From the NCBI RefSeq assembly GCF_003334815.1, contig NZ_QOWO01000002.1: a DNA stretch of 64,000 nt; one strand, given 5' to 3'. Both the position numbers and the translations under genes were made by a program. How positions within the stretch are numbered: the first letter of the stretch is position 1; every line of letters starts with the position of its first letter. This stretch comes from Escherichia coli. GTDB lineage: Bacteria > Pseudomonadota > Gammaproteobacteria > Enterobacterales > Enterobacteriaceae. This document shows, in pieces, positions 1 through 64,000 of the stretch. Under the pieces are notes generated by a model. It saw only the letters and a list, made by a program, of their open reading frames with translations, searched no databases and was not told the DNA's origin.

Positions 1-178
1 GCGAAGCTGGCGAATAAGCGCCGCGTGCTAACCATTTTCCCTGATGATCAACAATATCGATGGTTTCACCGAGGCTGGCTTTACCTTCCATGCGGGCAAC
101 GGCCCCGGAAAAGACCCACGGATGGCGACGAAGTAATGATTTTTCGCGCCCTTTGGCTAACACTAAACGTACACTCAT
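1..178 (-). CDS. rlmI: 23S rRNA m5C1962 methyltransferase RlmI, N-terminal part (gene continues beyond window start)
   Basis: Reverse complement of 1..178 translates [49 protein letters not shown]..., recognised as the RlmI/YccW N-terminus; ATG at 176..178 on minus strand. Confidence 0.8.
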
Positions 179-272
179 AATTTACTTTTCTGTCGATGCA
201 AAGAAATGGGCGTCATTGTCCGGAGTTTTCCATGGATTTGCAACGCGTCCATTAAGGATAAGGAGAGCAGCA

Positions 273-551
273 ATGTCGAAAGTCTGCATAATTGCCTGGG
301 TTTACGGGCGAGTTCAGGGCGTAGGATTTCGCTACACCACACAGTACGAAGCGAAAAGACTGGGTTTAACCGGGTACGCCAAAAATCTTGACGATGGCAG
401 CGTGGAAGTGGTTGCTTGCGGTGAAGAAGGGCAGGTGGAAAAATTAATGCAGTGGTTAAAGAGTGGCGGCCCGCGTTCTGCGCGTGTAGAACGGGTGCTC
501 AGCGAGCCGCATCATCCCTCGGGGGAATTAACCGATTTTCGTATCCGTTAA
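273..551 (+). CDS. yccX: acylphosphatase
   Basis: Internal ATG of ORF 60..551 gives the 92-aa protein [21 protein letters not shown]...; AGGAG Shine-Dalgarno just upstream (261..267). Confidence 0.85.
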
Positions 552-877
552 ATACATTTTACCGGTTTTGGCAGGCCAGCAATTTTGGTGGCTTGCTTAG
601 CCGGACCTTTCGGAAACAGTCGGTATAAATAGCGGCTGTTACCTTTTTCTTCGCCAAATTTATTCGCCATCGCTTTTACCAGCATACGAATCGCCGGAGA
701 AGTATTGAATTCCAGATAGAAATCACGCACAAAACGCACCACTTCCCAGTGTTCCGGTGACAGCGAAATCCCTTCGTTCTCTGCAATCACCACAGCCAGC
801 GGCTCACTCCACTGGCTGCTTTCTTTGAGATAGCCTTCGGTATCCGTTTCTATCTCTTTACCTTCGAAGATCAGCAT
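548..877 (-). CDS. tusE: sulfur relay protein TusE (DsrC-like)
   Basis: ORF 548..934; the 109-aa product from internal start [23 protein letters not shown]... ending ...GLPKPVKCI matches TusE. Confidence 0.85.
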
Positions 878-967
878 AATTATTACTACCTTAATCAGAC
901 TGGCGGCAGTGTAACAAAAAACAAAGCCCCGCATAAAGCGAGGCTATGAAAGTGTTAGCGGGTGAGA

Positions 968-1627
968 TTAATCGCGGCTAGCGAAGCCCAGAATGCTCAG
1001 CAGGCTGACGAAGATGTTGTACAGCGAAACATACAGGCTAACCGTGGCACGAATATAGTTCGTCTCACCGCCATGAATGATGTTGCTGGTTTCAAACAAG
1101 ATAGCGCCAGAGGAGATCAGAATGAAGACCGCGCTGATCGCCAGATGCAGAGCAGGCAGCTGCAGGAAGATATTCGCAACCATACCAATCAGCACCACCA
1201 CAATACCCGCCATCAGCATACCGCCGAGGAACGACATATCTTTGCGGGTGGTCAGCACATATGCAGAGCAGCAGAAGAACACTAACGCCGTTCCGCCCAG
1301 TGCCATAGCGATTACGTCACCCATTCCGGCAGACAGATAGGTGTTCAGAATAGGTCCGAGGATATAACCCAGAAAACCGGTAAAGGCGAATGCGGAGATA
1401 ATCCCGGTCGGCTTATTCGCCGTTTTATAGGTCAGGAACATCAAACCATACATACCCACCAGCGTCAGAATCAGACCCGGAGATGGCAGCATCAGCACCG
1501 TACTGGCAGTTGCGGTAATCGCCGAAAAGGCCAGCGTCAGGCTCAGCAGAAAATAGGTATTACGCAGCACCTTATGGGTGCTAAGCAGTGATGTACGGTC
1601 ATGTGAAGAACTAACAATACGATCCAT
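968..1627 (-). CDS. yccA: BAX-inhibitor family inner membrane protein, FtsH modulator YccA
   Basis: 219-aa hydrophobic multi-pass [37 protein letters not shown]..., same length as YccA. Confidence 0.9.
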
Positions 1628-1785
1628 TGAGTCACTCTCTATGACAGATGTAATTAATTAAGCAGCATAATGATAATGCGTAAGGGCACCCAGAAGTTTT
1701 ACCCATCTTTACGCATTTGATCTGGAACAGGTTTAACAGCGGATTATCAGGTCATTAAGCAAATATAACGCCCTGAGAATTTCGA

Positions 1786-1823
1786 CAGGCAAAAGAAAAA
1801 GGGGTTAGCATTTAGCTAACCCC
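1786..1823 (-). terminator. rho-independent terminator downstream of serT
   Basis: Hairpin GGGGTTAGC-loop-GCTAACCCC (1801..1823) followed on the minus strand by a T-rich run (reverse complement of aaaagaaaaa). Confidence 0.6.
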
Positions 1824-1833
1824 TTATCTTATT

Positions 1834-1921
1834 TGGCGGAAGCGCAGAGATTCGAACTCTGGAACCCTTTCGGGTCGCCGGTTTTCAAGACCGGTGCCTT
1901 CAACCGCTCGGCCACACTTCC
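1834..1921 (-). tRNA. serT: tRNA-Ser (anticodon UGA)
   Basis: Reverse complement reads GGAAGTGTGGCCGAGCGGTTGAAGGCACCGGTCTTGAAAACCGGCGACCCGAAAGGGTTCCAGAGTTCGAATCTCTGCGCTTCCGCCA: a class II tRNA with long variable arm, anticodon loop cU-UGA-aa, 3' CCA encoded. Confidence 0.9.
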
Positions 1922-2347
1922 GGAATGACGCGCACTATAAACATCCCGATGCGGCGTGTAAACCCCTAATTTGTTTGTTTGCCTGAAAAACAGCCAAAAG
2001 TGCATTGATAGCGTGAAATAACAGCAGATTGATCATTTCATCACCATGAATTCCTTCTCTTTTACTCGTTTAGCAACCGGCTAAACATCCCCACCGCCCG
2101 GCCAAAAGAAAAATAGGTCCATTTTTATCGCTAAAAGATAAATCCACACAGTTTGTATTGTTTTGTGCAAAAGTTTCACTACGCTTTATTAACAATACTT
2201 TCTGGCGACGTGCGCCAGTGCAGAAGGATGAGCTTTCGTTTTCAGCATCTCACGTGAAGCGATGGTTTGCCTTGCTACAGGGACGTCGCTTGCCGACCAT
2301 AAGCGCCCGGTGTCCTGCCGGTGTCGCAAGGAGGAGAGACGTGCGAT

Positions 2348-3466
2348 ATGAATAACGAGGAAACATTTTACCAGGCCATGCGGCGTCAGGGCGTTACCCG
2401 GCGCAGCTTTCTCAAATATTGTAGTCTGGCTGCCACGTCGCTGGGATTAGGCGCGGGAATGGCACCAAAGATTGCCTGGGCGCTGGAGAACAAACCGCGC
2501 ATTCCGGTGGTATGGATCCACGGTCTGGAATGCACCTGCTGTACCGAATCTTTTATCCGCTCCGCTCACCCACTGGCGAAGGACGTCATCCTTTCCCTGA
2601 TTTCCCTCGATTACGACGATACTTTGATGGCTGCCGCCGGAACCCAGGCGGAAGAAGTCTTTGAAGACATCATCACGCAATACAATGGCAAATATATCCT
2701 CGCAGTAGAAGGTAATCCGCCGCTGGGCGAGCAGGGGATGTTCTGTATCAGCAGCGGTCGACCGTTTATTGAGAAACTCAAACGTGCCGCTGCCGGAGCC
2801 AGCGCGATTATCGCCTGGGGAACCTGCGCGTCCTGGGGCTGCGTGCAGGCCGCGCGACCCAATCCGACGCAGGCAACGCCTATCGACAAAGTCATCACCG
2901 ACAAACCCATTATCAAAGTACCTGGCTGCCCGCCGATCCCGGATGTGATGAGCGCCATCATTACTTACATGGTGACCTTTGATCGCTTGCCAGATGTCGA
3001 CAGAATGGGCCGTCCGCTGATGTTCTATGGTCAGCGAATCCACGATAAATGCTATCGCCGCGCCCACTTCGACGCCGGAGAGTTCGTCCAGAGTTGGGAT
3101 GATGACGCTGCCCGCAAAGGTTACTGCCTGTACAAAATGGGCTGCAAAGGGCCTACCACCTATAACGCCTGTTCCTCCACACGCTGGAATGATGGCGTTT
3201 CTTTCCCAATCCAGTCTGGTCACGGCTGCCTGGGCTGTGCGGAAAATGGTTTCTGGGATCGCGGTTCGTTCTACAGCCGCGTGGTCGATATTCCGCAAAT
3301 GGGTACTCATTCCACCGCCGATACCGTCGGTTTAACCGCGCTTGGCGTGGTGGCAGCGGCTGTTGGTGTGCACGCAGTCGCCAGCGCCGTTGACCAGCGC
3401 AGACGTCATAACCAGCAACCTACAGAAACCGAACATCAGCCAGGCAATGAGGATAAACAGGCATGA
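2348..3466 (+). CDS. hyaA: [NiFe] hydrogenase 1 small subunit (Tat signal RRSFLK)
   Basis: ORF 2321..3466; 372-aa product from [29 protein letters not shown]... with twin-arginine motif and Cys clusters; stop overlaps hyaB start (ATGA). Confidence 0.9.
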
Positions 3467-5256
3467 GCACTCAGTACGAAACTCAGGGATACACCATCAA
3501 TAATGCCGGACGCCGCCTGGTGGTCGACCCGATTACGCGCATCGAAGGCCACATGCGCTGCGAAGTGAATATTAACGATCAGAATGTGATCACCAATGCC
3601 GTCTCCTGCGGCACCATGTTTCGCGGGCTGGAGATCATCCTACAAGGGCGCGACCCGCGCGATGCGTGGGCGTTCGTTGAACGTATCTGCGGCGTCTGTA
3701 CTGGCGTACACGCCCTGGCTTCGGTTTACGCCATCGAAGATGCTATCGGTATTAAAGTGCCGGACAACGCCAATATCATCCGCAACATTATGCTGGCAAC
3801 GCTCTGGTGCCACGATCATCTGGTGCACTTCTATCAGCTTGCCGGGATGGACTGGATCGATGTGTTAGATGCGCTGAAAGCCGACCCGCGGAAAACCTCC
3901 GAACTGGCGCAAAGTCTCTCCTCTTGGCCGAAATCATCCCCTGGCTATTTCTTCGACGTACAAAACCGCCTGAAAAAATTTGTTGAAGGCGGGCAGTTGG
4001 GGATCTTCCGCAATGGCTACTGGGGGCACCCGCAGTACAAACTGCCGCCAGAAGCTAACCTGATGGGCTTTGCCCACTATCTCGAAGCTCTCGATTTCCA
4101 GCGTGAAATTGTCAAAATCCACGCGGTCTTTGGCGGTAAAAACCCGCATCCAAACTGGATTGTCGGCGGGATGCCTTGCGCCATCAACATTGACGAAAGC
4201 GGCGCGGTCGGGGCAGTCAATATGGAACGCCTGAACCTGGTGCAGTCAATTATCACCCGCACGGCGGACTTCATTAACAACGTGATGATCCCCGACGCCT
4301 TAGCCATCGGTCAGTTCAACAAACCGTGGAGCGAAATCGGCACTGGTCTTTCTGATAAATGCGTTCTCAGCTACGGCGCATTCCCGGATATTGCCAACGA
4401 CTTTGGCGAGAAAAGTCTGCTGATGCCTGGCGGCGCGGTGATTAACGGCGACTTCAACAATGTGCTGCCAGTGGATTTGGTTGATCCGCAGCAGGTGCAG
4501 GAGTTTGTCGACCACGCCTGGTATCGATATCCCAACGATCAGGTCGGGCGTCATCCGTTCGATGGCATCACCGACCCGTGGTACAACCCCGGCGATGTCA
4601 AAGGCAGCGATACCAACATTCAGCAGCTGAATGAACAGGAACGCTACTCGTGGATCAAAGCGCCACGCTGGCGCGGTAACGCGATGGAAGTGGGGCCGCT
4701 GGCGCGCACGTTAATCGCTTATCACAAAGGCGATGCTGCGACCGTTGAGTCGGTCGATCGCATGATGTCGGCGTTGAACCTGCCGCTTTCCGGTATCCAG
4801 TCAACGTTAGGCCGCATTTTGTGCCGCGCGCACGAAGCGCAGTGGGCCGCAGGTAAGTTGCAGTATTTCTTCGACAAGCTGATGACCAACCTGAAAAACG
4901 GCAATCTCGCCACTGCTTCCACGGAAAAATGGGAACCTGCAACCTGGCCGACAGAGTGCCGTGGTGTCGGTTTTACCGAAGCGCCGCGCGGGGCGTTAGG
5001 CCACTGGGCCGCCATTCGCGATGGCAAGATTGATCTCTACCAGTGCGTGGTGCCGACCACCTGGAACGCCAGCCCGCGCGATCCCAAAGGGCAGATTGGC
5101 GCTTATGAAGCGGCGCTGATGAACACCAAAATGGCGATCCCCGAGCAACCGCTGGAGATCCTGCGTACTCTGCACAGCTTTGACCCGTGCCTCGCCTGTT
5201 CAACACACGTGCTGGGCGACGACGGTAGCGAGCTGATCTCCGTGCAGGTGCGTTAA
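3463..5256 (+). CDS. hyaB: [NiFe] hydrogenase 1 large subunit
   Basis: 597-aa [33 protein letters not shown]... with N-terminal RxCGxC and C-terminal DPCxxC Ni-Fe ligand motifs (ends ...[10 protein letters not shown]). Confidence 0.92.
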
Positions 5257-5274
5257 CAGCGAAGGAGAATCATC

Positions 5275-5982
5275 ATGCAACAGAAAAGCGACAACGTTGT
5301 CAGCCACTATGTCTTTGAAGCGCCAGTGCGCATCTGGCACTGGTTGACGGTGTTATGCATGGCGGTGTTGATGGTCACCGGATACTTTATCGGCAAGCCG
5401 CTACCTTCCGTCAGCGGCGAGGCGACGTATCTGTTCTATATGGGCTACATCAGGTTAATTCACTTCAGCGCCGGGATGGTTTTTACCGTGGTTTTGCTGA
5501 TGCGGATCTACTGGGCTTTTGTTGGCAATCGATACTCCCGCGAGCTGTTTATCGTGCCGGTATGGCGTAAAAGCTGGTGGCAGGGCGTGTGGTATGAAAT
5601 CCGCTGGTATCTGTTTCTGGCAAAACGTCCGAGTGCCGATATAGGCCATAATCCCATCGCCCAGGCGGCGATGTTCGGCTATTTCCTGATGTCGGTCTTT
5701 ATGATCATCACTGGTTTTGCGCTGTACAGCGAACACAGCCAGTACGCTATTTTTGCGCCGTTCCGTTATGTGGTGGAATTTTTCTACTGGACGGGTGGCA
5801 ACTCAATGGACATTCACAGCTGGCATCGGCTGGGGATGTGGCTGATTGGCGCGTTTGTGATCGGTCATGTCTACATGGCGCTGCGTGAAGACATCATGTC
5901 CGACGACACGGTGATCTCCACCATGGTCAACGGCTACCGTAGCCACAAATTTGGCAAAATAAGTAACAAGGAGCGTTCATGA
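5275..5982 (+). CDS. hyaC: hydrogenase 1 cytochrome b subunit
   Basis: 235-aa hydrophobic ORF directly downstream of hyaB; matches HyaC. Confidence 0.9.
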
Positions 5983-6566
5983 GCGAGCAACGCGTGGTGG
6001 TCATGGGGCTGGGCAACCTGCTGTGGGCCGATGAAGGCTTCGGCGTGCGGGTGGCGGAACGGCTGTATGCCCATTACCACTGGCCCGAGTATGTGGAGAT
6101 TGTCGATGGCGGTACTCAGGGACTGAACTTGCTGGGGTATGTCGAAAGCGCCAGCCATCTGTTGATTCTCGATGCCATTGACTACGGGCTGGAACCTGGA
6201 ACGCTGCGAACCTATGCCGGAGAACGCATTCCGGCTTATCTCAGCGCGAAGAAAATGAGCCTGCATCAGAACAGTTTCTCCGAAGTGTTGGCGCTGGCGG
6301 ATATCCGCGGACATCTGCCAGCACATATTGCCCTCGTCGGTCTGCAACCCGCAATGCTCGACGACTACGGCGGTAGCCTGAGCGAACTGGCACGGGAGCA
6401 ACTGCCCGCTGCGGAACAGGCGGCGCTGGCGCAGCTTGCTGCGTGGGGAATTGTGCCGCAACCGGCTAATGAATCGCGCTGTCTCAATTATGACTGTCTG
6501 TCGATGGAAAATTACGAAGGCGTTCGCTTGCGCCAGTACCGGATGACACAGGAGGAGCAGGGATGA
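5979..6566 (+). CDS. hyaD: hydrogenase 1 maturation endopeptidase
   Basis: 195-aa [28 protein letters not shown]..., HybD/HyaD-type protease; start overlaps hyaC stop. Confidence 0.9.
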
Positions 6567-6961
6567 GCAACGACACGCCATTTGATGCGTTGTGGCAACG
6601 AATGCTGGCGCGCGGCTGGACGCCAGTCAGTGAATCCCGTCTTGACGACTGGCTTACGCAAGCGCCAGACGGCGTGGTGTTATTAAGCAGTGACCCGAAA
6701 CGCACGCCAGAGGTCAGCGATAATCCGGTAATGATTGGCGAATTACTGCGCGAGTTTCCCGACTATACATGGCAGGTGGCGATTGCTGACCTTGAGCAGA
6801 GCGAAGCCATCGGCGATCGCTTTGGCGTCTTTCGCTTTCCTGCCACTTTAGTGTTTACCGGCGGAAACTATCGCGGCGTGCTGAATGGTATTCACCCGTG
6901 GGCGGAACTGATAAACCTGATGCGCGGGCTTGTCGAACCGCAGCAGGAGCGTGCCTCATGA
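6563..6961 (+). CDS. hyaE: hydrogenase 1 accessory protein HyaE
   Basis: 132-aa ORF, translationally coupled to hyaD. Confidence 0.88.
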
Positions 6962-7815
6962 GCGAAACTTTTTTCCATCTGCTGGGGCCAGGAACGCAAC
7001 CGAACGATGACAGTTTCAGCATGAATCCACTGCCGATCACCTGTCAGGTGAATGATGAACCGAGTATGGCGGCCCTGGAGCAATGTGCTCACAGCCCGCA
7101 GGTGATTGCGCTGTTAAACGAGTTACAACATCAACTAAGCGAACGCCAACCGCCGTTGGGCGAGGTGCTGGCAGTCGATCTGTTAAATCTCAACGCCGAC
7201 GATCGTCACTTTATCAATACGCTTCTCGGGGAAGGGGAAGTGTCAGTGCGCATTCAGCAGGCTGACGACAGTGAAAGTGAAATACAGGAGGCGATCTTCT
7301 GCGGATTATGGCGGGTGCGCAGACGTCGCGGCGAAAAGTTGCTGGAGGACAAACTGGAGGCTGGCTGCGCGCCGCTGGCGTTGTGGCAGGCGGCAACGCA
7401 AAATCTCTTGCCGACAGATTCGCTGTTACCGCCGCCCATTGATGGCCTGATGAATGGCCTACCGTTGGCGCATGAGTTACTGGCACATGTACGTAACCCC
7501 GACGCGCAGCCGCACAGCATTAATCTGACGCAATTACCCATCAGCGAGGCTGATCGGCTTTTTCTCTCACGTCTCTGTGGGCCGGGAAATATTCAGATTC
7601 GTACCATTGGCTATGGCGAGAGCTATATCAACGCCACGGGGTTACGCCATGTCTGGCATTTACGCTGTACGGACACCTTAAAAGGCCCGTTACTGGAAAG
7701 TTATGAAATCTGCCCAATACCGGAAGTGGTGCTGGCAGCGCCAGAAGATTTGGTCGACTCTGCGCAGCGGCTTAGCGAGGTATGTCAGTGGCTGGCGGAA
7801 GCTGCACCGACGTAA
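6958..7815 (+). CDS. hyaF: hydrogenase 1 accessory protein HyaF
   Basis: ORF 6898..7815; 285-aa product from internal ATG ([14 protein letters not shown]...) overlapping hyaE stop. Confidence 0.85.
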
Positions 7816-7948
7816 AAAGACGGTAAGTATCGCTTTCAGTCTTATGAATATCGCAATCGGCGAATACCTCTGGTCGTAGAGTTTCAGGATAAAGAGGGAG
7901 ATCTACCATTATCGGGTTATTTTTCTCTCTTCGCCTACAGGAGTGCGC

Positions 7949-9493
7949 ATGTGGGATGTCATTGATTTATCGCGCTGGCAGTTTGCTCTGACCGCGCTGT
8001 ATCACTTTTTATTTGTACCCCTTACCCTGGGGCTGATTTTTTTGCTGGCTATTATGGAAACCATTTACGTGGTCACCGGCAAAACAATCTACCGCGATAT
8101 GACGCGCTTCTGGGGTAAGCTCTTCGGTATCAATTTTGCTCTTGGCGTGGCTACCGGCCTGACCATGGAGTTTCAGTTTGGTACTAACTGGTCATTCTAT
8201 TCCAACTATGTGGGCGATATTTTTGGCGCACCGCTGGCGATGGAAGCATTAATGGCCTTCTTCCTCGAATCCACCTTTGTCGGGCTGTTCTTCTTCGGCT
8301 GGCAACGGCTGAATAAATACCAGCACCTGCTGGTGACGTGGCTGGTGGCGTTCGGTTCAAATCTCTCTGCGTTGTGGATATTGAATGCCAACGGTTGGAT
8401 GCAATACCCGACCGGTGCGCATTTTGATATCGACACCCTGCGTATGGAGATGACCAGCTTCAGCGAGCTGGTCTTTAATCCGGTCAGCCAGGTGAAATTT
8501 GTGCACACCGTAATGGCGGGCTACGTGACCGGGGCCATGTTTATTATGGCGATCAGCGCCTGGTATTTACTGCGCGGACGGGAGCGCGATGTCGCATTAC
8601 GCTCGTTTGCCATCGGTTCCGTCTTCGGTACTCTGGCGATTATCGGTACCCTGCAACTCGGAGACAGTTCTGCGTATGAAGTCGCGCAAGTACAACCGGT
8701 AAAACTGGCGGCGATGGAAGGGGAGTGGCAAACGGAACCTGCACCTGCACCGTTCCATGTGGTTGCCTGGCCGGAACAGGATCAAGAGCGTAACGCCTTT
8801 GCCCTCAAAATTCCCGCGCTGCTAGGGATCCTCGCCACTCACTCATTAGATAAACCCGTGCCGGGTCTGAAGAATTTGATGGCTGAAACCTACCCACGCT
8901 TGCAACGCGGACGTATGGCCTGGCTGTTAATGCAGGAAATATCGCAAGGCAATCGTGAGCCGCATGTGTTGCAGGCATTCCGGGGACTGGAAGGTGACCT
9001 GGGCTACGGCATGTTGCTCTCCCGCTATGCGCCGGATATGAATCATGTCACAGCCGCACAGTACCAGGCGGCGATGCGTGGCGCGATACCTCAGGTTGCG
9101 CCGGTATTCTGGAGTTTCCGCATCATGGTGGGCTGTGGTTCCCTGCTGCTACTGGTGATGCTGATTGCGCTTGTCCAGACGCTGCGTGGCAAAATCGACC
9201 AGCATCGCTGGGTGCTGAAAATGGCGCTCTGGAGTTTGCCGTTGCCGTGGATTGCGATTGAAGCCGGGTGGTTTATGACCGAGTTTGGTCGTCAGCCGTG
9301 GGCGATACAGGACATCTTACCGACATACTCCGCGCACTCCGCTTTAACCACAGGACAACTGGCTTTCTCACTGATCATGATCGTAGGGCTTTACACCCTG
9401 TTCTTAATCGCCGAAGTCTACCTGATGCAGAAATATGCCCGTCTGGGGCCGAGCGCGATGCAGAGTGAACAACCGACGCAGCAACAGGGGTAA
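7949..9493 (+). CDS. appC: cytochrome bd-II ubiquinol oxidase subunit I
   Basis: ORF 7943..9493; 514-aa CydA-family membrane protein starting [26 protein letters not shown]. Confidence 0.9.
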
Positions 9494-9504
9494 AGGAGAA
9501 AATC

Positions 9505-10641
9505 ATGTTTGATTATGAAACATTGCGCTTCATCTGGTGGCTGCTGATTGGCGTGATCCTGGTGGTCTTTATGATCTCCGACGGATTTGACATGGGGATC
9601 GGCTGTCTGCTGCCGCTGGTGGCGCGTAATGATGATGAACGCCGGATAGTGATAAACAGCGTTGGTGCACACTGGGAAGGCAACCAGGTCTGGTTGATCC
9701 TCGCTGGTGGGGCATTATTTGCCGCCTGGCCCAGAGTGTATGCAGCGGCGTTTTCCGGCTTTTATGTGGCGATGATCCTGGTGCTGTGCTCACTGTTCTT
9801 CCGCCCGCTGGCCTTTGATTATCGCGGAAAAATCGCCGATGCACGCTGGCGTAAAATGTGGGACGCCGGTCTGGTCATCGGCAGTCTGGTGCCGCCGGTA
9901 GTCTTCGGTATCGCCTTCGGCAACTTGTTGCTCGGCGTGCCGTTTGCCTTCACACCGCAATTACGCGTGGAGTATCTCGGCAGCTTCTGGCAACTGCTGA
10001 CGCCATTCCCTTTATTGTGCGGATTGCTCAGCCTTGGGATGGTGATTTTGCAAGGTGGCGTCTGGTTACAACTGAAAACTGTTGGTGTGATTCATCTGCG
10101 TTCACAGCTGGCGACCAAACGCGCTGCACTGTTGGTGATGCTGTGCTTTTTGCTGGCGGGTTACTGGCTGTGGGTCGGTATTGATGGCTTTGTACTGCTC
10201 GCCCAGGATGCTAACGGTCCTTCCAATCCGTTAATGAAACTGGTGGCAGTGCTACCTGGTGCCTGGATGAATAATTTTGTCGAGTCGCCCGTTTTGTGGA
10301 TCTTCCCGCTGCTGGGATTCTTCTGCCCATTGCTGACGGTGATGGCGATTTATCGTGGTCGCCCGGGTTGGGGATTTTTGATGGCATCATTGATGCAATT
10401 TGGCGTGATTTTCACGGCAGGCATCACGCTGTTCCCCTTTGTCATGCCGTCAAGCGTGAGTCCGATCTCCAGCCTGACGTTGTGGGACAGTACTTCCAGT
10501 CAGCTGACGCTGAGCATTATGTTGGTAATCGTGCTGATATTTTTGCCCATTGTGTTGCTCTACACTCTCTGGAGCTACTACAAAATGTGGGGGCGCATGA
10601 CAACAGAAACTCTCCGCCGTAACGAAAACGAGTTGTACTAA
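9505..10641 (+). CDS. appB: cytochrome bd-II ubiquinol oxidase subunit II
   Basis: 378-aa CydB-family polytopic membrane ORF immediately downstream of appC. Confidence 0.9.
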
Positions 10642-10653
10642 GGAGCAGAAACA

Positions 10654-10746
10654 ATGTGGTATTTACTTTGGTTCGTCGGCATTTTGTTGATGTGTTCGCT
10701 CTCCACCCTTGTGTTGGTATGGCTGGACCCGCGTCTGAAAAGTTAA
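10654..10746 (+). CDS. appX: small cytochrome bd-II accessory peptide (CydX-like, 30 aa)
   Basis: ATG at 10654 preceded by AGGAG; translates MWYLLWFVGILLMCSLSTLVLVWLDPRLKS, a single-TM peptide typical of CydX/AppX; not in the ORF track because it is under the length cutoff. Confidence 0.7.
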   Translation: MWYLLWFVGILLMCSLSTLVLVWLDPRLKS

Positions 10747-10825
10747 CGAACGTAGGCCTGATGCGGCGCATTAGCATCGCATCAGGCAATCAATAATGTC
10801 AGATATGAAAAGCGGAAACATATCG

Positions 10826-12124
10826 ATGAAAGCGATCTTAATCCCATTTTTATCTCTTCTGATTCCGTTAACCCCGCAATCTGCATTCGCTCAGAGTGAG
10901 CCGGAGCTGAAGCTGGAAAGTGTGGTGATTGTCAGTCGTCATGGTGTGCGTGCTCCAACCAAGGCCACGCAACTGATGCAGGATGTCACCCCAGACGCAT
11001 GGCCAACCTGGCCGGTAAAACTGGGTTGGCTGACACCGCGCGGTGGTGAGCTAATCGCCTATCTCGGACATTACCAACGCCAGCGTCTGGTAGCCGACGG
11101 ATTGCTGGCGAAAAAGGGCTGCCCGCAGTCTGGTCAGGTCGCGATTATTGCTGATGTCGACGAGCGTACCCGTAAAACAGGCGAAGCCTTCGCCGCCGGG
11201 CTGGCACCTGACTGTGCAATAACCGTACATACCCAGGCAGATACGTCCAGTCCCGATCCGTTATTTAATCCTCTAAAAACTGGCGTTTGCCAACTGGATA
11301 ACGCGAACGTGACTGACGCGATCCTCAGCAGGGCAGGAGGGTCAATTGCTGACTTTACCGGGCATCGGCAAACGGCGTTTCGCGAACTGGAACGGGTGCT
11401 TAATTTTCCGCAATCAAACTTGTGCCTTAAACGTGAGAAACAGGACGAAAGCTGTTCATTAACGCAGGCATTACCATCGGAACTCAAGGTGAGCGCCGAC
11501 AATGTCTCATTAACCGGTGCGGTAAGCCTCGCATCAATGCTGACGGAGATATTTCTCCTGCAACAAGCACAGGGAATGCCGGAGCCGGGGTGGGGAAGGA
11601 TCACCGATTCACACCAGTGGAACACCTTGCTAAGTTTGCATAACGCGCAATTTTATTTGCTACAACGCACGCCAGAGGTTGCCCGCAGCCGCGCCACCCC
11701 GTTATTAGATTTGATCAAGACAGCGTTGACGCCCCATCCACCGCAAAAACAGGCGTATGGTGTGACATTACCCACTTCAGTGCTGTTTATCGCCGGACAC
11801 GATACTAATCTGGCAAATCTCGGCGGCGCACTGGAGCTCAACTGGACGCTTCCCGGTCAGCCGGATAACACGCCGCCAGGTGGTGAACTGGTGTTTGAAC
11901 GCTGGCGTCGGCTAAGCGATAACAGCCAGTGGATTCAGGTTTCGCTGGTCTTCCAGACTTTACAGCAGATGCGTGATAAAACGCCGCTGTCATTAAATAC
12001 GCCGCCCGGAGAGGTGAAACTGACCCTGGCAGGATGTGAAGAGCGAAATGCGCAGGGCATGTGTTCGTTGGCAGGTTTTACGCAAATCGTGAATGAAGCA
12101 CGCATACCGGCGTGCAGTTTGTAA
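10826..12124 (+). CDS. appA: periplasmic phytase / acid phosphatase (histidine acid phosphatase, RHGxRxP)
   Basis: ORF 10796..12124; 432-aa product from MKAILIPFLSLLIPLTPQSAFA (signal peptide) with RHGVRAPT active-site motif. Confidence 0.9.
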   Translation: MKAILIPFLSLLIPLTPQSAFAQSEPELKLESVVIVSRHGVRAPTKATQLMQDVTPDAWPTWPVKLGWLTPRGGELIAYLGHYQRQRLVADGLLAKKGCPQSGQVAIIADVDERTRKTGEAFAAGLAPDCAITVHTQADTSSPDPLFNPLKTGVCQLDNANVTDAILSRAGGSIADFTGHRQTAFRELERVLNFPQSNLCLKREKQDESCSLTQALPSELKVSADNVSLTGAVSLASMLTEIFLLQQAQGMPEPGWGRITDSHQWNTLLSLHNAQFYLLQRTPEVARSRATPLLDLIKTALTPHPPQKQAYGVTLPTSVLFIAGHDTNLANLGGALELNWTLPGQPDNTPPGGELVFERWRRLSDNSQWIQVSLVFQTLQQMRDKTPLSLNTPPGEVKLTLAGCEERNAQGMCSLAGFTQIVNEARIPACSL

Positions 12125-12135
12125 TGCATAAAAAA

Positions 12136-12159
12136 GAGCATTCAGTTACCTGAATGCTC
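12136..12159. terminator. intergenic hairpin between convergent appA and etk (candidate bidirectional terminator)
   Basis: Inverted repeat GAGCATTCAG-ttac-CTGAATGCTC flanked by an A-run on the plus strand (T-run on minus). Confidence 0.5.
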
Positions 12160-12190
12160 TGAGGCTGATGACAAACGAAGAACTGTCTAA

Positions 12191-12229
12191 TGCGTAGACC
12201 GGAAAAGGCGTTCACGCCGCATCCGGCCA
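12191..12229. repeat. REP (repetitive extragenic palindrome) element
   Basis: Sequence GTAGACCGGAAAAGGCGTTCACGCCGCATCCGGCC matches the enterobacterial REP consensus. Confidence 0.6.
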
Positions 12230-12238
12230 CTTTCAGTT

Positions 12239-22863: not shown

Positions 22864-25608
22864 TCAAATCGCGTTCAGGTCTTTCTTATGCAACCATGCT
22901 TCCAGAGCGGCAACACTGCGTGTAATTTCTTCGTGTGGAAGGGGGGCAGATAATGGCTGCTGCTCCAGTTGTGCGCATAGCTGGCTGGCGATATGCATTC
23001 CCAGACTCGAGCAACTGCTTTTTAGCTGATGCGCGGCACGCTTTATTTTCTCGCTATCCTGACTGGCGCGGGCAATGTCGATTTCATCGAGAAGCGGCAG
23101 GGCATGTTGTGTAAATAATACCAGCCATTCGTGGATCTTCTCCGTCCCCATTAACTGAGCATCTTCATTGAGTTGCGATACATCCAGCGATTGATCATTA
23201 TTGACTTGCAGTTGGAGATAGTGCGCCAGTAACTGACCGAGCACTTCACGCGGCACCGGTTTAGGGATAATCCCGCGGAATAATGAACTGGTACGCTGGC
23301 GCAGCGTTTCGTCAATGACATGGGCGCTAAAGCCAATCAAAACCAGCGACGGATATTGCTGTGCCAGTTGTCGGGCAAGCGTAATGCCGTCGATATCCGG
23401 CAGATCAAAATCCACCAGTGCGGCAGCAAACGGTTCGCTATTTTGCAGTGTCTCTAAAGCCTGCGCGGCATTGCCAACAGCAACAATCTGCGCACCACTG
23501 GTTTTCAGCATCTCAATGGTAATTCGCTGGGTTAGCGGGTTATCTTCAATTAACAGCAAACGTAAACCGTCAAGACGCACCGCCTGATTGACTGTTTTTG
23601 GCACGGGTGCCGTGGCAACACGTAACGGCAAGCGTAAACAAAAACAGCTTCCAACCTCCGGCGTGCTGGTGGCGCTCAGTTCGCCGCCCATCGCCTGGGC
23701 CAGACGGCTACTGATAGTCAGTCCCAGCCCGGTGCCGCCGCGTTTGCCGCTTACCTGCACAAATGGCTGGAAGATTTCTGCCAGTTTCGCGGGATCAATA
23801 CCGCAGCCGCTGTCTTCCACTTCGACCAGCCATTGCTCGCCATCAGTGCGACTACGCAGGATAATGTACCCTTCGTCAGTAAAACGCAGGGCGTTGCTCA
23901 ACAGGTTGGTTATAACCTGACGAATACGTCGTGGATCGCCCATTAACGCGCACGGCATATCATCGGCAATTGCCGTTGCCAGGCGAATCGGGCGACCTTT
24001 CACCCGTCCGCTCATTAATTGCAGGGTACTTTCCAGCAGCGGGCGCGGTTCAAAGGGCTCATCGCTGACCGAAACATTCTTGCCACCTGCTTCGATAGCG
24101 GAATAATCGAGAATATCGTTGAGGATGGTCAGCAACGATTCACCAGAGTCAGTAATTGCCCGCAAATCATCACGCTGGGCGTTAAGTGCGGGGTTATCTG
24201 CCAGCAGTTGAGCAGTGCCGAGAATACCGTACAGCGGTGTGCGGATCTCATGGCTCATCGCCGCCAGAAACGCCGATTTTGCCTGGCTGGCTTTTTCTGC
24301 TTCCGCCCGTGCCTGTCGGTGTTCTATCACCAGTTCCTGCAATTCAGCTGTACGCGCTTTGACCTGCGCCGCCAGCTGTTCGCGGTGGCGATTCAGTGCA
24401 TGAACATTGCTGCGAAACGCATCCATCAGCCGCCCGATGGTATCCAGCTCCCGTACGCCAGCGGTTTCCGGGAAAGGGGAGTCAATATCACCGTCCAGCA
24501 GCCGTTGCAGCGCCTGCGTTTGTTCGGCAAGTGGACGCGTGACTGAGCGATAAACCACGCGCCAGAGGATCAGAATCAGTGCGCAAAGTGAAACCATCCC
24601 CAGCAATAACAGGCTGTATTGCCCGCGTGCACTCGCTTTTTCCAGATGCGCCAGTCCGTGCTGATTACGCAGCTCAATGGTGTCGACCAGCTGACTGACT
24701 TCGCTACTAAACTGCGCGAACTGGGCGATGTTATTTTGTGCGAGAGTTTGTAGGTGATTGCTGATTTCACTGTCCTGCTGATACAGCGCCAGCAAATCGC
24801 TATATTGGCTAACGGTAGTTAACGTTGTTGCGACCTGCGCACGAACACCCGGATCTTCAATGCGTATTTGCCGACGTTGCAGAATTTTCACCGCATTATT
24901 GAGCTGCTTTTCCAGCGTTGGTGCATTTTTCTGGATCTGCTCCAGCCCCAGATTCATCACCATTTGCTGCACCCGCAGAGCGCTAAGGCGCAGTTCATTC
25001 ATCTGGTTAACATACTCAAGATCGATATCAATCAGCCGATCGAGTGCACTTTCAGCAGCCTGACGCTGATCTTGTTCGATCAAATCGTAAATCCCGGCCT
25101 GGGTCGCTCCAGCGGAAGTTGTCGCATTATTCGCCTGACCTTGCGCCAGGCGTGCGATCTCATCGGCGGCAGCGACTATCTGCTGACTGAGTTGCTGTTG
25201 TTGCTGGCGCAGTTGCAAACGCTGCCCCACCAGTTCCCCTTGCTGACGTAACGAACGGGAGATCTCCTGCTCCTGTTGTTCAATAGCGGTGGTATCAAAA
25301 CCTTGTTCCCGTAACGCTTGCAGCAACGCATTAATCTTCAGGCTTTGTGCGGTGAGCATTCGCCCCTGCGCCTGCCACATCTTTTCGTTATCGGCACTGG
25401 TCAGGTTCTGCGCGGCGAAAAGTTCCCAGGCGCTGGCTTCGCTCAACTGGCGCGCCATATTCATGGTAGGAATCAATGCCTGAGTGTTGTCTTTTTCCAC
25501 CTGGCTGATAAAGCGCAGGTTGTACCATCCCACCAGGGTACTGGTCAGGGTTAACAGCGCCATCAGGGCAAAGCCCATCCAGAGTCTTCGGGTCAGGGTT
25601 AAATTCAC
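22864..25608 (-). CDS. torS: TMAO-responsive hybrid sensor histidine kinase
   Basis: 914-aa ORF with H-box (MSHEIRTPL), HATPase, receiver and C-terminal HPt regions; adjacent to torT/torR. Confidence 0.92.
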
Positions 25609-25690
25609 GGTCGGTGCACTTTAGGTGAAAAAGGTTGAGTCGCAAAGCGGAATGCATCTAGCATAAAGCCTTATTATTGATGAGGCTATC

Positions 25691-26719
25691 ATGCGCGTAC
25701 TGCTATTTTTACTTCTTTCCCTTTTCATGTTGCCGGCATTTTCGGCTGATAACCTGTTGCGCTGGCATGATGCGCAGCATTTCACGGTGCAAGCCTCTAC
25801 GCCGCTTAAAGCCAAACGCGCATGGAAACTGTGCGCGCTTTATCCCAGCCTGAAAGATTCATATTGGTTATCGTTGAACTATGGTATGCAGGAGGCTGCT
25901 CGCCGCTACGGTGTGGATTTAAAAGTGCTGGAGGCAGGCGGCTACAGCCAGTTGGCTACCCAGCAAGCACAAATCGACCAGTGTAAACAGTGGGGCGCAG
26001 AGGCCATTTTGCTCGGTAGTAGCACGACCTCATTTCCCGACCTGCAAAAGCAGGTAGCAAGTCTGCCGGTGATCGAACTGGTAAATGCTATTGATGCTCC
26101 CCAGGTGAAAAGCCGCGTTGGTGTGCCCTGGTTTCAGATGGGCTATCAACCGGGGCGATATCTGGTGCAATGGGCGCACGGTAAACCACTGAATGTGCTG
26201 TTGATGCCCGGACCCGATAACGCCGGGGGCAGTAAGGAGATGGTCGAGGGTTTTCGCGCAGCCATTGCCGGAAGCCTGGTGCGTATTGTTGATATTGCGC
26301 TTGGTGATAACGATATTGAAATCCAGCGTAACCTGTTGCAGGAGATGCTGGAACGCCATCCAGAAATCGACGTCGTTGCCGGAACGGCCATTGCGGCAGA
26401 GGCGGCAATGGGGGAAGGGCGTAACCTGAAAACGCCGCTTACCGTGGTGTCGTTTTATCTTTCACATCAGGTGTATCGCGGGCTGAAGCGGGGAAGAGTG
26501 ATTATGGCTGCCAGCGATCAAATGGTCTGGCAGGGGGAACTGGCGGTTGAGCAGGCCATCAGGCAATTACAGGGGCAATCGGTTTCTGATAATGTCAGCC
26601 CACCGATTTTAGTTCTGACGCCGAAAAATGCCGACCGTGAACATATTCGCCGCTCGCTGTCACCAGGGGGATTTCGTCCGGTCTATTTTTATCAGCACAC
26701 ATCAGCGGCTAAGAAATAA
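25691..26719 (+). CDS. torT: periplasmic TMAO-binding protein
   Basis: 342-aa ORF with signal peptide MRVLLFLLLSLFMLPAFSA; its 3' end overlaps convergent torR. Confidence 0.9.
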   Translation: MRVLLFLLLSLFMLPAFSADNLLRWHDAQHFTVQASTPLKAKRAWKLCALYPSLKDSYWLSLNYGMQEAARRYGVDLKVLEAGGYSQLATQQAQIDQCKQWGAEAILLGSSTTSFPDLQKQVASLPVIELVNAIDAPQVKSRVGVPWFQMGYQPGRYLVQWAHGKPLNVLLMPGPDNAGGSKEMVEGFRAAIAGSLVRIVDIALGDNDIEIQRNLLQEMLERHPEIDVVAGTAIAAEAAMGEGRNLKTPLTVVSFYLSHQVYRGLKRGRVIMAASDQMVWQGELAVEQAIRQLQGQSVSDNVSPPILVLTPKNADREHIRRSLSPGGFRPVYFYQHTSAAKK

Positions 26720-27384
26720 CCTTCACCATGTTGCGTCACCAGTAAATCCGCGCTGAGTTTATGACGTAAACGACGAATTAACACATCGACGGTGCGCAGG
26801 TCAGGGTTTTCCACCCGACGCGCAGAAAGCATACGTAGCAGACGTTCACGGCTGAGAATTTCGCCCGGATTCGTCACAAATGCCACCAACATTTCATACT
26901 CTGCGCGGGTCAGTTTAATCGGCTCGCCATCCCGCTCCAGCGTATGGCGCGACACATTCAGGCAATAACCGGCAAAGCGATAGCAGTTGTCCTGAGTGTG
27001 CGGTTGAGCTTGTCGCGCGAGGTCGATTCGCCAGAGCAGATTTTTCACCCGTACTACCAGTTCGCGCAGTTCCAGCGGTTTGGTGACGTAATCGTCTGCG
27101 CCCATTTCCAGCCCAACAATACGGTCAATCCGATCGCTGCGTCCGGTAACCAGAATAATCCCCACCGTTGAGCGTTCTCGCAGGGCGCGGGTTAACATCA
27201 GGCCATTTTCATCGGGTAAGTTGATATCCAGCAGAATTAAATCTACCGACTGATTCTGCATAATTTCCCGTAGCCCGGCACCGCTCGCCGTAACGGAAAC
27301 GGTATACCCCTCCTGAGTGAAGTAGGATTGTAATCGCGCCTGGGTAACCGGCTCATCTTCAACAATAACAATGTGATGTGGCAT
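26692..27384 (-). CDS. torR: OmpR-family response regulator of the torCAD operon
   Basis: 230-aa ORF MPHHIVIVEDEPVTQARLQSYF... (receiver plus winged-helix); divergent from torC. Confidence 0.92.
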   Translation of the reverse strand: MPHHIVIVEDEPVTQARLQSYFTQEGYTVSVTASGAGLREIMQNQSVDLILLDINLPDENGLMLTRALRERSTVGIILVTGRSDRIDRIVGLEMGADDYVTKPLELRELVVRVKNLLWRIDLARQAQPHTQDNCYRFAGYCLNVSRHTLERDGEPIKLTRAEYEMLVAFVTNPGEILSRERLLRMLSARRVENPDLRTVDVLIRRLRHKLSADLLVTQHGEGYFLAADVC

Positions 27385-27402
27385 CAGAGGGTTTTACTCA
27401 TT

Positions 27403-27465
27403 CTGTTCATATCTGTTCATATTCTGCCGTAAGCCGTTCATCCTGACCAGTGCCGCTGTTCATAT
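27403..27465 (+). promoter_or_regulatory. tor boxes: four direct decameric repeats (TorR binding sites) in the torR-torC intergenic region
   Basis: CTGTTCATAT at 27403..27412, 27413..27422 and 27456..27465, plus the degenerate CCGTTCATCC at 27434..27443, upstream of torC. Confidence 0.8.
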
Positions 27466-27513
27466 TTGCTCATTAAGATCGCTTCACTAAACCATAATTC
27501 TACAGGGGTTATT

Positions 27514-28686
27514 ATGCGGAAACTCTGGAACGCGCTACGCCGACCCAGTGCTCGTTGGTCGGTACTGGCGCTGGTCGCAATTGGGATTGTGATTGGCATT
27601 GCGCTGATTGTATTGCCACACGTTGGGATCAAAGTCACCAGCACAACCGAATTTTGTGTCAGTTGCCACAGTATGCAACCGGTGTATGAAGAATATAAAC
27701 AGTCGGTGCATTTCCAGAACGCCTCCGGCGTGCGAGCTGAATGCCATGACTGTCATATCCCGCCGGATATTCCAGGCATGGTGAAGCGCAAACTGGAAGC
27801 GAGCAATGATATCTACCAGACCTTTATTGCTCACTCCATTGATACACCTGAAAAATTCGAAGCCAAACGCGCGGAACTTGCCGAGCGTGAATGGGCGCGA
27901 ATGAAAGAAAACAACTCGGCAACCTGCCGCTCCTGCCATAACTACGATGCGATGGATCATGCGAAGCAGCATCCTGAAGCAGCACGTCAGATGAAGGTGG
28001 CAGCGAAAGATAATCAATCCTGCATCGACTGTCATAAAGGTATTGCCCACCAGTTACCGGATATGAGTAGCGGCTTCCGTAAGCAGTTCGATGAGCTGCG
28101 CGCCAGTGCTAATGACAGTGGTGACACGCTGTACTCTATTGATATTAAGCCAATTTATGCGGCGAAAGGCGATAAAGAAGCCTCTGGTTCTCTGCTGCCT
28201 GCTTCGGAAGTGAAAGTCCTTAAACGTGACGGCGACTGGCTGCAAATTGAAATTACCGGCTCGACGGAAAGCGCCGGACGTCAGCGTGTACTCACCCAAT
28301 TCCCAGGTAAACGCATCTTTGTTGCCTCGATTCGTGGTGATGTGCAGCAGCAGGTAAAAACGCTGGAGAAAACCACCGTTGCCGACACCAATACCGAGTG
28401 GAGCAAGTTGCAGGCCACTGCGTGGATGAAGAAAGGCGACATGGTGAACGATATCAAACCGATCTGGGCTTATGCGGATTCGTTGTACAACGGCACCTGT
28501 AACCAGTGCCACGGCGCACCGGAAATCGCCCACTTTGACGCTAACGGTTGGATCGGCACGCTCAACGGCATGATTGGCTTTACCAGTCTCGATAAACGTG
28601 AAGAACGCACCTTGTTGAAATATCTGCAAATGAATGCGTCTGACACCGCAGGTAAGGCTCACGGCGATAAGAAGGAAGAAAAATAA
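27514..28686 (+). CDS. torC: pentahaem c-type cytochrome, TMAO reductase electron donor
   Basis: ORF 27466..28686; 390-aa product from MRKLWNALRRPSARWSVLALVAIG with CxxCH haem-binding motifs (CVSCH, CHDCH, CRSCH, CIDCH, CNQCH). Confidence 0.9.
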   Translation: MRKLWNALRRPSARWSVLALVAIGIVIGIALIVLPHVGIKVTSTTEFCVSCHSMQPVYEEYKQSVHFQNASGVRAECHDCHIPPDIPGMVKRKLEASNDIYQTFIAHSIDTPEKFEAKRAELAEREWARMKENNSATCRSCHNYDAMDHAKQHPEAARQMKVAAKDNQSCIDCHKGIAHQLPDMSSGFRKQFDELRASANDSGDTLYSIDIKPIYAAKGDKEASGSLLPASEVKVLKRDGDWLQIEITGSTESAGRQRVLTQFPGKRIFVASIRGDVQQQVKTLEKTTVADTNTEWSKLQATAWMKKGDMVNDIKPIWAYADSLYNGTCNQCHGAPEIAHFDANGWIGTLNGMIGFTSLDKREERTLLKYLQMNASDTAGKAHGDKKEEK

Positions 28687-31232
28687 TGAACAATAACGAT
28701 CTCTTTCAGGCATCACGTCGGCGTTTTCTGGCACAACTCGGCGGCTTAACCGTCGCCGGGATGCTGGGGCCGTCATTGTTAACGCCGCGACGTGCGACTG
28801 CGGCGCAAGCGGCGACTGACGCTGTCATCTCGAAAGAGGGCATTCTTACCGGGTCGCACTGGGGGGCTATCCGCGCGACGGTGAAGGATGGTCGCTTTGT
28901 GGCGGCAAAACCGTTCGAACTGGATAAATATCCGTCGAAAATGATTGCCGGATTGCCGGATCACGTACACAACGCGGCGCGTATTCGTTATCCGATGGTA
29001 CGCGTGGACTGGCTGCGTAAGCGCCATCTCAGCGATACCTCCCAGCGCGGTGATAACCGTTTTGTGCGCGTGAGCTGGGATGAAGCCCTCGACATGTTCT
29101 ATGAAGAACTGGAACGCGTGCAGAAAACTCACGGGCCGAGTGCCTTGCTGACCGCCAGTGGTTGGCAATCGACGGGGATGTTCCATAACGCTTCGGGGAT
29201 GCTGGCGAAAGCTATTGCCTTGCATGGTAATAGCGTTGGTACGGGCGGAGATTAATCTACCGGTGCTGCGCAGGTGATCCTGCCGCGCGTAGTCGGTTCG
29301 ATGGAAGTGTATGAACAGCAAACCTCCTGGCCGCTGGTATTGCAGAACAGCAAAACCATTGTGCTGTGGGGCTCCGATTTGCTGAAAAACCAGCAAGCGA
29401 ACTGGTGGTGCCCGGATCACGATGTTTATGAATATTACGCGCAGCTAAAAGCGAAAGTCGCCGCCGGTGAAATTGAGGTCATCAGCATCGATCCGGTTGT
29501 CACATCCACCCATGAGTATCTGGGGCGCGAGCATGTGAAGCACATTGCGGTTAACCCGCAAACTGACGTGCCGCTGCAACTGGCGCTGGCACATACGCTG
29601 TACAGTGAAAACCTGTACGACAAAAACTTCCTTGCTAACTACTGTGTGGGTTTTGAGCAGTTCCTGCCGTATCTGCTGGGTGAGAAAGACGGTCAGCCGA
29701 AAGATGCCGCATGGGCTGAAAAACTGACCGGCATTGATGCCGAAACCATTCGTGGGCTGGCGCGGCAGATGGCGGCGAACAGAACGCAAATTATTGCTGG
29801 CTGGTGCGTGCAGCGTATGCAGCACGGTGAACAGTGGGCGTGGATGATTGTGGTTCTGGCGGCGATGCTGGGGCAAATTGGCCTGCCAGGTGGTGGTTTT
29901 GGTTTTGGCTGGCACTACAACGGCGCAGGCACGCCGGGGCGTAAAGGCGTTATTCTGAGTGGTTTCTCCGGCTCTACGTCGATTCCGCCTGTTCACGACA
30001 ACAGTGACTACAAAGGCTACAGCAGCACTATTCCGATTGCCCGTTTTATCGATGCGATCCTCGAACCGGGGAAAGTGATCAACTGGAACGGTAAATCGGT
30101 AAAACTGCCGCCGCTGAAAATGTGTATTTTTGCCGGAACTAACCCATTCCATCGCCATCAGCAGATCAACCGCATTATTGAAGGCTTGCGCAAGCTGGAA
30201 ACGGTTATCGCCATAGATAACCAGTGGACCTCAACCTGCCGCTTTGCCGATATCGTACTGCCTGCGACCACGCAGTTTGAGCGTAACGATCTCGACCAGT
30301 ACGGCAATCACTCCAACCGTGGCATTATCGCCATGAAACAGGTGGTGCCGCCGCAGTTCGAGGCGCGCAACGACTTCGATATTTTCCGCGAGCTGTGCCG
30401 TCGCTTTAATCGCGAAGAAGCCTTTACCGAAGGGCTGGACGAAATGGGCTGGCTGAAACGCATCTGGCAGGAAGGTGTACAGCAAGGCAAAGGACGCGGC
30501 GTTCATCTGCCAGCGTTTGATGACTTCTGGAATAACAAAGAGTACGTCGAGTTTGACCATCCGCAGATGTTTGTTCGCCACCAGGCATTCCGCGAAGATC
30601 CGGATCTCGAACCGCTGGGCACGCCGAGTGGCCTGATTGAGATCTACTCGAAAACTATCGCCGATATGAACTACGACGATTGTCAGGGGCATCCGATGTG
30701 GTTTGAGAAAATCGAACGCTCCCACGGTGGGCCTGGCTCGCAAAAGTATCCGTTGCATCTGCAATCTGTGCATCCGGATTTCCGACTTCACTCGCAGTTA
30801 TGTGAGTCGGAAACGCTGCGTCAGCAATATACGGTAGCGGGTAAAGAGCCAGTATTCATTAACCCGCAGGATGCCAGCGCGCGCGGTATTCGTAACGGTG
30901 ATGTGGTACGCGTCTTTAACGCTCGCGGTCAGGTGTTGGCAGGGGCAGTGGTTTCTGACCGCTATGCACCCGGCGTGGCACGAATTCACGAAGGGGCATG
31001 GTACGATCCAGATAAAGGCGGCGAGCCTGGTGCGCTGTGCAAATACGGTAACCCCAACGTGTTGACCATCGACATCGGTACATCGCAGCTGGCGCAGGCG
31101 ACCAGTGCGCACACTACGCTGGTGGAAATTGAGAAGTACAACGGAACAGTGGAGCAGGTGACGGCGTTTAACGGCCCCGTGGAGATGGTGGCGCAGTGCG
31201 AATATGTTCCCGCGTCGCAGGTGAAATCATGA
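28686..31232 (+). pseudogene. torA: TMAO reductase catalytic subunit (molybdopterin, Tat signal) interrupted by an in-frame TAA at 29253..29255
   Basis: ORF 28686..29255 (MNNNDLFQASRRRFLAQLGG... ending ...HGNSVGTGGD-stop) and ORF 29274..31232 are in the same frame and together span an 848-codon TorA; the single TAA lies between GGD and STGAAQVILPRV. Confidence 0.85.
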
Positions 31233-31828
31233 CCACGCTGACAGCACAACAGATTGCCTGTGTTTACGCCTGGCTAGCGCAGTTGTTCTCCCGTGAGCTG
31301 GACGATGAACAACTGACGCAAATCGCCAGTGCGCAGATGGCTGAATGGTTTTCGTTGCTGAAAAGCGAACCGCCGCTCACTGCGGCGGTGAACGAGCTGG
31401 AAAACCGTATTGCCACGCTGACAGTACGTGACGATGCCCGTCTGGAACTGGCCGCGGACTTTTGCGGCCTGTTTCTGATGACCGACAAACAAGCGGCGCT
31501 GCCGTATGCATCGGCCTACAAACAGGACGAGCAAGAGATTAAACGCTTGTTAGTTGAGGCAGGGATGGAAACCAGCGGCAATTTCAACGAACCGGCAGAT
31601 CATCTGGCGATCTATCTCGAATTGCTCAGCCATCTGCATTTTTCGCTGGGAGAGGGGACCGTTCCTGCGCGAAGAATCGACAGTTTGCGGCAAAAAACAC
31701 TGACGGCGCTGTGGCAATGGTTACCAGAGTTTGTTGCGCGTTGTCGTCAGTATGACAGCTTTGGTTTTTACGCGGCACTAAGCCAGTTATTGCTGGTGTT
31801 AGTGGAGTGCGACCACCAAAACAGATAA
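31229..31828 (+). CDS. torD: TorA-specific chaperone (redox enzyme maturation protein)
   Basis: ORF 31196..31828; 199-aa product from [20 protein letters not shown]; start overlaps torA stop. Confidence 0.9.
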
Positions 31829-31839
31829 CGTCGTTTGTG

Positions 31840-31972
31840 CGCCTGAAAAGACGCGTTTAGCGTCGCATCAGGCATTATGGCGCAGTTGCCGGATGCGGCG
31901 TGAACGTCTTATCCGGCCCACAGGAACTGTAATCTTTGTAGACCGGTTAAGATGCGTCATCGCATCCGGCAA
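31840..31972. repeat. cluster of REP elements (BIME-like) downstream of torD
   Basis: Three imperfect palindromic units containing GCCGGATGCGGCGTGAACG / CGCATCAGGC-type REP motifs. Confidence 0.6.
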
Positions 31973-31979
31973 ACACACA

Positions 31980-32285
31980 TCACGGATGAGCTACAAACCG
32001 GGAAAGCCGCTGGCGCAGCAGGCGGTTTTCCTGCTTCAGGTGCGCAATATCATCCATTAACGTCAGCGCCACCGCGATCCCCGGCCAGTCCAGAGCCAGT
32101 TCATGACGCAGGCGTACCGCGCGTTGCACCACAATGGCGGCATGGTCGTCAAATACCCAGGTTGTTTCCTGGATCTCACGCGGTTCAACCACCCCCAAAC
32201 CGACAATTTCATTCAACTCCTCTTCAGAGATGCCGGTATGCAGGCAAAATTCGGTAATAGTAAAAGTCACCGTAACATTAGCCAT
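31980..32285 (-). CDS. cbpM: CbpA modulator (MerR-like) CbpM
   Basis: ORF 31980..32300; 101-aa product [28 protein letters not shown].... Confidence 0.85.
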
Positions 32286-33205
32286 TATGCTTTCCCCCAA
32301 TCTTTACGTGGATCAAAAGACGACTGGGCGTCTGCCAGTTGCTGCCACAGCGCGGCAGTGTTTTCATCCGGTTTCGGCGGCATCACGATTTTCAGTACCG
32401 CATACAGATCGCCGGTCTGTTTTTTGCTCACCAGACCTTTGCCTTTAACGCGCAATCGTTGCCCGGCCTGGCTGCCTGGCGGGATAGTCAGCAAAATGCT
32501 TTCTTTCAGTGTTGGAACGGTGACTTTAGCACCCAGCGCCGCTTCCCACGGGCTAACCGGCACCACAATTTCCAGATCCTGGCCGACAATATCAAACAGC
32601 GGATGTGGCGCAATATGAATCACCAGCCACAAATCGCCATTTGGACCGCCGTTTTCGCCCGGCGTCCCCTGGCCTTTCAGACGGATGCGTTGACCATTGC
32701 CGACGCCCGCCGGGATCTTCACATTCAGCGTTTTCGGAATTTCCTGTTCGATCATGCCAAAGGCGTTATAAACCGGCAGGTTATAGCTGATGGTACGCTT
32801 ATGCTCAGTAAGCGTTTCTTCGAGGAATACCGCCACTTCGATTTCAATATCGTGGCCGCGTGTGGCGGGGCGTTGACGGCTCTGGCGGGCATGCTGACCG
32901 AAAATTGACGAGAAGATATCGTCAAAATCTTCGGCGTTAAAACTCTGACCGTCGCCATGGTGGAACTGACGGTTAAATTGCGGATCGTTGCGATGTTGCC
33001 ACATCTGATCATACTCAGCGCGACGTTGTTCATCACTTAACACTTCCCAGGCTTCAGCGACCTCTTTGAAGCGGGCTTCGGCATCCGGTTCTTTGCTGAC
33101 ATCAGGATGGTATTTGCGGGCAAGTCGACGATAGGCGGTCTTGATTGTCTTGAGATCGTCCGTCGGTTTCACGCCCATGATGGCGTAATAATCCTTTAAT
33201 TCCAT
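32285..33205 (-). CDS. cbpA: curved-DNA-binding DnaJ-like co-chaperone
   Basis: 306-aa [41 protein letters not shown] (J-domain with HPD). Confidence 0.92.
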
Positions 33206-33465
33206 AGCGTTATCTCGCGTAAATCAACACAAATTGAAGGAACCCCTGTAAGGTAACTCCTATAAGTGTAGGGTAATCCTCAAAATTTCATATGCCAACA
33301 CAGAATATGTTATTGAAATCATCGCGGAGAGGAGGTCGCCATCAAGATGGGTTGCTGAACATATTTTAAACAGGTGAAAAAGGGTGAGCGATTTTTGATA
33401 GTTGAACCAGGCACTTTAAGTTTAACTAGGGCGTCATTATTTATTAAATTTTATAGACGCTATAT

Positions 33466-47300: not shown

Positions 47301-48312
47301 TATAACGCGGATGCAGCGCCGACAGTTTGATTGAAATGCCCGGCCCTTCATAGATGCCACGACCGTTAGACGCTTTACCGATGGCGTGAATCGCCTGCTG
47401 ATAGGAAACCATATACGCCTGTGCATCTGCGGCGGTCAGCGCGGCTTCGCCCAGCATATCGTAAGAGTAACGGAAACCTTTCTCTTCCAGCTTGCGGGCA
47501 TTGGCTAACGCTTCCGCGATGGTTTCGCCAGTGACGAACTGCTCACCCATCAGGCGCATCGCCATATCCACACCTTTGCGGATCAGCGGTTCACCGCTTT
47601 TACCGATAATGCGGTTCAGCGAGCGGGAGAGGCTGGCTTCGTTATGGGTGGAAACCAGTTTGCCAGTAAACAGCAGCCCCCAGGTGGCGGCATTAACAAA
47701 AAGTGACGGGCTACGACCAATGTGTGACTGCCAGTTACCGTTGCTGATTTTGTCGCGAATTAACGCGTCGCGGGTGGCTTTGTCGGGAATACGCAACAAC
47801 GCTTCCGCCAGACACATCAGCGCCACGCCTTCCTGCGATGACAGCGAAAACTCCTGCAATAACCCCTGGACCATACCTGCGCGACCACTGGCATTTTTTT
47901 GATTACGCAGTTTATCGGCCAGCTGATACGCCAGTTTGTGCGCCTGTTCAGCAACTGGCTGCGGCAGGCGGGCTTGTTCCAGCAGCATAGAAACCGCTTC
48001 GGTTTCCGGGCGGCGATAGGCCGCGGTGATCGCGGCGCGGGAAACCGACTGGGGCAATATTTGCTCGGCAAAGTCGAGGAATGGCTGGTGTGGTTCCTCT
48101 GCCGGAGTCGGTGCTTCATCGCTCTCATTGGCCGCGCCAGAAAGCAGCGCAGGTAGCTCCGGCAGAGTATCGCTGTTTTCCAGTTGTTCGAGATAAGAAA
48201 AAATCGCCTGCTTAATTAACCAGTGTGGTGTGCGATCGATACGTGTCGCGGCAGACTTAATACGCTCACGCGTCGCGTCGTCCAGCTTAACCCCCATGGT
48301 GGTGGTTCCCAT
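44350..48312 (-). CDS. putA: bifunctional proline dehydrogenase / P5C dehydrogenase and transcriptional repressor
   Basis: ORF 44350..48378; 1320-aa product from MGTTTMGVKLDDATRERIKSAATRIDRTPHW (RHH DNA-binding N-terminus). Confidence 0.92.
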   Translation of the reverse strand: MGTTTMGVKLDDATRERIKSAATRIDRTPHWLIKQAIFSYLEQLENSDTLPELPALLSGAANESDEAPTPAEEPHQPFLDFAEQILPQSVSRAAITAAYRRPETEAVSMLLEQARLPQPVAEQAHKLAYQLADKLRNQKNASGRAGMVQGLLQEFSLSSQEGVALMCLAEALLRIPDKATRDALIRDKISNGNWQSHIGRSPSLFVNAATWGLLFTGKLVSTHNEASLSRSLNRIIGKSGEPLIRKGVDMAMRLMGEQFVTGETIAEALANARKLEEKGFRYSYDMLGEAALTAADAQAYMVSYQQAIHAIGKASNGRGIYEGPGISIKLSALHPRYSRAQYDRVMEELYPRLKSLTLLARQYDIGINIDAEESDRLEISLDLLEKLCFEPELAGWNGIGFVIQAYQKRCPLVIDYLIDLATRSRRRLMIRLVKGAYWDSEIKRAQMDGLEGYPVYTRKVYTDVSYLACAKKLLAVPNLIYPQFATHNAHTLAAIYQLAGQNYYPGQYEFQCLHGMGEPLYEQVTGKVADGKLNRPCRIYAPVGTHETLLAYLVRRLLENGANTSFVNRIADTSLPLDELVADPVTAVEKLAQQEGQTGLPHPKIPLPRDLYGHGRDNSAGLDLANEHRLASLSSALLNSALQKWQALPMLEQPVAAGEMSPVINPAEPKDIVGYVREATPREVEQALESAVNNAPIWFATPPAERAAILHRAAVLMESQMQQLIGILVREAGKTFSNAIAEVREAVDFLHYYAGQVRDDFANETHRPLGPVVCISPWNFPLAIFTGQIAAALAAGNSVLAKPAEQTPLIAAQGIAILLEAGVPPGVVQLLPGRGETVGAQLTGDDRVRGVMFTGSTEVATLLQRNIASRLDAQGRPIPLIAETGGMNAMIVDSSALTEQVVVDVLASAFDSAGQRCSALRVLCLQDEIADHTLKMLRGAMAECRMGNPGRLTTDIGPVIDSEAKANIERHIQTMRSKGRPVFQAVRENSEDAREWQSGTFVAPTLIELDDFAELQKEVFGPVLHVVRYNRNQLPELIEQINASGYGLTLGVHTRIDETIAQVTGSAHVGNLYVNRNMVGAVVGVQPFGGEGLSGTGPKAGGPLYLYRLLANRPESALAVTLARQDAKYPVDAQLKAALTQPLNALREWAANRPELQALCTQYGELAQAGTQRLLPGPTGERNTWTLLPRERVLCIADDEQDALTQLAAVLAVGSQVLWPDDALHRQLVKALPSAVSERIQLAKAENITAQPFDAVIFHGDSDQLRALCEAVAARDGTIVSVQGFARGESNILLERLYIERSLSVNTAAAGGNASLMTIG

Positions 48313-48338
48313 GCCATTACTCCTGTTGTTCAGAAAGG

Positions 48339-48546
48339 TGCAACTTAACGTTATCGTGAAATATCCATGATGTTGCAACTTTGTGCAACCATGTTAAATG
48401 TGACATGCGTAGCAAGCTTAAAAATGAATGAAATGTTAATAAAAGAAATCGATATGACAGGGATTAAAAAAATAACTCAGACTTTTTCTCTGCGGCAGTT
48501 AACATTTTTGAAAGGTGCAACCGCAAAAAATGTGAGAGAGTGCAAC
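48339..48546. promoter_or_regulatory. put control region with five GTTGCA-type PutA operator motifs
   Basis: GTTGCA/TGCAAC at 48339..48344, 48373..48378, 48384..48389, 48516..48521 and 48541..48546 in the divergent putA-putP intergenic region. Confidence 0.65.
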
Positions 48547-48734
48547 CTGATGAAAAATAGTGTCGCTGAGCACTAAAATTTAATGTAAATGGTGTGTTAA
48601 ATCGATTGTGAATAACCAGCGCTTCCGGCAGGATACGGTCGCCCTGGTAAAACATAAACTCTGTTACCCCGTTCCGGTGGCAGATATAACGGCAAGTTTC
48701 GACATTGCCGATAATAATTTTTTGGAGACTTTAG

Positions 48735-50243
<1,509 letters not shown>

Positions 50244-50337
50244 GGGACTTAGCCTGCGGCGGTTTTGTTTGGCTTCAGCAGCGGGTTGCGCTCCCTTAAT
50301 GTGCCTCGCCATATAAATTGAATGGTGCAGGGAGCGC

Positions 50338-50369
50338 GCAGGGGGCGGCCAATCGCCGCCGCCCCCTGC
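50338..50369. repeat. GC-rich perfect palindrome (12-bp arms, 8-nt loop) downstream of putP
   Basis: GCAGGGGGCGGC-caatcgcc-GCCGCCCCCTGC; not followed by a T-run on either strand. Confidence 0.5.
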
Positions 50370-50540
50370 TGTCCCGGCCTTCGGGGAACGCTTCAGCGAT
50401 TTTGACGCCACCAACACCCGAGCTGTTATTATGTTCCGGGCAAAAAGTTAGATTTGATAATCGCGGATGGACGAAATTGCTTGATATACCCGCTTATCAG
50501 TTTTACATGGAAGCTCTGATGCATTGAGTCTGGACAGTTT

Positions 50541-50575
50541 TGTCGGCTGGATACGGCGTTTACGCGGCATCCGGC
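50541..50575. repeat. REP element
   Basis: GTCGGCTGGATACGGCGTTTACGCGGCATCCGGCA matches the REP consensus. Confidence 0.55.
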
Positions 50576-50707
50576 AAGAACACATGGTTCTTTGCAAACA
50601 ATCCCATCTTTCTACCCTGGAATAATCGTTTATATCCCTTGGCATTACCTCTCTTTGTTTACATTCCAACATCATTTTATAAACATTCCGCTTGTGTTTT
50701 TCTTTGC

Positions 50708-50726
50708 CGTAATGATAATCGCTATC
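50708..50726 (+). promoter_or_regulatory. candidate Fur box upstream of efeU
   Basis: CGTAATGATAATCGCTATC matches the Fur consensus GATAATGATAATCATTATC at 14 of the last 16 positions, about 60 nt upstream of the efeU start. Confidence 0.5.
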
Positions 50727-50785
50727 ACTGCGATTTACTTTTCTTTGCATAGATTGACTCAGAAAAACGTTTAAGGGTGGGTGGC

Positions 50786-51616
50786 ATGTTTGTTCCGTTT
50801 CTCATTATGTTGCGCGAAGGACTTGAAGCCGCGCTGATTGTCAGTTTGATTGCCAGCTATCTTAAGCGTACCCAGCGAGGCCGATGGATTGGTGTGATGT
50901 GGATTGGCGTGTTGCTTGCCGCTGCGTTGTGCCTGGGCTTGGGTATCTTCATTAACGAAACCACCGGCGAATTTCCGCAAAAAGAACAGGAACTGTTTGA
51001 AGGTATCGTGGCGGTGATCGCCGTGGTGATCCTTACCTGGATGGTTTTCTGGATGCGCAAAGTGTCGCGCAACGTCAAAGTGCAACTGGAACAGGCAGTC
51101 GATAGCGCATTGCAGCGTGGAAATCATCATGGCTGGGCGCTGGTGATGATGGTCTTTTTTGCCGTTGCAAGGGAAGGGCTGGAGTCGGTCTTTTTCCTGC
51201 TGGCGGCATTTCAACAAGATGTCGGGATCTGGCCGCCGCTGGGTGCAATGCTCGGTCTTGCTACTGCCGTGGTGCTAGGCTTCCTGCTCTACTGGGGCGG
51301 TATTCGCCTCAATCTTGGTGCATTTTTTAAATGGACCAGCCTGTTTATTCTCTTCGTCGCCGCAGGGCTGGCAGCTGGTGCCATTCGCGCATTTCATGAA
51401 GCCGGATTGTGGAACCACTTTCAGGAAATCGCCTTCGATATGAGTGCGGTGCTCTCAACTCACTCGCTGTTTGGCACGCTGATGGAAGGGATTTTTGGCT
51501 ATCAGGAAGCGCCGAGCGTCAGCGAAGTCGCCGTCTGGTTTATTTATCTCATCCCGGCGCTGGTGGCATTTGCTCTGCCACCACGCGCAGGGGCGACAGC
51601 GTCTCGCTCCGCGTAA
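50786..51616 (+). CDS. efeU: ferrous iron permease EfeU (FTR1 family), apparently intact
   Basis: ORF 50777..51616; 276-aa product from MFVPFLIMLREGLEAALIVSLIASYL with two REGLE motifs (REGLEA, REGLES) in one uninterrupted frame. Confidence 0.88.
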   Translation: MFVPFLIMLREGLEAALIVSLIASYLKRTQRGRWIGVMWIGVLLAAALCLGLGIFINETTGEFPQKEQELFEGIVAVIAVVILTWMVFWMRKVSRNVKVQLEQAVDSALQRGNHHGWALVMMVFFAVAREGLESVFFLLAAFQQDVGIWPPLGAMLGLATAVVLGFLLYWGGIRLNLGAFFKWTSLFILFVAAGLAAGAIRAFHEAGLWNHFQEIAFDMSAVLSTHSLFGTLMEGIFGYQEAPSVSEVAVWFIYLIPALVAFALPPRAGATASRSA

Positions 51617-51673
51617 CAAATACGACGCAAACTCTTGCTTAGTTACAACATACTTTAAAGGGATAGTCTCGTC

Positions 51674-52801
51674 ATGACCATTAACTTCCGCCGTAACGCA
51701 TTGCAGTTGAGCGTGGCTGCGCTGTTTTCTTCTGCTTTTATGGCTAACGCCGCTGATGTGCCGCAGGTCAAAGTGACCGTGACGGATAAGCAGTGCGAAC
51801 CGATGACCATTACGGTTAACGCCGGGAAAACACAGTTCATTATTCAGAACCACAGCCAGAAGGCGCTGGAGTGGGAGATCCTCAAAGGCGTGATGGTGGT
51901 GGAAGAGCGGGAAAATATCGCCCCTGGCTTTAGCCAGAAAATGACGGCGAATTTACAGCCTGGCGAATACGATATGACCTGCGGTCTGCTGACTAACCCG
52001 AAAGGGAAGTTGATCGTCAAAGGTGAGGCAACGGCGGATGCGGCGCAAAGTGATGCGCTGTTAAGTCTTGGTGGTGCAATTACTGCATATAAAGCGTATG
52101 TCATGGCGGAAACCACGCAGCTGGTGACCGACACCAAAGCCTTTACCGACGCGATTAAAGCAGGCGATATCGAAAAAGCGAAAGCACTGTATGCACCGAC
52201 GCGCCAGCACTATGAGCGTATTGAACCGATTGCTGAACTGTTCTCCGATCTGGATGGCAGCATTGACGCCCGTGAAGATGATTACGAGCAAAAAGCCGCC
52301 GACCCAAAATTCACTGGTTTCCACCGTCTGGAAAAAGCATTGTTTGGCGACAACACCACCAAAGGGATGGATCAGTACGCTGAGCAGCTTTATACCGATG
52401 TGGTCGATTTGCAAAAACGCATCAGTGAACTGGCTTTCCCACCTTCAAAAGTGGTCGGCGGCGCAGCCGGACTGATTGAGGAAGTGGCAGCCAGCAAAAT
52501 TAGCGGTGAAGAAGATCGCTACAGCCACACCGATCTGTGGGATTTCCAGGCTAACGTTGAAGGCTCGCAGAAAATTGTCGATTTGCTGCGTCCACAACTG
52601 CAAAAAGCCAACCCGGAACTGCTGGCAAAAGTCGATGCCAACTTTAAAAAGGTCGATACCATTCTGGCGAAATACCGTACTAAAGACGGTTTTGAAACCT
52701 ACGACAAATTGACCGATGCCGACCGGAATGCACTGAAAGGACCGATTACTGCGCTGGCGGAAGATCTGGCGCAACTTCGCGGTGTGCTGGGACTGGATTA
52801 A
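51674..52801 (+). CDS. efeO: periplasmic iron-binding protein EfeO (cupredoxin / M75 peptidase-like)
   Basis: 375-aa ORF with signal peptide [26 protein letters not shown]. Confidence 0.9.
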
Positions 52802-52806
52802 GCGTT

Positions 52807-54078
52807 ATGCAGTATAAAGATGAAAACGGCGTGAATGAACCGTCACGCCGACGTTTACTGAAAGTGATAGGTGCACTGGCGCTGGCGGGAAGTTGTCCGG
52901 TCGCTCATGCACAAAAAACGCAAAGTGCGCCGGGTACGCTTTCACCGGATGCTCGCAATGAGAAACAGCCGTTTTATGGTGAGCATCAGGCAGGGATCCT
53001 GACGCCACAACAGGCCGCAATGATGCTGGTGGCGTTTGATGTGCTTGCCAGCGATAAAGCCGATCTTGAGCGGTTGTTTCGCTTGTTGACTCAGCGTTTT
53101 GCTTTTCTGACTCAGGGCGGAGCAGCACCAGAAACGCCAAATCCGCGCCTGCCACCACTCGATTCCGGTATTCTTGGCGGCTACATTGCGCCCGATAATC
53201 TCACCATCACGTTATCGGTGGGTCACTCATTGTTTGATGAGCGCTTTGGCCTTGCGCCACAGATGCCAAAAAAGCTGCAGAAGATGACGCGTTTCCCCAA
53301 CGACTCGCTGGATGCGGCGTTATGTCATGGTGATGTGTTGCTACAGATTTGCGCCAACACCCAGGACACGGTTATCCATGCGCTGCGCGATATCATCAAA
53401 CACACGCCGGATTTGCTCAGTGTGCGCTGGAAGCGGGAAGGGTTTATTTCCGATCACGCGGCGCGTAGTAAAGGCAAAGAGACGCCGATTAATTTGCTGG
53501 GTTTCAAAGACGGCACTGCCAATCCCGATAGCCAGAATGATAAGTTGATGCAAAAAGTGGTGTGGGTAACGGCAGATCAGCAGGAGCCTGCGTGGACAAT
53601 CGGTGGCAGCTATCAGGCAGTACGCTTGATTCAGTTTCGAGTGGAATTTTGGGACAGAACGCCGCTGAAAGAACAGCAGACGATTTTTGGCCGTGATAAG
53701 CAAACCGGTGCGCCGCTGGGAATGCAGCATGAGCATGATGTGCCTGATTACGCCAGCGACCCGGAAGGGAAGGTGATCGCGCTGGACAGCCATATCCGGC
53801 TGGCGAATCCCCGCACGGCGGAGAGTGAGTCCAGCCTGATGCTGCGTCGTGGCTACAGTTATTCACTGGGCGTCACCAACTCCGGGCAACTGGATATGGG
53901 GTTGCTGTTTGTCTGCTACCAACACGATCTGGAAAAAGGCTTCCTGACAGTACAAAAAAGGCTCAATGGCGAAGCGCTGGAGGAATACGTTAAACCTATC
54001 GGCGGCGGTTATTTTTTTGCGCTGCCGGGGGTGAAGGACGCGAACGATTATTTCGGAAGCGCGTTATTGCGGGTTTAA
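52807..54078 (+). CDS. efeB: Tat-exported DyP-type haem peroxidase EfeB
   Basis: 423-aa [32 protein letters not shown] (twin-arginine signal). Confidence 0.9.
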
Positions 54079-54084
54079 TGTTTT

Positions 54085-54222
54085 TAGGCGGATAAGGCAT
54101 TTGTGCGCAGATGCCTGATGCGACGCTTGCGCGTCTTATCATGCCTACAATCAGTGCGGGTTTGGTAGGCTGGATAAGGCGTTCACGCCGCATCCGGCGA
54201 TCGTGCACTGATGCCTGATGCA
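54085..54222. repeat. REP element cluster (BIME) downstream of efeB
   Basis: Several units: GGCGGATAAGGCATTTGTGCGCAGATGCCTGATGCGACGC..., GGCTGGATAAGGCGTTCACGCCGCATCCGGCG, TGATGCCTGATGC. Confidence 0.6.
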
Positions 54223-54255
54223 AATCCTGCTGAAAGCACACAGCTTTTTTCATCA

Positions 54256-54273
54256 CTGTCATCACTCTGTCAT
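54256..54273 (+). promoter_or_regulatory. Pho box (PhoB binding site) upstream of phoH
   Basis: CTGTCATCACTCTGTCAT: two direct CTGTCAT heptads 11 bp apart, as in the PhoB consensus, about 150 nt upstream of the phoH ORF. Confidence 0.65.
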
Positions 54274-54422
54274 CTTTCCAGTAGAAACTAATGTCACTGA
54301 AATAGTGTTTTATAGTTAAATATAAGTAAATATATTGTTGCAATAAATGCGAGATCTGTTGTACTTATTAAGTAGCAGCGGAAGTTCCCGGCAGTGATAG
54401 TCAGTCACTATGGAGATCGCGG

Positions 54423-55487
54423 ATGGTAACGTCCTGTACTGGACATGTTTTAGATAATCAACGCGCCACCACTCGCGGAGTTTTCTCCTCCGGTAGTCAT
54501 CTCGTCACTTTGCATTTTCAACCTCATCCTTTCTTTTCATGTGTTACCGACGCCGTAAACGGTGCGCGTAGCCGTTTTTCGGCATTTTATCCAAAAGCAA
54601 ACTATGGCTTACAAGGAAGCCAACCCTCTGATGTTCGTGCGCATAATCGCGCTGCCAACGGCGCGTGTGATGAATACAAACAACTCAAGGTGCTCTCCAT
54701 GGGAAGACAAAAAGCAGTGATCAAAGCTCGTCGCGAGGCAAAACGTGTGCTGAGACGGGATTCGCGCAGCCATAAGCAGCGTGAAGAAGAATCGGTCACC
54801 TCGCTTGTGCAGATGGGCGGCGTAGAAGCCATTGGTATGGCCCGCGACAGTCGCGATACTTCGCCCATCCTCGCGCGAAATGAAGCGCAATTGCACTATC
54901 TGAAGGCTATTGAGAGTAAGCAGCTGATATTCGCCACGGGCGAAGCCGGGTGCGGAAAAACCTGGATCAGCGCAGCAAAAGCGGCAGAGGCCCTGATACA
55001 TAAGGATGTCGACAGGATTATCGTCACCCGTCCAGTTCTGCAAGCCGATGAAGATCTTGGCTTCTTACCTGGAGATATCGCAGAAAAGTTTGCTCCCTAT
55101 TTTCGCCCGGTCTACGACGTGCTGGTCCGGCGCTTAGGGGCTTCCTTTATGCAGTACTGCCTGCGACCGGAAATAGGGAAGGTGGAAATTGCGCCGTTCG
55201 CCTATATGCGTGGACGTACCTTTGAAAATGCAGTCGTCATTCTTGACGAGGCGCAGAATGTGACTGCCGCGCAAATGAAAATGTTTTTAACCCGCCTCGG
55301 GGAGAACGTGACGGTTATCGTCAACGGTGATATCACGCAATGCGATTTGCCTCGCGGCGTGTGCTCCGGATTAAGTGACGCGCTGGAACGTTTCGAAGAA
55401 GATGAAATGGTTGGGATCGTCCGGTTCGGTAAAGAGGACTGCGTACGTTCGGCACTTTGCCAACGTACGCTGCATGCCTACAGTTAA
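54423..55487 (+). CDS. phoH: PhoH, phosphate-starvation-inducible ATPase (Walker A GEAGCGKT)
   Basis: 354-aa ORF MVTSCTGHVLDNQRATT... with P-loop; the true start may be internal. Confidence 0.85.
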   Translation: MVTSCTGHVLDNQRATTRGVFSSGSHLVTLHFQPHPFFSCVTDAVNGARSRFSAFYPKANYGLQGSQPSDVRAHNRAANGACDEYKQLKVLSMGRQKAVIKARREAKRVLRRDSRSHKQREEESVTSLVQMGGVEAIGMARDSRDTSPILARNEAQLHYLKAIESKQLIFATGEAGCGKTWISAAKAAEALIHKDVDRIIVTRPVLQADEDLGFLPGDIAEKFAPYFRPVYDVLVRRLGASFMQYCLRPEIGKVEIAPFAYMRGRTFENAVVILDEAQNVTAAQMKMFLTRLGENVTVIVNGDITQCDLPRGVCSGLSDALERFEEDEMVGIVRFGKEDCVRSALCQRTLHAYS

Positions 55488-55505
55488 GTGTGTTATCGGT
55501 GCAGA

Positions 55506-55530
55506 GCCCGGGCGAACCGGGCTTTGTTTT
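55506..55530 (+). terminator. rho-independent terminator of phoH
   Basis: Hairpin GCCCGG-gcgaa-CCGGGC followed by TTTGTTTT. Confidence 0.7.
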
Positions 55531-55536
55531 GGGTGT

Positions 55537-55950
55537 TTATGCCCGGACTAGCGCTTTTTCTGAAACAACCATTTTTATTTGCCCCTGGCTGGTGAAGTGT
55601 ACGCTCATCCTGTGGCTTTTTTGTAGTTGCTGATAGAGCTCATCAGGTATTGCTAAGCTCTCTGCATATTCTTGCGGCGTATATTGGTAGGCTGCATGAT
55701 GCTGCTGTTTTTGAAAACGCAGCTTATTGTACAGCGCCCAGACAATTAACACGACGGCATTCGCCACTGCCAGCAAAAAATAGAACTGAAGTCGGCTTCT
55801 GGCCTCGCTTTGCCAGTAATAACCCGTCAGCAGATCCATGGCGAATAAGAATATGAACAACGCAAATAATGTCCACAAGATGGTTGTGGCAACATAATCA
55901 ACCAGTAAACGTACTGGTGATTGTCGGGTCGTAATAATTAAATTGTTCAT
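55537..55950 (-). CDS. pgaD: PGA synthase accessory subunit PgaD
   Basis: 137-aa two-[31 protein letters not shown].... Confidence 0.88.
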
Positions 55951-55951
55951 A

Positions 55952-57277
55952 TTAACCTCTCAGAATCCCGCGATCGGGACTTACCCAACGGGCGCGTTGC
56001 TTTTTAGGCATCAACATGACTCGTGTAAATGATACCAATGTCGTTGCCAGGCTCAGCATCCAGAAAATAACCGGGAACCAAATAATCCAGAAAAGCGATG
56101 AAGTCAGATTATGCTCATAGCGATTCTCGATCATCAGGCTGACAATAAATTGCAGTAAACATAACGTACACAATAATATTCCGGCAGTATGTGTCGCAGC
56201 GATATGTGTCAATTCAATATTTAACGGTACACCGGCAAGTTGGACTGCGTAAATAATGAAACCGACCAGGCAGGTGAAGGCCCATATTGTCGTCAGGCAG
56301 TATTCAAAAAACAGCGGCCACATTCGAAAGTTTTCTTTGCGCCACAACCTTGTCATATTTTTGAGGAATACTTCTGCACCGCCCTGAGCCCAGCGCAGGC
56401 GCTGTTTCCACAGCCCTTTTAACGTTTCAGGCATTAATATCCAGCACAGTGCCCGTGGCTCGTAAAAAATCGTCCACTGATTCAACTGCAGCTTCCAGCT
56501 AATATCAATATCTTCGGTGATCATATCGTCACTCCAGTAACCCACTTCTGCCAGGGCGCTGCGACGAAATGCGGCAATAACACCGGAAACGGTAAATACG
56601 TTTCCATAGATACGCTGGGTTCGCTTGATCAAACCAATAATTGAGGAATACTCGCCAACCTGAATTTTACCCACCAGGGTAGAACGTGTTCGAATACGAG
56701 GATTACCGGTTACGGCACCCACACGCGGGTTGTACAACATCGGTTCCACAATATATGCCGCCGCATCGCGGTCTAATAACGCATCGCCATCAATGCACAC
56801 CAGATATTCACTTTTCGCCGCGGCAGCTCCGGTTTTAAGCGCAATGGCTTTCCCCTGGTTTTGCGCCAGATGAATGACCCGCAAATGGGGAATTTGTGCA
56901 GCCATGCGATCCAGGATGGCACGGGTTTTATCTGTTGAACCGTCATTTACGGCAATAACTTCAATGTTCTCATAACGCTGTGCTAAAGCGGCGTGTATGG
57001 TTTCCTCAACGTTTTTCTCCTCATTAAAACAGGGAATGATAATGGAGATAGACGGATTATCTTTCAACTGGGGAGCTGGTGCGTTTTCTCCCCACGGCCA
57101 GTGGCGTTCACGATAGACCCAGAAATAGACGCCGCCAACAATCCACATAATGGACATAAAAAACGGCCAGAAGAAAACGAACCTCATCATCAGTTCACCA
57201 GAGTGAAAGTACGCTACGCATAGGGGTATGCATAACACCAGACATAATATAAAAAACGATACGATGCGATTAATCAT
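55952..57277 (-). CDS. pgaC: poly-beta-1,6-N-acetylglucosamine synthase (GT2 glycosyltransferase)
   Basis: 441-aa ORF with GT2 motifs ([13 protein letters not shown]). Confidence 0.9.
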
Positions 57278-59288
57278 TTTTCGGATACCAGGCTGTTGAA
57301 AACTCAGGACGAATAAGGTCTATTTCAGGTTGGTTATGCAGAAAATTGTCGGGATAATAACCATAGTTTTTCACTCCATTCAGTTGTAATAGGCTCATCC
57401 AGTGAGCGAGTTGTTGCGAAGAAATAGCCTGATGCTGACCATTTTTCTGCCAGTTTTGTGCCTGTAATTCTAAAATAGATTTGTCTTTAGCCTGAGGGAT
57501 GTTTTTAATTTGATTGGTCAATTGTATTAACCATTGGTCAGCCGATTTTTCTGCGACACCTTCCAGATAAGGCATAGCCATAATAGCGGTCCAGTCATAG
57601 CTTTTTAGGAAATCAGCATAATTCTGTGCAAACCAGGCTTCACTTTCAGGTTGTATTACCGGAAGTGCAAAAATATTTCGTGCAGTTTTAATATGTGGAC
57701 CGCGAATGGCTTTTACGCGCGCACTAAGTTCTAAAGTGAAGTCAGTTAACGCACGACTTTTAAAGCGGGCCCACTGTTTAAATTGCTCCGGGTTTTGTCG
57801 AATTTCGCTCAGACTCCCGCTAAAGCCTGCTTGCTGATAAGCCGTGATAGCCGGTGCACTGGCATCTTCATAATCTGAAAGCAAAGCATCATCGTGGAAC
57901 AATATGCCATCAAAAGCAGCATGTCCGGCAAGATCTTCATATAACATGCCAACTTGTGCTCTGACTCTGTCATCGAAAGGAGAGAGACGGTGATATTGTT
58001 CAGGATGAATTTGTGCTTTTTTCTCCCCTGTTGGTAAGTATTTTACTCGCGTTAATGTGGGATCTAAATCCCAGCTTAATACCGGCATCCACGCATAGAT
58101 GTTTACACCTGAGCGGGTACGTAATTGCCAGGCAACCCGACTAAAAATATCTGCTTTCATTGGTAGCAAACGATTTGGAAACCAGACCTCTTTGACCAGC
58201 CCATCACCATCGGGATCAGCAAATGCCTGCAAATACACGGTTGATATTTGCATATCTTTCACCCGCTGAATTAGCACATCAATATTGCGATCCATTTGCT
58301 GGAGGTTTTCGTCATAAACGTAATCAAGATCGATATGCATTATCCGTTGTGGTGATTTTTCCTGTACGGTAATAATTTGCTGGGCAAACTCTTTTAATGA
58401 GGGATTATTGGCGATTAATACCCGCGGAATGGAATCCAATTGCGACGCATTTGCCAAACCTGATTCAAGGGTGAAGAACATGTCATAACCGAGTTTTTTT
58501 AATTCCTCTATCGCTATGCCATTCGCTTCGCCATAAGGCCAAACAAAAACGTGTGGATTTACCTCAACCTTTGTACGCAGGTATTCCGTCATTTTTACAG
58601 CATCCAGACGAATTCTTTCCCGGTATTCTGCTGCGGTTTCATACCGTGCGTGGTCAGTAAAATATGCACGATTTACATATACAGGCAATAAGCTGCCGGT
58701 GGCATTAGCCTGAATACCGTAGTGAGAATTCCATGTATGAGAAGCGAGCTCAACGAGCCGGGAACGCGCAACTTCTCGCACTTGTTGCCACGTGGCAAAA
58801 TATTCTCGATCGACCAACTCATCGCCAAATTTTACTTGTTTATCCGCTGGCGTATCGACCCAACTGCCGACGGGGGCCCATACAGCAGGCCACTGGAAGG
58901 CCTGAAGAATTGGGAAGACGCGGGTATAAAAACTCTGGTAGCCGTCATCAAAAGTCAGCACTACAGCTTTTTCCGGTAGCGGTTTTCCTCCTCGATGTGC
59001 TTCACGAATTTGAGCAATACTGACCGGTTGATAACCGTTCTCGCGCAGCCAGGCAAATTGTTCACGCAGTGCTGATGTCCGCACTGACATAAAACGCTGG
59101 TCGGCAGCTTCGTCTTCAACGTTATGCCATGAAATCGCTACAAAACCATTATGCGGCCACGGTTGCTCGGCGAGTAAAGATTCGCGATCCTGTGGCGGTA
59201 TAAATGATGTTCTTGACTGGCTAATGCACGCGGTGAGCATAATTATACTCACCAGCATCAGGAGATATTTATTTCCATTACGTAACAT
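57270..59288 (-). CDS. pgaB: PGA N-deacetylase lipoprotein PgaB
   Basis: 672-aa [24 protein letters not shown] (lipobox), polysaccharide deacetylase family. Confidence 0.9.
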
Positions 59289-59296
59289 ATTTATCC

Positions 59297-64000: not shown

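Follow-up and report, generated by a model that had tools for sequence, protein, structure and literature searches.

The pho boxes recognized by PhoB, like other operators of the OmpR/PhoB family of response regulators, are direct repeats with a spacing of about one helical turn that stand beside promoters in which the −35 element is weak or absent. The tor boxes of Escherichia coli K-12, which lie in the spacer that separates torR from the divergently oriented torCAD genes, were reportedly mapped in primary papers by Mejean in 1994, Simon in 1995 (Mol Microbiol 17:971), and Ansaldi in 2000 (J Bacteriol 182:961). Boxes 1, 2, and 4 of this set are CTGTTCATAT and box 3 is CCGTTCATCC; box 3 alone gives no gel shift with TorR, which likely occupies it in a box 4-dependent manner (PMC9239176). 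Genomic SELEX with TorR yielded one peak, which lay in the torR/torC spacer and appeared whether or not acetyl phosphate was present (PMC5934670). A further paper, which cites Ansaldi 2000 for these points, states that TorR binds the boxes in vivo both phosphorylated and unphosphorylated, and that the high-affinity site serves torR autoregulation and torCAD expression (PMC5294996).

The first finding of this analysis is that the repeats at positions 27385–27513 of the window—the whole stretch of 64,000 nucleotides that was analysed—are almost certainly the canonical TorR operator of the divergent torR/torCAD promoter, unchanged from K-12, in a genome whose torA gene carries a clone-level stop codon. 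As judged from the ORF coordinates, this interval is exactly the 129-bp intergenic spacer running from torR, on the minus strand, to torC, on the plus strand, and a 301-bp query over the spacer finds a match in 5,417 of the 5,426 complete E. coli genomes, where the annotation names its neighbours torR and torC. The original prediction had recognized three perfect tor boxes and a degenerate one in this spacer, and had named alignment to the characterized tor promoter as one way to check them. All four boxes are found where it placed them (Table 1), their sequences are those published for tor boxes (PMC9239176), and alignment to K-12 MG1655 gives identity at 129 of 129 spacer positions. There are no differences to MG1655 anywhere within 27278–28261, and the K-12 torR–torCAD region has the same flanking genes, the same boxes 1 to 4, and the same spacings. 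Over its entire length, the window differs from MG1655 at 19 positions in all and lacks the IS1D copy that K-12 has between cspH and gfcA (about 19984); an extra G in efeU (about 50891) repairs the reading frame, which is disrupted in K-12. The source is thus a K-12-like strain of phylogroup A and not K-12 itself, and it is not one of the 5,426 complete genomes. While the operator is without difference, this clone has torA Y190*, torC W250S, and torT P196L, none of which is found in K-12. The regulator gene torR shows a single difference to K-12, which is synonymous (A36), and the Pfam domains Response_reg and Trans_reg_C are found in TorR on identical contigs. What would be expected of a TorR operator was thus found at this locus, namely the repeats themselves, a position in a divergent spacer upstream of the torC promoter, identity with K-12, a cognate TorR as well as TorS and TorT encoded alongside, and phase and cores that are kept in orthologous loci. 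Nothing counts against the identification as tor boxes, which are already known and constitute a textbook OmpR/PhoB-family operator. By identity with the K-12 sequence, TorR binding and TMAO- and TorR-dependent transcription are predicted in this clone as well.

Table 1. Features of the tor locus, with positions in the window.
Feature	Positions	Strand	Description
torS, sensor kinase	22864..25608	-	Intact, 914 aa
torT, periplasmic TMAO-binding protein	25691..26719	+	Full length (342 aa); private P196L, 26277 C>T
torR, OmpR/PhoB-family response regulator	26692..27384	-	Intact, 230 aa
tor box 1	27403..27412	+	Exact CTGTTCATAT; distal half of high-affinity TorR site
tor box 2	27413..27422	+	Exact CTGTTCATAT; abuts box 1
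tor box 3	27434..27443	+	CCGTTCATCC; degenerate low-affinity box
box 3–box 4 spacer	27444..27455	+	CTGACCAGTGCC; conserved
tor box 4	27456..27465	+	Exact CTGTTCATAT; promoter-proximal
torC −10 hexamer TAAGAT	27474..27479	+	Placed as in PMC10845959; predicted +1 near 27486
torC, pentahaem cytochrome	27514..28686	+	Full length; private W250S, 28262 G>C
torA, TMAO reductase, interrupted pseudogene	28686..31232	+	One internal stop; otherwise the K-12 allele
Premature stop TAA in torA	29253..29255	+	Tyr190 TAC>TAA, 29255 C>A
torD, chaperone	31229..31828	+	Intact, 199 aa; start overlaps torA end

The three perfect boxes stand out clearly from the rest of the window. The exact decamer CTGTTCATAT occurs three times in the 64 kb, always on the plus strand and always in the spacer, for an expectation of 0.13, and none of 100 shuffles contained at least three exact copies. 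Box 3 is a different case, with three mismatches to the consensus: its mismatch score alone means little because the window holds 474 matches of this quality versus 419 expected, and it is accepted because its fixed phase and its GTTCA core are kept in five genera. The start-to-start distances of the successive boxes are 10, 21, and 22 nt, which places all four roughly on one face of the helix. The description of the boxes as two pairs is only loosely right. Boxes 1 and 2 do abut, but 12 nt intervene between boxes 3 and 4, which stand two helical turns apart, and the phrase is the wording of the literature rather than a symmetrical geometry. Comparison with the pho boxes highlights both similarities and differences. 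As in the pho system, the tor boxes are arranged head to tail and phased at multiples of 10–11 bp, the proximal site adjoins a promoter that has no recognizable −35 element, and the regulator belongs to the same family. The differences are the consensus, CTGTTCATAT in tor; the arrangement of the four units, which form one abutting pair plus two singly spaced boxes; and the distal tor pair, which doubles as a repressor site for the divergent regulator gene. Two decamers that flank the set, TTTACTCATT (27393–27402) and TTGCTCATTA (27466–27475), were considered as extra boxes and were rejected because neither is kept in Salmonella, Edwardsiella, or Providencia.

Conservation of the box block is pronounced both within E. 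coli and beyond it. An exact copy of the 63 bp that run from box 1 through box 4 is present in 5,101 of the 5,416 complete E. coli genomes (94%), and an 83-mer comprising the block plus flanks is exact in 4,023 of the complete genomes; the commonest variant sampled, G>A at 27468, lies outside the boxes and within the rejected unit TTGCTCATTA. Other genera were scanned with the 18-mer CTGTTCATATCTGTTCAT, using one genome per species, a search that also returned unrelated chance matches. The tor loci retrieved came from Escherichia albertii, E. whittamii, Salmonella enterica subsp. arizonae and diarizonae, and four Edwardsiella, three Providencia, and two Grimontia species. The tandem of boxes 1 and 2 is verbatim in Escherichia, Salmonella, Edwardsiella, Providencia, and Grimontia, an invariance that exists by construction since the loci were retrieved with that pattern, whereas boxes 3 and 4, the spacings, and the −10 region are independent of it. 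The 11-nt and 12-nt spacings are kept in Salmonella, Edwardsiella, Providencia, and Grimontia, and all five genera share, without variation, the TTCATAT of box 4 and the GTTCA core of box 3, the latter always in the same phase; ATAAGATC, in the −10 region, does not vary in four genera and keeps a fixed distance to box 4. Of the 12 spacer positions between boxes 3 and 4, eight are invariant in four enterobacterial genera, and this spacer, CTGACCAGTGnC, is conserved across Escherichia, Salmonella, Edwardsiella, and Providencia; the spacer is not kept in Grimontia. In the same four genera the spacer CTGACCAGTGCC is conserved nearly as well as the boxes, and it occupies the place expected of a −35 contact or of an additional weak TorR half-site. 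In Salmonella enterica, represented by serovar Cerro 87 (PMC9239176) and by the arizonae and diarizonae loci, boxes 1, 2, and 4 are also CTGTTCATAT, box 3 is CCGTTCAT(C/T)C, and the spacings and the ATAAGATC −10 region are the same as in E. coli. Salmonella differs from E. coli in spacer bases and in the 5′ UTR, and its promoter region showed no activity in an E. coli reporter (PMC10845959).

Natural variants of the boxes exist in other E. coli. The tandem unit formed by boxes 1 and 2 (27403–27422) varies in copy number among complete genomes: PMV-1 has three tandem copies, with approximately 86 genomes at at least 99% identity to the three-copy query, and JNEC-KY204 has a single copy, with approximately 20 genomes at at least 99% identity. 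A 43-bp box-to-box deletion that leaves two boxes is present in one genome, OkiPb01695, and Providencia vermicola has a third, degenerate tandem box. In box 3, the variants at 27435–27436 are CTGTTCATCC, which is nearer the consensus, in PMV-1 and B20123, and CCATTCATCC in JNEC-KY204.

The boxes adjoin the torC promoter, whose −10 element has been placed in TTGCT(nnnn)AAGAT, implying a 5′ UTR of about 28 nt (PMC10845959). There are 8 nt between the end of box 4 and the −10 hexamer, and with the −10 element named in that one paper box 4 would span roughly −30 to −21 and box 1 roughly −83 to −74, counted from +1. A scan for consensus sigma-70 promoters and terminators over 27300–27600 found none, which fits an activator-dependent torC promoter and leaves the torR promoter unplaced. 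A cofactor-sensing element has been proposed in the torC leader (PMC10845959); an Rfam scan of 26000–29500 at E ≤ 1 gave no match, and the leader thus falls in no described RNA family.

The second finding concerns torA, which the original prediction had described as carrying a premature stop. This is indeed the case, the codon that is TAC in K-12 being TAA here and the same change being repeated in independent public datasets. Translation of 28686–31235 yields the 848-codon TorA frame with a single internal stop, at codon 190, and the rest intact; the best torA matches among complete genomes have exactly one mismatch (a count calculated from their bit score of 4704), and torA contains no second lesion. 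As in a genuine pseudogene, the in-frame stop removes most of the catalytic domain, the 189-aa fragment retaining no more than Molybdopterin_N and the beginning of the Molybdopterin domain, and with this truncation TorA protein and activity are presumably lost. A 71-mer centred on the stop has an exact match in none of the 5,191 complete E. coli genomes that align, and the stop is confined to window-identical contigs from about eight public datasets. Codon 190 is a site with three alleles, TAC in K-12 and relatives, TAT in two representative E. coli sequences (L028 and L033), and TAA in this clone.

The torA stop has company on the private branch of the clone. When the window is compared with its two closest complete genomes, NCTC9100 and 52F4, four private changes appear between 20000 and 44999: torT P196L, torC W250S, torA Y190*, and one synonymous rutB site. 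The torT allele is present in none of 5,327 matching complete E. coli genomes, and the torC allele in none of 4,129. Twelve TorC orthologues, with identities as low as 49% and ranging from Escherichia to Grimontia, all keep Trp250, a conservation that points to W250S as a loss-of-function change, and TorC function is probably impaired; in TorT, position 196 is variable among orthologues. The etk tyrosine kinase gene (12239–14419, minus strand) is hit by three disabling private lesions, W636* (12512 C>T) and 1-base deletions at 13053 and 13343. Its 374-aa N-terminal fragment is found on eight public contigs, SRR10357323 among them, and the etk lesions therefore belong to the same clone as the torA stop. 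The six private coding changes in etk and tor comprise two nonsense, two frameshift, and two missense changes, whereas the three elsewhere in the 64 kb are all synonymous, a split for which a hand-calculated Fisher test on these small counts gives p of about 0.01; two more private changes are intergenic. The private substitutions (12512, 26277, 28262, 29255, 42213, 47701, 50487, 53169, and 54304) are all at G:C pairs, with six GC>AT, two GC>TA, and one GC>CG, a spectrum that fits either an unfiltered bias of spontaneous mutation or a history of mutagenesis. Eleven private changes in 64 kb make a long branch for a clone.

How old is the torA lesion? The original prediction took the preserved boxes to suggest that it is recent, a view that is supported only in part. 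The lesion is young in absolute terms, being absent from all 5,191 complete genomes and restricted to about eight datasets, but the preserved boxes cannot date it. The five silent private changes in about 17 kb of effectively neutral sequence lead us to an estimated neutral rate of about 3e-4 substitutions per site along the private branch and, over the same branch, to about 0.01 expected substitutions in the 40 bp of boxes. The intact boxes are uninformative on the age of the lesion for three reasons. First, with about 0.01 mutations expected in 40 bp, they would be expected to be intact in any case. Second, the box block is near-invariant within E. coli anyway. Third, boxes 1 and 2 also serve torR autoregulation.

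One reading of the private changes is that tor was unconstrained, or selected against, for much of the private history of the clone, and that the stop is not especially recent on that branch. We take this to be a serious possibility, although its probability falls short of even. Three of the four private changes between 20000 and 44999 are tor alleles found in no complete genome, one of them replaces the invariant W250 of TorC, and the changes in etk and tor are disabling or missense where the other coding changes are synonymous (p of about 0.01). Moreover, an unconstrained 9-kb tor locus would be expected to take about 2.6 hits at the estimated neutral rate, and three are seen. However, the counts are small, P196L may be a tolerated polymorphism since its position in TorT is variable, and the order of the three tor mutations cannot be read because all clone members found are identical here. 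No second torA lesion occurs in the 1,977 bp after the stop either, though only about 0.6 would be expected. Small as they are, these counts suggest that the tor pathway was released from constraint over a considerable part of the private branch, and the stop may not have been the first or only hit on the pathway, given TorC W250S and TorT P196L. Only tentatively do we go further and propose that TorCA-dependent TMAO respiration was lost through several hits (torA Y190*, torC W250S, and perhaps torT P196L) with the TorS/TorT/TorR sensor–regulator system and the operator untouched, etk hit three times, and all other private changes in the 64 kb silent, as a result of lineage-specific selection for loss, long relaxation, or a history of mutagenesis, and not in a single recent accident.

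Another reading is that the boxes have been kept by ongoing selection, exerted through torR autoregulation and torC/torD expression, however old the torA lesion may be. The role of boxes 1 and 2 in torR autoregulation, as given in the paper mentioned above (PMC5294996, citing Ansaldi 2000), speaks for it, as do the 94% of complete E. coli genomes in which the block is exact, the architecture kept across genera, and the intact torR, torS, and torD of the clone. However, with about 0.01 hits expected on the branch, selection is indistinguishable from lack of time in this clone, and the probably damaging change in TorC argues against strong selection on the output of the operon. We consider such selection possible but doubtful, and it would complement the main explanation, a canonical operator unchanged from K-12, rather than compete with it.

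It is very improbable that the stop is a sequencing or assembly error in an organism whose torA is intact. Such an error might show as one differing base in a gene that otherwise matches the K-12 allele, with none of the complete genomes sharing it, but the change is a substitution and not a homopolymer indel, and it recurs elsewhere. The same split into 189-aa and 652-aa ORFs is present on Logan contig SRR10357323_152, in 5–6 similar places, and on NCBI GCA_965212685.1 (two samples), and these stop-bearing contigs match the window at 100% identity along 18.6 kb and 14.5 kb. The lesion is therefore real, the same allele being found on 100%-identical contigs from independent datasets; arising at the level of a clone and fixed within a small one, it is neither a singleton nor a sequencing error. 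Other public assemblies have lost torA in other ways. Five further carriers of the 652-aa ORF, all with C at 29255, are independent lesions or messy assemblies. In ERZ28588736 the same 652-aa ORF occurs at the same locus, but a 4-bp deletion at 29235–29238 is responsible. In SRR33161000, an insertion in torA (8108–9977 of that sequence) with Mu-type HTH_Tnp_Mu_1 and HTH_35 genes lies upstream of the 652-aa ORF, and the remaining torA-disrupted public assemblies are frameshift-ridden. The 189-aa peptide found on many contigs was considered as truncated TorA and rejected, because most of these contigs simply end at 29252–29254, where the natural TAC/TAT polymorphism at codon 190 breaks assembly graphs. 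Finally, the notion that the repeats are a chance or slippage-generated tandem without regulatory role, although the copy number of the tandem box does vary by slippage in some strains, can be dismissed with near certainty in view of the 100 shuffles that never reach three copies, the position, phase, and cores kept over five genera, and the data on binding and mutagenesis published for the same sequence in K-12, which refute it.

With the canonical operator as the preferred reading, the mechanism established in the literature, known through secondary citations and general background, would apply here. TMAO-bound periplasmic TorT would activate the TorS phosphorelay, leading to phosphorylation of TorR, a winged-helix regulator of the OmpR/PhoB type that binds direct repeats head to tail. 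The abutting boxes 1 and 2 would form a high-affinity site, occupied with or without phosphorylation, which would repress torR because it lies 19–38 nt upstream of the torR start codon. Phosphorylated TorR would then fill box 4 and, cooperatively, the weak box 3, and occupancy of these two boxes beside the weak TAAGAT promoter would activate torCAD. That the regulatory architecture for TMAO induction is preserved, as originally proposed, is borne out by the intact TorS, TorT, TorR, operator, and promoter, and TMAO should still induce transcription because sensor, regulator, operator, and promoter are all in place. The resulting transcript would encode TorA only up to residue 189 of 848, together with a TorC in which an invariant Trp is replaced, and TorCA-dependent TMAO respiration is presumably lost. 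A polar effect on torD is likely as well, because its start overlaps the end of torA and translation would cease about 2 kb short of it.

The identification of these tor boxes is correct but ordinary, and its practical value is in annotation: torA in this sequence should be annotated as a pseudogene. A more general lesson is that the age of a lesion cannot be read from an adjacent 40-bp operator that has been conserved, when the branch is as short as this one. DmsABC is another reductase able to reduce TMAO. TorYZ has been named as a further TMAO reductase (PMC1805755). In this clone, the tor operon is predicted to be induced by TMAO without a working TorA, and the reduction of TMAO would fall to TorYZ or DmsABC.

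Follow-up and report, generated by a model that had tools for sequence, protein, structure and literature searches.

The locus that concerns us here raises the question of whether a strain of Escherichia coli has truly lost its trimethylamine-N-oxide (TMAO) reductase, the gene for which, torA, is interrupted by an in-frame stop codon, or whether that stop is only apparent, is bypassed, or has some origin other than ordinary decay. In the stretch of 64,000 nt that we analysed, hereafter the window, torA lies at 28686..31232 on the plus strand, in a frame that upon translation gave 189 codons, a premature stop, 658 further codons and the natural stop, amounting to 849 codons. The premature TAA constitutes codon 190, at 29253..29255 of the same strand, and is followed by a T; within 29241..29261 the DNA reads GGC GGA GAT TAA TCT ACC. 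Upstream from this point the 5' fragment (28686..29255, plus strand), comprising the 189 codons up to the premature TAA, covers the Tat signal, the Molybdopterin_N domain and the start of the Molybdopterin domain, while the 3' remnant (29256..31232, plus strand) continues for 658 codons in the original frame, the first of which is Ser191, with no further lesion. In the program-made list of open reading frames the gene is split into one frame at 28686..29255 (189 aa) and another at 29274..31232 (652 aa, with a GTG start). Our retranslation of 28686..31232 agreed with an earlier note on this DNA, made from the letters alone, in the coordinates of torA, in the codon count and in the twin-arginine motif, SRRRFL, of the N-terminus, whose signal peptide (MNNNDLFQASRRRFLAQLGG...) is the same as in K-12 and in 9h4t. 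The same note had taken codon 190 of the wild type to be a Tyr (TAC), so that a single change from C to A would explain the stop, which proposal was borne out by the alignment with K-12 MG1655: at 29255 that strain has a C (TAC, Tyr190) and the window an A. This substitution, the causal one, was the sole difference across the 2,547 nt of torA, with respect to MG1655 and to strain 300709 alike, the latter being the closest complete genome to the window.

That the gene is torA, as the earlier note had assumed, followed from the NCBIfam TorA equivalog (NF011682 / TIGR02164; length 829), of which the two pieces span positions 2–184 and 186–828; this full-length match, nevertheless, belongs to the DNA of the locus, with the two pieces joined, and not to one translatable open reading frame. 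The C-terminal piece on its own scored 1292.7 bits, the cutoff being 909; the N-terminal product of 189 aa gave 298 bits, far under that cutoff, and contains the Pfam domain PF18364 along with a partial PF00384, the C-terminal Molydop_binding domain being absent. The twin-arginine signal peptide of a TorA is present, as is the torC-torA-torD context with the divergent torR, torT and torS, in synteny with K-12 and 300709. The uninterrupted frame of some 848 codons in which the Tat signal and the catalytic domains are joined is, however, broken by the TAA at codon 190, so that the locus is a torA pseudogene and not a functional torA.

The position of the stop with respect to the active site deserves consideration. 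Tyr190 is the Y of the motif GDYSTGA, which is kept in the E. coli TorA (9h4t), the Shewanella TorA (1tmo) and the Rhodobacter DMSO reductase (4dmr). In the crystal structure of the E. coli TorA the Mo is coordinated by bis-MGD and Ser191 at 1.7 Å (PMC11727998), and with the stop at codon 190 translation consequently halts one residue short of the metal ligand. The codon for Ser191 is itself undamaged, yet it comes directly 3' of the stop, and the residue is missing from the polypeptide to be exported.

With a 301-bp query from around the stop, torA was found in 5,419 of the 5,426 E. coli genomes that are complete in RefSeq, the top-ranked matches all having one mismatch and none being identical to the query. 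As a strict test of the allele, we took a 41-mer with the variant base in its middle, forcing each 28-bp seed word to include that base: with an A at 29255 this 41-mer matched none of these 5,426 genomes, whereas with a C it matched 4,759. We found carriers of the A by looking up the exact 189-aa and 652-aa proteins and then comparing the DNA. One was the Logan assembly of SRR10357323, built from reads, which over 18.6 kb had 100% identity to the window; another was the NCBI draft GCA_965212685.1, with 100% identity over 14.5 kb, in which the products of 189 and 652 aa are deposited as CAM9160611.1 and CAM9160535.1, respectively. The allele was likewise present in GCA_012802195.1 and GCA_012531265.1, each 100% identical to the window over 13 kb, where a torA protein is unlisted at the locus, which pattern is the one expected of an annotated pseudogene. 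As some of the NCBI third-party and Logan assemblies may share sequencing runs, the independent isolates are possibly fewer than the assemblies.

Several other database entries were rejected as carriers. The 189-aa entries L005–L013 are on contigs that stop at 29252–29254 and were considered partial gene calls. Among the matches to the 652-aa frame, L014 and L020 have frameshifts in low-quality assemblies, and L015 (a 4-bp deletion in a metagenome scaffold) and L018 (a Mu-like insertion) contain unrelated lesions, so that within that set the TAA is carried by L017 and L019 only.

The earlier note had suggested consulting the raw reads, in which a C at 29255 would speak for an intact gene, and comparing the torA of related strains. 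The read-built assembly of SRR10357323 and the three NCBI assemblies had an A in every instance, and the relatives have TAC, the TAA being private to this clone. The TAA allele of torA is real, heritable and fixed in a small natural clone. Our searches of the literature, on the one hand for the run and assembly accessions and this allele, and on the other for torA pseudogenes in E. coli, returned no paper on the former and nothing relevant on the latter.

As to the remainder of the Tor system, torC, torD and the torS/T/R regulators had been described in the earlier note as intact, which description held in that all of them are full-length open frames, but applies to torC as a frame only, a Trp that is invariant in the family being replaced in TorC (W250S). 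The sensor kinase gene torS (22864..25608, minus strand) is full length, with 0 nt differences from K-12 and 300709; the response-regulator gene torR (26692..27384, minus strand) is intact, and so is torD (31229..31828, plus strand), which encodes the TorA-specific chaperone and, like torT and torC with their own models, matches its equivalog (TorD) well above the cutoff. The TorS, TorR and TorD proteins are all the same as in K-12, and the control region between torR and torC contains 0 differences. The gene for the pentahaem c-type cytochrome, torC (27514..28686, plus strand), is an intact frame that scored 878 bits on the TorC equivalog, in which a G>C change at 28262 gives rise to the W250S. 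In our alignment this Trp was invariant, being present in 19/19 other TorC sequences, the most distant of which had 47% identity, and formed part of a conserved G-W-x-E motif; the region in which it lies, residues 144–274, corresponds to a hinge or linker domain (PMC11727998). The exact TorC S250 protein was present in 12 contigs only, in all of which torA is disrupted, and the intermediates that would place TorC W250S and TorA Y190* in order were sought among the available sequences and none was found. Judging from the alignment, W250S probably impairs the cytochrome too, in which circumstance the torCAD operon would carry two damaging lesions, in TorC and in TorA.

The periplasmic TMAO-binding partner of TorS is encoded by torT (25691..26719, plus strand), an intact frame with 494 bits on the TorT equivalog, in which a C>T change at 26277 results in P196L. 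We tried this change as a candidate for clone-specific decay and rejected it: position 196 is variable, being a P, D or A in the solved relatives, and the identical TorT-L196 protein occurs widely (in 84 index blocks), among others in a divergent lineage, 99.1% identical, with an intact torA of 848 aa. On the basis of this distribution, P196L is regarded as a tolerated standing polymorphism.

The window follows the gene order of K-12 MG1655, beginning with yccA, serT and the hya operon and continuing across the tor, rut, put, efe and pga loci, and is 99.96% identical to that strain over 39.5 kb. The IS1D that in K-12 lies between gfcA and cspH is absent, and the window has SNPs in common with the natural human and animal isolates 300709 and NCTC9100, not with MG1655. 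A further gene, etk (12239..14417, minus strand), contains three lesions: a deletion of T at 13342, a deletion of G at 13052 and a TGG>TGA change at 12512. The two 1-bp deletions recur in the Logan assemblies of SRR10357323 and SRR3951465, which reproduction in read-based assemblies indicates that the assembly of the window is reliable; and the window faithfully represents a real clone, one sampled more than once. Since the 658 codons downstream from the stop have not acquired a second lesion, torA would be a young pseudogene. The reading that we favour, with a probability of roughly 0.92, is that a recent and clonally inherited TAC>TAA change (Tyr190 to ochre) has left one natural, K-12-like clone of phylogroup A with torA as a null pseudogene.

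The loss of the Tor pathway might, alternatively, have been positively selected, instead of representing neutral decay, which explanation we consider improbable. Three changes separate the tor genes of the window from those of the nearest genomes (TorT P196L, TorC W250S and TorA Y190*), and all three are non-synonymous; by comparison, the three changes that rutB, putA and efeB have acquired privately in this lineage are synonymous; and TorC-S250 and the torA stop are always found together. These numbers are, however, tiny, the contrast of 3 non-synonymous and 0 synonymous changes in the tor genes versus 0/3 in rutB, putA and efeB being not significant (Fisher p = 0.10), and the contrast is weaker still because TorT P196L, as a standing polymorphism, is found alongside an intact torA as well, so that two clone-specific hits are left. 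Neutral decay, for its part, predicts a second hit in an operon that is already dead, and the three lesions of the nearby etk suggest a general decay of genes in this lineage. If selection were in fact responsible, W250S and Y190* together would represent the loss of TMAO-inducible respiration in some niche, for example through the avoidance of a costly induction or of the production of TMA.

A laboratory origin, in a mutagenised or engineered strain, seemed to us very hard to uphold. The proximity of the background to K-12 would fit such a history, and laboratory lesions in torA do occur in public data, as exemplified by the Mu-like insertion in SRR33161000; against this, the window lacks the IS1D of K-12 and shares its SNPs with natural isolates and not with MG1655, and the clone turns up again in several third-party assemblies at NCBI as well as in multiple runs.

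If the stop were bypassed, through an ochre suppressor tRNA, natural read-through or reinitiation, some active TorA would still be made, which outcome we likewise hold to be very improbable. The change from TAC to TAA does belong to the class for which an ochre suppressor that inserts tyrosine, such as a supC-type tyrT allele, would bring back the wild-type protein. Within the 64,000-nt window, however, a search for a suppressor tRNA found none, serT being the sole tRNA there. Moreover, TAA followed by T is among the most efficient termination contexts in E. coli. With respect to reinitiation, the first in-frame restart codons after the stop are a GTG at codon 197, six codons past the stop and hence a point in favour of a restart, and an ATG at codon 206; but their calculated anti-SD duplex energies were –3.0 and –2.3 kcal/mol, respectively, compared to –5.6 to –6.0 kcal/mol for the starts of torC, torA and torT, and the products of a restart from codon 197 on would be devoid of the Tat signal, of Ser191 and of the first 196 residues. 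In view of this termination context, and of restarts that lie beyond Ser191 with a weak SD and no Tat signal, a rescue of TorA activity by read-through or reinitiation is unlikely. The absence of a second lesion in the 658 downstream codons might be taken as a sign that these codons remain in use, but is equally compatible with a young pseudogene; and since the stop is kept in no relative, its distribution argues against a programmed recoding.

Finally, that the true base at 29255 is a C, with torA intact and the A a sequencing or assembly error, is the least credible of the alternatives, inasmuch as the absence of the allele from all 5,426 complete RefSeq genomes, together with the two 1-bp homopolymer deletions in the window's etk, which resemble the indel errors of long reads, is outweighed by the recurrence of the A in three NCBI assemblies and, independently, in a Logan assembly built from reads, at 100% identity over 13–18 kb, by the recurrence of the etk indels in the Logan assemblies of two different runs and by the fact that the change at 29255 is a substitution and not a homopolymer indel.

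If torA is, as we propose, a recently inherited null pseudogene, translation on the torCAD mRNA would end after residue 189 of TorA, and the 658 downstream codons would have no productive translation. The resulting fragment of 189 aa would keep the Tat signal peptide, but would lack Ser191 and about 78% of the enzyme, from which we infer that it would be incapable of binding bis-MGD or of reducing TMAO. Since the TorS/TorT/TorR circuit and the torC promoter are unchanged, the sensing of TMAO and the induction should persist, so that TMAO would still induce the operon, yet without any TorA activity as a result. The ATG of torD overlaps the natural stop of torA (ATGA), and with termination occurring about 2 kb upstream the level of TorD should drop, through the loss of translational coupling and, possibly, Rho polarity. 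We know of no other client of TorD. Any residual reduction of TMAO would be expected to come from paralogues encoded elsewhere, such as TorYZ, DmsABC and YnfEFGH. In E. coli six further Mo-containing S-/N-oxide reductases have been described, among which a functional redundancy was suggested (PMC12096835), which redundancy would explain that the loss of torA is tolerated.

The isolates of this clone should thus be without their main TMAO-inducible reductase, which expectation bears on metabolic models, on the prediction of TMAO respiration and of gut TMA, and on the annotation of pseudogenes; beyond annotation at the level of the strain, the significance is little. With respect to method, the case illustrates that read-level assemblies may confirm an allele which none of the complete genomes contains, and that database entries of 189 aa that stem from contig ends mimic a truncation.

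Among the known systems with which this locus may be compared, the selenocysteine-UGA formate dehydrogenases FdnG, FdoG and FdhF are similar in that they belong to the same DMSO-reductase superfamily, are bis-MGD enzymes and have an in-frame stop adjoining the position of the Mo ligand. There, it is the Mo ligand itself that is recoded. The torA stop, in contrast, is a TAA and not a TGA, replaces the Tyr that precedes the ligand and is absent from every relative examined. A programmed recoding would be marked by a stop conserved among the orthologues and, for selenocysteine, by a UGA with a SECIS; the codon here is TAA and the relatives have a sense Tyr codon, and recoding at this stop is not supported.

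A closer likeness is that to other disrupted alleles of torA, natural or of laboratory origin, in Escherichia and Shigella, where the same non-essential respiratory gene was lost and the gene callers split the remnants into an N- and a C-terminal part. Such independent lesions are found in Shigella flexneri (the truncated TorA entries WP_005074272.1 and SUI92023.1), in E. coli E482 (EGB39076.1) and in the above-mentioned deletion (L015) and Mu-like insertion (L018), which recurrence indicates that the loss of torA is a repeated and tolerated event. Unlike the window, however, those other lesions are frameshifts, deletions or insertions, all with a C at 29255, so that Y190* is specific to the clone.

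The closest counterpart is the K-12 TorA itself (trimethylamine-N-oxide reductase 1; WP_001062091.1; PDB 9h4t), with which the window shares the locus, the gene order, the flanks, the Tat signal and the TorS/TorT/TorR regulators, 2,546 of the 2,547 nt being the same and all 847 sense codons encoding the same residues. The difference resides in codon 190, which in the window is TAA and not TAC, so that the full-length product is not encoded, and, in addition, in the W250S of TorC. In comparison with these systems, torA Y190* is a null allele of a textbook gene, ordinary and restricted to one clone, which public assemblies already contain, and involves no new mechanism.

The torC gene, in the same operon as the torA stop, carries a Trp-to-Ser substitution at codon 250 (W250S; 28262), which position lies within a conserved G-W-x-E motif of the hinge/linker region and is occupied by an invariant Trp in all of the other TorC homologues (19/19). 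Ser-250 was observed in only the clone that also bears the torA stop—a natural E. coli lineage whose nearest complete genome is that of strain 300709—and, as judged from this conservation, W250S is probably a second damaging change in that operon. As for TorT, the P196L substitution (26277, codon 196) is missing from the nearest complete genomes; a protein identical to the TorT of the window is nevertheless present in many assemblies, including those of a lineage that is 99.1% identical and whose torA is intact (contigs L025 and L026). Because the same protein occurs along with an intact torA and position 196 is variable among the solved relatives, the sequence comparison identifies P196L as a tolerated polymorphism.

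The exact-protein look-up of the 189-aa torA product also returned Logan/ENA contigs (L005-L013), from many unrelated assemblies, that stop at 29252..29254, i.e., 1-3 bases short of the changed base at 29255; the gene calls at these ends are partial, have exactly the sequence of the 189-aa product, and imitate the truncation. Such ends are probably explained by the assembly graph having broken at a third codon position that is polymorphic, along with the selection exerted by an exact-match look-up. A further contig (L018; SRR33161000 contig 184) contained Mu-like genes, with HTH_Tnp_Mu_1 and HTH_35 domains, inside torA (28720..29239 of the window); 4 SNPs in 16 kb separate its background from the window. 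This contig represents a torA knockout by insertion that is independent of the torA stop, and its source is possibly a laboratory Mu insertion strain.

In the gfc/etp/etk cluster for the group-4 capsule, the tyrosine-kinase gene etk (12239..14417, minus strand) is a pseudogene with three lesions: two 1-bp deletions—a T at 13342 and a G at 13052, both inside short homopolymers—are accompanied by a C>T change at 12512, by which a Trp codon (TGG) of the original frame becomes TGA. Since the 374-aa frameshifted product recurs in the Logan assemblies of SRR10357323 and SRR3951465, these lesions are real.

Across the window, ten substitutions are private to the lineage (12512, 20138, 26277, 28262, 29255, 42213, 47701, 50487, 53169, and 54304). 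Nine affect G:C pairs (six G:C>A:T, two G:C>T:A—one of which is the torA stop change—and one G:C>C:G), a spectrum consistent with the mutational bias usually seen on terminal branches; no clear mutator signature was found among the ten.

The window end lies within an IS3-family element (~63706..64000), downstream of dgcT and at the same position as in strain 300709; in the NCBI assemblies of the clone, the short-read contigs finish ~100-200 bp or less from that end point. The IS1D that interrupts the gfcA-cspH intergenic region in K-12 MG1655 is missing from the window (~19976..19984), and therefore the upstream region of the gfc operon is uninterrupted, as in strains 300709 and NCTC9100, despite the dead etk. 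The efeU ORF (50786..51616) is full length and matches the intact gene of strain 300709 exactly; its K-12 counterpart we take to be a frameshifted pseudogene.

What the first reader, a model, noticed from the sequence alone, without database searches (positions are those of the whole stretch)
31840..31972. REP/BIME clusters mark several gene 3' ends
REP-type palindromes occur downstream of appA (12191..12229), torD (31840..31972), ymdF (37782..37892), putP (50541..50575) and efeB (54085..54222). They are expected in E. coli and may stabilise upstream mRNA, and their copy number per site often varies between strains.
Basis: established knowledge. Interest (0 to 1): 0.1.

Follow-up and report, generated by a model that had tools for sequence, protein, structure and literature searches.

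The report
Ordinary E. coli REP/BIME repeat clusters
The flagged sequence is a textbook cluster of three REP palindromes (a BIME-2 element) between the ends of torD and cbpM in E. coli; the reading is correct and the copy number does vary between strains, but this is ordinary, well-described biology.

Summary
Window 31837-31971 holds three REP units in alternating orientation (z2, y and a y/z hybrid). They fill the 151-bp gap between the convergent genes torD and cbpM. The window is E. coli, close to K-12. REP consensus matches occur 4-5 times in the window against 0 in shuffles, and both strands fold far better than shuffles (z -5.3 and -7.5). The other four listed sites are also real REPs.

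- The "appA" REP lies in the etk 3'UTR, between the etk stop codon and its terminator.
- The "putP" REP is 299 nt past the putP stop codon.
- A REP between appX and appA (10752-10787) was missed.
- A REP-like hairpin between rutR and putA (44313-44343) was missed.

I ran the suggested inter-strain test on 5,426 complete genomes.
- torD-cbpM has alleles of 92, 151/153, 254 and 355 bp, which are 1 REP plus a remnant, 3, 5 and 7 REPs. Some strains also carry IS1397 or an IS10-like element in the loop of the first REP.
- The ymdF-rutG BIME-1 is present in only about 32% of genomes.
- The appX-appA, putP and efeB sites are nearly fixed in REP content.

The likely function is a 3'UTR hairpin block, acting as an mRNA stabiliser and partial terminator. 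This is inferred from the literature, not shown at this locus. Novelty: already known. Interest is low.

The parts
31837..31874 (+). REP1, z2 type (38 nt). It reads 5'-GTGC...GGCA on the plus strand and begins 8 nt after the torD stop. GTAG has decayed to GTGC in this strain.
   Evidence: Second hairpin of the Rfam naRNA4 match. The orthologue in B2 strains is a canonical GTAGGCCTGATAAGACGCG....
31875..31886 (.). Short head-to-head linker (S-type) between REP1 and REP2.
   Evidence: The same linker recurs in every tandem unit of the 5- and 7-REP alleles.
31887..31921 (-). REP2, y type (35 nt). It reads 5'-GTGG...GGCA on the minus strand. GTAG has decayed to GTGG.
   Evidence: (2 mismatches to the y consensus). 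First hairpin of the naRNA4 match.
31922..31937 (.). Tail-to-tail linker between REP2 and REP3.
31938..31971 (+). REP3, a y/z hybrid (34 nt) with GTAG intact. It ends 8 nt before the cbpM stop codon, which is on the minus strand.
   Evidence: In the 92-bp allele it is fused to the REP2 head through a 59-bp deletion at GATGCG microhomology.
10752..10787 (+). Single z-like REP that starts 5 nt after the appX stop and lies upstream of appA. Listed as REP89 in the preprint supplement.
   Evidence: Fixed in 5399 of 5426 genomes.
12194..12227 (+). Single y REP in the etk 3'UTR. It starts 11 nt after the etk stop and lies upstream of the etk-strand terminator at 12160-12135.
37784..37882 (.). BIME-1: z1 REP (37784-37812, inverted), L linker with an IHF-like site CAATATATTGAAT (37813-37847), and y REP (37848-37882).
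   Evidence: It is part of a 174-bp insertion that about 68% of genomes lack.
50542..50576 (+). Single degenerate y REP (GTCG in place of GTAG), 299 nt past the putP stop and 210 nt before efeU. Listed as REP94 in the preprint supplement.
54084..54225 (.). Atypical, BIME-2-like cluster after efeB: a decayed unit (54084-54112), z2 (54113-54148, inverted), y (54165-54199) and a partial z head (54213-54225). Listed as REP95 in the preprint supplement.
44313..44343. REP-like hairpin GCCGGAGGAGG...CCTCCGGCTAC between the convergent genes rutR and putA. Associated with REP93 in the preprint's bidirectional-terminator table.

Best explanation
The focal feature is a BIME-2-type REP cluster (z2 - S linker - y - linker - hybrid REP) that fills the gap between the convergent operons torCAD and cbpAM of E. 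coli.

Shown here:
- It matches the y and z2 REP consensus.
- The units are imperfect palindromes in alternating orientation.
- The region forms very stable hairpins on both transcribed strands.
- No canonical intrinsic terminator is present in this gap.
- The array grows and shrinks in units of about 101 bp (one z2 plus one y) between strains.
- Its first REP loop is a natural insertion target for IS1397.

Inferred from published work on other REPs:
- In RNA the hairpins sit at the 3' end of both mRNAs, where they block 3'-to-5' exonucleases and attenuate read-through, partly with Rho. This would limit collision of the two convergent transcripts.
- The outer hairpins begin only 8 nt from each stop codon. 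They therefore fall in the class reported to stall terminating ribosomes and lower translation.
- In DNA, BIME-2 arrays are gyrase sites and substrates or relics of the REP-associated transposase TnpA_REP. Two of the three units here have lost the GTAG that this enzyme needs.
For: - Identity: consensus matches with none in shuffles. Arms mapped.
- Rfam: the naRNA4 model, which is a Y-l-Z2 BIME-2 unit, matches 31840-31918 on the minus strand at 69.1 bits against a gathering threshold of 59.5.
- Location: the cluster lies in the 151-bp torD/cbpM convergent gap.
- Structure: MFE -67.2 and -71.7 kcal/mol, z = -5.3 and -7.5.
- No hairpin with a U-tract in the gap.
- Copy-number alleles of 92, 151, 153, 254 and 355 bp with a 101-bp period. 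In 60 evenly spaced genomes, 27 have 3 REPs, 19 have the 92-bp allele, 7 have 5 REPs and 2 have 7 REPs. A further 4 rows matched only in part (one IS10-like insertion, one IS1397 insertion, one 7-REP array, one not examined) and 1 row was an off-target match.
- IS1397 sits in the REP1 loop with a TTTA duplication.
- Family definitions and known copy-number variability: PMC3333891 and PMC8266576.
- Terminator plus stabiliser role of a BIME-2 array, and higher expression of convergent pairs with REPs: bioRxiv 10.64898/2026.03.23.713779.
- The rule that a REP less than 16 nt from a stop lowers translation (Liang 2015), as summarised in PMC12306157.
Against: - No expression, half-life or termination data for torD or cbpM were available. 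Neither gene appears in the preprint's held supplementary tables of Rho sites or bidirectional terminators, although that file was truncated.
- The same preprint found no genome-wide difference in mRNA half-life for REP-terminated genes.
- About one third of genomes do well with one REP plus a short fused hairpin. Two of the three K-12 units have decayed GTAG motifs. Both facts fit weak or no selection on the exact array.
Confidence: 0.85

Rival explanations
1. The cluster is essentially neutral or selfish DNA. It would be a decaying non-autonomous mobile element (a RAYT/TnpA_REP relic) that changes size by replication slippage or recombination and has no host function at this locus.
For: - Large copy-number polymorphism, from 1 to 7 REPs, in healthy natural isolates.
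- GTAG is mutated in REP1 (GTGC) and REP2 (GTGG), and TnpA_REP of E. coli tolerates no GTAG change.
- IS insertions in the array are tolerated.
- The ymdF-rutG BIME-1 is absent from about 68% of genomes.
- The 2026 preprint saw no genome-wide half-life effect of REPs.
Against: - Every allele examined keeps a stable hairpin within about 8-10 nt of each stop codon.
- Stems are conserved while loops vary, and REP3 differs from z2 by a paired T-A to G-C change.
- No other terminator exists in the gap.
- Published REP deletions do alter neighbouring gene expression.
Confidence: 0.3
2. The main role is translational. Because a REP hairpin starts less than 16 nt after the stop codon of both torD and cbpM, terminating ribosomes stall, the mRNA is cleaved, and tmRNA/SmpB lowers the yield of TorD and CbpM.
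For: - The spacing is 8 nt on each side and is kept across alleles.
- Comparable spacing at etk (11 nt) and about 5 nt at appX and efeB.
- The rule is as summarised in PMC12306157.
Against: About half of all E. coli REPs meet this spacing, so it is not specific to this locus. No ribosome profiling or tmRNA-tagging data were examined. The original paper could not be read here.
Confidence: 0.3
3. The feature is a gene for a small nucleoid-associated RNA (naRNA4/CssrE-like) that binds HU and condenses DNA.
For: The Rfam RF02564 match is above the gathering score and covers the full model with both hairpins. Qian et al. 2015 proposed this role for REP325 units.
Against: - No promoter-like site is found in or near the gap.
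- The Rfam model is simply one Y-l-Z2 BIME-2 unit. The REPs at 37851 and 54087-54257 match it below threshold, and the opposite strand matches it too.
- The 2026 preprint from the same laboratories found no nucleoid compaction by REP325 or naRNA4.
Confidence: 0.04
4. The main role is at the DNA level. The BIME-2 would be a high-affinity gyrase site or topological insulator that relieves positive supercoils piling up between two convergent operons.
For: BIME-2 composition (z2 plus y with a short linker) and a convergent location. Gyrase binding to BIME-2 is reported in the literature cited in PMC2817692 and PMC3333891.
Against: This cannot be tested with sequence tools. The 92-bp allele, with a single intact REP, is common.
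Confidence: 0.2

Closest known systems
BIME-2 (bacterial interspersed mosaic element type 2; tandem y/z2 REP arrays of E. coli, e.g. REP325 between yjdM and yjdN)
   Same: Composition of z2 (38 nt here; 37 nt in PMC8266576) and y (35 nt) units in alternating orientation with a short head-to-head linker. The array varies between strains in whole z2+y units of about 101 bp. It is extragenic and at gene 3' ends. It matches the Rfam model built from a REP325 unit.
   Different: The window has only 3 units, against 12 in REP325. The third unit is a y/z hybrid. Two units have lost GTAG. The array lies between convergent genes rather than inside an operon.
BIME-1 / RIP (REP-IHF-REP) elements
   Same: The ymdF-rutG element (37784-37882) has z1 (29 nt), a 35-nt L linker with an IHF-like site, and y, in single copy. 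Its right-hand flanking motif recurs next to the BIME-1 at yajD-tsx.
   Different: The focal torD cluster is not BIME-1. It has no long L linker and no z1 unit.
Rfam RF02564 naRNA4 (CssrE) and RF02751 ES036 (CssrF)
   Same: 31840-31918 on the minus strand scores 69.1 bits against a threshold of 59.5. 37805-37847 on the minus strand scores 38.5 against 37.6.
   Different: These 'sRNA' families describe pieces of BIMEs (a Y-l-Z2 unit and the BIME-1 L linker). A match shows repeat membership, not an independent RNA gene. No promoter was found.
Rho-independent bidirectional terminators between convergent genes
   Same: Same position and strong hairpins on both strands.
   Different: There are no U-tracts at the torD-cbpM cluster. 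At appA-etk and ymdF-rutG, separate canonical terminators sit beside the REPs.

Membership tests
E. coli REP / palindromic unit (y, z1, z2) | Sequence match to the y or z consensus far beyond chance | tested here: met
   The y consensus with up to 3 mismatches gives 4 hits against 0.00 in shuffles. The z2 consensus gives 1 hit against 0. Head and tail scans locate all units.
E. coli REP / palindromic unit (y, z1, z2) | Imperfect palindrome of about 29-38 nt able to form a stem-loop with an internal mismatch | tested here: met
   Inverted arms I4 and I5 are 14 nt and 79% complementary.
E. coli REP / palindromic unit (y, z1, z2) | Extragenic location, typically at gene 3' ends | tested here: met
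   All sites fall between annotated genes of the MG1655 record. Five 3' ends (appX, etk, torD, cbpM, efeB) have a REP no more than 11 nt from the stop.
Active substrate of TnpA_REP (RAYT) | Intact 5' GTAG tetranucleotide; no substitution is tolerated by the E. coli enzyme (PMC8266576) | tested here: not met
   REP1 has GTGC, REP2 has GTGG, and only REP3 has GTAG. Orthologous units in B2 strains mostly keep GTAG. The window copies are therefore REP relics rather than demonstrably mobile units.
BIME-2 | Made of z2 and y units in inverse orientation with a short linker | tested here: met
   z2 (31837-31874), a 12-nt linker, then inverted y (31887-31921). Definition from PMC3333891.
BIME-2 | Occurs as tandem copies whose number differs between strains at one locus | tested here: met
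   Alleles with 1 REP plus a remnant, 3, 5 and 7 REPs and a 101-bp period.
BIME-2 | High-affinity DNA gyrase binding and cleavage | not testable with these tools
   This is a biochemical property and no data were available here.
BIME-1 (for the ymdF-rutG element) | One z1 and one y unit separated by the long conserved L linker that carries an IHF site | tested here: met
   z1 of 29 nt, a 35-nt linker containing CAATATATTGAAT (one mismatch to YAANNNNTTGATW), and y. The linker matches Rfam ES036. IHF binding itself was not testable.
Rfam RF02564 naRNA4 | Covariance-model score at or above the gathering threshold, over the full model | tested here: met
   69.1 bits against 59.5, model positions 1-77.
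Rfam RF02564 naRNA4 | A discrete HU-binding RNA with a role in the nucleoid | not testable with these tools
   No promoter was found. The role itself is disputed by bioRxiv 10.64898/2026.03.23.713779.
Intrinsic (Rho-independent) terminator | G+C-rich hairpin followed by a U-tract | tested here: not met
   None is found in 31829-31979. The only hit in 31600-32200 lies inside torD.

The most novel reading that the evidence does not exclude
The ymdF-rutG comparison gives a clean before-and-after pair for a BIME-1 insertion. About 68% of genomes carry one bidirectional terminator hairpin. The K-12-type allele has a 174-bp BIME-1 block inside that hairpin, with the roughly 23-bp hairpin duplicated on both sides. 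As a result, each convergent transcript would have to cross the BIME before reaching its U-tract.

If hairpin duplication is a general signature of BIME insertion, it would point to a hairpin-targeted insertion mechanism that is not described for TnpA_REP. Separately, the equal 8-nt spacing of REPs from both the torD and cbpM stop codons could reflect selection for a two-sided translational brake.
Probability: 0.1. Interest if true: 0.35.

Novelty: already known. Interest (0 to 1): 0.07.

Why it matters
It matters little beyond correct annotation. REP/BIME elements are the commonest repeats of E. coli, and their structure, strain-to-strain variability and use as IS1397 targets have been described since the 1980s and 1990s.

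The practical points are these:
- Rfam "sRNA" hits such as naRNA4 and ES036 at these sites should be read as repeat matches, not as RNA genes.
- REP sites differ widely in stability. The torD-cbpM site is a real multi-allelic marker and a natural allelic series (1, 3, 5 or 7 REPs). That series could be used to test the current terminator-plus-stabiliser model of REP function.

Tried and rejected
- I looked for a canonical terminator or promoter in the torD-cbpM gap and found none. This rejects both "simple intrinsic terminator" and "independent sRNA gene".
- I checked whether the Rfam naRNA4 hit is locus-specific. It is not: other REPs in the window, and the opposite strand, match the model below threshold.
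- I tried to read Liang et al. 2015 (PubMed 25891074), Bachellier et al. 1997 (PMC1207841), Clement et al. 1999 (PMC94167) and Wilde et al. 2003 (PMC169884). None is held. Their content is cited only through later papers or from general knowledge.
- I searched the 2026 preprint supplement for torD and cbpM and found no entries. The supplement of Qian 2015 is not held. The labels REP90-92 for the appA-etk, torD-cbpM and ymdF-rutG sites are therefore only inferred from the order of REP89, REP93, REP94 and REP95.
- I suspected that the +124-bp allele at putP-efeU was an extra REP. It is a different repeat inserted at window 50367, and the REP itself is unchanged.
- I tested whether the flanks of the ymdF-rutG insertion exist elsewhere. 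The full pair occurs only at this locus (1730 genomes). The right flank also sits next to the yajD-tsx BIME-1 in the O157 lineage, so it is part of the BIME-1 mosaic.
- A fuzzy-regex extraction of all REP units missed copies and was replaced by a plain mismatch scan and by reading alignment A1.
- Large loci were not exported to the Python sandbox, so a whole-window comparison with MG1655 was done piecewise only.

Full report
**What the window is.**
- A 2-kb query around the finding is 100% identical to K-12 and other phylogroup-A-like E. coli chromosomes, and it is found in 5,421 of 5,426 complete genomes.
- Gene names were taken from the MG1655 record.
- The window is not MG1655 itself. It lacks IS1D upstream of gfcA.
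- It has an intact 831-bp efeU frame where K-12 has a frameshift.
- It carries two single-base differences that none of the 5,426 genomes share across the 500-600-bp queries used (window 50487 and 54304).
- Because of IS1D, window coordinates before about 19.97 kb are MG1655-locus L002 coordinates plus 779.

**The observation.**
- The stretch 31829-31979 is the 151-bp gap between the torD stop (31826-31828, plus strand) and the cbpM stop (31980-31982, minus strand).
- It contains three REP units in alternating orientation. Written in the GTAG-first convention of Ton-Hoang et al. (PMC3333891), they are:
  - REP1, 31837-31874, plus strand, z2 type.
  - REP2, 31887-31921, minus strand, y type.
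  - REP3, 31938-31971, plus strand, a y/z hybrid.
- The y consensus with up to 3 mismatches occurs 4 times in the window and never in 100 dinucleotide shuffles. The z2 consensus occurs once against zero.
- Arm pairs are confirmed by the repeat finder.
- Both strands fold much better than shuffles: -67.2 kcal/mol with z = -5.3, and -71.7 kcal/mol with z = -7.5.
- The four other listed sites are also real REPs.

1. The REP at 12194-12227 is 70 nt past the appA stop. On the other strand it starts 11 nt after the etk stop, and it precedes the etk-strand intrinsic terminator (stem 12160-12135 followed by TTTTTT). Functionally it is an etk 3'UTR element.
2. The REP at 50542-50576 is 299 nt from the putP stop and is degenerate.
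3. The torD cluster is just as much the 3' end of cbpM.
4. A REP that starts 5 nt after the appX stop (10752-10787) was missed. So was a REP-like hairpin between rutR and putA (44313-44343).
- The supplement of bioRxiv 10.64898/2026.03.23.713779 lists REP89 (appX/appA), REP93 (rutR/putA terminator), REP94 (putP/efeU) and REP95 (efeB/phoH) at matching MG1655 coordinates.
- That supplement also records in-vitro Rho-binding regions right next to REP94 and overlapping REP95.

**Classification.**
- Published definitions give y as 35 nt, z1 as 29 nt and z2 as 37 nt, each preceded by GTAG (PMC8266576).
- BIME-1 is z1 plus y in single copy with a long L linker that carries an IHF site. BIME-2 is z2 plus y with a short linker, in tandem copies whose number differs between strains (PMC3333891).
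- The torD-cbpM cluster is BIME-2.
- The ymdF-rutG element is BIME-1. It has a 29-nt z1, a 35-nt linker with CAATATATTGAAT, and y.
- The efeB cluster is an atypical or decayed BIME-2-like array.
- Rfam agrees in its own terms.
  - The naRNA4 model, which is one Y-l-Z2 unit of REP325, matches 31840-31918 on the minus strand at 69.1 bits against a threshold of 59.5.
  - ES036 matches the BIME-1 L linker at 38.5 bits against 37.6.
  - Other REPs in the window and the opposite strand match naRNA4 below threshold. These families therefore report repeat membership, not RNA genes.
- In this strain, REP1 and REP2 have GTGC and GTGG in place of GTAG. The E. coli REP transposase does not tolerate such changes. 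These two units are probably immobile relics.

- Representative alleles have gaps of these sizes:

| Gap | Strains |
|---|---|
| 92 bp | NCTC8623 |
| 151 bp | K-12 type |
| 153 bp | O157:H7 |
| 254 bp | 1162T7 |
| 355 bp | E2348/69, MEI3O-23, ATCC 25922 |

- The alignment shows z2/y units repeating with a 101-bp period, giving 3, 5 or 7 REPs.
- The 92-bp allele is a 59-bp deletion between GATGCG in the REP2 head and GATGCG in REP3. It leaves REP1 plus a short perfect hairpin.
- The 60 genomes taken at even steps down the ranking gave these counts:

| Rows | Allele |
|---|---|
| 27 | 3 REPs |
| 19 | 92-bp allele |
| 7 | 5 REPs |
| 2 | 7 REPs |
| 4 | partial matches |
| 1 | off-target match |

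- Three of the four partial rows were opened. They carried an IS10-like insertion, an IS1397 insertion and a 7-REP array. The fourth was not examined.
- IS1397 sits in the loop of REP1 with a TTTA duplication. The IS10-like ISVsa5 sits in the same loop with a 9-bp duplication.
- All alleles keep a hairpin about 8-10 nt from each stop codon.

**Inter-strain test at the other sites.**
- The ymdF-rutG BIME-1 is present in 1,734 of 5,426 genomes. The rest have an "empty" site with a single bidirectional terminator hairpin.
- The appX-appA REP is fixed, in 5,399 of 5,426 genomes with the same length.
- The appA-etk REP is present in 3,739 of 5,426 genomes. In the others the whole gfc-etp-etk operon is deleted and appA abuts cspH.
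- The putP-efeU REP is stable. A +124-bp allele there is an unrelated repeat.
- The efeB-phoH cluster has the same length within a few bases in 54 of 60 rows. A few genomes have 10-100-bp deletions.
- "Copy number varies" is therefore true for one site, "present or absent" is true for another, and the rest are stable.

**How it most likely works.**
- Shown here: strong hairpins on both strands at the ends of two convergent operons, no U-tract terminator in the gap, and conserved terminal hairpins across alleles.
- Inferred from the literature:
  - REP hairpins protect upstream mRNA from 3' exonucleases and attenuate transcription, partly through Rho.
  - The 2026 preprint shows both effects for REP325. 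It reports higher expression of convergent gene pairs that have a REP between them. It also finds no general half-life effect and no nucleoid compaction by naRNA4.
  - REPs that begin less than 16 nt from a stop codon are reported to lower translation (Liang 2015, as summarised in PMC12306157). In this window torD, cbpM, etk, appX and efeB all meet that spacing.
  - BIME-2 arrays are also reported to be gyrase sites.
- None of these functions was tested for this locus. The neutral-relic view remains a serious partial rival, given the polymorphism and the decayed GTAG motifs.

**Verdict.** The finding is correct and ordinary. The only mildly new item is the ymdF-rutG insertion with a duplicated terminator hairpin, which is noted below.

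Noticed in passing
window 37739-37935: The ymdF-rutG BIME-1 is part of a 174-bp insertion inside a bidirectional terminator hairpin. The hairpin is duplicated: the left copy is CACCGCCGGTTACCCGGTGGTT and the right copy is CACCGCCGGTAACCCCGGCGGTT. The U-tract for each strand lies beyond the distal copy, so both transcripts would carry the BIME in their 3'UTR. About 68% of 5,426 genomes have the empty site with a single hairpin.
   Followed up: partly
It is fixed in length in nearly all E. coli genomes.
   Followed up: yes
window 44313-44343: A REP-like hairpin GCCGGAGGAGGTTGTAACATCCTCCGGCTAC fills the 39-bp gap between the convergent genes rutR and putA. A published table of bidirectional terminators links this terminator to REP93.
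   Followed up: partly
window ~19975-19985: The window has the uninterrupted site GACAATACG where MG1655 carries IS1D (768 bp plus a 9-bp duplication) upstream of gfcA. The source strain is therefore not MG1655.
   Followed up: yes
window 50786-51616: efeU is an intact 831-bp frame here, whereas in MG1655 it is an 830-bp frameshifted pseudogene. The +1 base explains a one-base coordinate shift downstream. The exact position of the extra base was not located.
   Followed up: partly
window 50487 and 54304: There are two single-base differences from MG1655: T for C in the putP-efeU spacer, and A for G just downstream of the CTGTCAT repeats upstream of phoH. No genome among 5,426 was 100% identical over the queries covering them.
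   Followed up: partly
L010 (strain EC4) and L007/L011 (strains 43905, EE72d), orthologous to window 31855-31860: Two unrelated insertion sequences landed in the same REP1 loop. IS1397 has a TTTA duplication. The IS10-like ISVsa5 has a 9-bp duplication of CGTTTAGCG/CGTTTAGTG.
   Followed up: yes
window 50367 (allele in L018, strain PM22): Some strains carry a 124-bp G+C-rich insertion just after the putP-proximal hairpin. It is a different repeat family from REP and was not identified.
   Followed up: no
window 55289-55482, minus strand: There is a strong Rfam match to Ysr251 (189 bits), antisense to the 3' end of phoH. The cspA thermoregulator model also matches the cspG leader at 20735-21157.
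   Followed up: no
window ~12116 to cspH; L019: In about 31% of E. coli genomes the whole gfc-etp-etk operon, with its REP and terminator, is deleted. In those genomes appA abuts or overlaps cspH.
   Followed up: partly

Follow-up and report, generated by a model that had tools for sequence, protein, structure and literature searches.

The GC-rich palindrome in the spacer between putP and efeU of this Escherichia coli contig very probably represents the GC hairpin that is conserved in the TRIP1 repeat (the replication risk sequence, or RRS, family), here as part of TRIP1b, the partial third copy of TRIP1 in E. coli; with the same high probability, the copy that carries it is a relic. The whole stretch of DNA that was analysed (64,000 nucleotides) is referred to here as the window. 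The palindrome itself is real, stands well above chance and has already been described. Its arms, GCAGGGGGCGGC (50338-50349) and GCCGCCCCCTGC (50358-50369), are inverted repeats with 100% complementarity over 12 nt and enclose the loop caatcgcc (50350-50357), confirming the perfect, almost all-G:C 12-bp stem with an 8-nt loop that an earlier note on this DNA had reported. A search for the pattern with up to 3 mismatches permitted returned one occurrence in the 64-kb window and none in 100 dinucleotide-preserving shuffles. As single-stranded DNA the 32-mer has a predicted folding energy of -16.9 kcal/mol, compared to -7.9 +/- 1.6 kcal/mol for shuffles (z = -5.5). The stem starts 94 nt 3' of the putP stop (the putP ORF ends at 50243), which the earlier note had put at about 95 nt. 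That note also considered the hairpin to be no canonical terminator, and this held: the sequence following the stem (TGTCCCGG on the + strand and GCGCTCCC on the - strand) lacks a T/U-run on either strand, and a terminator scan found no site at 50338-50380. Its separation of the palindrome from the REP elements was likewise correct, as the hairpin has no match to the REP/naRNA4 model and the sole REP-like match of the spacer is a weak one at 50545-50581. REP/BIME elements are also GC-rich extragenic palindromes located 3' of genes, and one of them is found in this spacer 175 nt beyond the hairpin, but they are unrelated to the hairpin in sequence, stem length and family. The palindrome does belong to a known repeat family and its locus does vary among close relatives, two circumstances that the earlier note had counted against its own reading, although the family is TRIP1 and not REP/BIME. 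Rfam searches of the window copy gave only chance-level matches to miRNA-type hairpins, and a literature text search with the letters of the hairpin returned no literal match.

The hairpin is one module within a 146-bp repeat copy at 50285-50430 that has a GC content of 63%. The name TRIP was reportedly used by Rudd in 1999 for three-copy intergenic repeats. The arrangement of the copy and its surroundings is as follows.

48735..50243, + strand: putP (sodium/proline symporter), a 502-aa ORF annotated as putP at the homologous place in K-12 and others
50285..50430, + strand, written on the C-rich strand: TRIP1b, a 146-bp internally deleted TRIP1/RRS copy, assigned by published position and by 81-91% identity to TRIP1a/c/d copies over two blocks
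50288..50337, + strand: terminal stem-loop, GCGCTCCCT ... AGGGAGCGC, 9 bp and perfect, located as an inverted repeat
50338..50369, no strand assigned: GC hairpin of TRIP1/RRS, the 12-bp palindrome, supported by inverted-repeat and shuffle tests
50356..50375, - strand: degenerate counterpart of the RRS G4 motif, GGGACAGCAGGGGGCGGCGG against GGGGGTGCAGGGGGCGGCGG in the RRS, located by regex search
50369..50370, no strand assigned: junction of the 125-bp deletion with a 2-nt GC microhomology, from alignment to the full-length L007 allele
50370..50430, + strand: 3' block (TGTCCCGGCCTTCGGGGAACGCTTCAGCGATTTTGACGCCACCAAC...), the surviving half of the closing helix P1, from homology and the family fold
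50545..50581, + strand: REP element of a family separate from TRIP1b, a weak match to naRNA4 (REP-derived) in Rfam at 28 bits
50786..51616, + strand: efeU, intact, 276 aa (ORF 50777-51616, ATG at 50786)

Li et al. (2024, Genes 15:236, PMC10888264) describe TRIP1b as a 146-bp sequence located 41 bp past the putP stop and 355 bp upstream of ycdN (efeU). In their account it is a partial TRIP1a that is missing 125 bp internally and retains 84% identity to TRIP1a, and TRIP1 sequences have a G+C content of 62-65%. The window copy runs from 50285, which is 41 nt past the putP stop, to about 50430, which is 355 nt ahead of the efeU ATG. Compared with TRIP1a, TRIP1c and TRIP1d, its 5' block shows 78-91% identity and its 3' block 86-97%; positions 50368-50427 are 96.7% identical to the copy at the dusC locus of O157. 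The putP-efeU spacer of K-12 is 99.8% identical to that of the window. Because position, length, the 125-bp deletion and homology to the other TRIP1 copies all agree with the publication, the copy was identified as TRIP1b. Comparison with the published TRIP1b (Rudd 1999; Li et al. 2024) shows the same locus, the same 146 bp, the same 125-bp deletion and the same GC content, with no material difference; the neighbouring efeU is intact in the window strain but is a pseudogene in K-12 MG1655, so the window derives from a K-12-like strain other than MG1655. The RSA repeat (150/151 bp, 6 copies in old K-12 annotation) was weighed for its similar length and rejected, because the relatives in K-12 number three and have unequal lengths and because the TRIP1 literature fits exactly. 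BoxC was rejected as a purine/pyrimidine triplex motif unlike the sequence of the palindrome. In genome annotation the hairpin therefore belongs under TRIP1b, a decayed RRS family member, and it does not merit pursuit as a new regulatory palindrome.

The wider family was examined in 5,426 complete E. coli genomes. A megablast of 50244-50440 matched a median of 3 places per genome, with 50285-50369 and 50368-50427 matching further loci, and additional TRIP1 copies were located in the sstT-alx, yohP-dusC and aqpZ-lysO spacers. Alignment and pairwise BLAST indicate a full-length element of approximately 265-273 bp that starts with GTTGCGCTCC and ends with GATTTTGACGCCACCAAC, of which the window keeps the two outer blocks only. 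When the full-length element was used as query in a more sensitive search, the family was detected in 5,426 of the 5,426 genomes at 1-10 places (median 4). The published survey (PMC10888264) lists TRIP1a (aqpZ-ybjE/lysO), TRIP1b and TRIP1c (yohI/dusC-yohG) in K-12, adds TRIP1d (alx-sstT) and TRIP1e (copA-ybaP) from other strains, and documents rearrangements involving TRIP1b. Beyond E. coli, a 19-mer repeat scan of genome contigs recovered the family in Escherichia and Pseudocitrobacter only, apart from a few chance or contaminant contigs; the Pseudocitrobacter copies are 87% identical, near-identical RRS copies in Kluyvera are known from the literature, and a few TRIP1 copies reside on plasmids. 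A comparison of 19 copies, drawn from E. coli, E. albertii, E. whittamii, further Escherichia lineages and two Pseudocitrobacter species, showed a hairpin that hardly varies. The O157-type and L017 copies have two positions altered jointly on both arms (GCAGGGGGAGGA/TCCTCCCCCTGC), which leaves the stem perfect.

Several observations were made at the other loci. TRIP1c, between dusC and yohP, lies in O157:H7 (L004 1293-1556) in the opposite orientation to the K-12-type copies (L002 2501-2765 and L009 123-387). The dusC-proximal flank of the O157 TRIP1c resembles the flank of TRIP1a, which hints at a past exchange between the two RRS. The alx-sstT spacer of K-12 (L029 3547-3944) carries a purine/pyrimidine-rich, BoxC/triplex-like repeat (…CTCTCCCTTCCAGGGAGAGGGTCGGGGTGAGGG…) at the place where others have TRIP1d, the alleles replacing each other.

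The full-length relatives of the window copy have a known activity. Pham et al. (2023, PMC10287960; 2024, PMC11194060) characterized the full-length K-12 copies at lysO and dusC as replication risk sequences, which anchor both prominent lagging-strand RecA/SSB-ssDNA peaks of the MG1655 chromosome. These elements produce gaps at any insertion site provided that the G strand is the lagging-strand template, and an inverted RRS gives no RecA/SSB peak in vivo (Pham et al.). The G4-forming motif of the RRS, 5'-GGGGGTGCAGGGGGCGGCGG-3', is a block to Pol I, II and IV in vitro and slows down Pol III (PMC11194060). At least one RRS is conditionally essential, and the same report equates the RRS with TRIP1 and mentions "a third partial repeat" (PMC10592627). 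A 2026 single-molecule preprint (PMC13308219) further reports that the forward orientation leads to a gap at essentially every replisome encounter, and that the reverse orientation, with the C-rich strand on the lagging template, leads to about 66% lagging-strand blocks in vitro. The RRS were the first sequences in bacteria for which programmed post-replication gaps and an influence on chromosome topology were shown.

When reverse-complemented, the palindrome's right arm together with the ACCCCC behind it gives exactly the published G4 motif, so that the palindrome and the "G4 site" are one and the same place. Both RRS-lysO and RRS-dusC show homology to the putP copy and share with it a hairpin that overlaps the G4 motif and two strands that are both predicted to fold stably. 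They differ from it in being 222 bp long, in carrying the full G4 motif and in presenting the G-rich strand as the lagging-strand template. With regard to length, the putP copy keeps about 90 of the 222 GC-rich bp by which an RRS is recognised. With regard to the motif, a regex search gave exact matches at lysO (+ strand, K-12 915,191), at dusC (- strand, 2,229,212) and within the full-length putP allele, and none in the window or in the K-12 TRIP1b, both of which read GGGACAGCAGGGGGCGGCGG in place of GGGGGTGCAGGGGGCGGCGG because the deletion junction abuts the hairpin and the first G5 run is lost. A G4Hunter-type score falls accordingly from 2.3 for the RRS motif to 1.7 in the window copy.

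Orientation was derived from the correspondence of the window to the K-12 chromosome. The window is collinear with approximately 1.03-1.09 Mb of K-12 in gene order, in the offsets of the tRNA and the cspA-type leader and in the 99.8% identical spacer, and the GC skew of its + strand is weakly positive. On the clockwise replichore the + strand is the lagging-strand template, which agrees with the location of the G strand of the lysO copy on the + strand. Since the G strand of TRIP1b is on the - strand (K-12 ~1,080,945) and the window is collinear with K-12, the G strand of the putP copy would serve as the leading-strand template. Assuming a K-12-like chromosome order, we infer that TRIP1d is also "reverse" and that only the TRIP1a and TRIP1c pair is in the gap-forming orientation. 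The putP copy thus lacks three features of an RRS, namely full length, the G4 motif and orientation. It differs from the RRS further in that no RecA/SSB peak has been reported at putP and in that its position is not symmetric about dif.

These comparisons are consistent with the following course of events. In a full-length RRS, as shown in the literature, the G-rich strand is the lagging-strand template; with one hairpin arm and the adjacent G5 run it folds when single-stranded at the fork, and the fold blocks Okazaki-fragment synthesis and leaves a gap of up to ~2 kb onto which SSB and RecA are loaded. The alignment shows directly that the putP copy goes back to a full-length element and lost 125 bp between short, imperfect direct repeats on either side of its most structured core. 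The core and the first G-run went with this deletion, and the copy additionally has its G-rich strand on the leading-strand template. The resulting sequence would no longer be RRS-active and would persist as a neutral relic, which could still form a strong extruded hairpin or cruciform, may lead to minor pausing of polymerase on the C-rich lagging template and may act as a homologous recombination substrate with other copies. Most likely, then, the putP copy is functionally inert save for hairpin formation and occasional recombination. Three points run counter to complete inertness. By analogy with the ~66% in vitro blocks of the reverse orientation (PMC13308219), TRIP1b might retain some activity through its C-rich hairpin on the lagging template. 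Its G4 propensity is reduced yet non-zero (score 1.7). Lastly, the 2,347 genomes with the deletion allele still have well-conserved sequence in the hairpin and both flanking blocks, which could reflect either recent common ancestry or constraint.

The internal deletion is defined by alignment to L007, the full-length allele of strain 1919D62 that is identical in all other respects; a single 125-column gap falls between 50369 and 50370, and the same 125-column gap appears against TRIP1a and TRIP1c of K-12. Its endpoints lie within the imperfect direct repeats CCCCCGGGCTCTGGCGAAC and CCCCGGCCTTCAGGGAAC, which bracket the most structured segment, and replication slippage is its likely cause. An independent deletion of ~122 bp with nearly the same endpoints was identified in a TRIP1d-type copy between alx and sstT of a divergent Escherichia (L012 1076-1215, SCPM-O-B-8794). 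These two independent deletions suggest a structure-driven deletion hotspot between the imperfect direct repeats.

The frequency of the deletion was assessed with a 50-mer specific to the junction, neither arm of which is long enough to seed a match alone, against the 5,426 complete E. coli genomes. The junction was present in 2,347 of them (43%), including 2,064 with at least 99% identity over the 50-mer. A K-12-type spacer (at least 80% of a 661-bp query) was found in 3,563 of the 5,426, and the approximately 1,200 genomes (~22%) that make up the difference between 3,563 and 2,347 have a copy longer by 111-125 bp. The longer putP copies that were examined are full-length elements with the exact G4 motif. 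This longer, apparently undeleted putP allele, present in about a fifth of the complete genomes, is not described in the published TRIP1 survey (PMC10888264). Approximately 34% of the 5,426 genomes are without a K-12-type TRIP1 in the spacer, and these are of two types. In B2/ST131-type strains the spacer measures 219 bp, contains a canonical terminator and lacks TRIP1. In O157:H7-type strains (L031, strain Z866) a gene for a 447-aa hypothetical protein (WP_001247490.1, 1793-3136) is inserted, and just past putP (L031 1690-1825) there is a diverged, AT-richer TRIP1 relic overlapping the 3' end of that gene. Over 82 nt the relic retains ~75% identity, and its alignment scores 60, compared to 17 +/- 2 for shuffles. 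The 5,426 genomes therefore include at least four forms of the putP-efeU spacer (window 50244-50785 against L007, L030 and L031). The hypothetical protein WP_001247490.1 itself contains three internal repeats of a W..x..RNYL-type motif. Inspection of the spacers of H83 (NZ_CP053787.1), H91/H93 and others revealed an IS1 insertion in one genome, and in several a PGAP "hypothetical protein" over TRIP1b that is probably a spurious ORF, e.g. 50318-50527 (+) or 50223-50417 (-).

The natural alleles at putP, i.e. the reverse-oriented full-length element, the 125-bp deletion, the diverged O157 relic and the absence in B2, constitute material for dissecting the family. This allelic series can show which modules (the G-run, the GC hairpin and the inner core) and which orientation gap formation needs, and the family together with the series is of greater interest than the window copy itself.

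The structure of the full-length element bears on whether the family acts as DNA or as RNA. RNAalifold applied to 15 full-length copies predicted five modules: the long closing helix P1, two hairpins of which the first has an AUGGAU loop, the GC hairpin and a terminal hairpin. The 15 family members also share, with C:G/U:G variation, the predicted helix of the terminal stem-loop (50288-50337). Double changes preserve seven pairs, a count that represents few independent events given the close relationship of the 15 copies and that refers to helices predicted on the G strand. Counted over these helices, G.U cells number 100 and mismatches 18 on the G-rich strand, compared to 7 and 111 on the C-rich strand, and the G strand folds about 16 kcal/mol better than the C strand. 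The asymmetry in G.U pairs fits the RNA model and the DNA-level RRS model equally well, as G.T wobbles stabilise single-stranded DNA too.

The architecture of this fold resembles that of TwoAYGGAY (Rfam RF01731, Weinberg et al. 2010; gathering score 43 bits). One might accordingly propose that TRIP1 is, or derives from, a TwoAYGGAY-class small RNA gene on the G-rich strand, of which the palindrome would be the 3' hairpin module and the putP copy a pseudogene without the core; we regard this proposal as possible but doubtful. Full-length copies match the whole TwoAYGGAY model on the G strand at 29.6-33.1 bits, scores that all remain below the gathering score, and the E-value was 0.07 in the first, unbiased 18-kb search (0.0013 in a 341-nt search). 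The window copy, with its core deleted, gave no match to the model at E <= 10. In the matches, P1 of TwoAYGGAY aligns with the GGCGTCAAAATCGCC / GGCGATTTTG..CGCC helix and the first AYGGAY loop with CAUGGAUG. The RNAalifold prediction, obtained independently of the model, gave the same architecture of a long P1, an AUGGAU-loop hairpin and an AGGGAY-loop hairpin; the doubly changed pairs and the wobble asymmetry described above point in the same direction, subject to the same relatedness of the copies and the same stabilisation of single-stranded DNA by G.T wobbles. TwoAYGGAY and full-length TRIP1 on the G strand resemble each other in a long closing helix and two hairpins, which are predicted for TRIP1 with an AUGGAU loop in one of the two, and in a multi-copy intergenic distribution. 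The second loop is AGGGAY in TRIP1 and AYGGAY in TwoAYGGAY, but accepted Psychromonas members of TwoAYGGAY also carry ACAGGGACG loops (the AGGGAY variant).

Additional support for the small RNA proposal comes from Pseudocitrobacter, where genuine TwoAYGGAY cores (49.2 bits) are situated ~90 bp from TRIP1 in opposite orientation in two species (L014 2218-2281 in P. faecalis and L025 5670-5733 in P. vendiensis). A 12-bp G-rich hairpin and then TTT follow these cores, and one of them folds with its own 12-bp G-rich hairpin directly after P1, which is the position of the palindrome in TRIP1. The primary-sequence similarity between TRIP1 and this neighbouring genuine motif is nevertheless marginal (29 against 19 +/- 2.3 for shuffles), and a scan detected no promoter-like site near the window copy. 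Among the papers listed in a literature search on TwoAYGGAY (7 of 12), none dealt with RRS or TRIP1. A broader and equally tentative suggestion is that TRIP1/RRS are GC-rich relatives of TwoAYGGAY, that they are or come from multi-copy structured RNA genes or RNA-like repeats on the G-rich strand, and that replication blocking by the RRS is a by-product or a second use of a TwoAYGGAY-like fold. The sub-threshold resemblance and the wobble asymmetry together raise the question of whether the family is selected as DNA only or also as RNA.

The hairpin might act in RNA either as an exonuclease barrier in the putP 3' UTR or as an aid to termination where an ordinary terminator is missing, and we consider this improbable. 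The hairpin is on the putP sense strand 94 nt past the stop, the predicted RNA fold retains the 12-bp stem, and a terminator scan of the K-12-type spacer found no canonical terminator ahead of the efeU promoter region. In B2 strains, moreover, a textbook terminator (GGCAGAGGGCAATCAGTGATTGCCCTCTGC plus a T-run) is located at the equivalent place and TRIP1 is absent; this genuine putP terminator has a different sequence and does not occur in the window. The hairpin resembles a Rho-independent terminator in being a GC-rich stem-loop soon after a stop codon, and differs from it in having no U-run. Orientation relative to the adjoining genes is inconsistent across the family: aqpZ and putP have the C-strand as their sense strand, alx and the dusC of K-12 have the G-strand, and between O157 and K-12 TRIP1c has been inverted in situ. 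The wobble-pair pattern likewise favours the strand opposite to the putP sense strand. Term-seq tables (PMC7815308) list no 3' end after putP and are uninformative on this point, putP being barely expressed in those media. Neither the RNA-stability hairpin nor the protein-binding palindrome offered by the earlier note found support.

The earlier note had also raised the possibility of a remnant of a small mobile element, and of this the remnant stands, as an internally deleted TRIP1/RRS copy, while the mobility found no support. A small non-autonomous (MITE-like) element inserted downstream of putP would be in keeping with the spread of the family over 5 intergenic loci with presence/absence polymorphism, with the copies in Pseudocitrobacter, with the near-identity reported in Kluyvera and with the few plasmid copies, but is an unlikely origin given that no convincing terminal inverted repeats or target-site duplications were found and no associated transposase was seen, that the absent alleles at alx-sstT, putP-efeU and copA-ybaP have unrelated sequence in replacement and no clean empty site, that 99% of ~16,000 TRIP1 copies occupy the same five loci (PMC10888264), and that the diverged O157 relic at the same place implies an old vertical residence.

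Rfam searches of the remainder of the window identified Ysr251, an antisense RNA family described in Yersinia, at 55289-55482 on the - strand (189 bits). Further matches above threshold were a cspA-type thermoregulator leader (20735-21157), a REP-derived naRNA4 (31840-31918), ES036 (37805-37847) and a tRNA (1837-1921).

Follow-up and report, generated by a model that had tools for sequence, protein, structure and literature searches.

The window, by which we mean the whole 64,000-nucleotide stretch of Escherichia coli DNA analysed here, carries a cluster of three genes, efeU, efeO and efeB, read from the same strand between putP and phoH. The first of them, efeU (50786..51616, + strand), encodes a 276-aa inner-membrane iron permease of the FTR1/OFeT family and is intact: its frame runs from the ATG at 50786 to the stop codon at 51614-51616 (831 nt, that is, 276 codons plus the stop) with no internal stops. 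A longer version of the ORF, beginning with the GTG at 50777 and adding three codons to the ATG start, figures in the mechanical list of open reading frames; in RefSeq, every annotation of the identical gene starts at the ATG. The protein matches the Pfam FTR1 domain PF03239 over residues 1-275 of its 276 (E=2e-89) and scores above the cutoffs of both the NCBIfam EfeU equivalog NF041756 (331.2 bits, cutoff 255) and TIGR00145 (351.7 bits, cutoff 303.8). It contains two REGLE motifs, at residues 10-14 and 129-133, both located inside or beside a hydrophobic segment according to the hydropathy scan. This Kyte-Doolittle scan gave six clear hydrophobic segments; a seventh, at about aa 118-143, stayed below the threshold because of the charges of the REGLE motif. 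Such a profile, with six segments and a charged seventh at the second REGLE, is consistent with the topology of seven transmembrane helices given for EfeU in a passage of PMC9174327.

Downstream of efeU, after a gap of 57 nt, lies efeO (51674..52801, + strand), whose product, a periplasmic protein of 375 aa, has a signal peptide at its N-terminus and scores 479.5 bits with the EfeO equivalog (cutoff 270). Only 5 nt separate it from efeB (52807..54078, + strand), the gene for a 423-aa Tat-exported DyP-type haem peroxidase/deferrochelatase (TIGR01412, 617.7 bits vs a cutoff of 428) whose twin-arginine motif reads SRRRLLK. The products of efeO and efeB, as well as PutP and PhoH, are identical to the corresponding K-12 proteins. 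EfeU itself is 100% identical to WP_000497942.1, the protein found in O157:H7, Nissle 1917, E. coli W, ETEC-2264, 720632 and NCTC9038. The first-pass annotation had described efeU as one intact 276-codon frame for an FTR1-type permease with both REGLE motifs, followed by intact efeO and efeB, and this description is borne out in full: the FTR1 domain is full-length, both downstream products exceed their equivalog cutoffs, and the alignment with functional EfeU, represented by the O157:H7 protein, reveals no disruption of the frame.

EfeUOB, also called YcdNOB, is reportedly a ferrous-iron transporter, and is said to have been described as such by Grosse and colleagues in 2006. Like EfeU, the yeast Ftr1p/Fet3p system (OFeT), bacterial FtrABCD and the EfeUOB of Bacillus have an FTR1 Pfam domain covering the full protein and two transmembrane REXXE motifs. 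Permeases of the FTR1 type need a periplasmic oxidising partner, as stated in a section of PMC3832793, and the partners that the literature assigns to EfeU are the DyP peroxidase EfeB and the cupredoxin/M75 protein EfeO, in contrast to the multicopper oxidase of Ftr1p/Fet3p. In the proposed mechanism, iron would pass through the inner-membrane permease EfeU via its two REGLE motifs, with Sec-exported EfeO and the Tat-exported haem peroxidase EfeB as putative partners in the periplasm, and the three proteins together would carry out ferrous iron uptake, chiefly when the pH is low, oxygen is present and iron is scarce. The same section of PMC3832793 places the contribution of EfeUOB mainly at low pH, in air and at low iron, and papers citing Cao et al. 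(2007) present the O157:H7 EfeUOB as a functional low-pH Fe2+ transporter and the K-12 copy as cryptic.

When compared with the EfeUOB systems of O157:H7, Nissle 1917 and W, the window has the same gene order between the same neighbours, and an identical Fur box and proximal promoter. Nothing substantial differs: there are a small number of SNPs, either silent or upstream, and in O157:H7 the putP-efeU spacer upstream of 50657 is unlike that of the window. We conclude from sequence that the efeUOB (ycdNOB) operon of the window is almost certainly the functional wild type of E. coli, the activity being taken from the literature on the identical O157:H7 protein. The anatomy of efeUOB in the window is that of the known system, with no departure from it, and both the intact operon and its control by Fur were already known from work published in 2006-2007 and from later genome-wide Fur mapping.

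From the Fur box to the efeU start codon (50708..50790), W3110 and E. coli W have the same promoter sequence as the window; slightly farther upstream, E. coli W differs by two SNPs, at 50696 and 50706. A simple scan of 50240..51700 for a sigma-70 consensus promoter gave no match; as a weak guess, the TAGATT at 50750..50755 could be a promoter element near efeU. Three CpxR-like pentamer pairs with a 10-bp phasing, GTCAA-N5-GCAAA-N5-GTAAA-N5-GTGAT (50724..50758, - strand; 1-2 mismatches each), lie between the Fur box and the start codon. Individually, pairs of this kind occur at chance level in the window (65 observed vs 50 expected); clustered as they are here, they suggest a candidate location at which the published control by CpxAR might act. 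Other papers quote RegulonDB as listing CpxR among the regulators of efeU, and control by CpxAR also appears in the title of Cao et al. (2007). In the proposed scheme, CpxAR would additionally modulate the transcription of efeUOB.

One may ask whether the operon, intact as it is, could be physiologically silent or redundant in this strain, either through a weak promoter or through the dominance of Feo, MntH and siderophore systems. The sigma-70 scan, with no consensus promoter, and the mainly acidic, aerobic and low-iron conditions to which the literature confines its contribution would both fit such a proposal; however, the same promoter clearly transcribes efeO and efeB in K-12, where their induction reaches about 200-fold (log2 7.7) in delta-fur W3110 (PMC10164565). 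We consider a silent operon improbable, and hold to the reading of efeUOB as a functional operon.

An antisense ORF of 100 aa (50448..50750, - strand) spans the efeU promoter and the Fur box. In W3110 and some other genomes, PGAP lists this ORF as a 'hypothetical protein' (WP_001326841.1), probably a spurious call. Neither the putP-efeU spacer nor the efeU leader matched an RNA family when the whole window was searched against Rfam. Elsewhere in the window, features at gathering score were an Ysr251 antisense RNA in phoH (55289..55482, - strand), a cspA-type thermoregulator upstream of cspG (20735..21157, + strand), naRNA4 (CssrE; 31840..31918, - strand), ES036 (CssrF; 37805..37847, - strand) and the tRNA-Ser gene serT (1837..1921, - strand).

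The Fur box consists of the 19-mer CGTAATGATAATCGCTATC at 50708..50726 (+ strand), at -78..-60 from the efeU ATG, which shares 15 of its 19 positions with the consensus GATAATGATAATCATTATC; within the 7-1-7 core TGATAATcGCTATCA at 50713..50727, 12 of 14 positions agree. On both strands of the 64 kb, this is the single site with four mismatches or fewer, and the expectation, taken as the mean of 200 dinucleotide-preserving shuffles, is 0.11 such sites per 64 kb, or about 0.0004 per 250-bp upstream region. The same search of the 64 kb with at most three mismatches returned no site because the efeU box has four. The box is invariant in seven diverse E. coli, one of them merely 95% identical in the region, but conservation does not single it out, since E. 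coli strains hardly vary anywhere in 50708..50800. A copy of the Fur-box TGATAATCGC core is found again about 330 bp upstream of efeU, at 50455..50464, within an imperfect inverted repeat (50455..50499, TGATAATCGCGGAT / ATACCCGCTTATCA) whose second arm contains a SNP, at 50487, private to the window.

Published ChIP-exo data place Fur at this promoter. Peaks assigned to 'efeU_1, intergenic' were reported under iron-replete conditions only, in MG1655 (1080516-1080528), W3110 (1081715-1081727) and E. coli W (1188592-1188604; PMC10164565, Dataset 2), and the MG1655 peak was also found by Seo et al. (PMC10164565). With the efeU ATG at 1081778 in W3110 and at 1188655 in E. coli W, these peaks fall at -63..-51 from the start codon, and the MG1655 peak does likewise in v2 coordinates. 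Projected onto the window, the peak occupies 50723..50735, where it covers the last 4 bp of the 19-mer, lies about 10 bp downstream of the centre of the 19-mer, and overlaps an inverted repeat, AATCGC-N7-GCGATT, at 50717..50735. Two further published Fur ChIP-exo peaks, both intragenic (MG1655 v2 1088812-1088843 and 1088996-1089024), would map within pgaB at about 59020..59230, a region in which the scan of the window showed no good Fur-box match. As for the response to Fur, efeO and efeB are derepressed in the delta-fur mutants of nine out of nine strains, with log2 values of 1.1-7.7, and are members of the core Fur regulon (PMC10164565).

It is very unlikely, in our judgement, that the 19-mer is an AT-rich sequence matching the consensus by chance, with the iron control of the operon lying elsewhere or being indirect. 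Its departure from the consensus at four positions, the ChIP-exo interval that shares just its last 4 bp, and a conservation that spans the entire promoter and not the box alone could be taken in that sense. Against it stand the rarity of such sites in upstream regions, the Fur signal seen within about 10 bp in three strains and with iron only, the derepression of efeO and efeB in all nine delta-fur strains, and an independent PWM scan of an ExPEC strain which, in an excerpt of PMC4145685, predicts a Fur box at efeU. The Fur-box-like 19-mer picked out from the letters at the outset thus holds up as a site unique in 64 kb that adjoins and overlaps published ChIP-exo peaks. The control of efeUOB by Fur, resting on the literature, is well supported. 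Repression of efeUOB would come from iron-loaded Fur bound some 50-80 bp ahead of the ATG, on the box at 50708..50726 and the inverted repeat next to it; we infer that Fur occludes the efeU promoter.

The K-12 copy of efeU is a pseudogene (b4490; efeU_1/efeU_2, ycdN) and is annotated in K-12 records as frameshifted. In an alignment of 50540..51700 that comprised the window, K-12, 720632, ETEC-2264 and O157:H7, K-12 and the window turned out to be one base apart: the G at 50891 is absent from K-12, and the GG dinucleotide of efeU codon 36 (50890..50891, + strand) is there a single G, which amounts to a -1 frameshift. Three-frame translation of the K-12 sequence ends after 37 aa and leaves the remainder of EfeU in another frame. 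That efeU is cryptic in K-12 because of a frameshift had been put forward in the first-pass annotation, and this proves correct, with the lesion now located at a single base.

We then examined how the two alleles are distributed among 5,426 complete E. coli genomes, 5,418 of which have efeU. The census relied on probes of 40/41 nt with the indel in the middle, a placement that keeps the opposite allele from seeding a megablast word. Exact copies of the window's intact 41-mer turned up in 3,929 genomes of all backgrounds, and 367 genomes had the K-12 deletion allele; in the other ~1,100 genomes, nearby SNPs block the probe, and the ones examined are annotated as intact. Most of the 60 genomes sampled from the 367 are named K-12 or laboratory strains, among them MG1655, W3110, DH10B, MC4100, XL1-Blue, TOP10, O16:H48 and transconjugant recipients, and a few come from animal, food or human sources, with genomes of about 4.6 Mb and no strain history given. 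Since 3,929 genomes are intact and 367 deleted, an intact efeU is the norm of the species and K-12 is the exception. The pseudogene of K-12 arose by a derived loss of one G specific to its lineage, and the window keeps the ancestral state.

Despite this difference, the window is closely related to K-12. It aligns over its whole length to MG1655 1029792..1094569 with 99.97% identity in two blocks, and the only break in the alignment is IS1D upstream of gfcA, which is absent from the window. A three-way comparison with K-12 and NCTC9038, a natural K-12-like isolate with an intact efeU, assigned six SNPs, the efeU deletion and IS1D to K-12 alone. To the window alone it assigned two single-base deletions and ten SNPs (12512, 20138, 26277, 28262, 29255, 42213, 47701, 50487, 53169 and 54304), six of which are G:C to A:T. 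None of the 5,426 complete genomes matches the window exactly, the best one over 39001..64000 being about 6 mismatches short as judged from scores. Because the window has the non-K-12 state at all seven K-12-private positions and at IS1D, it is not descended from K-12.

It is therefore hard to believe that the intact frame stems from an error of sequencing or assembly, or from a K-12 derivative in which the frameshift was reverted or repaired: the identity to MG1655, the common IS3D junction and two single-base etk deletions that could be read errors are the points in its favour, but the window departs from K-12 at 7/7 private positions (six SNPs and the efeU G) and at IS1D, carries ten SNPs of its own, and has in its GG allele the exact sequence of 3,929 genomes of all backgrounds. 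For an origin by reversion in a K-12 derivative, the pattern of K-12-private and window-private differences rules it out.

The mentioned etk gene (12239..14417, - strand) encodes the protein-tyrosine kinase of the gfc/group-4 capsule cluster. Its two deletions, at 13052 and 13342, occur in the contexts CCGGGC and GCTTATC and are seen against both K-12 and NCTC9038, and the reading frame is lost beyond about residue 388 of 726. This could be either a real pseudogene in the source strain or an assembly error. At the IS1D junction (~19976..19984), the segment corresponding to K-12 1049778..1050545 is missing in the window, as in NCTC9038, and the region upstream of the gfc operon is uninterrupted, though etk downstream looks broken.

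The end of the window (~63676..64000) lies inside an IS3 copy right after dgcT, at the same site as IS3D in MG1655 and NCTC9038, and this shared insertion beside dgcT marks the K-12-like clade. The lineage of the window is a very close sister of K-12 that has the ancestral efeU, and not a distant strain. The efeU reading frame had at first been taken to mark the window as non-K-12, a statement that stands only in part: the G at 50891 does set the window apart from K-12 laboratory strains, but in other respects the window is 99.97% MG1655 and has IS3D in common with it.

A further possibility, which we put forward tentatively and think may well not hold, is that the window comes from a natural lineage at about 16 SNPs per 64 kb from K-12, with IS3D in common and without the efeU frameshift, IS1D and the six K-12-private SNPs, so that the efeU lesion would date to the last steps of K-12 history, possibly to laboratory domestication and not to the wild. 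If true, such strains would be useful as 'pre-K-12' references; this would be a footnote on K-12 ancestry and no new biological system. The G at 50891 of efeU serves as a strain marker that distinguishes K-12 laboratory derivatives from everything else, even from strains that are 99.97% identical. As for most E. coli, the appropriate annotation of the window is a functional efeUOB operon with a Fur operator, and K-12 misrepresents the capacity of E. coli as a species for ferrous-iron uptake.
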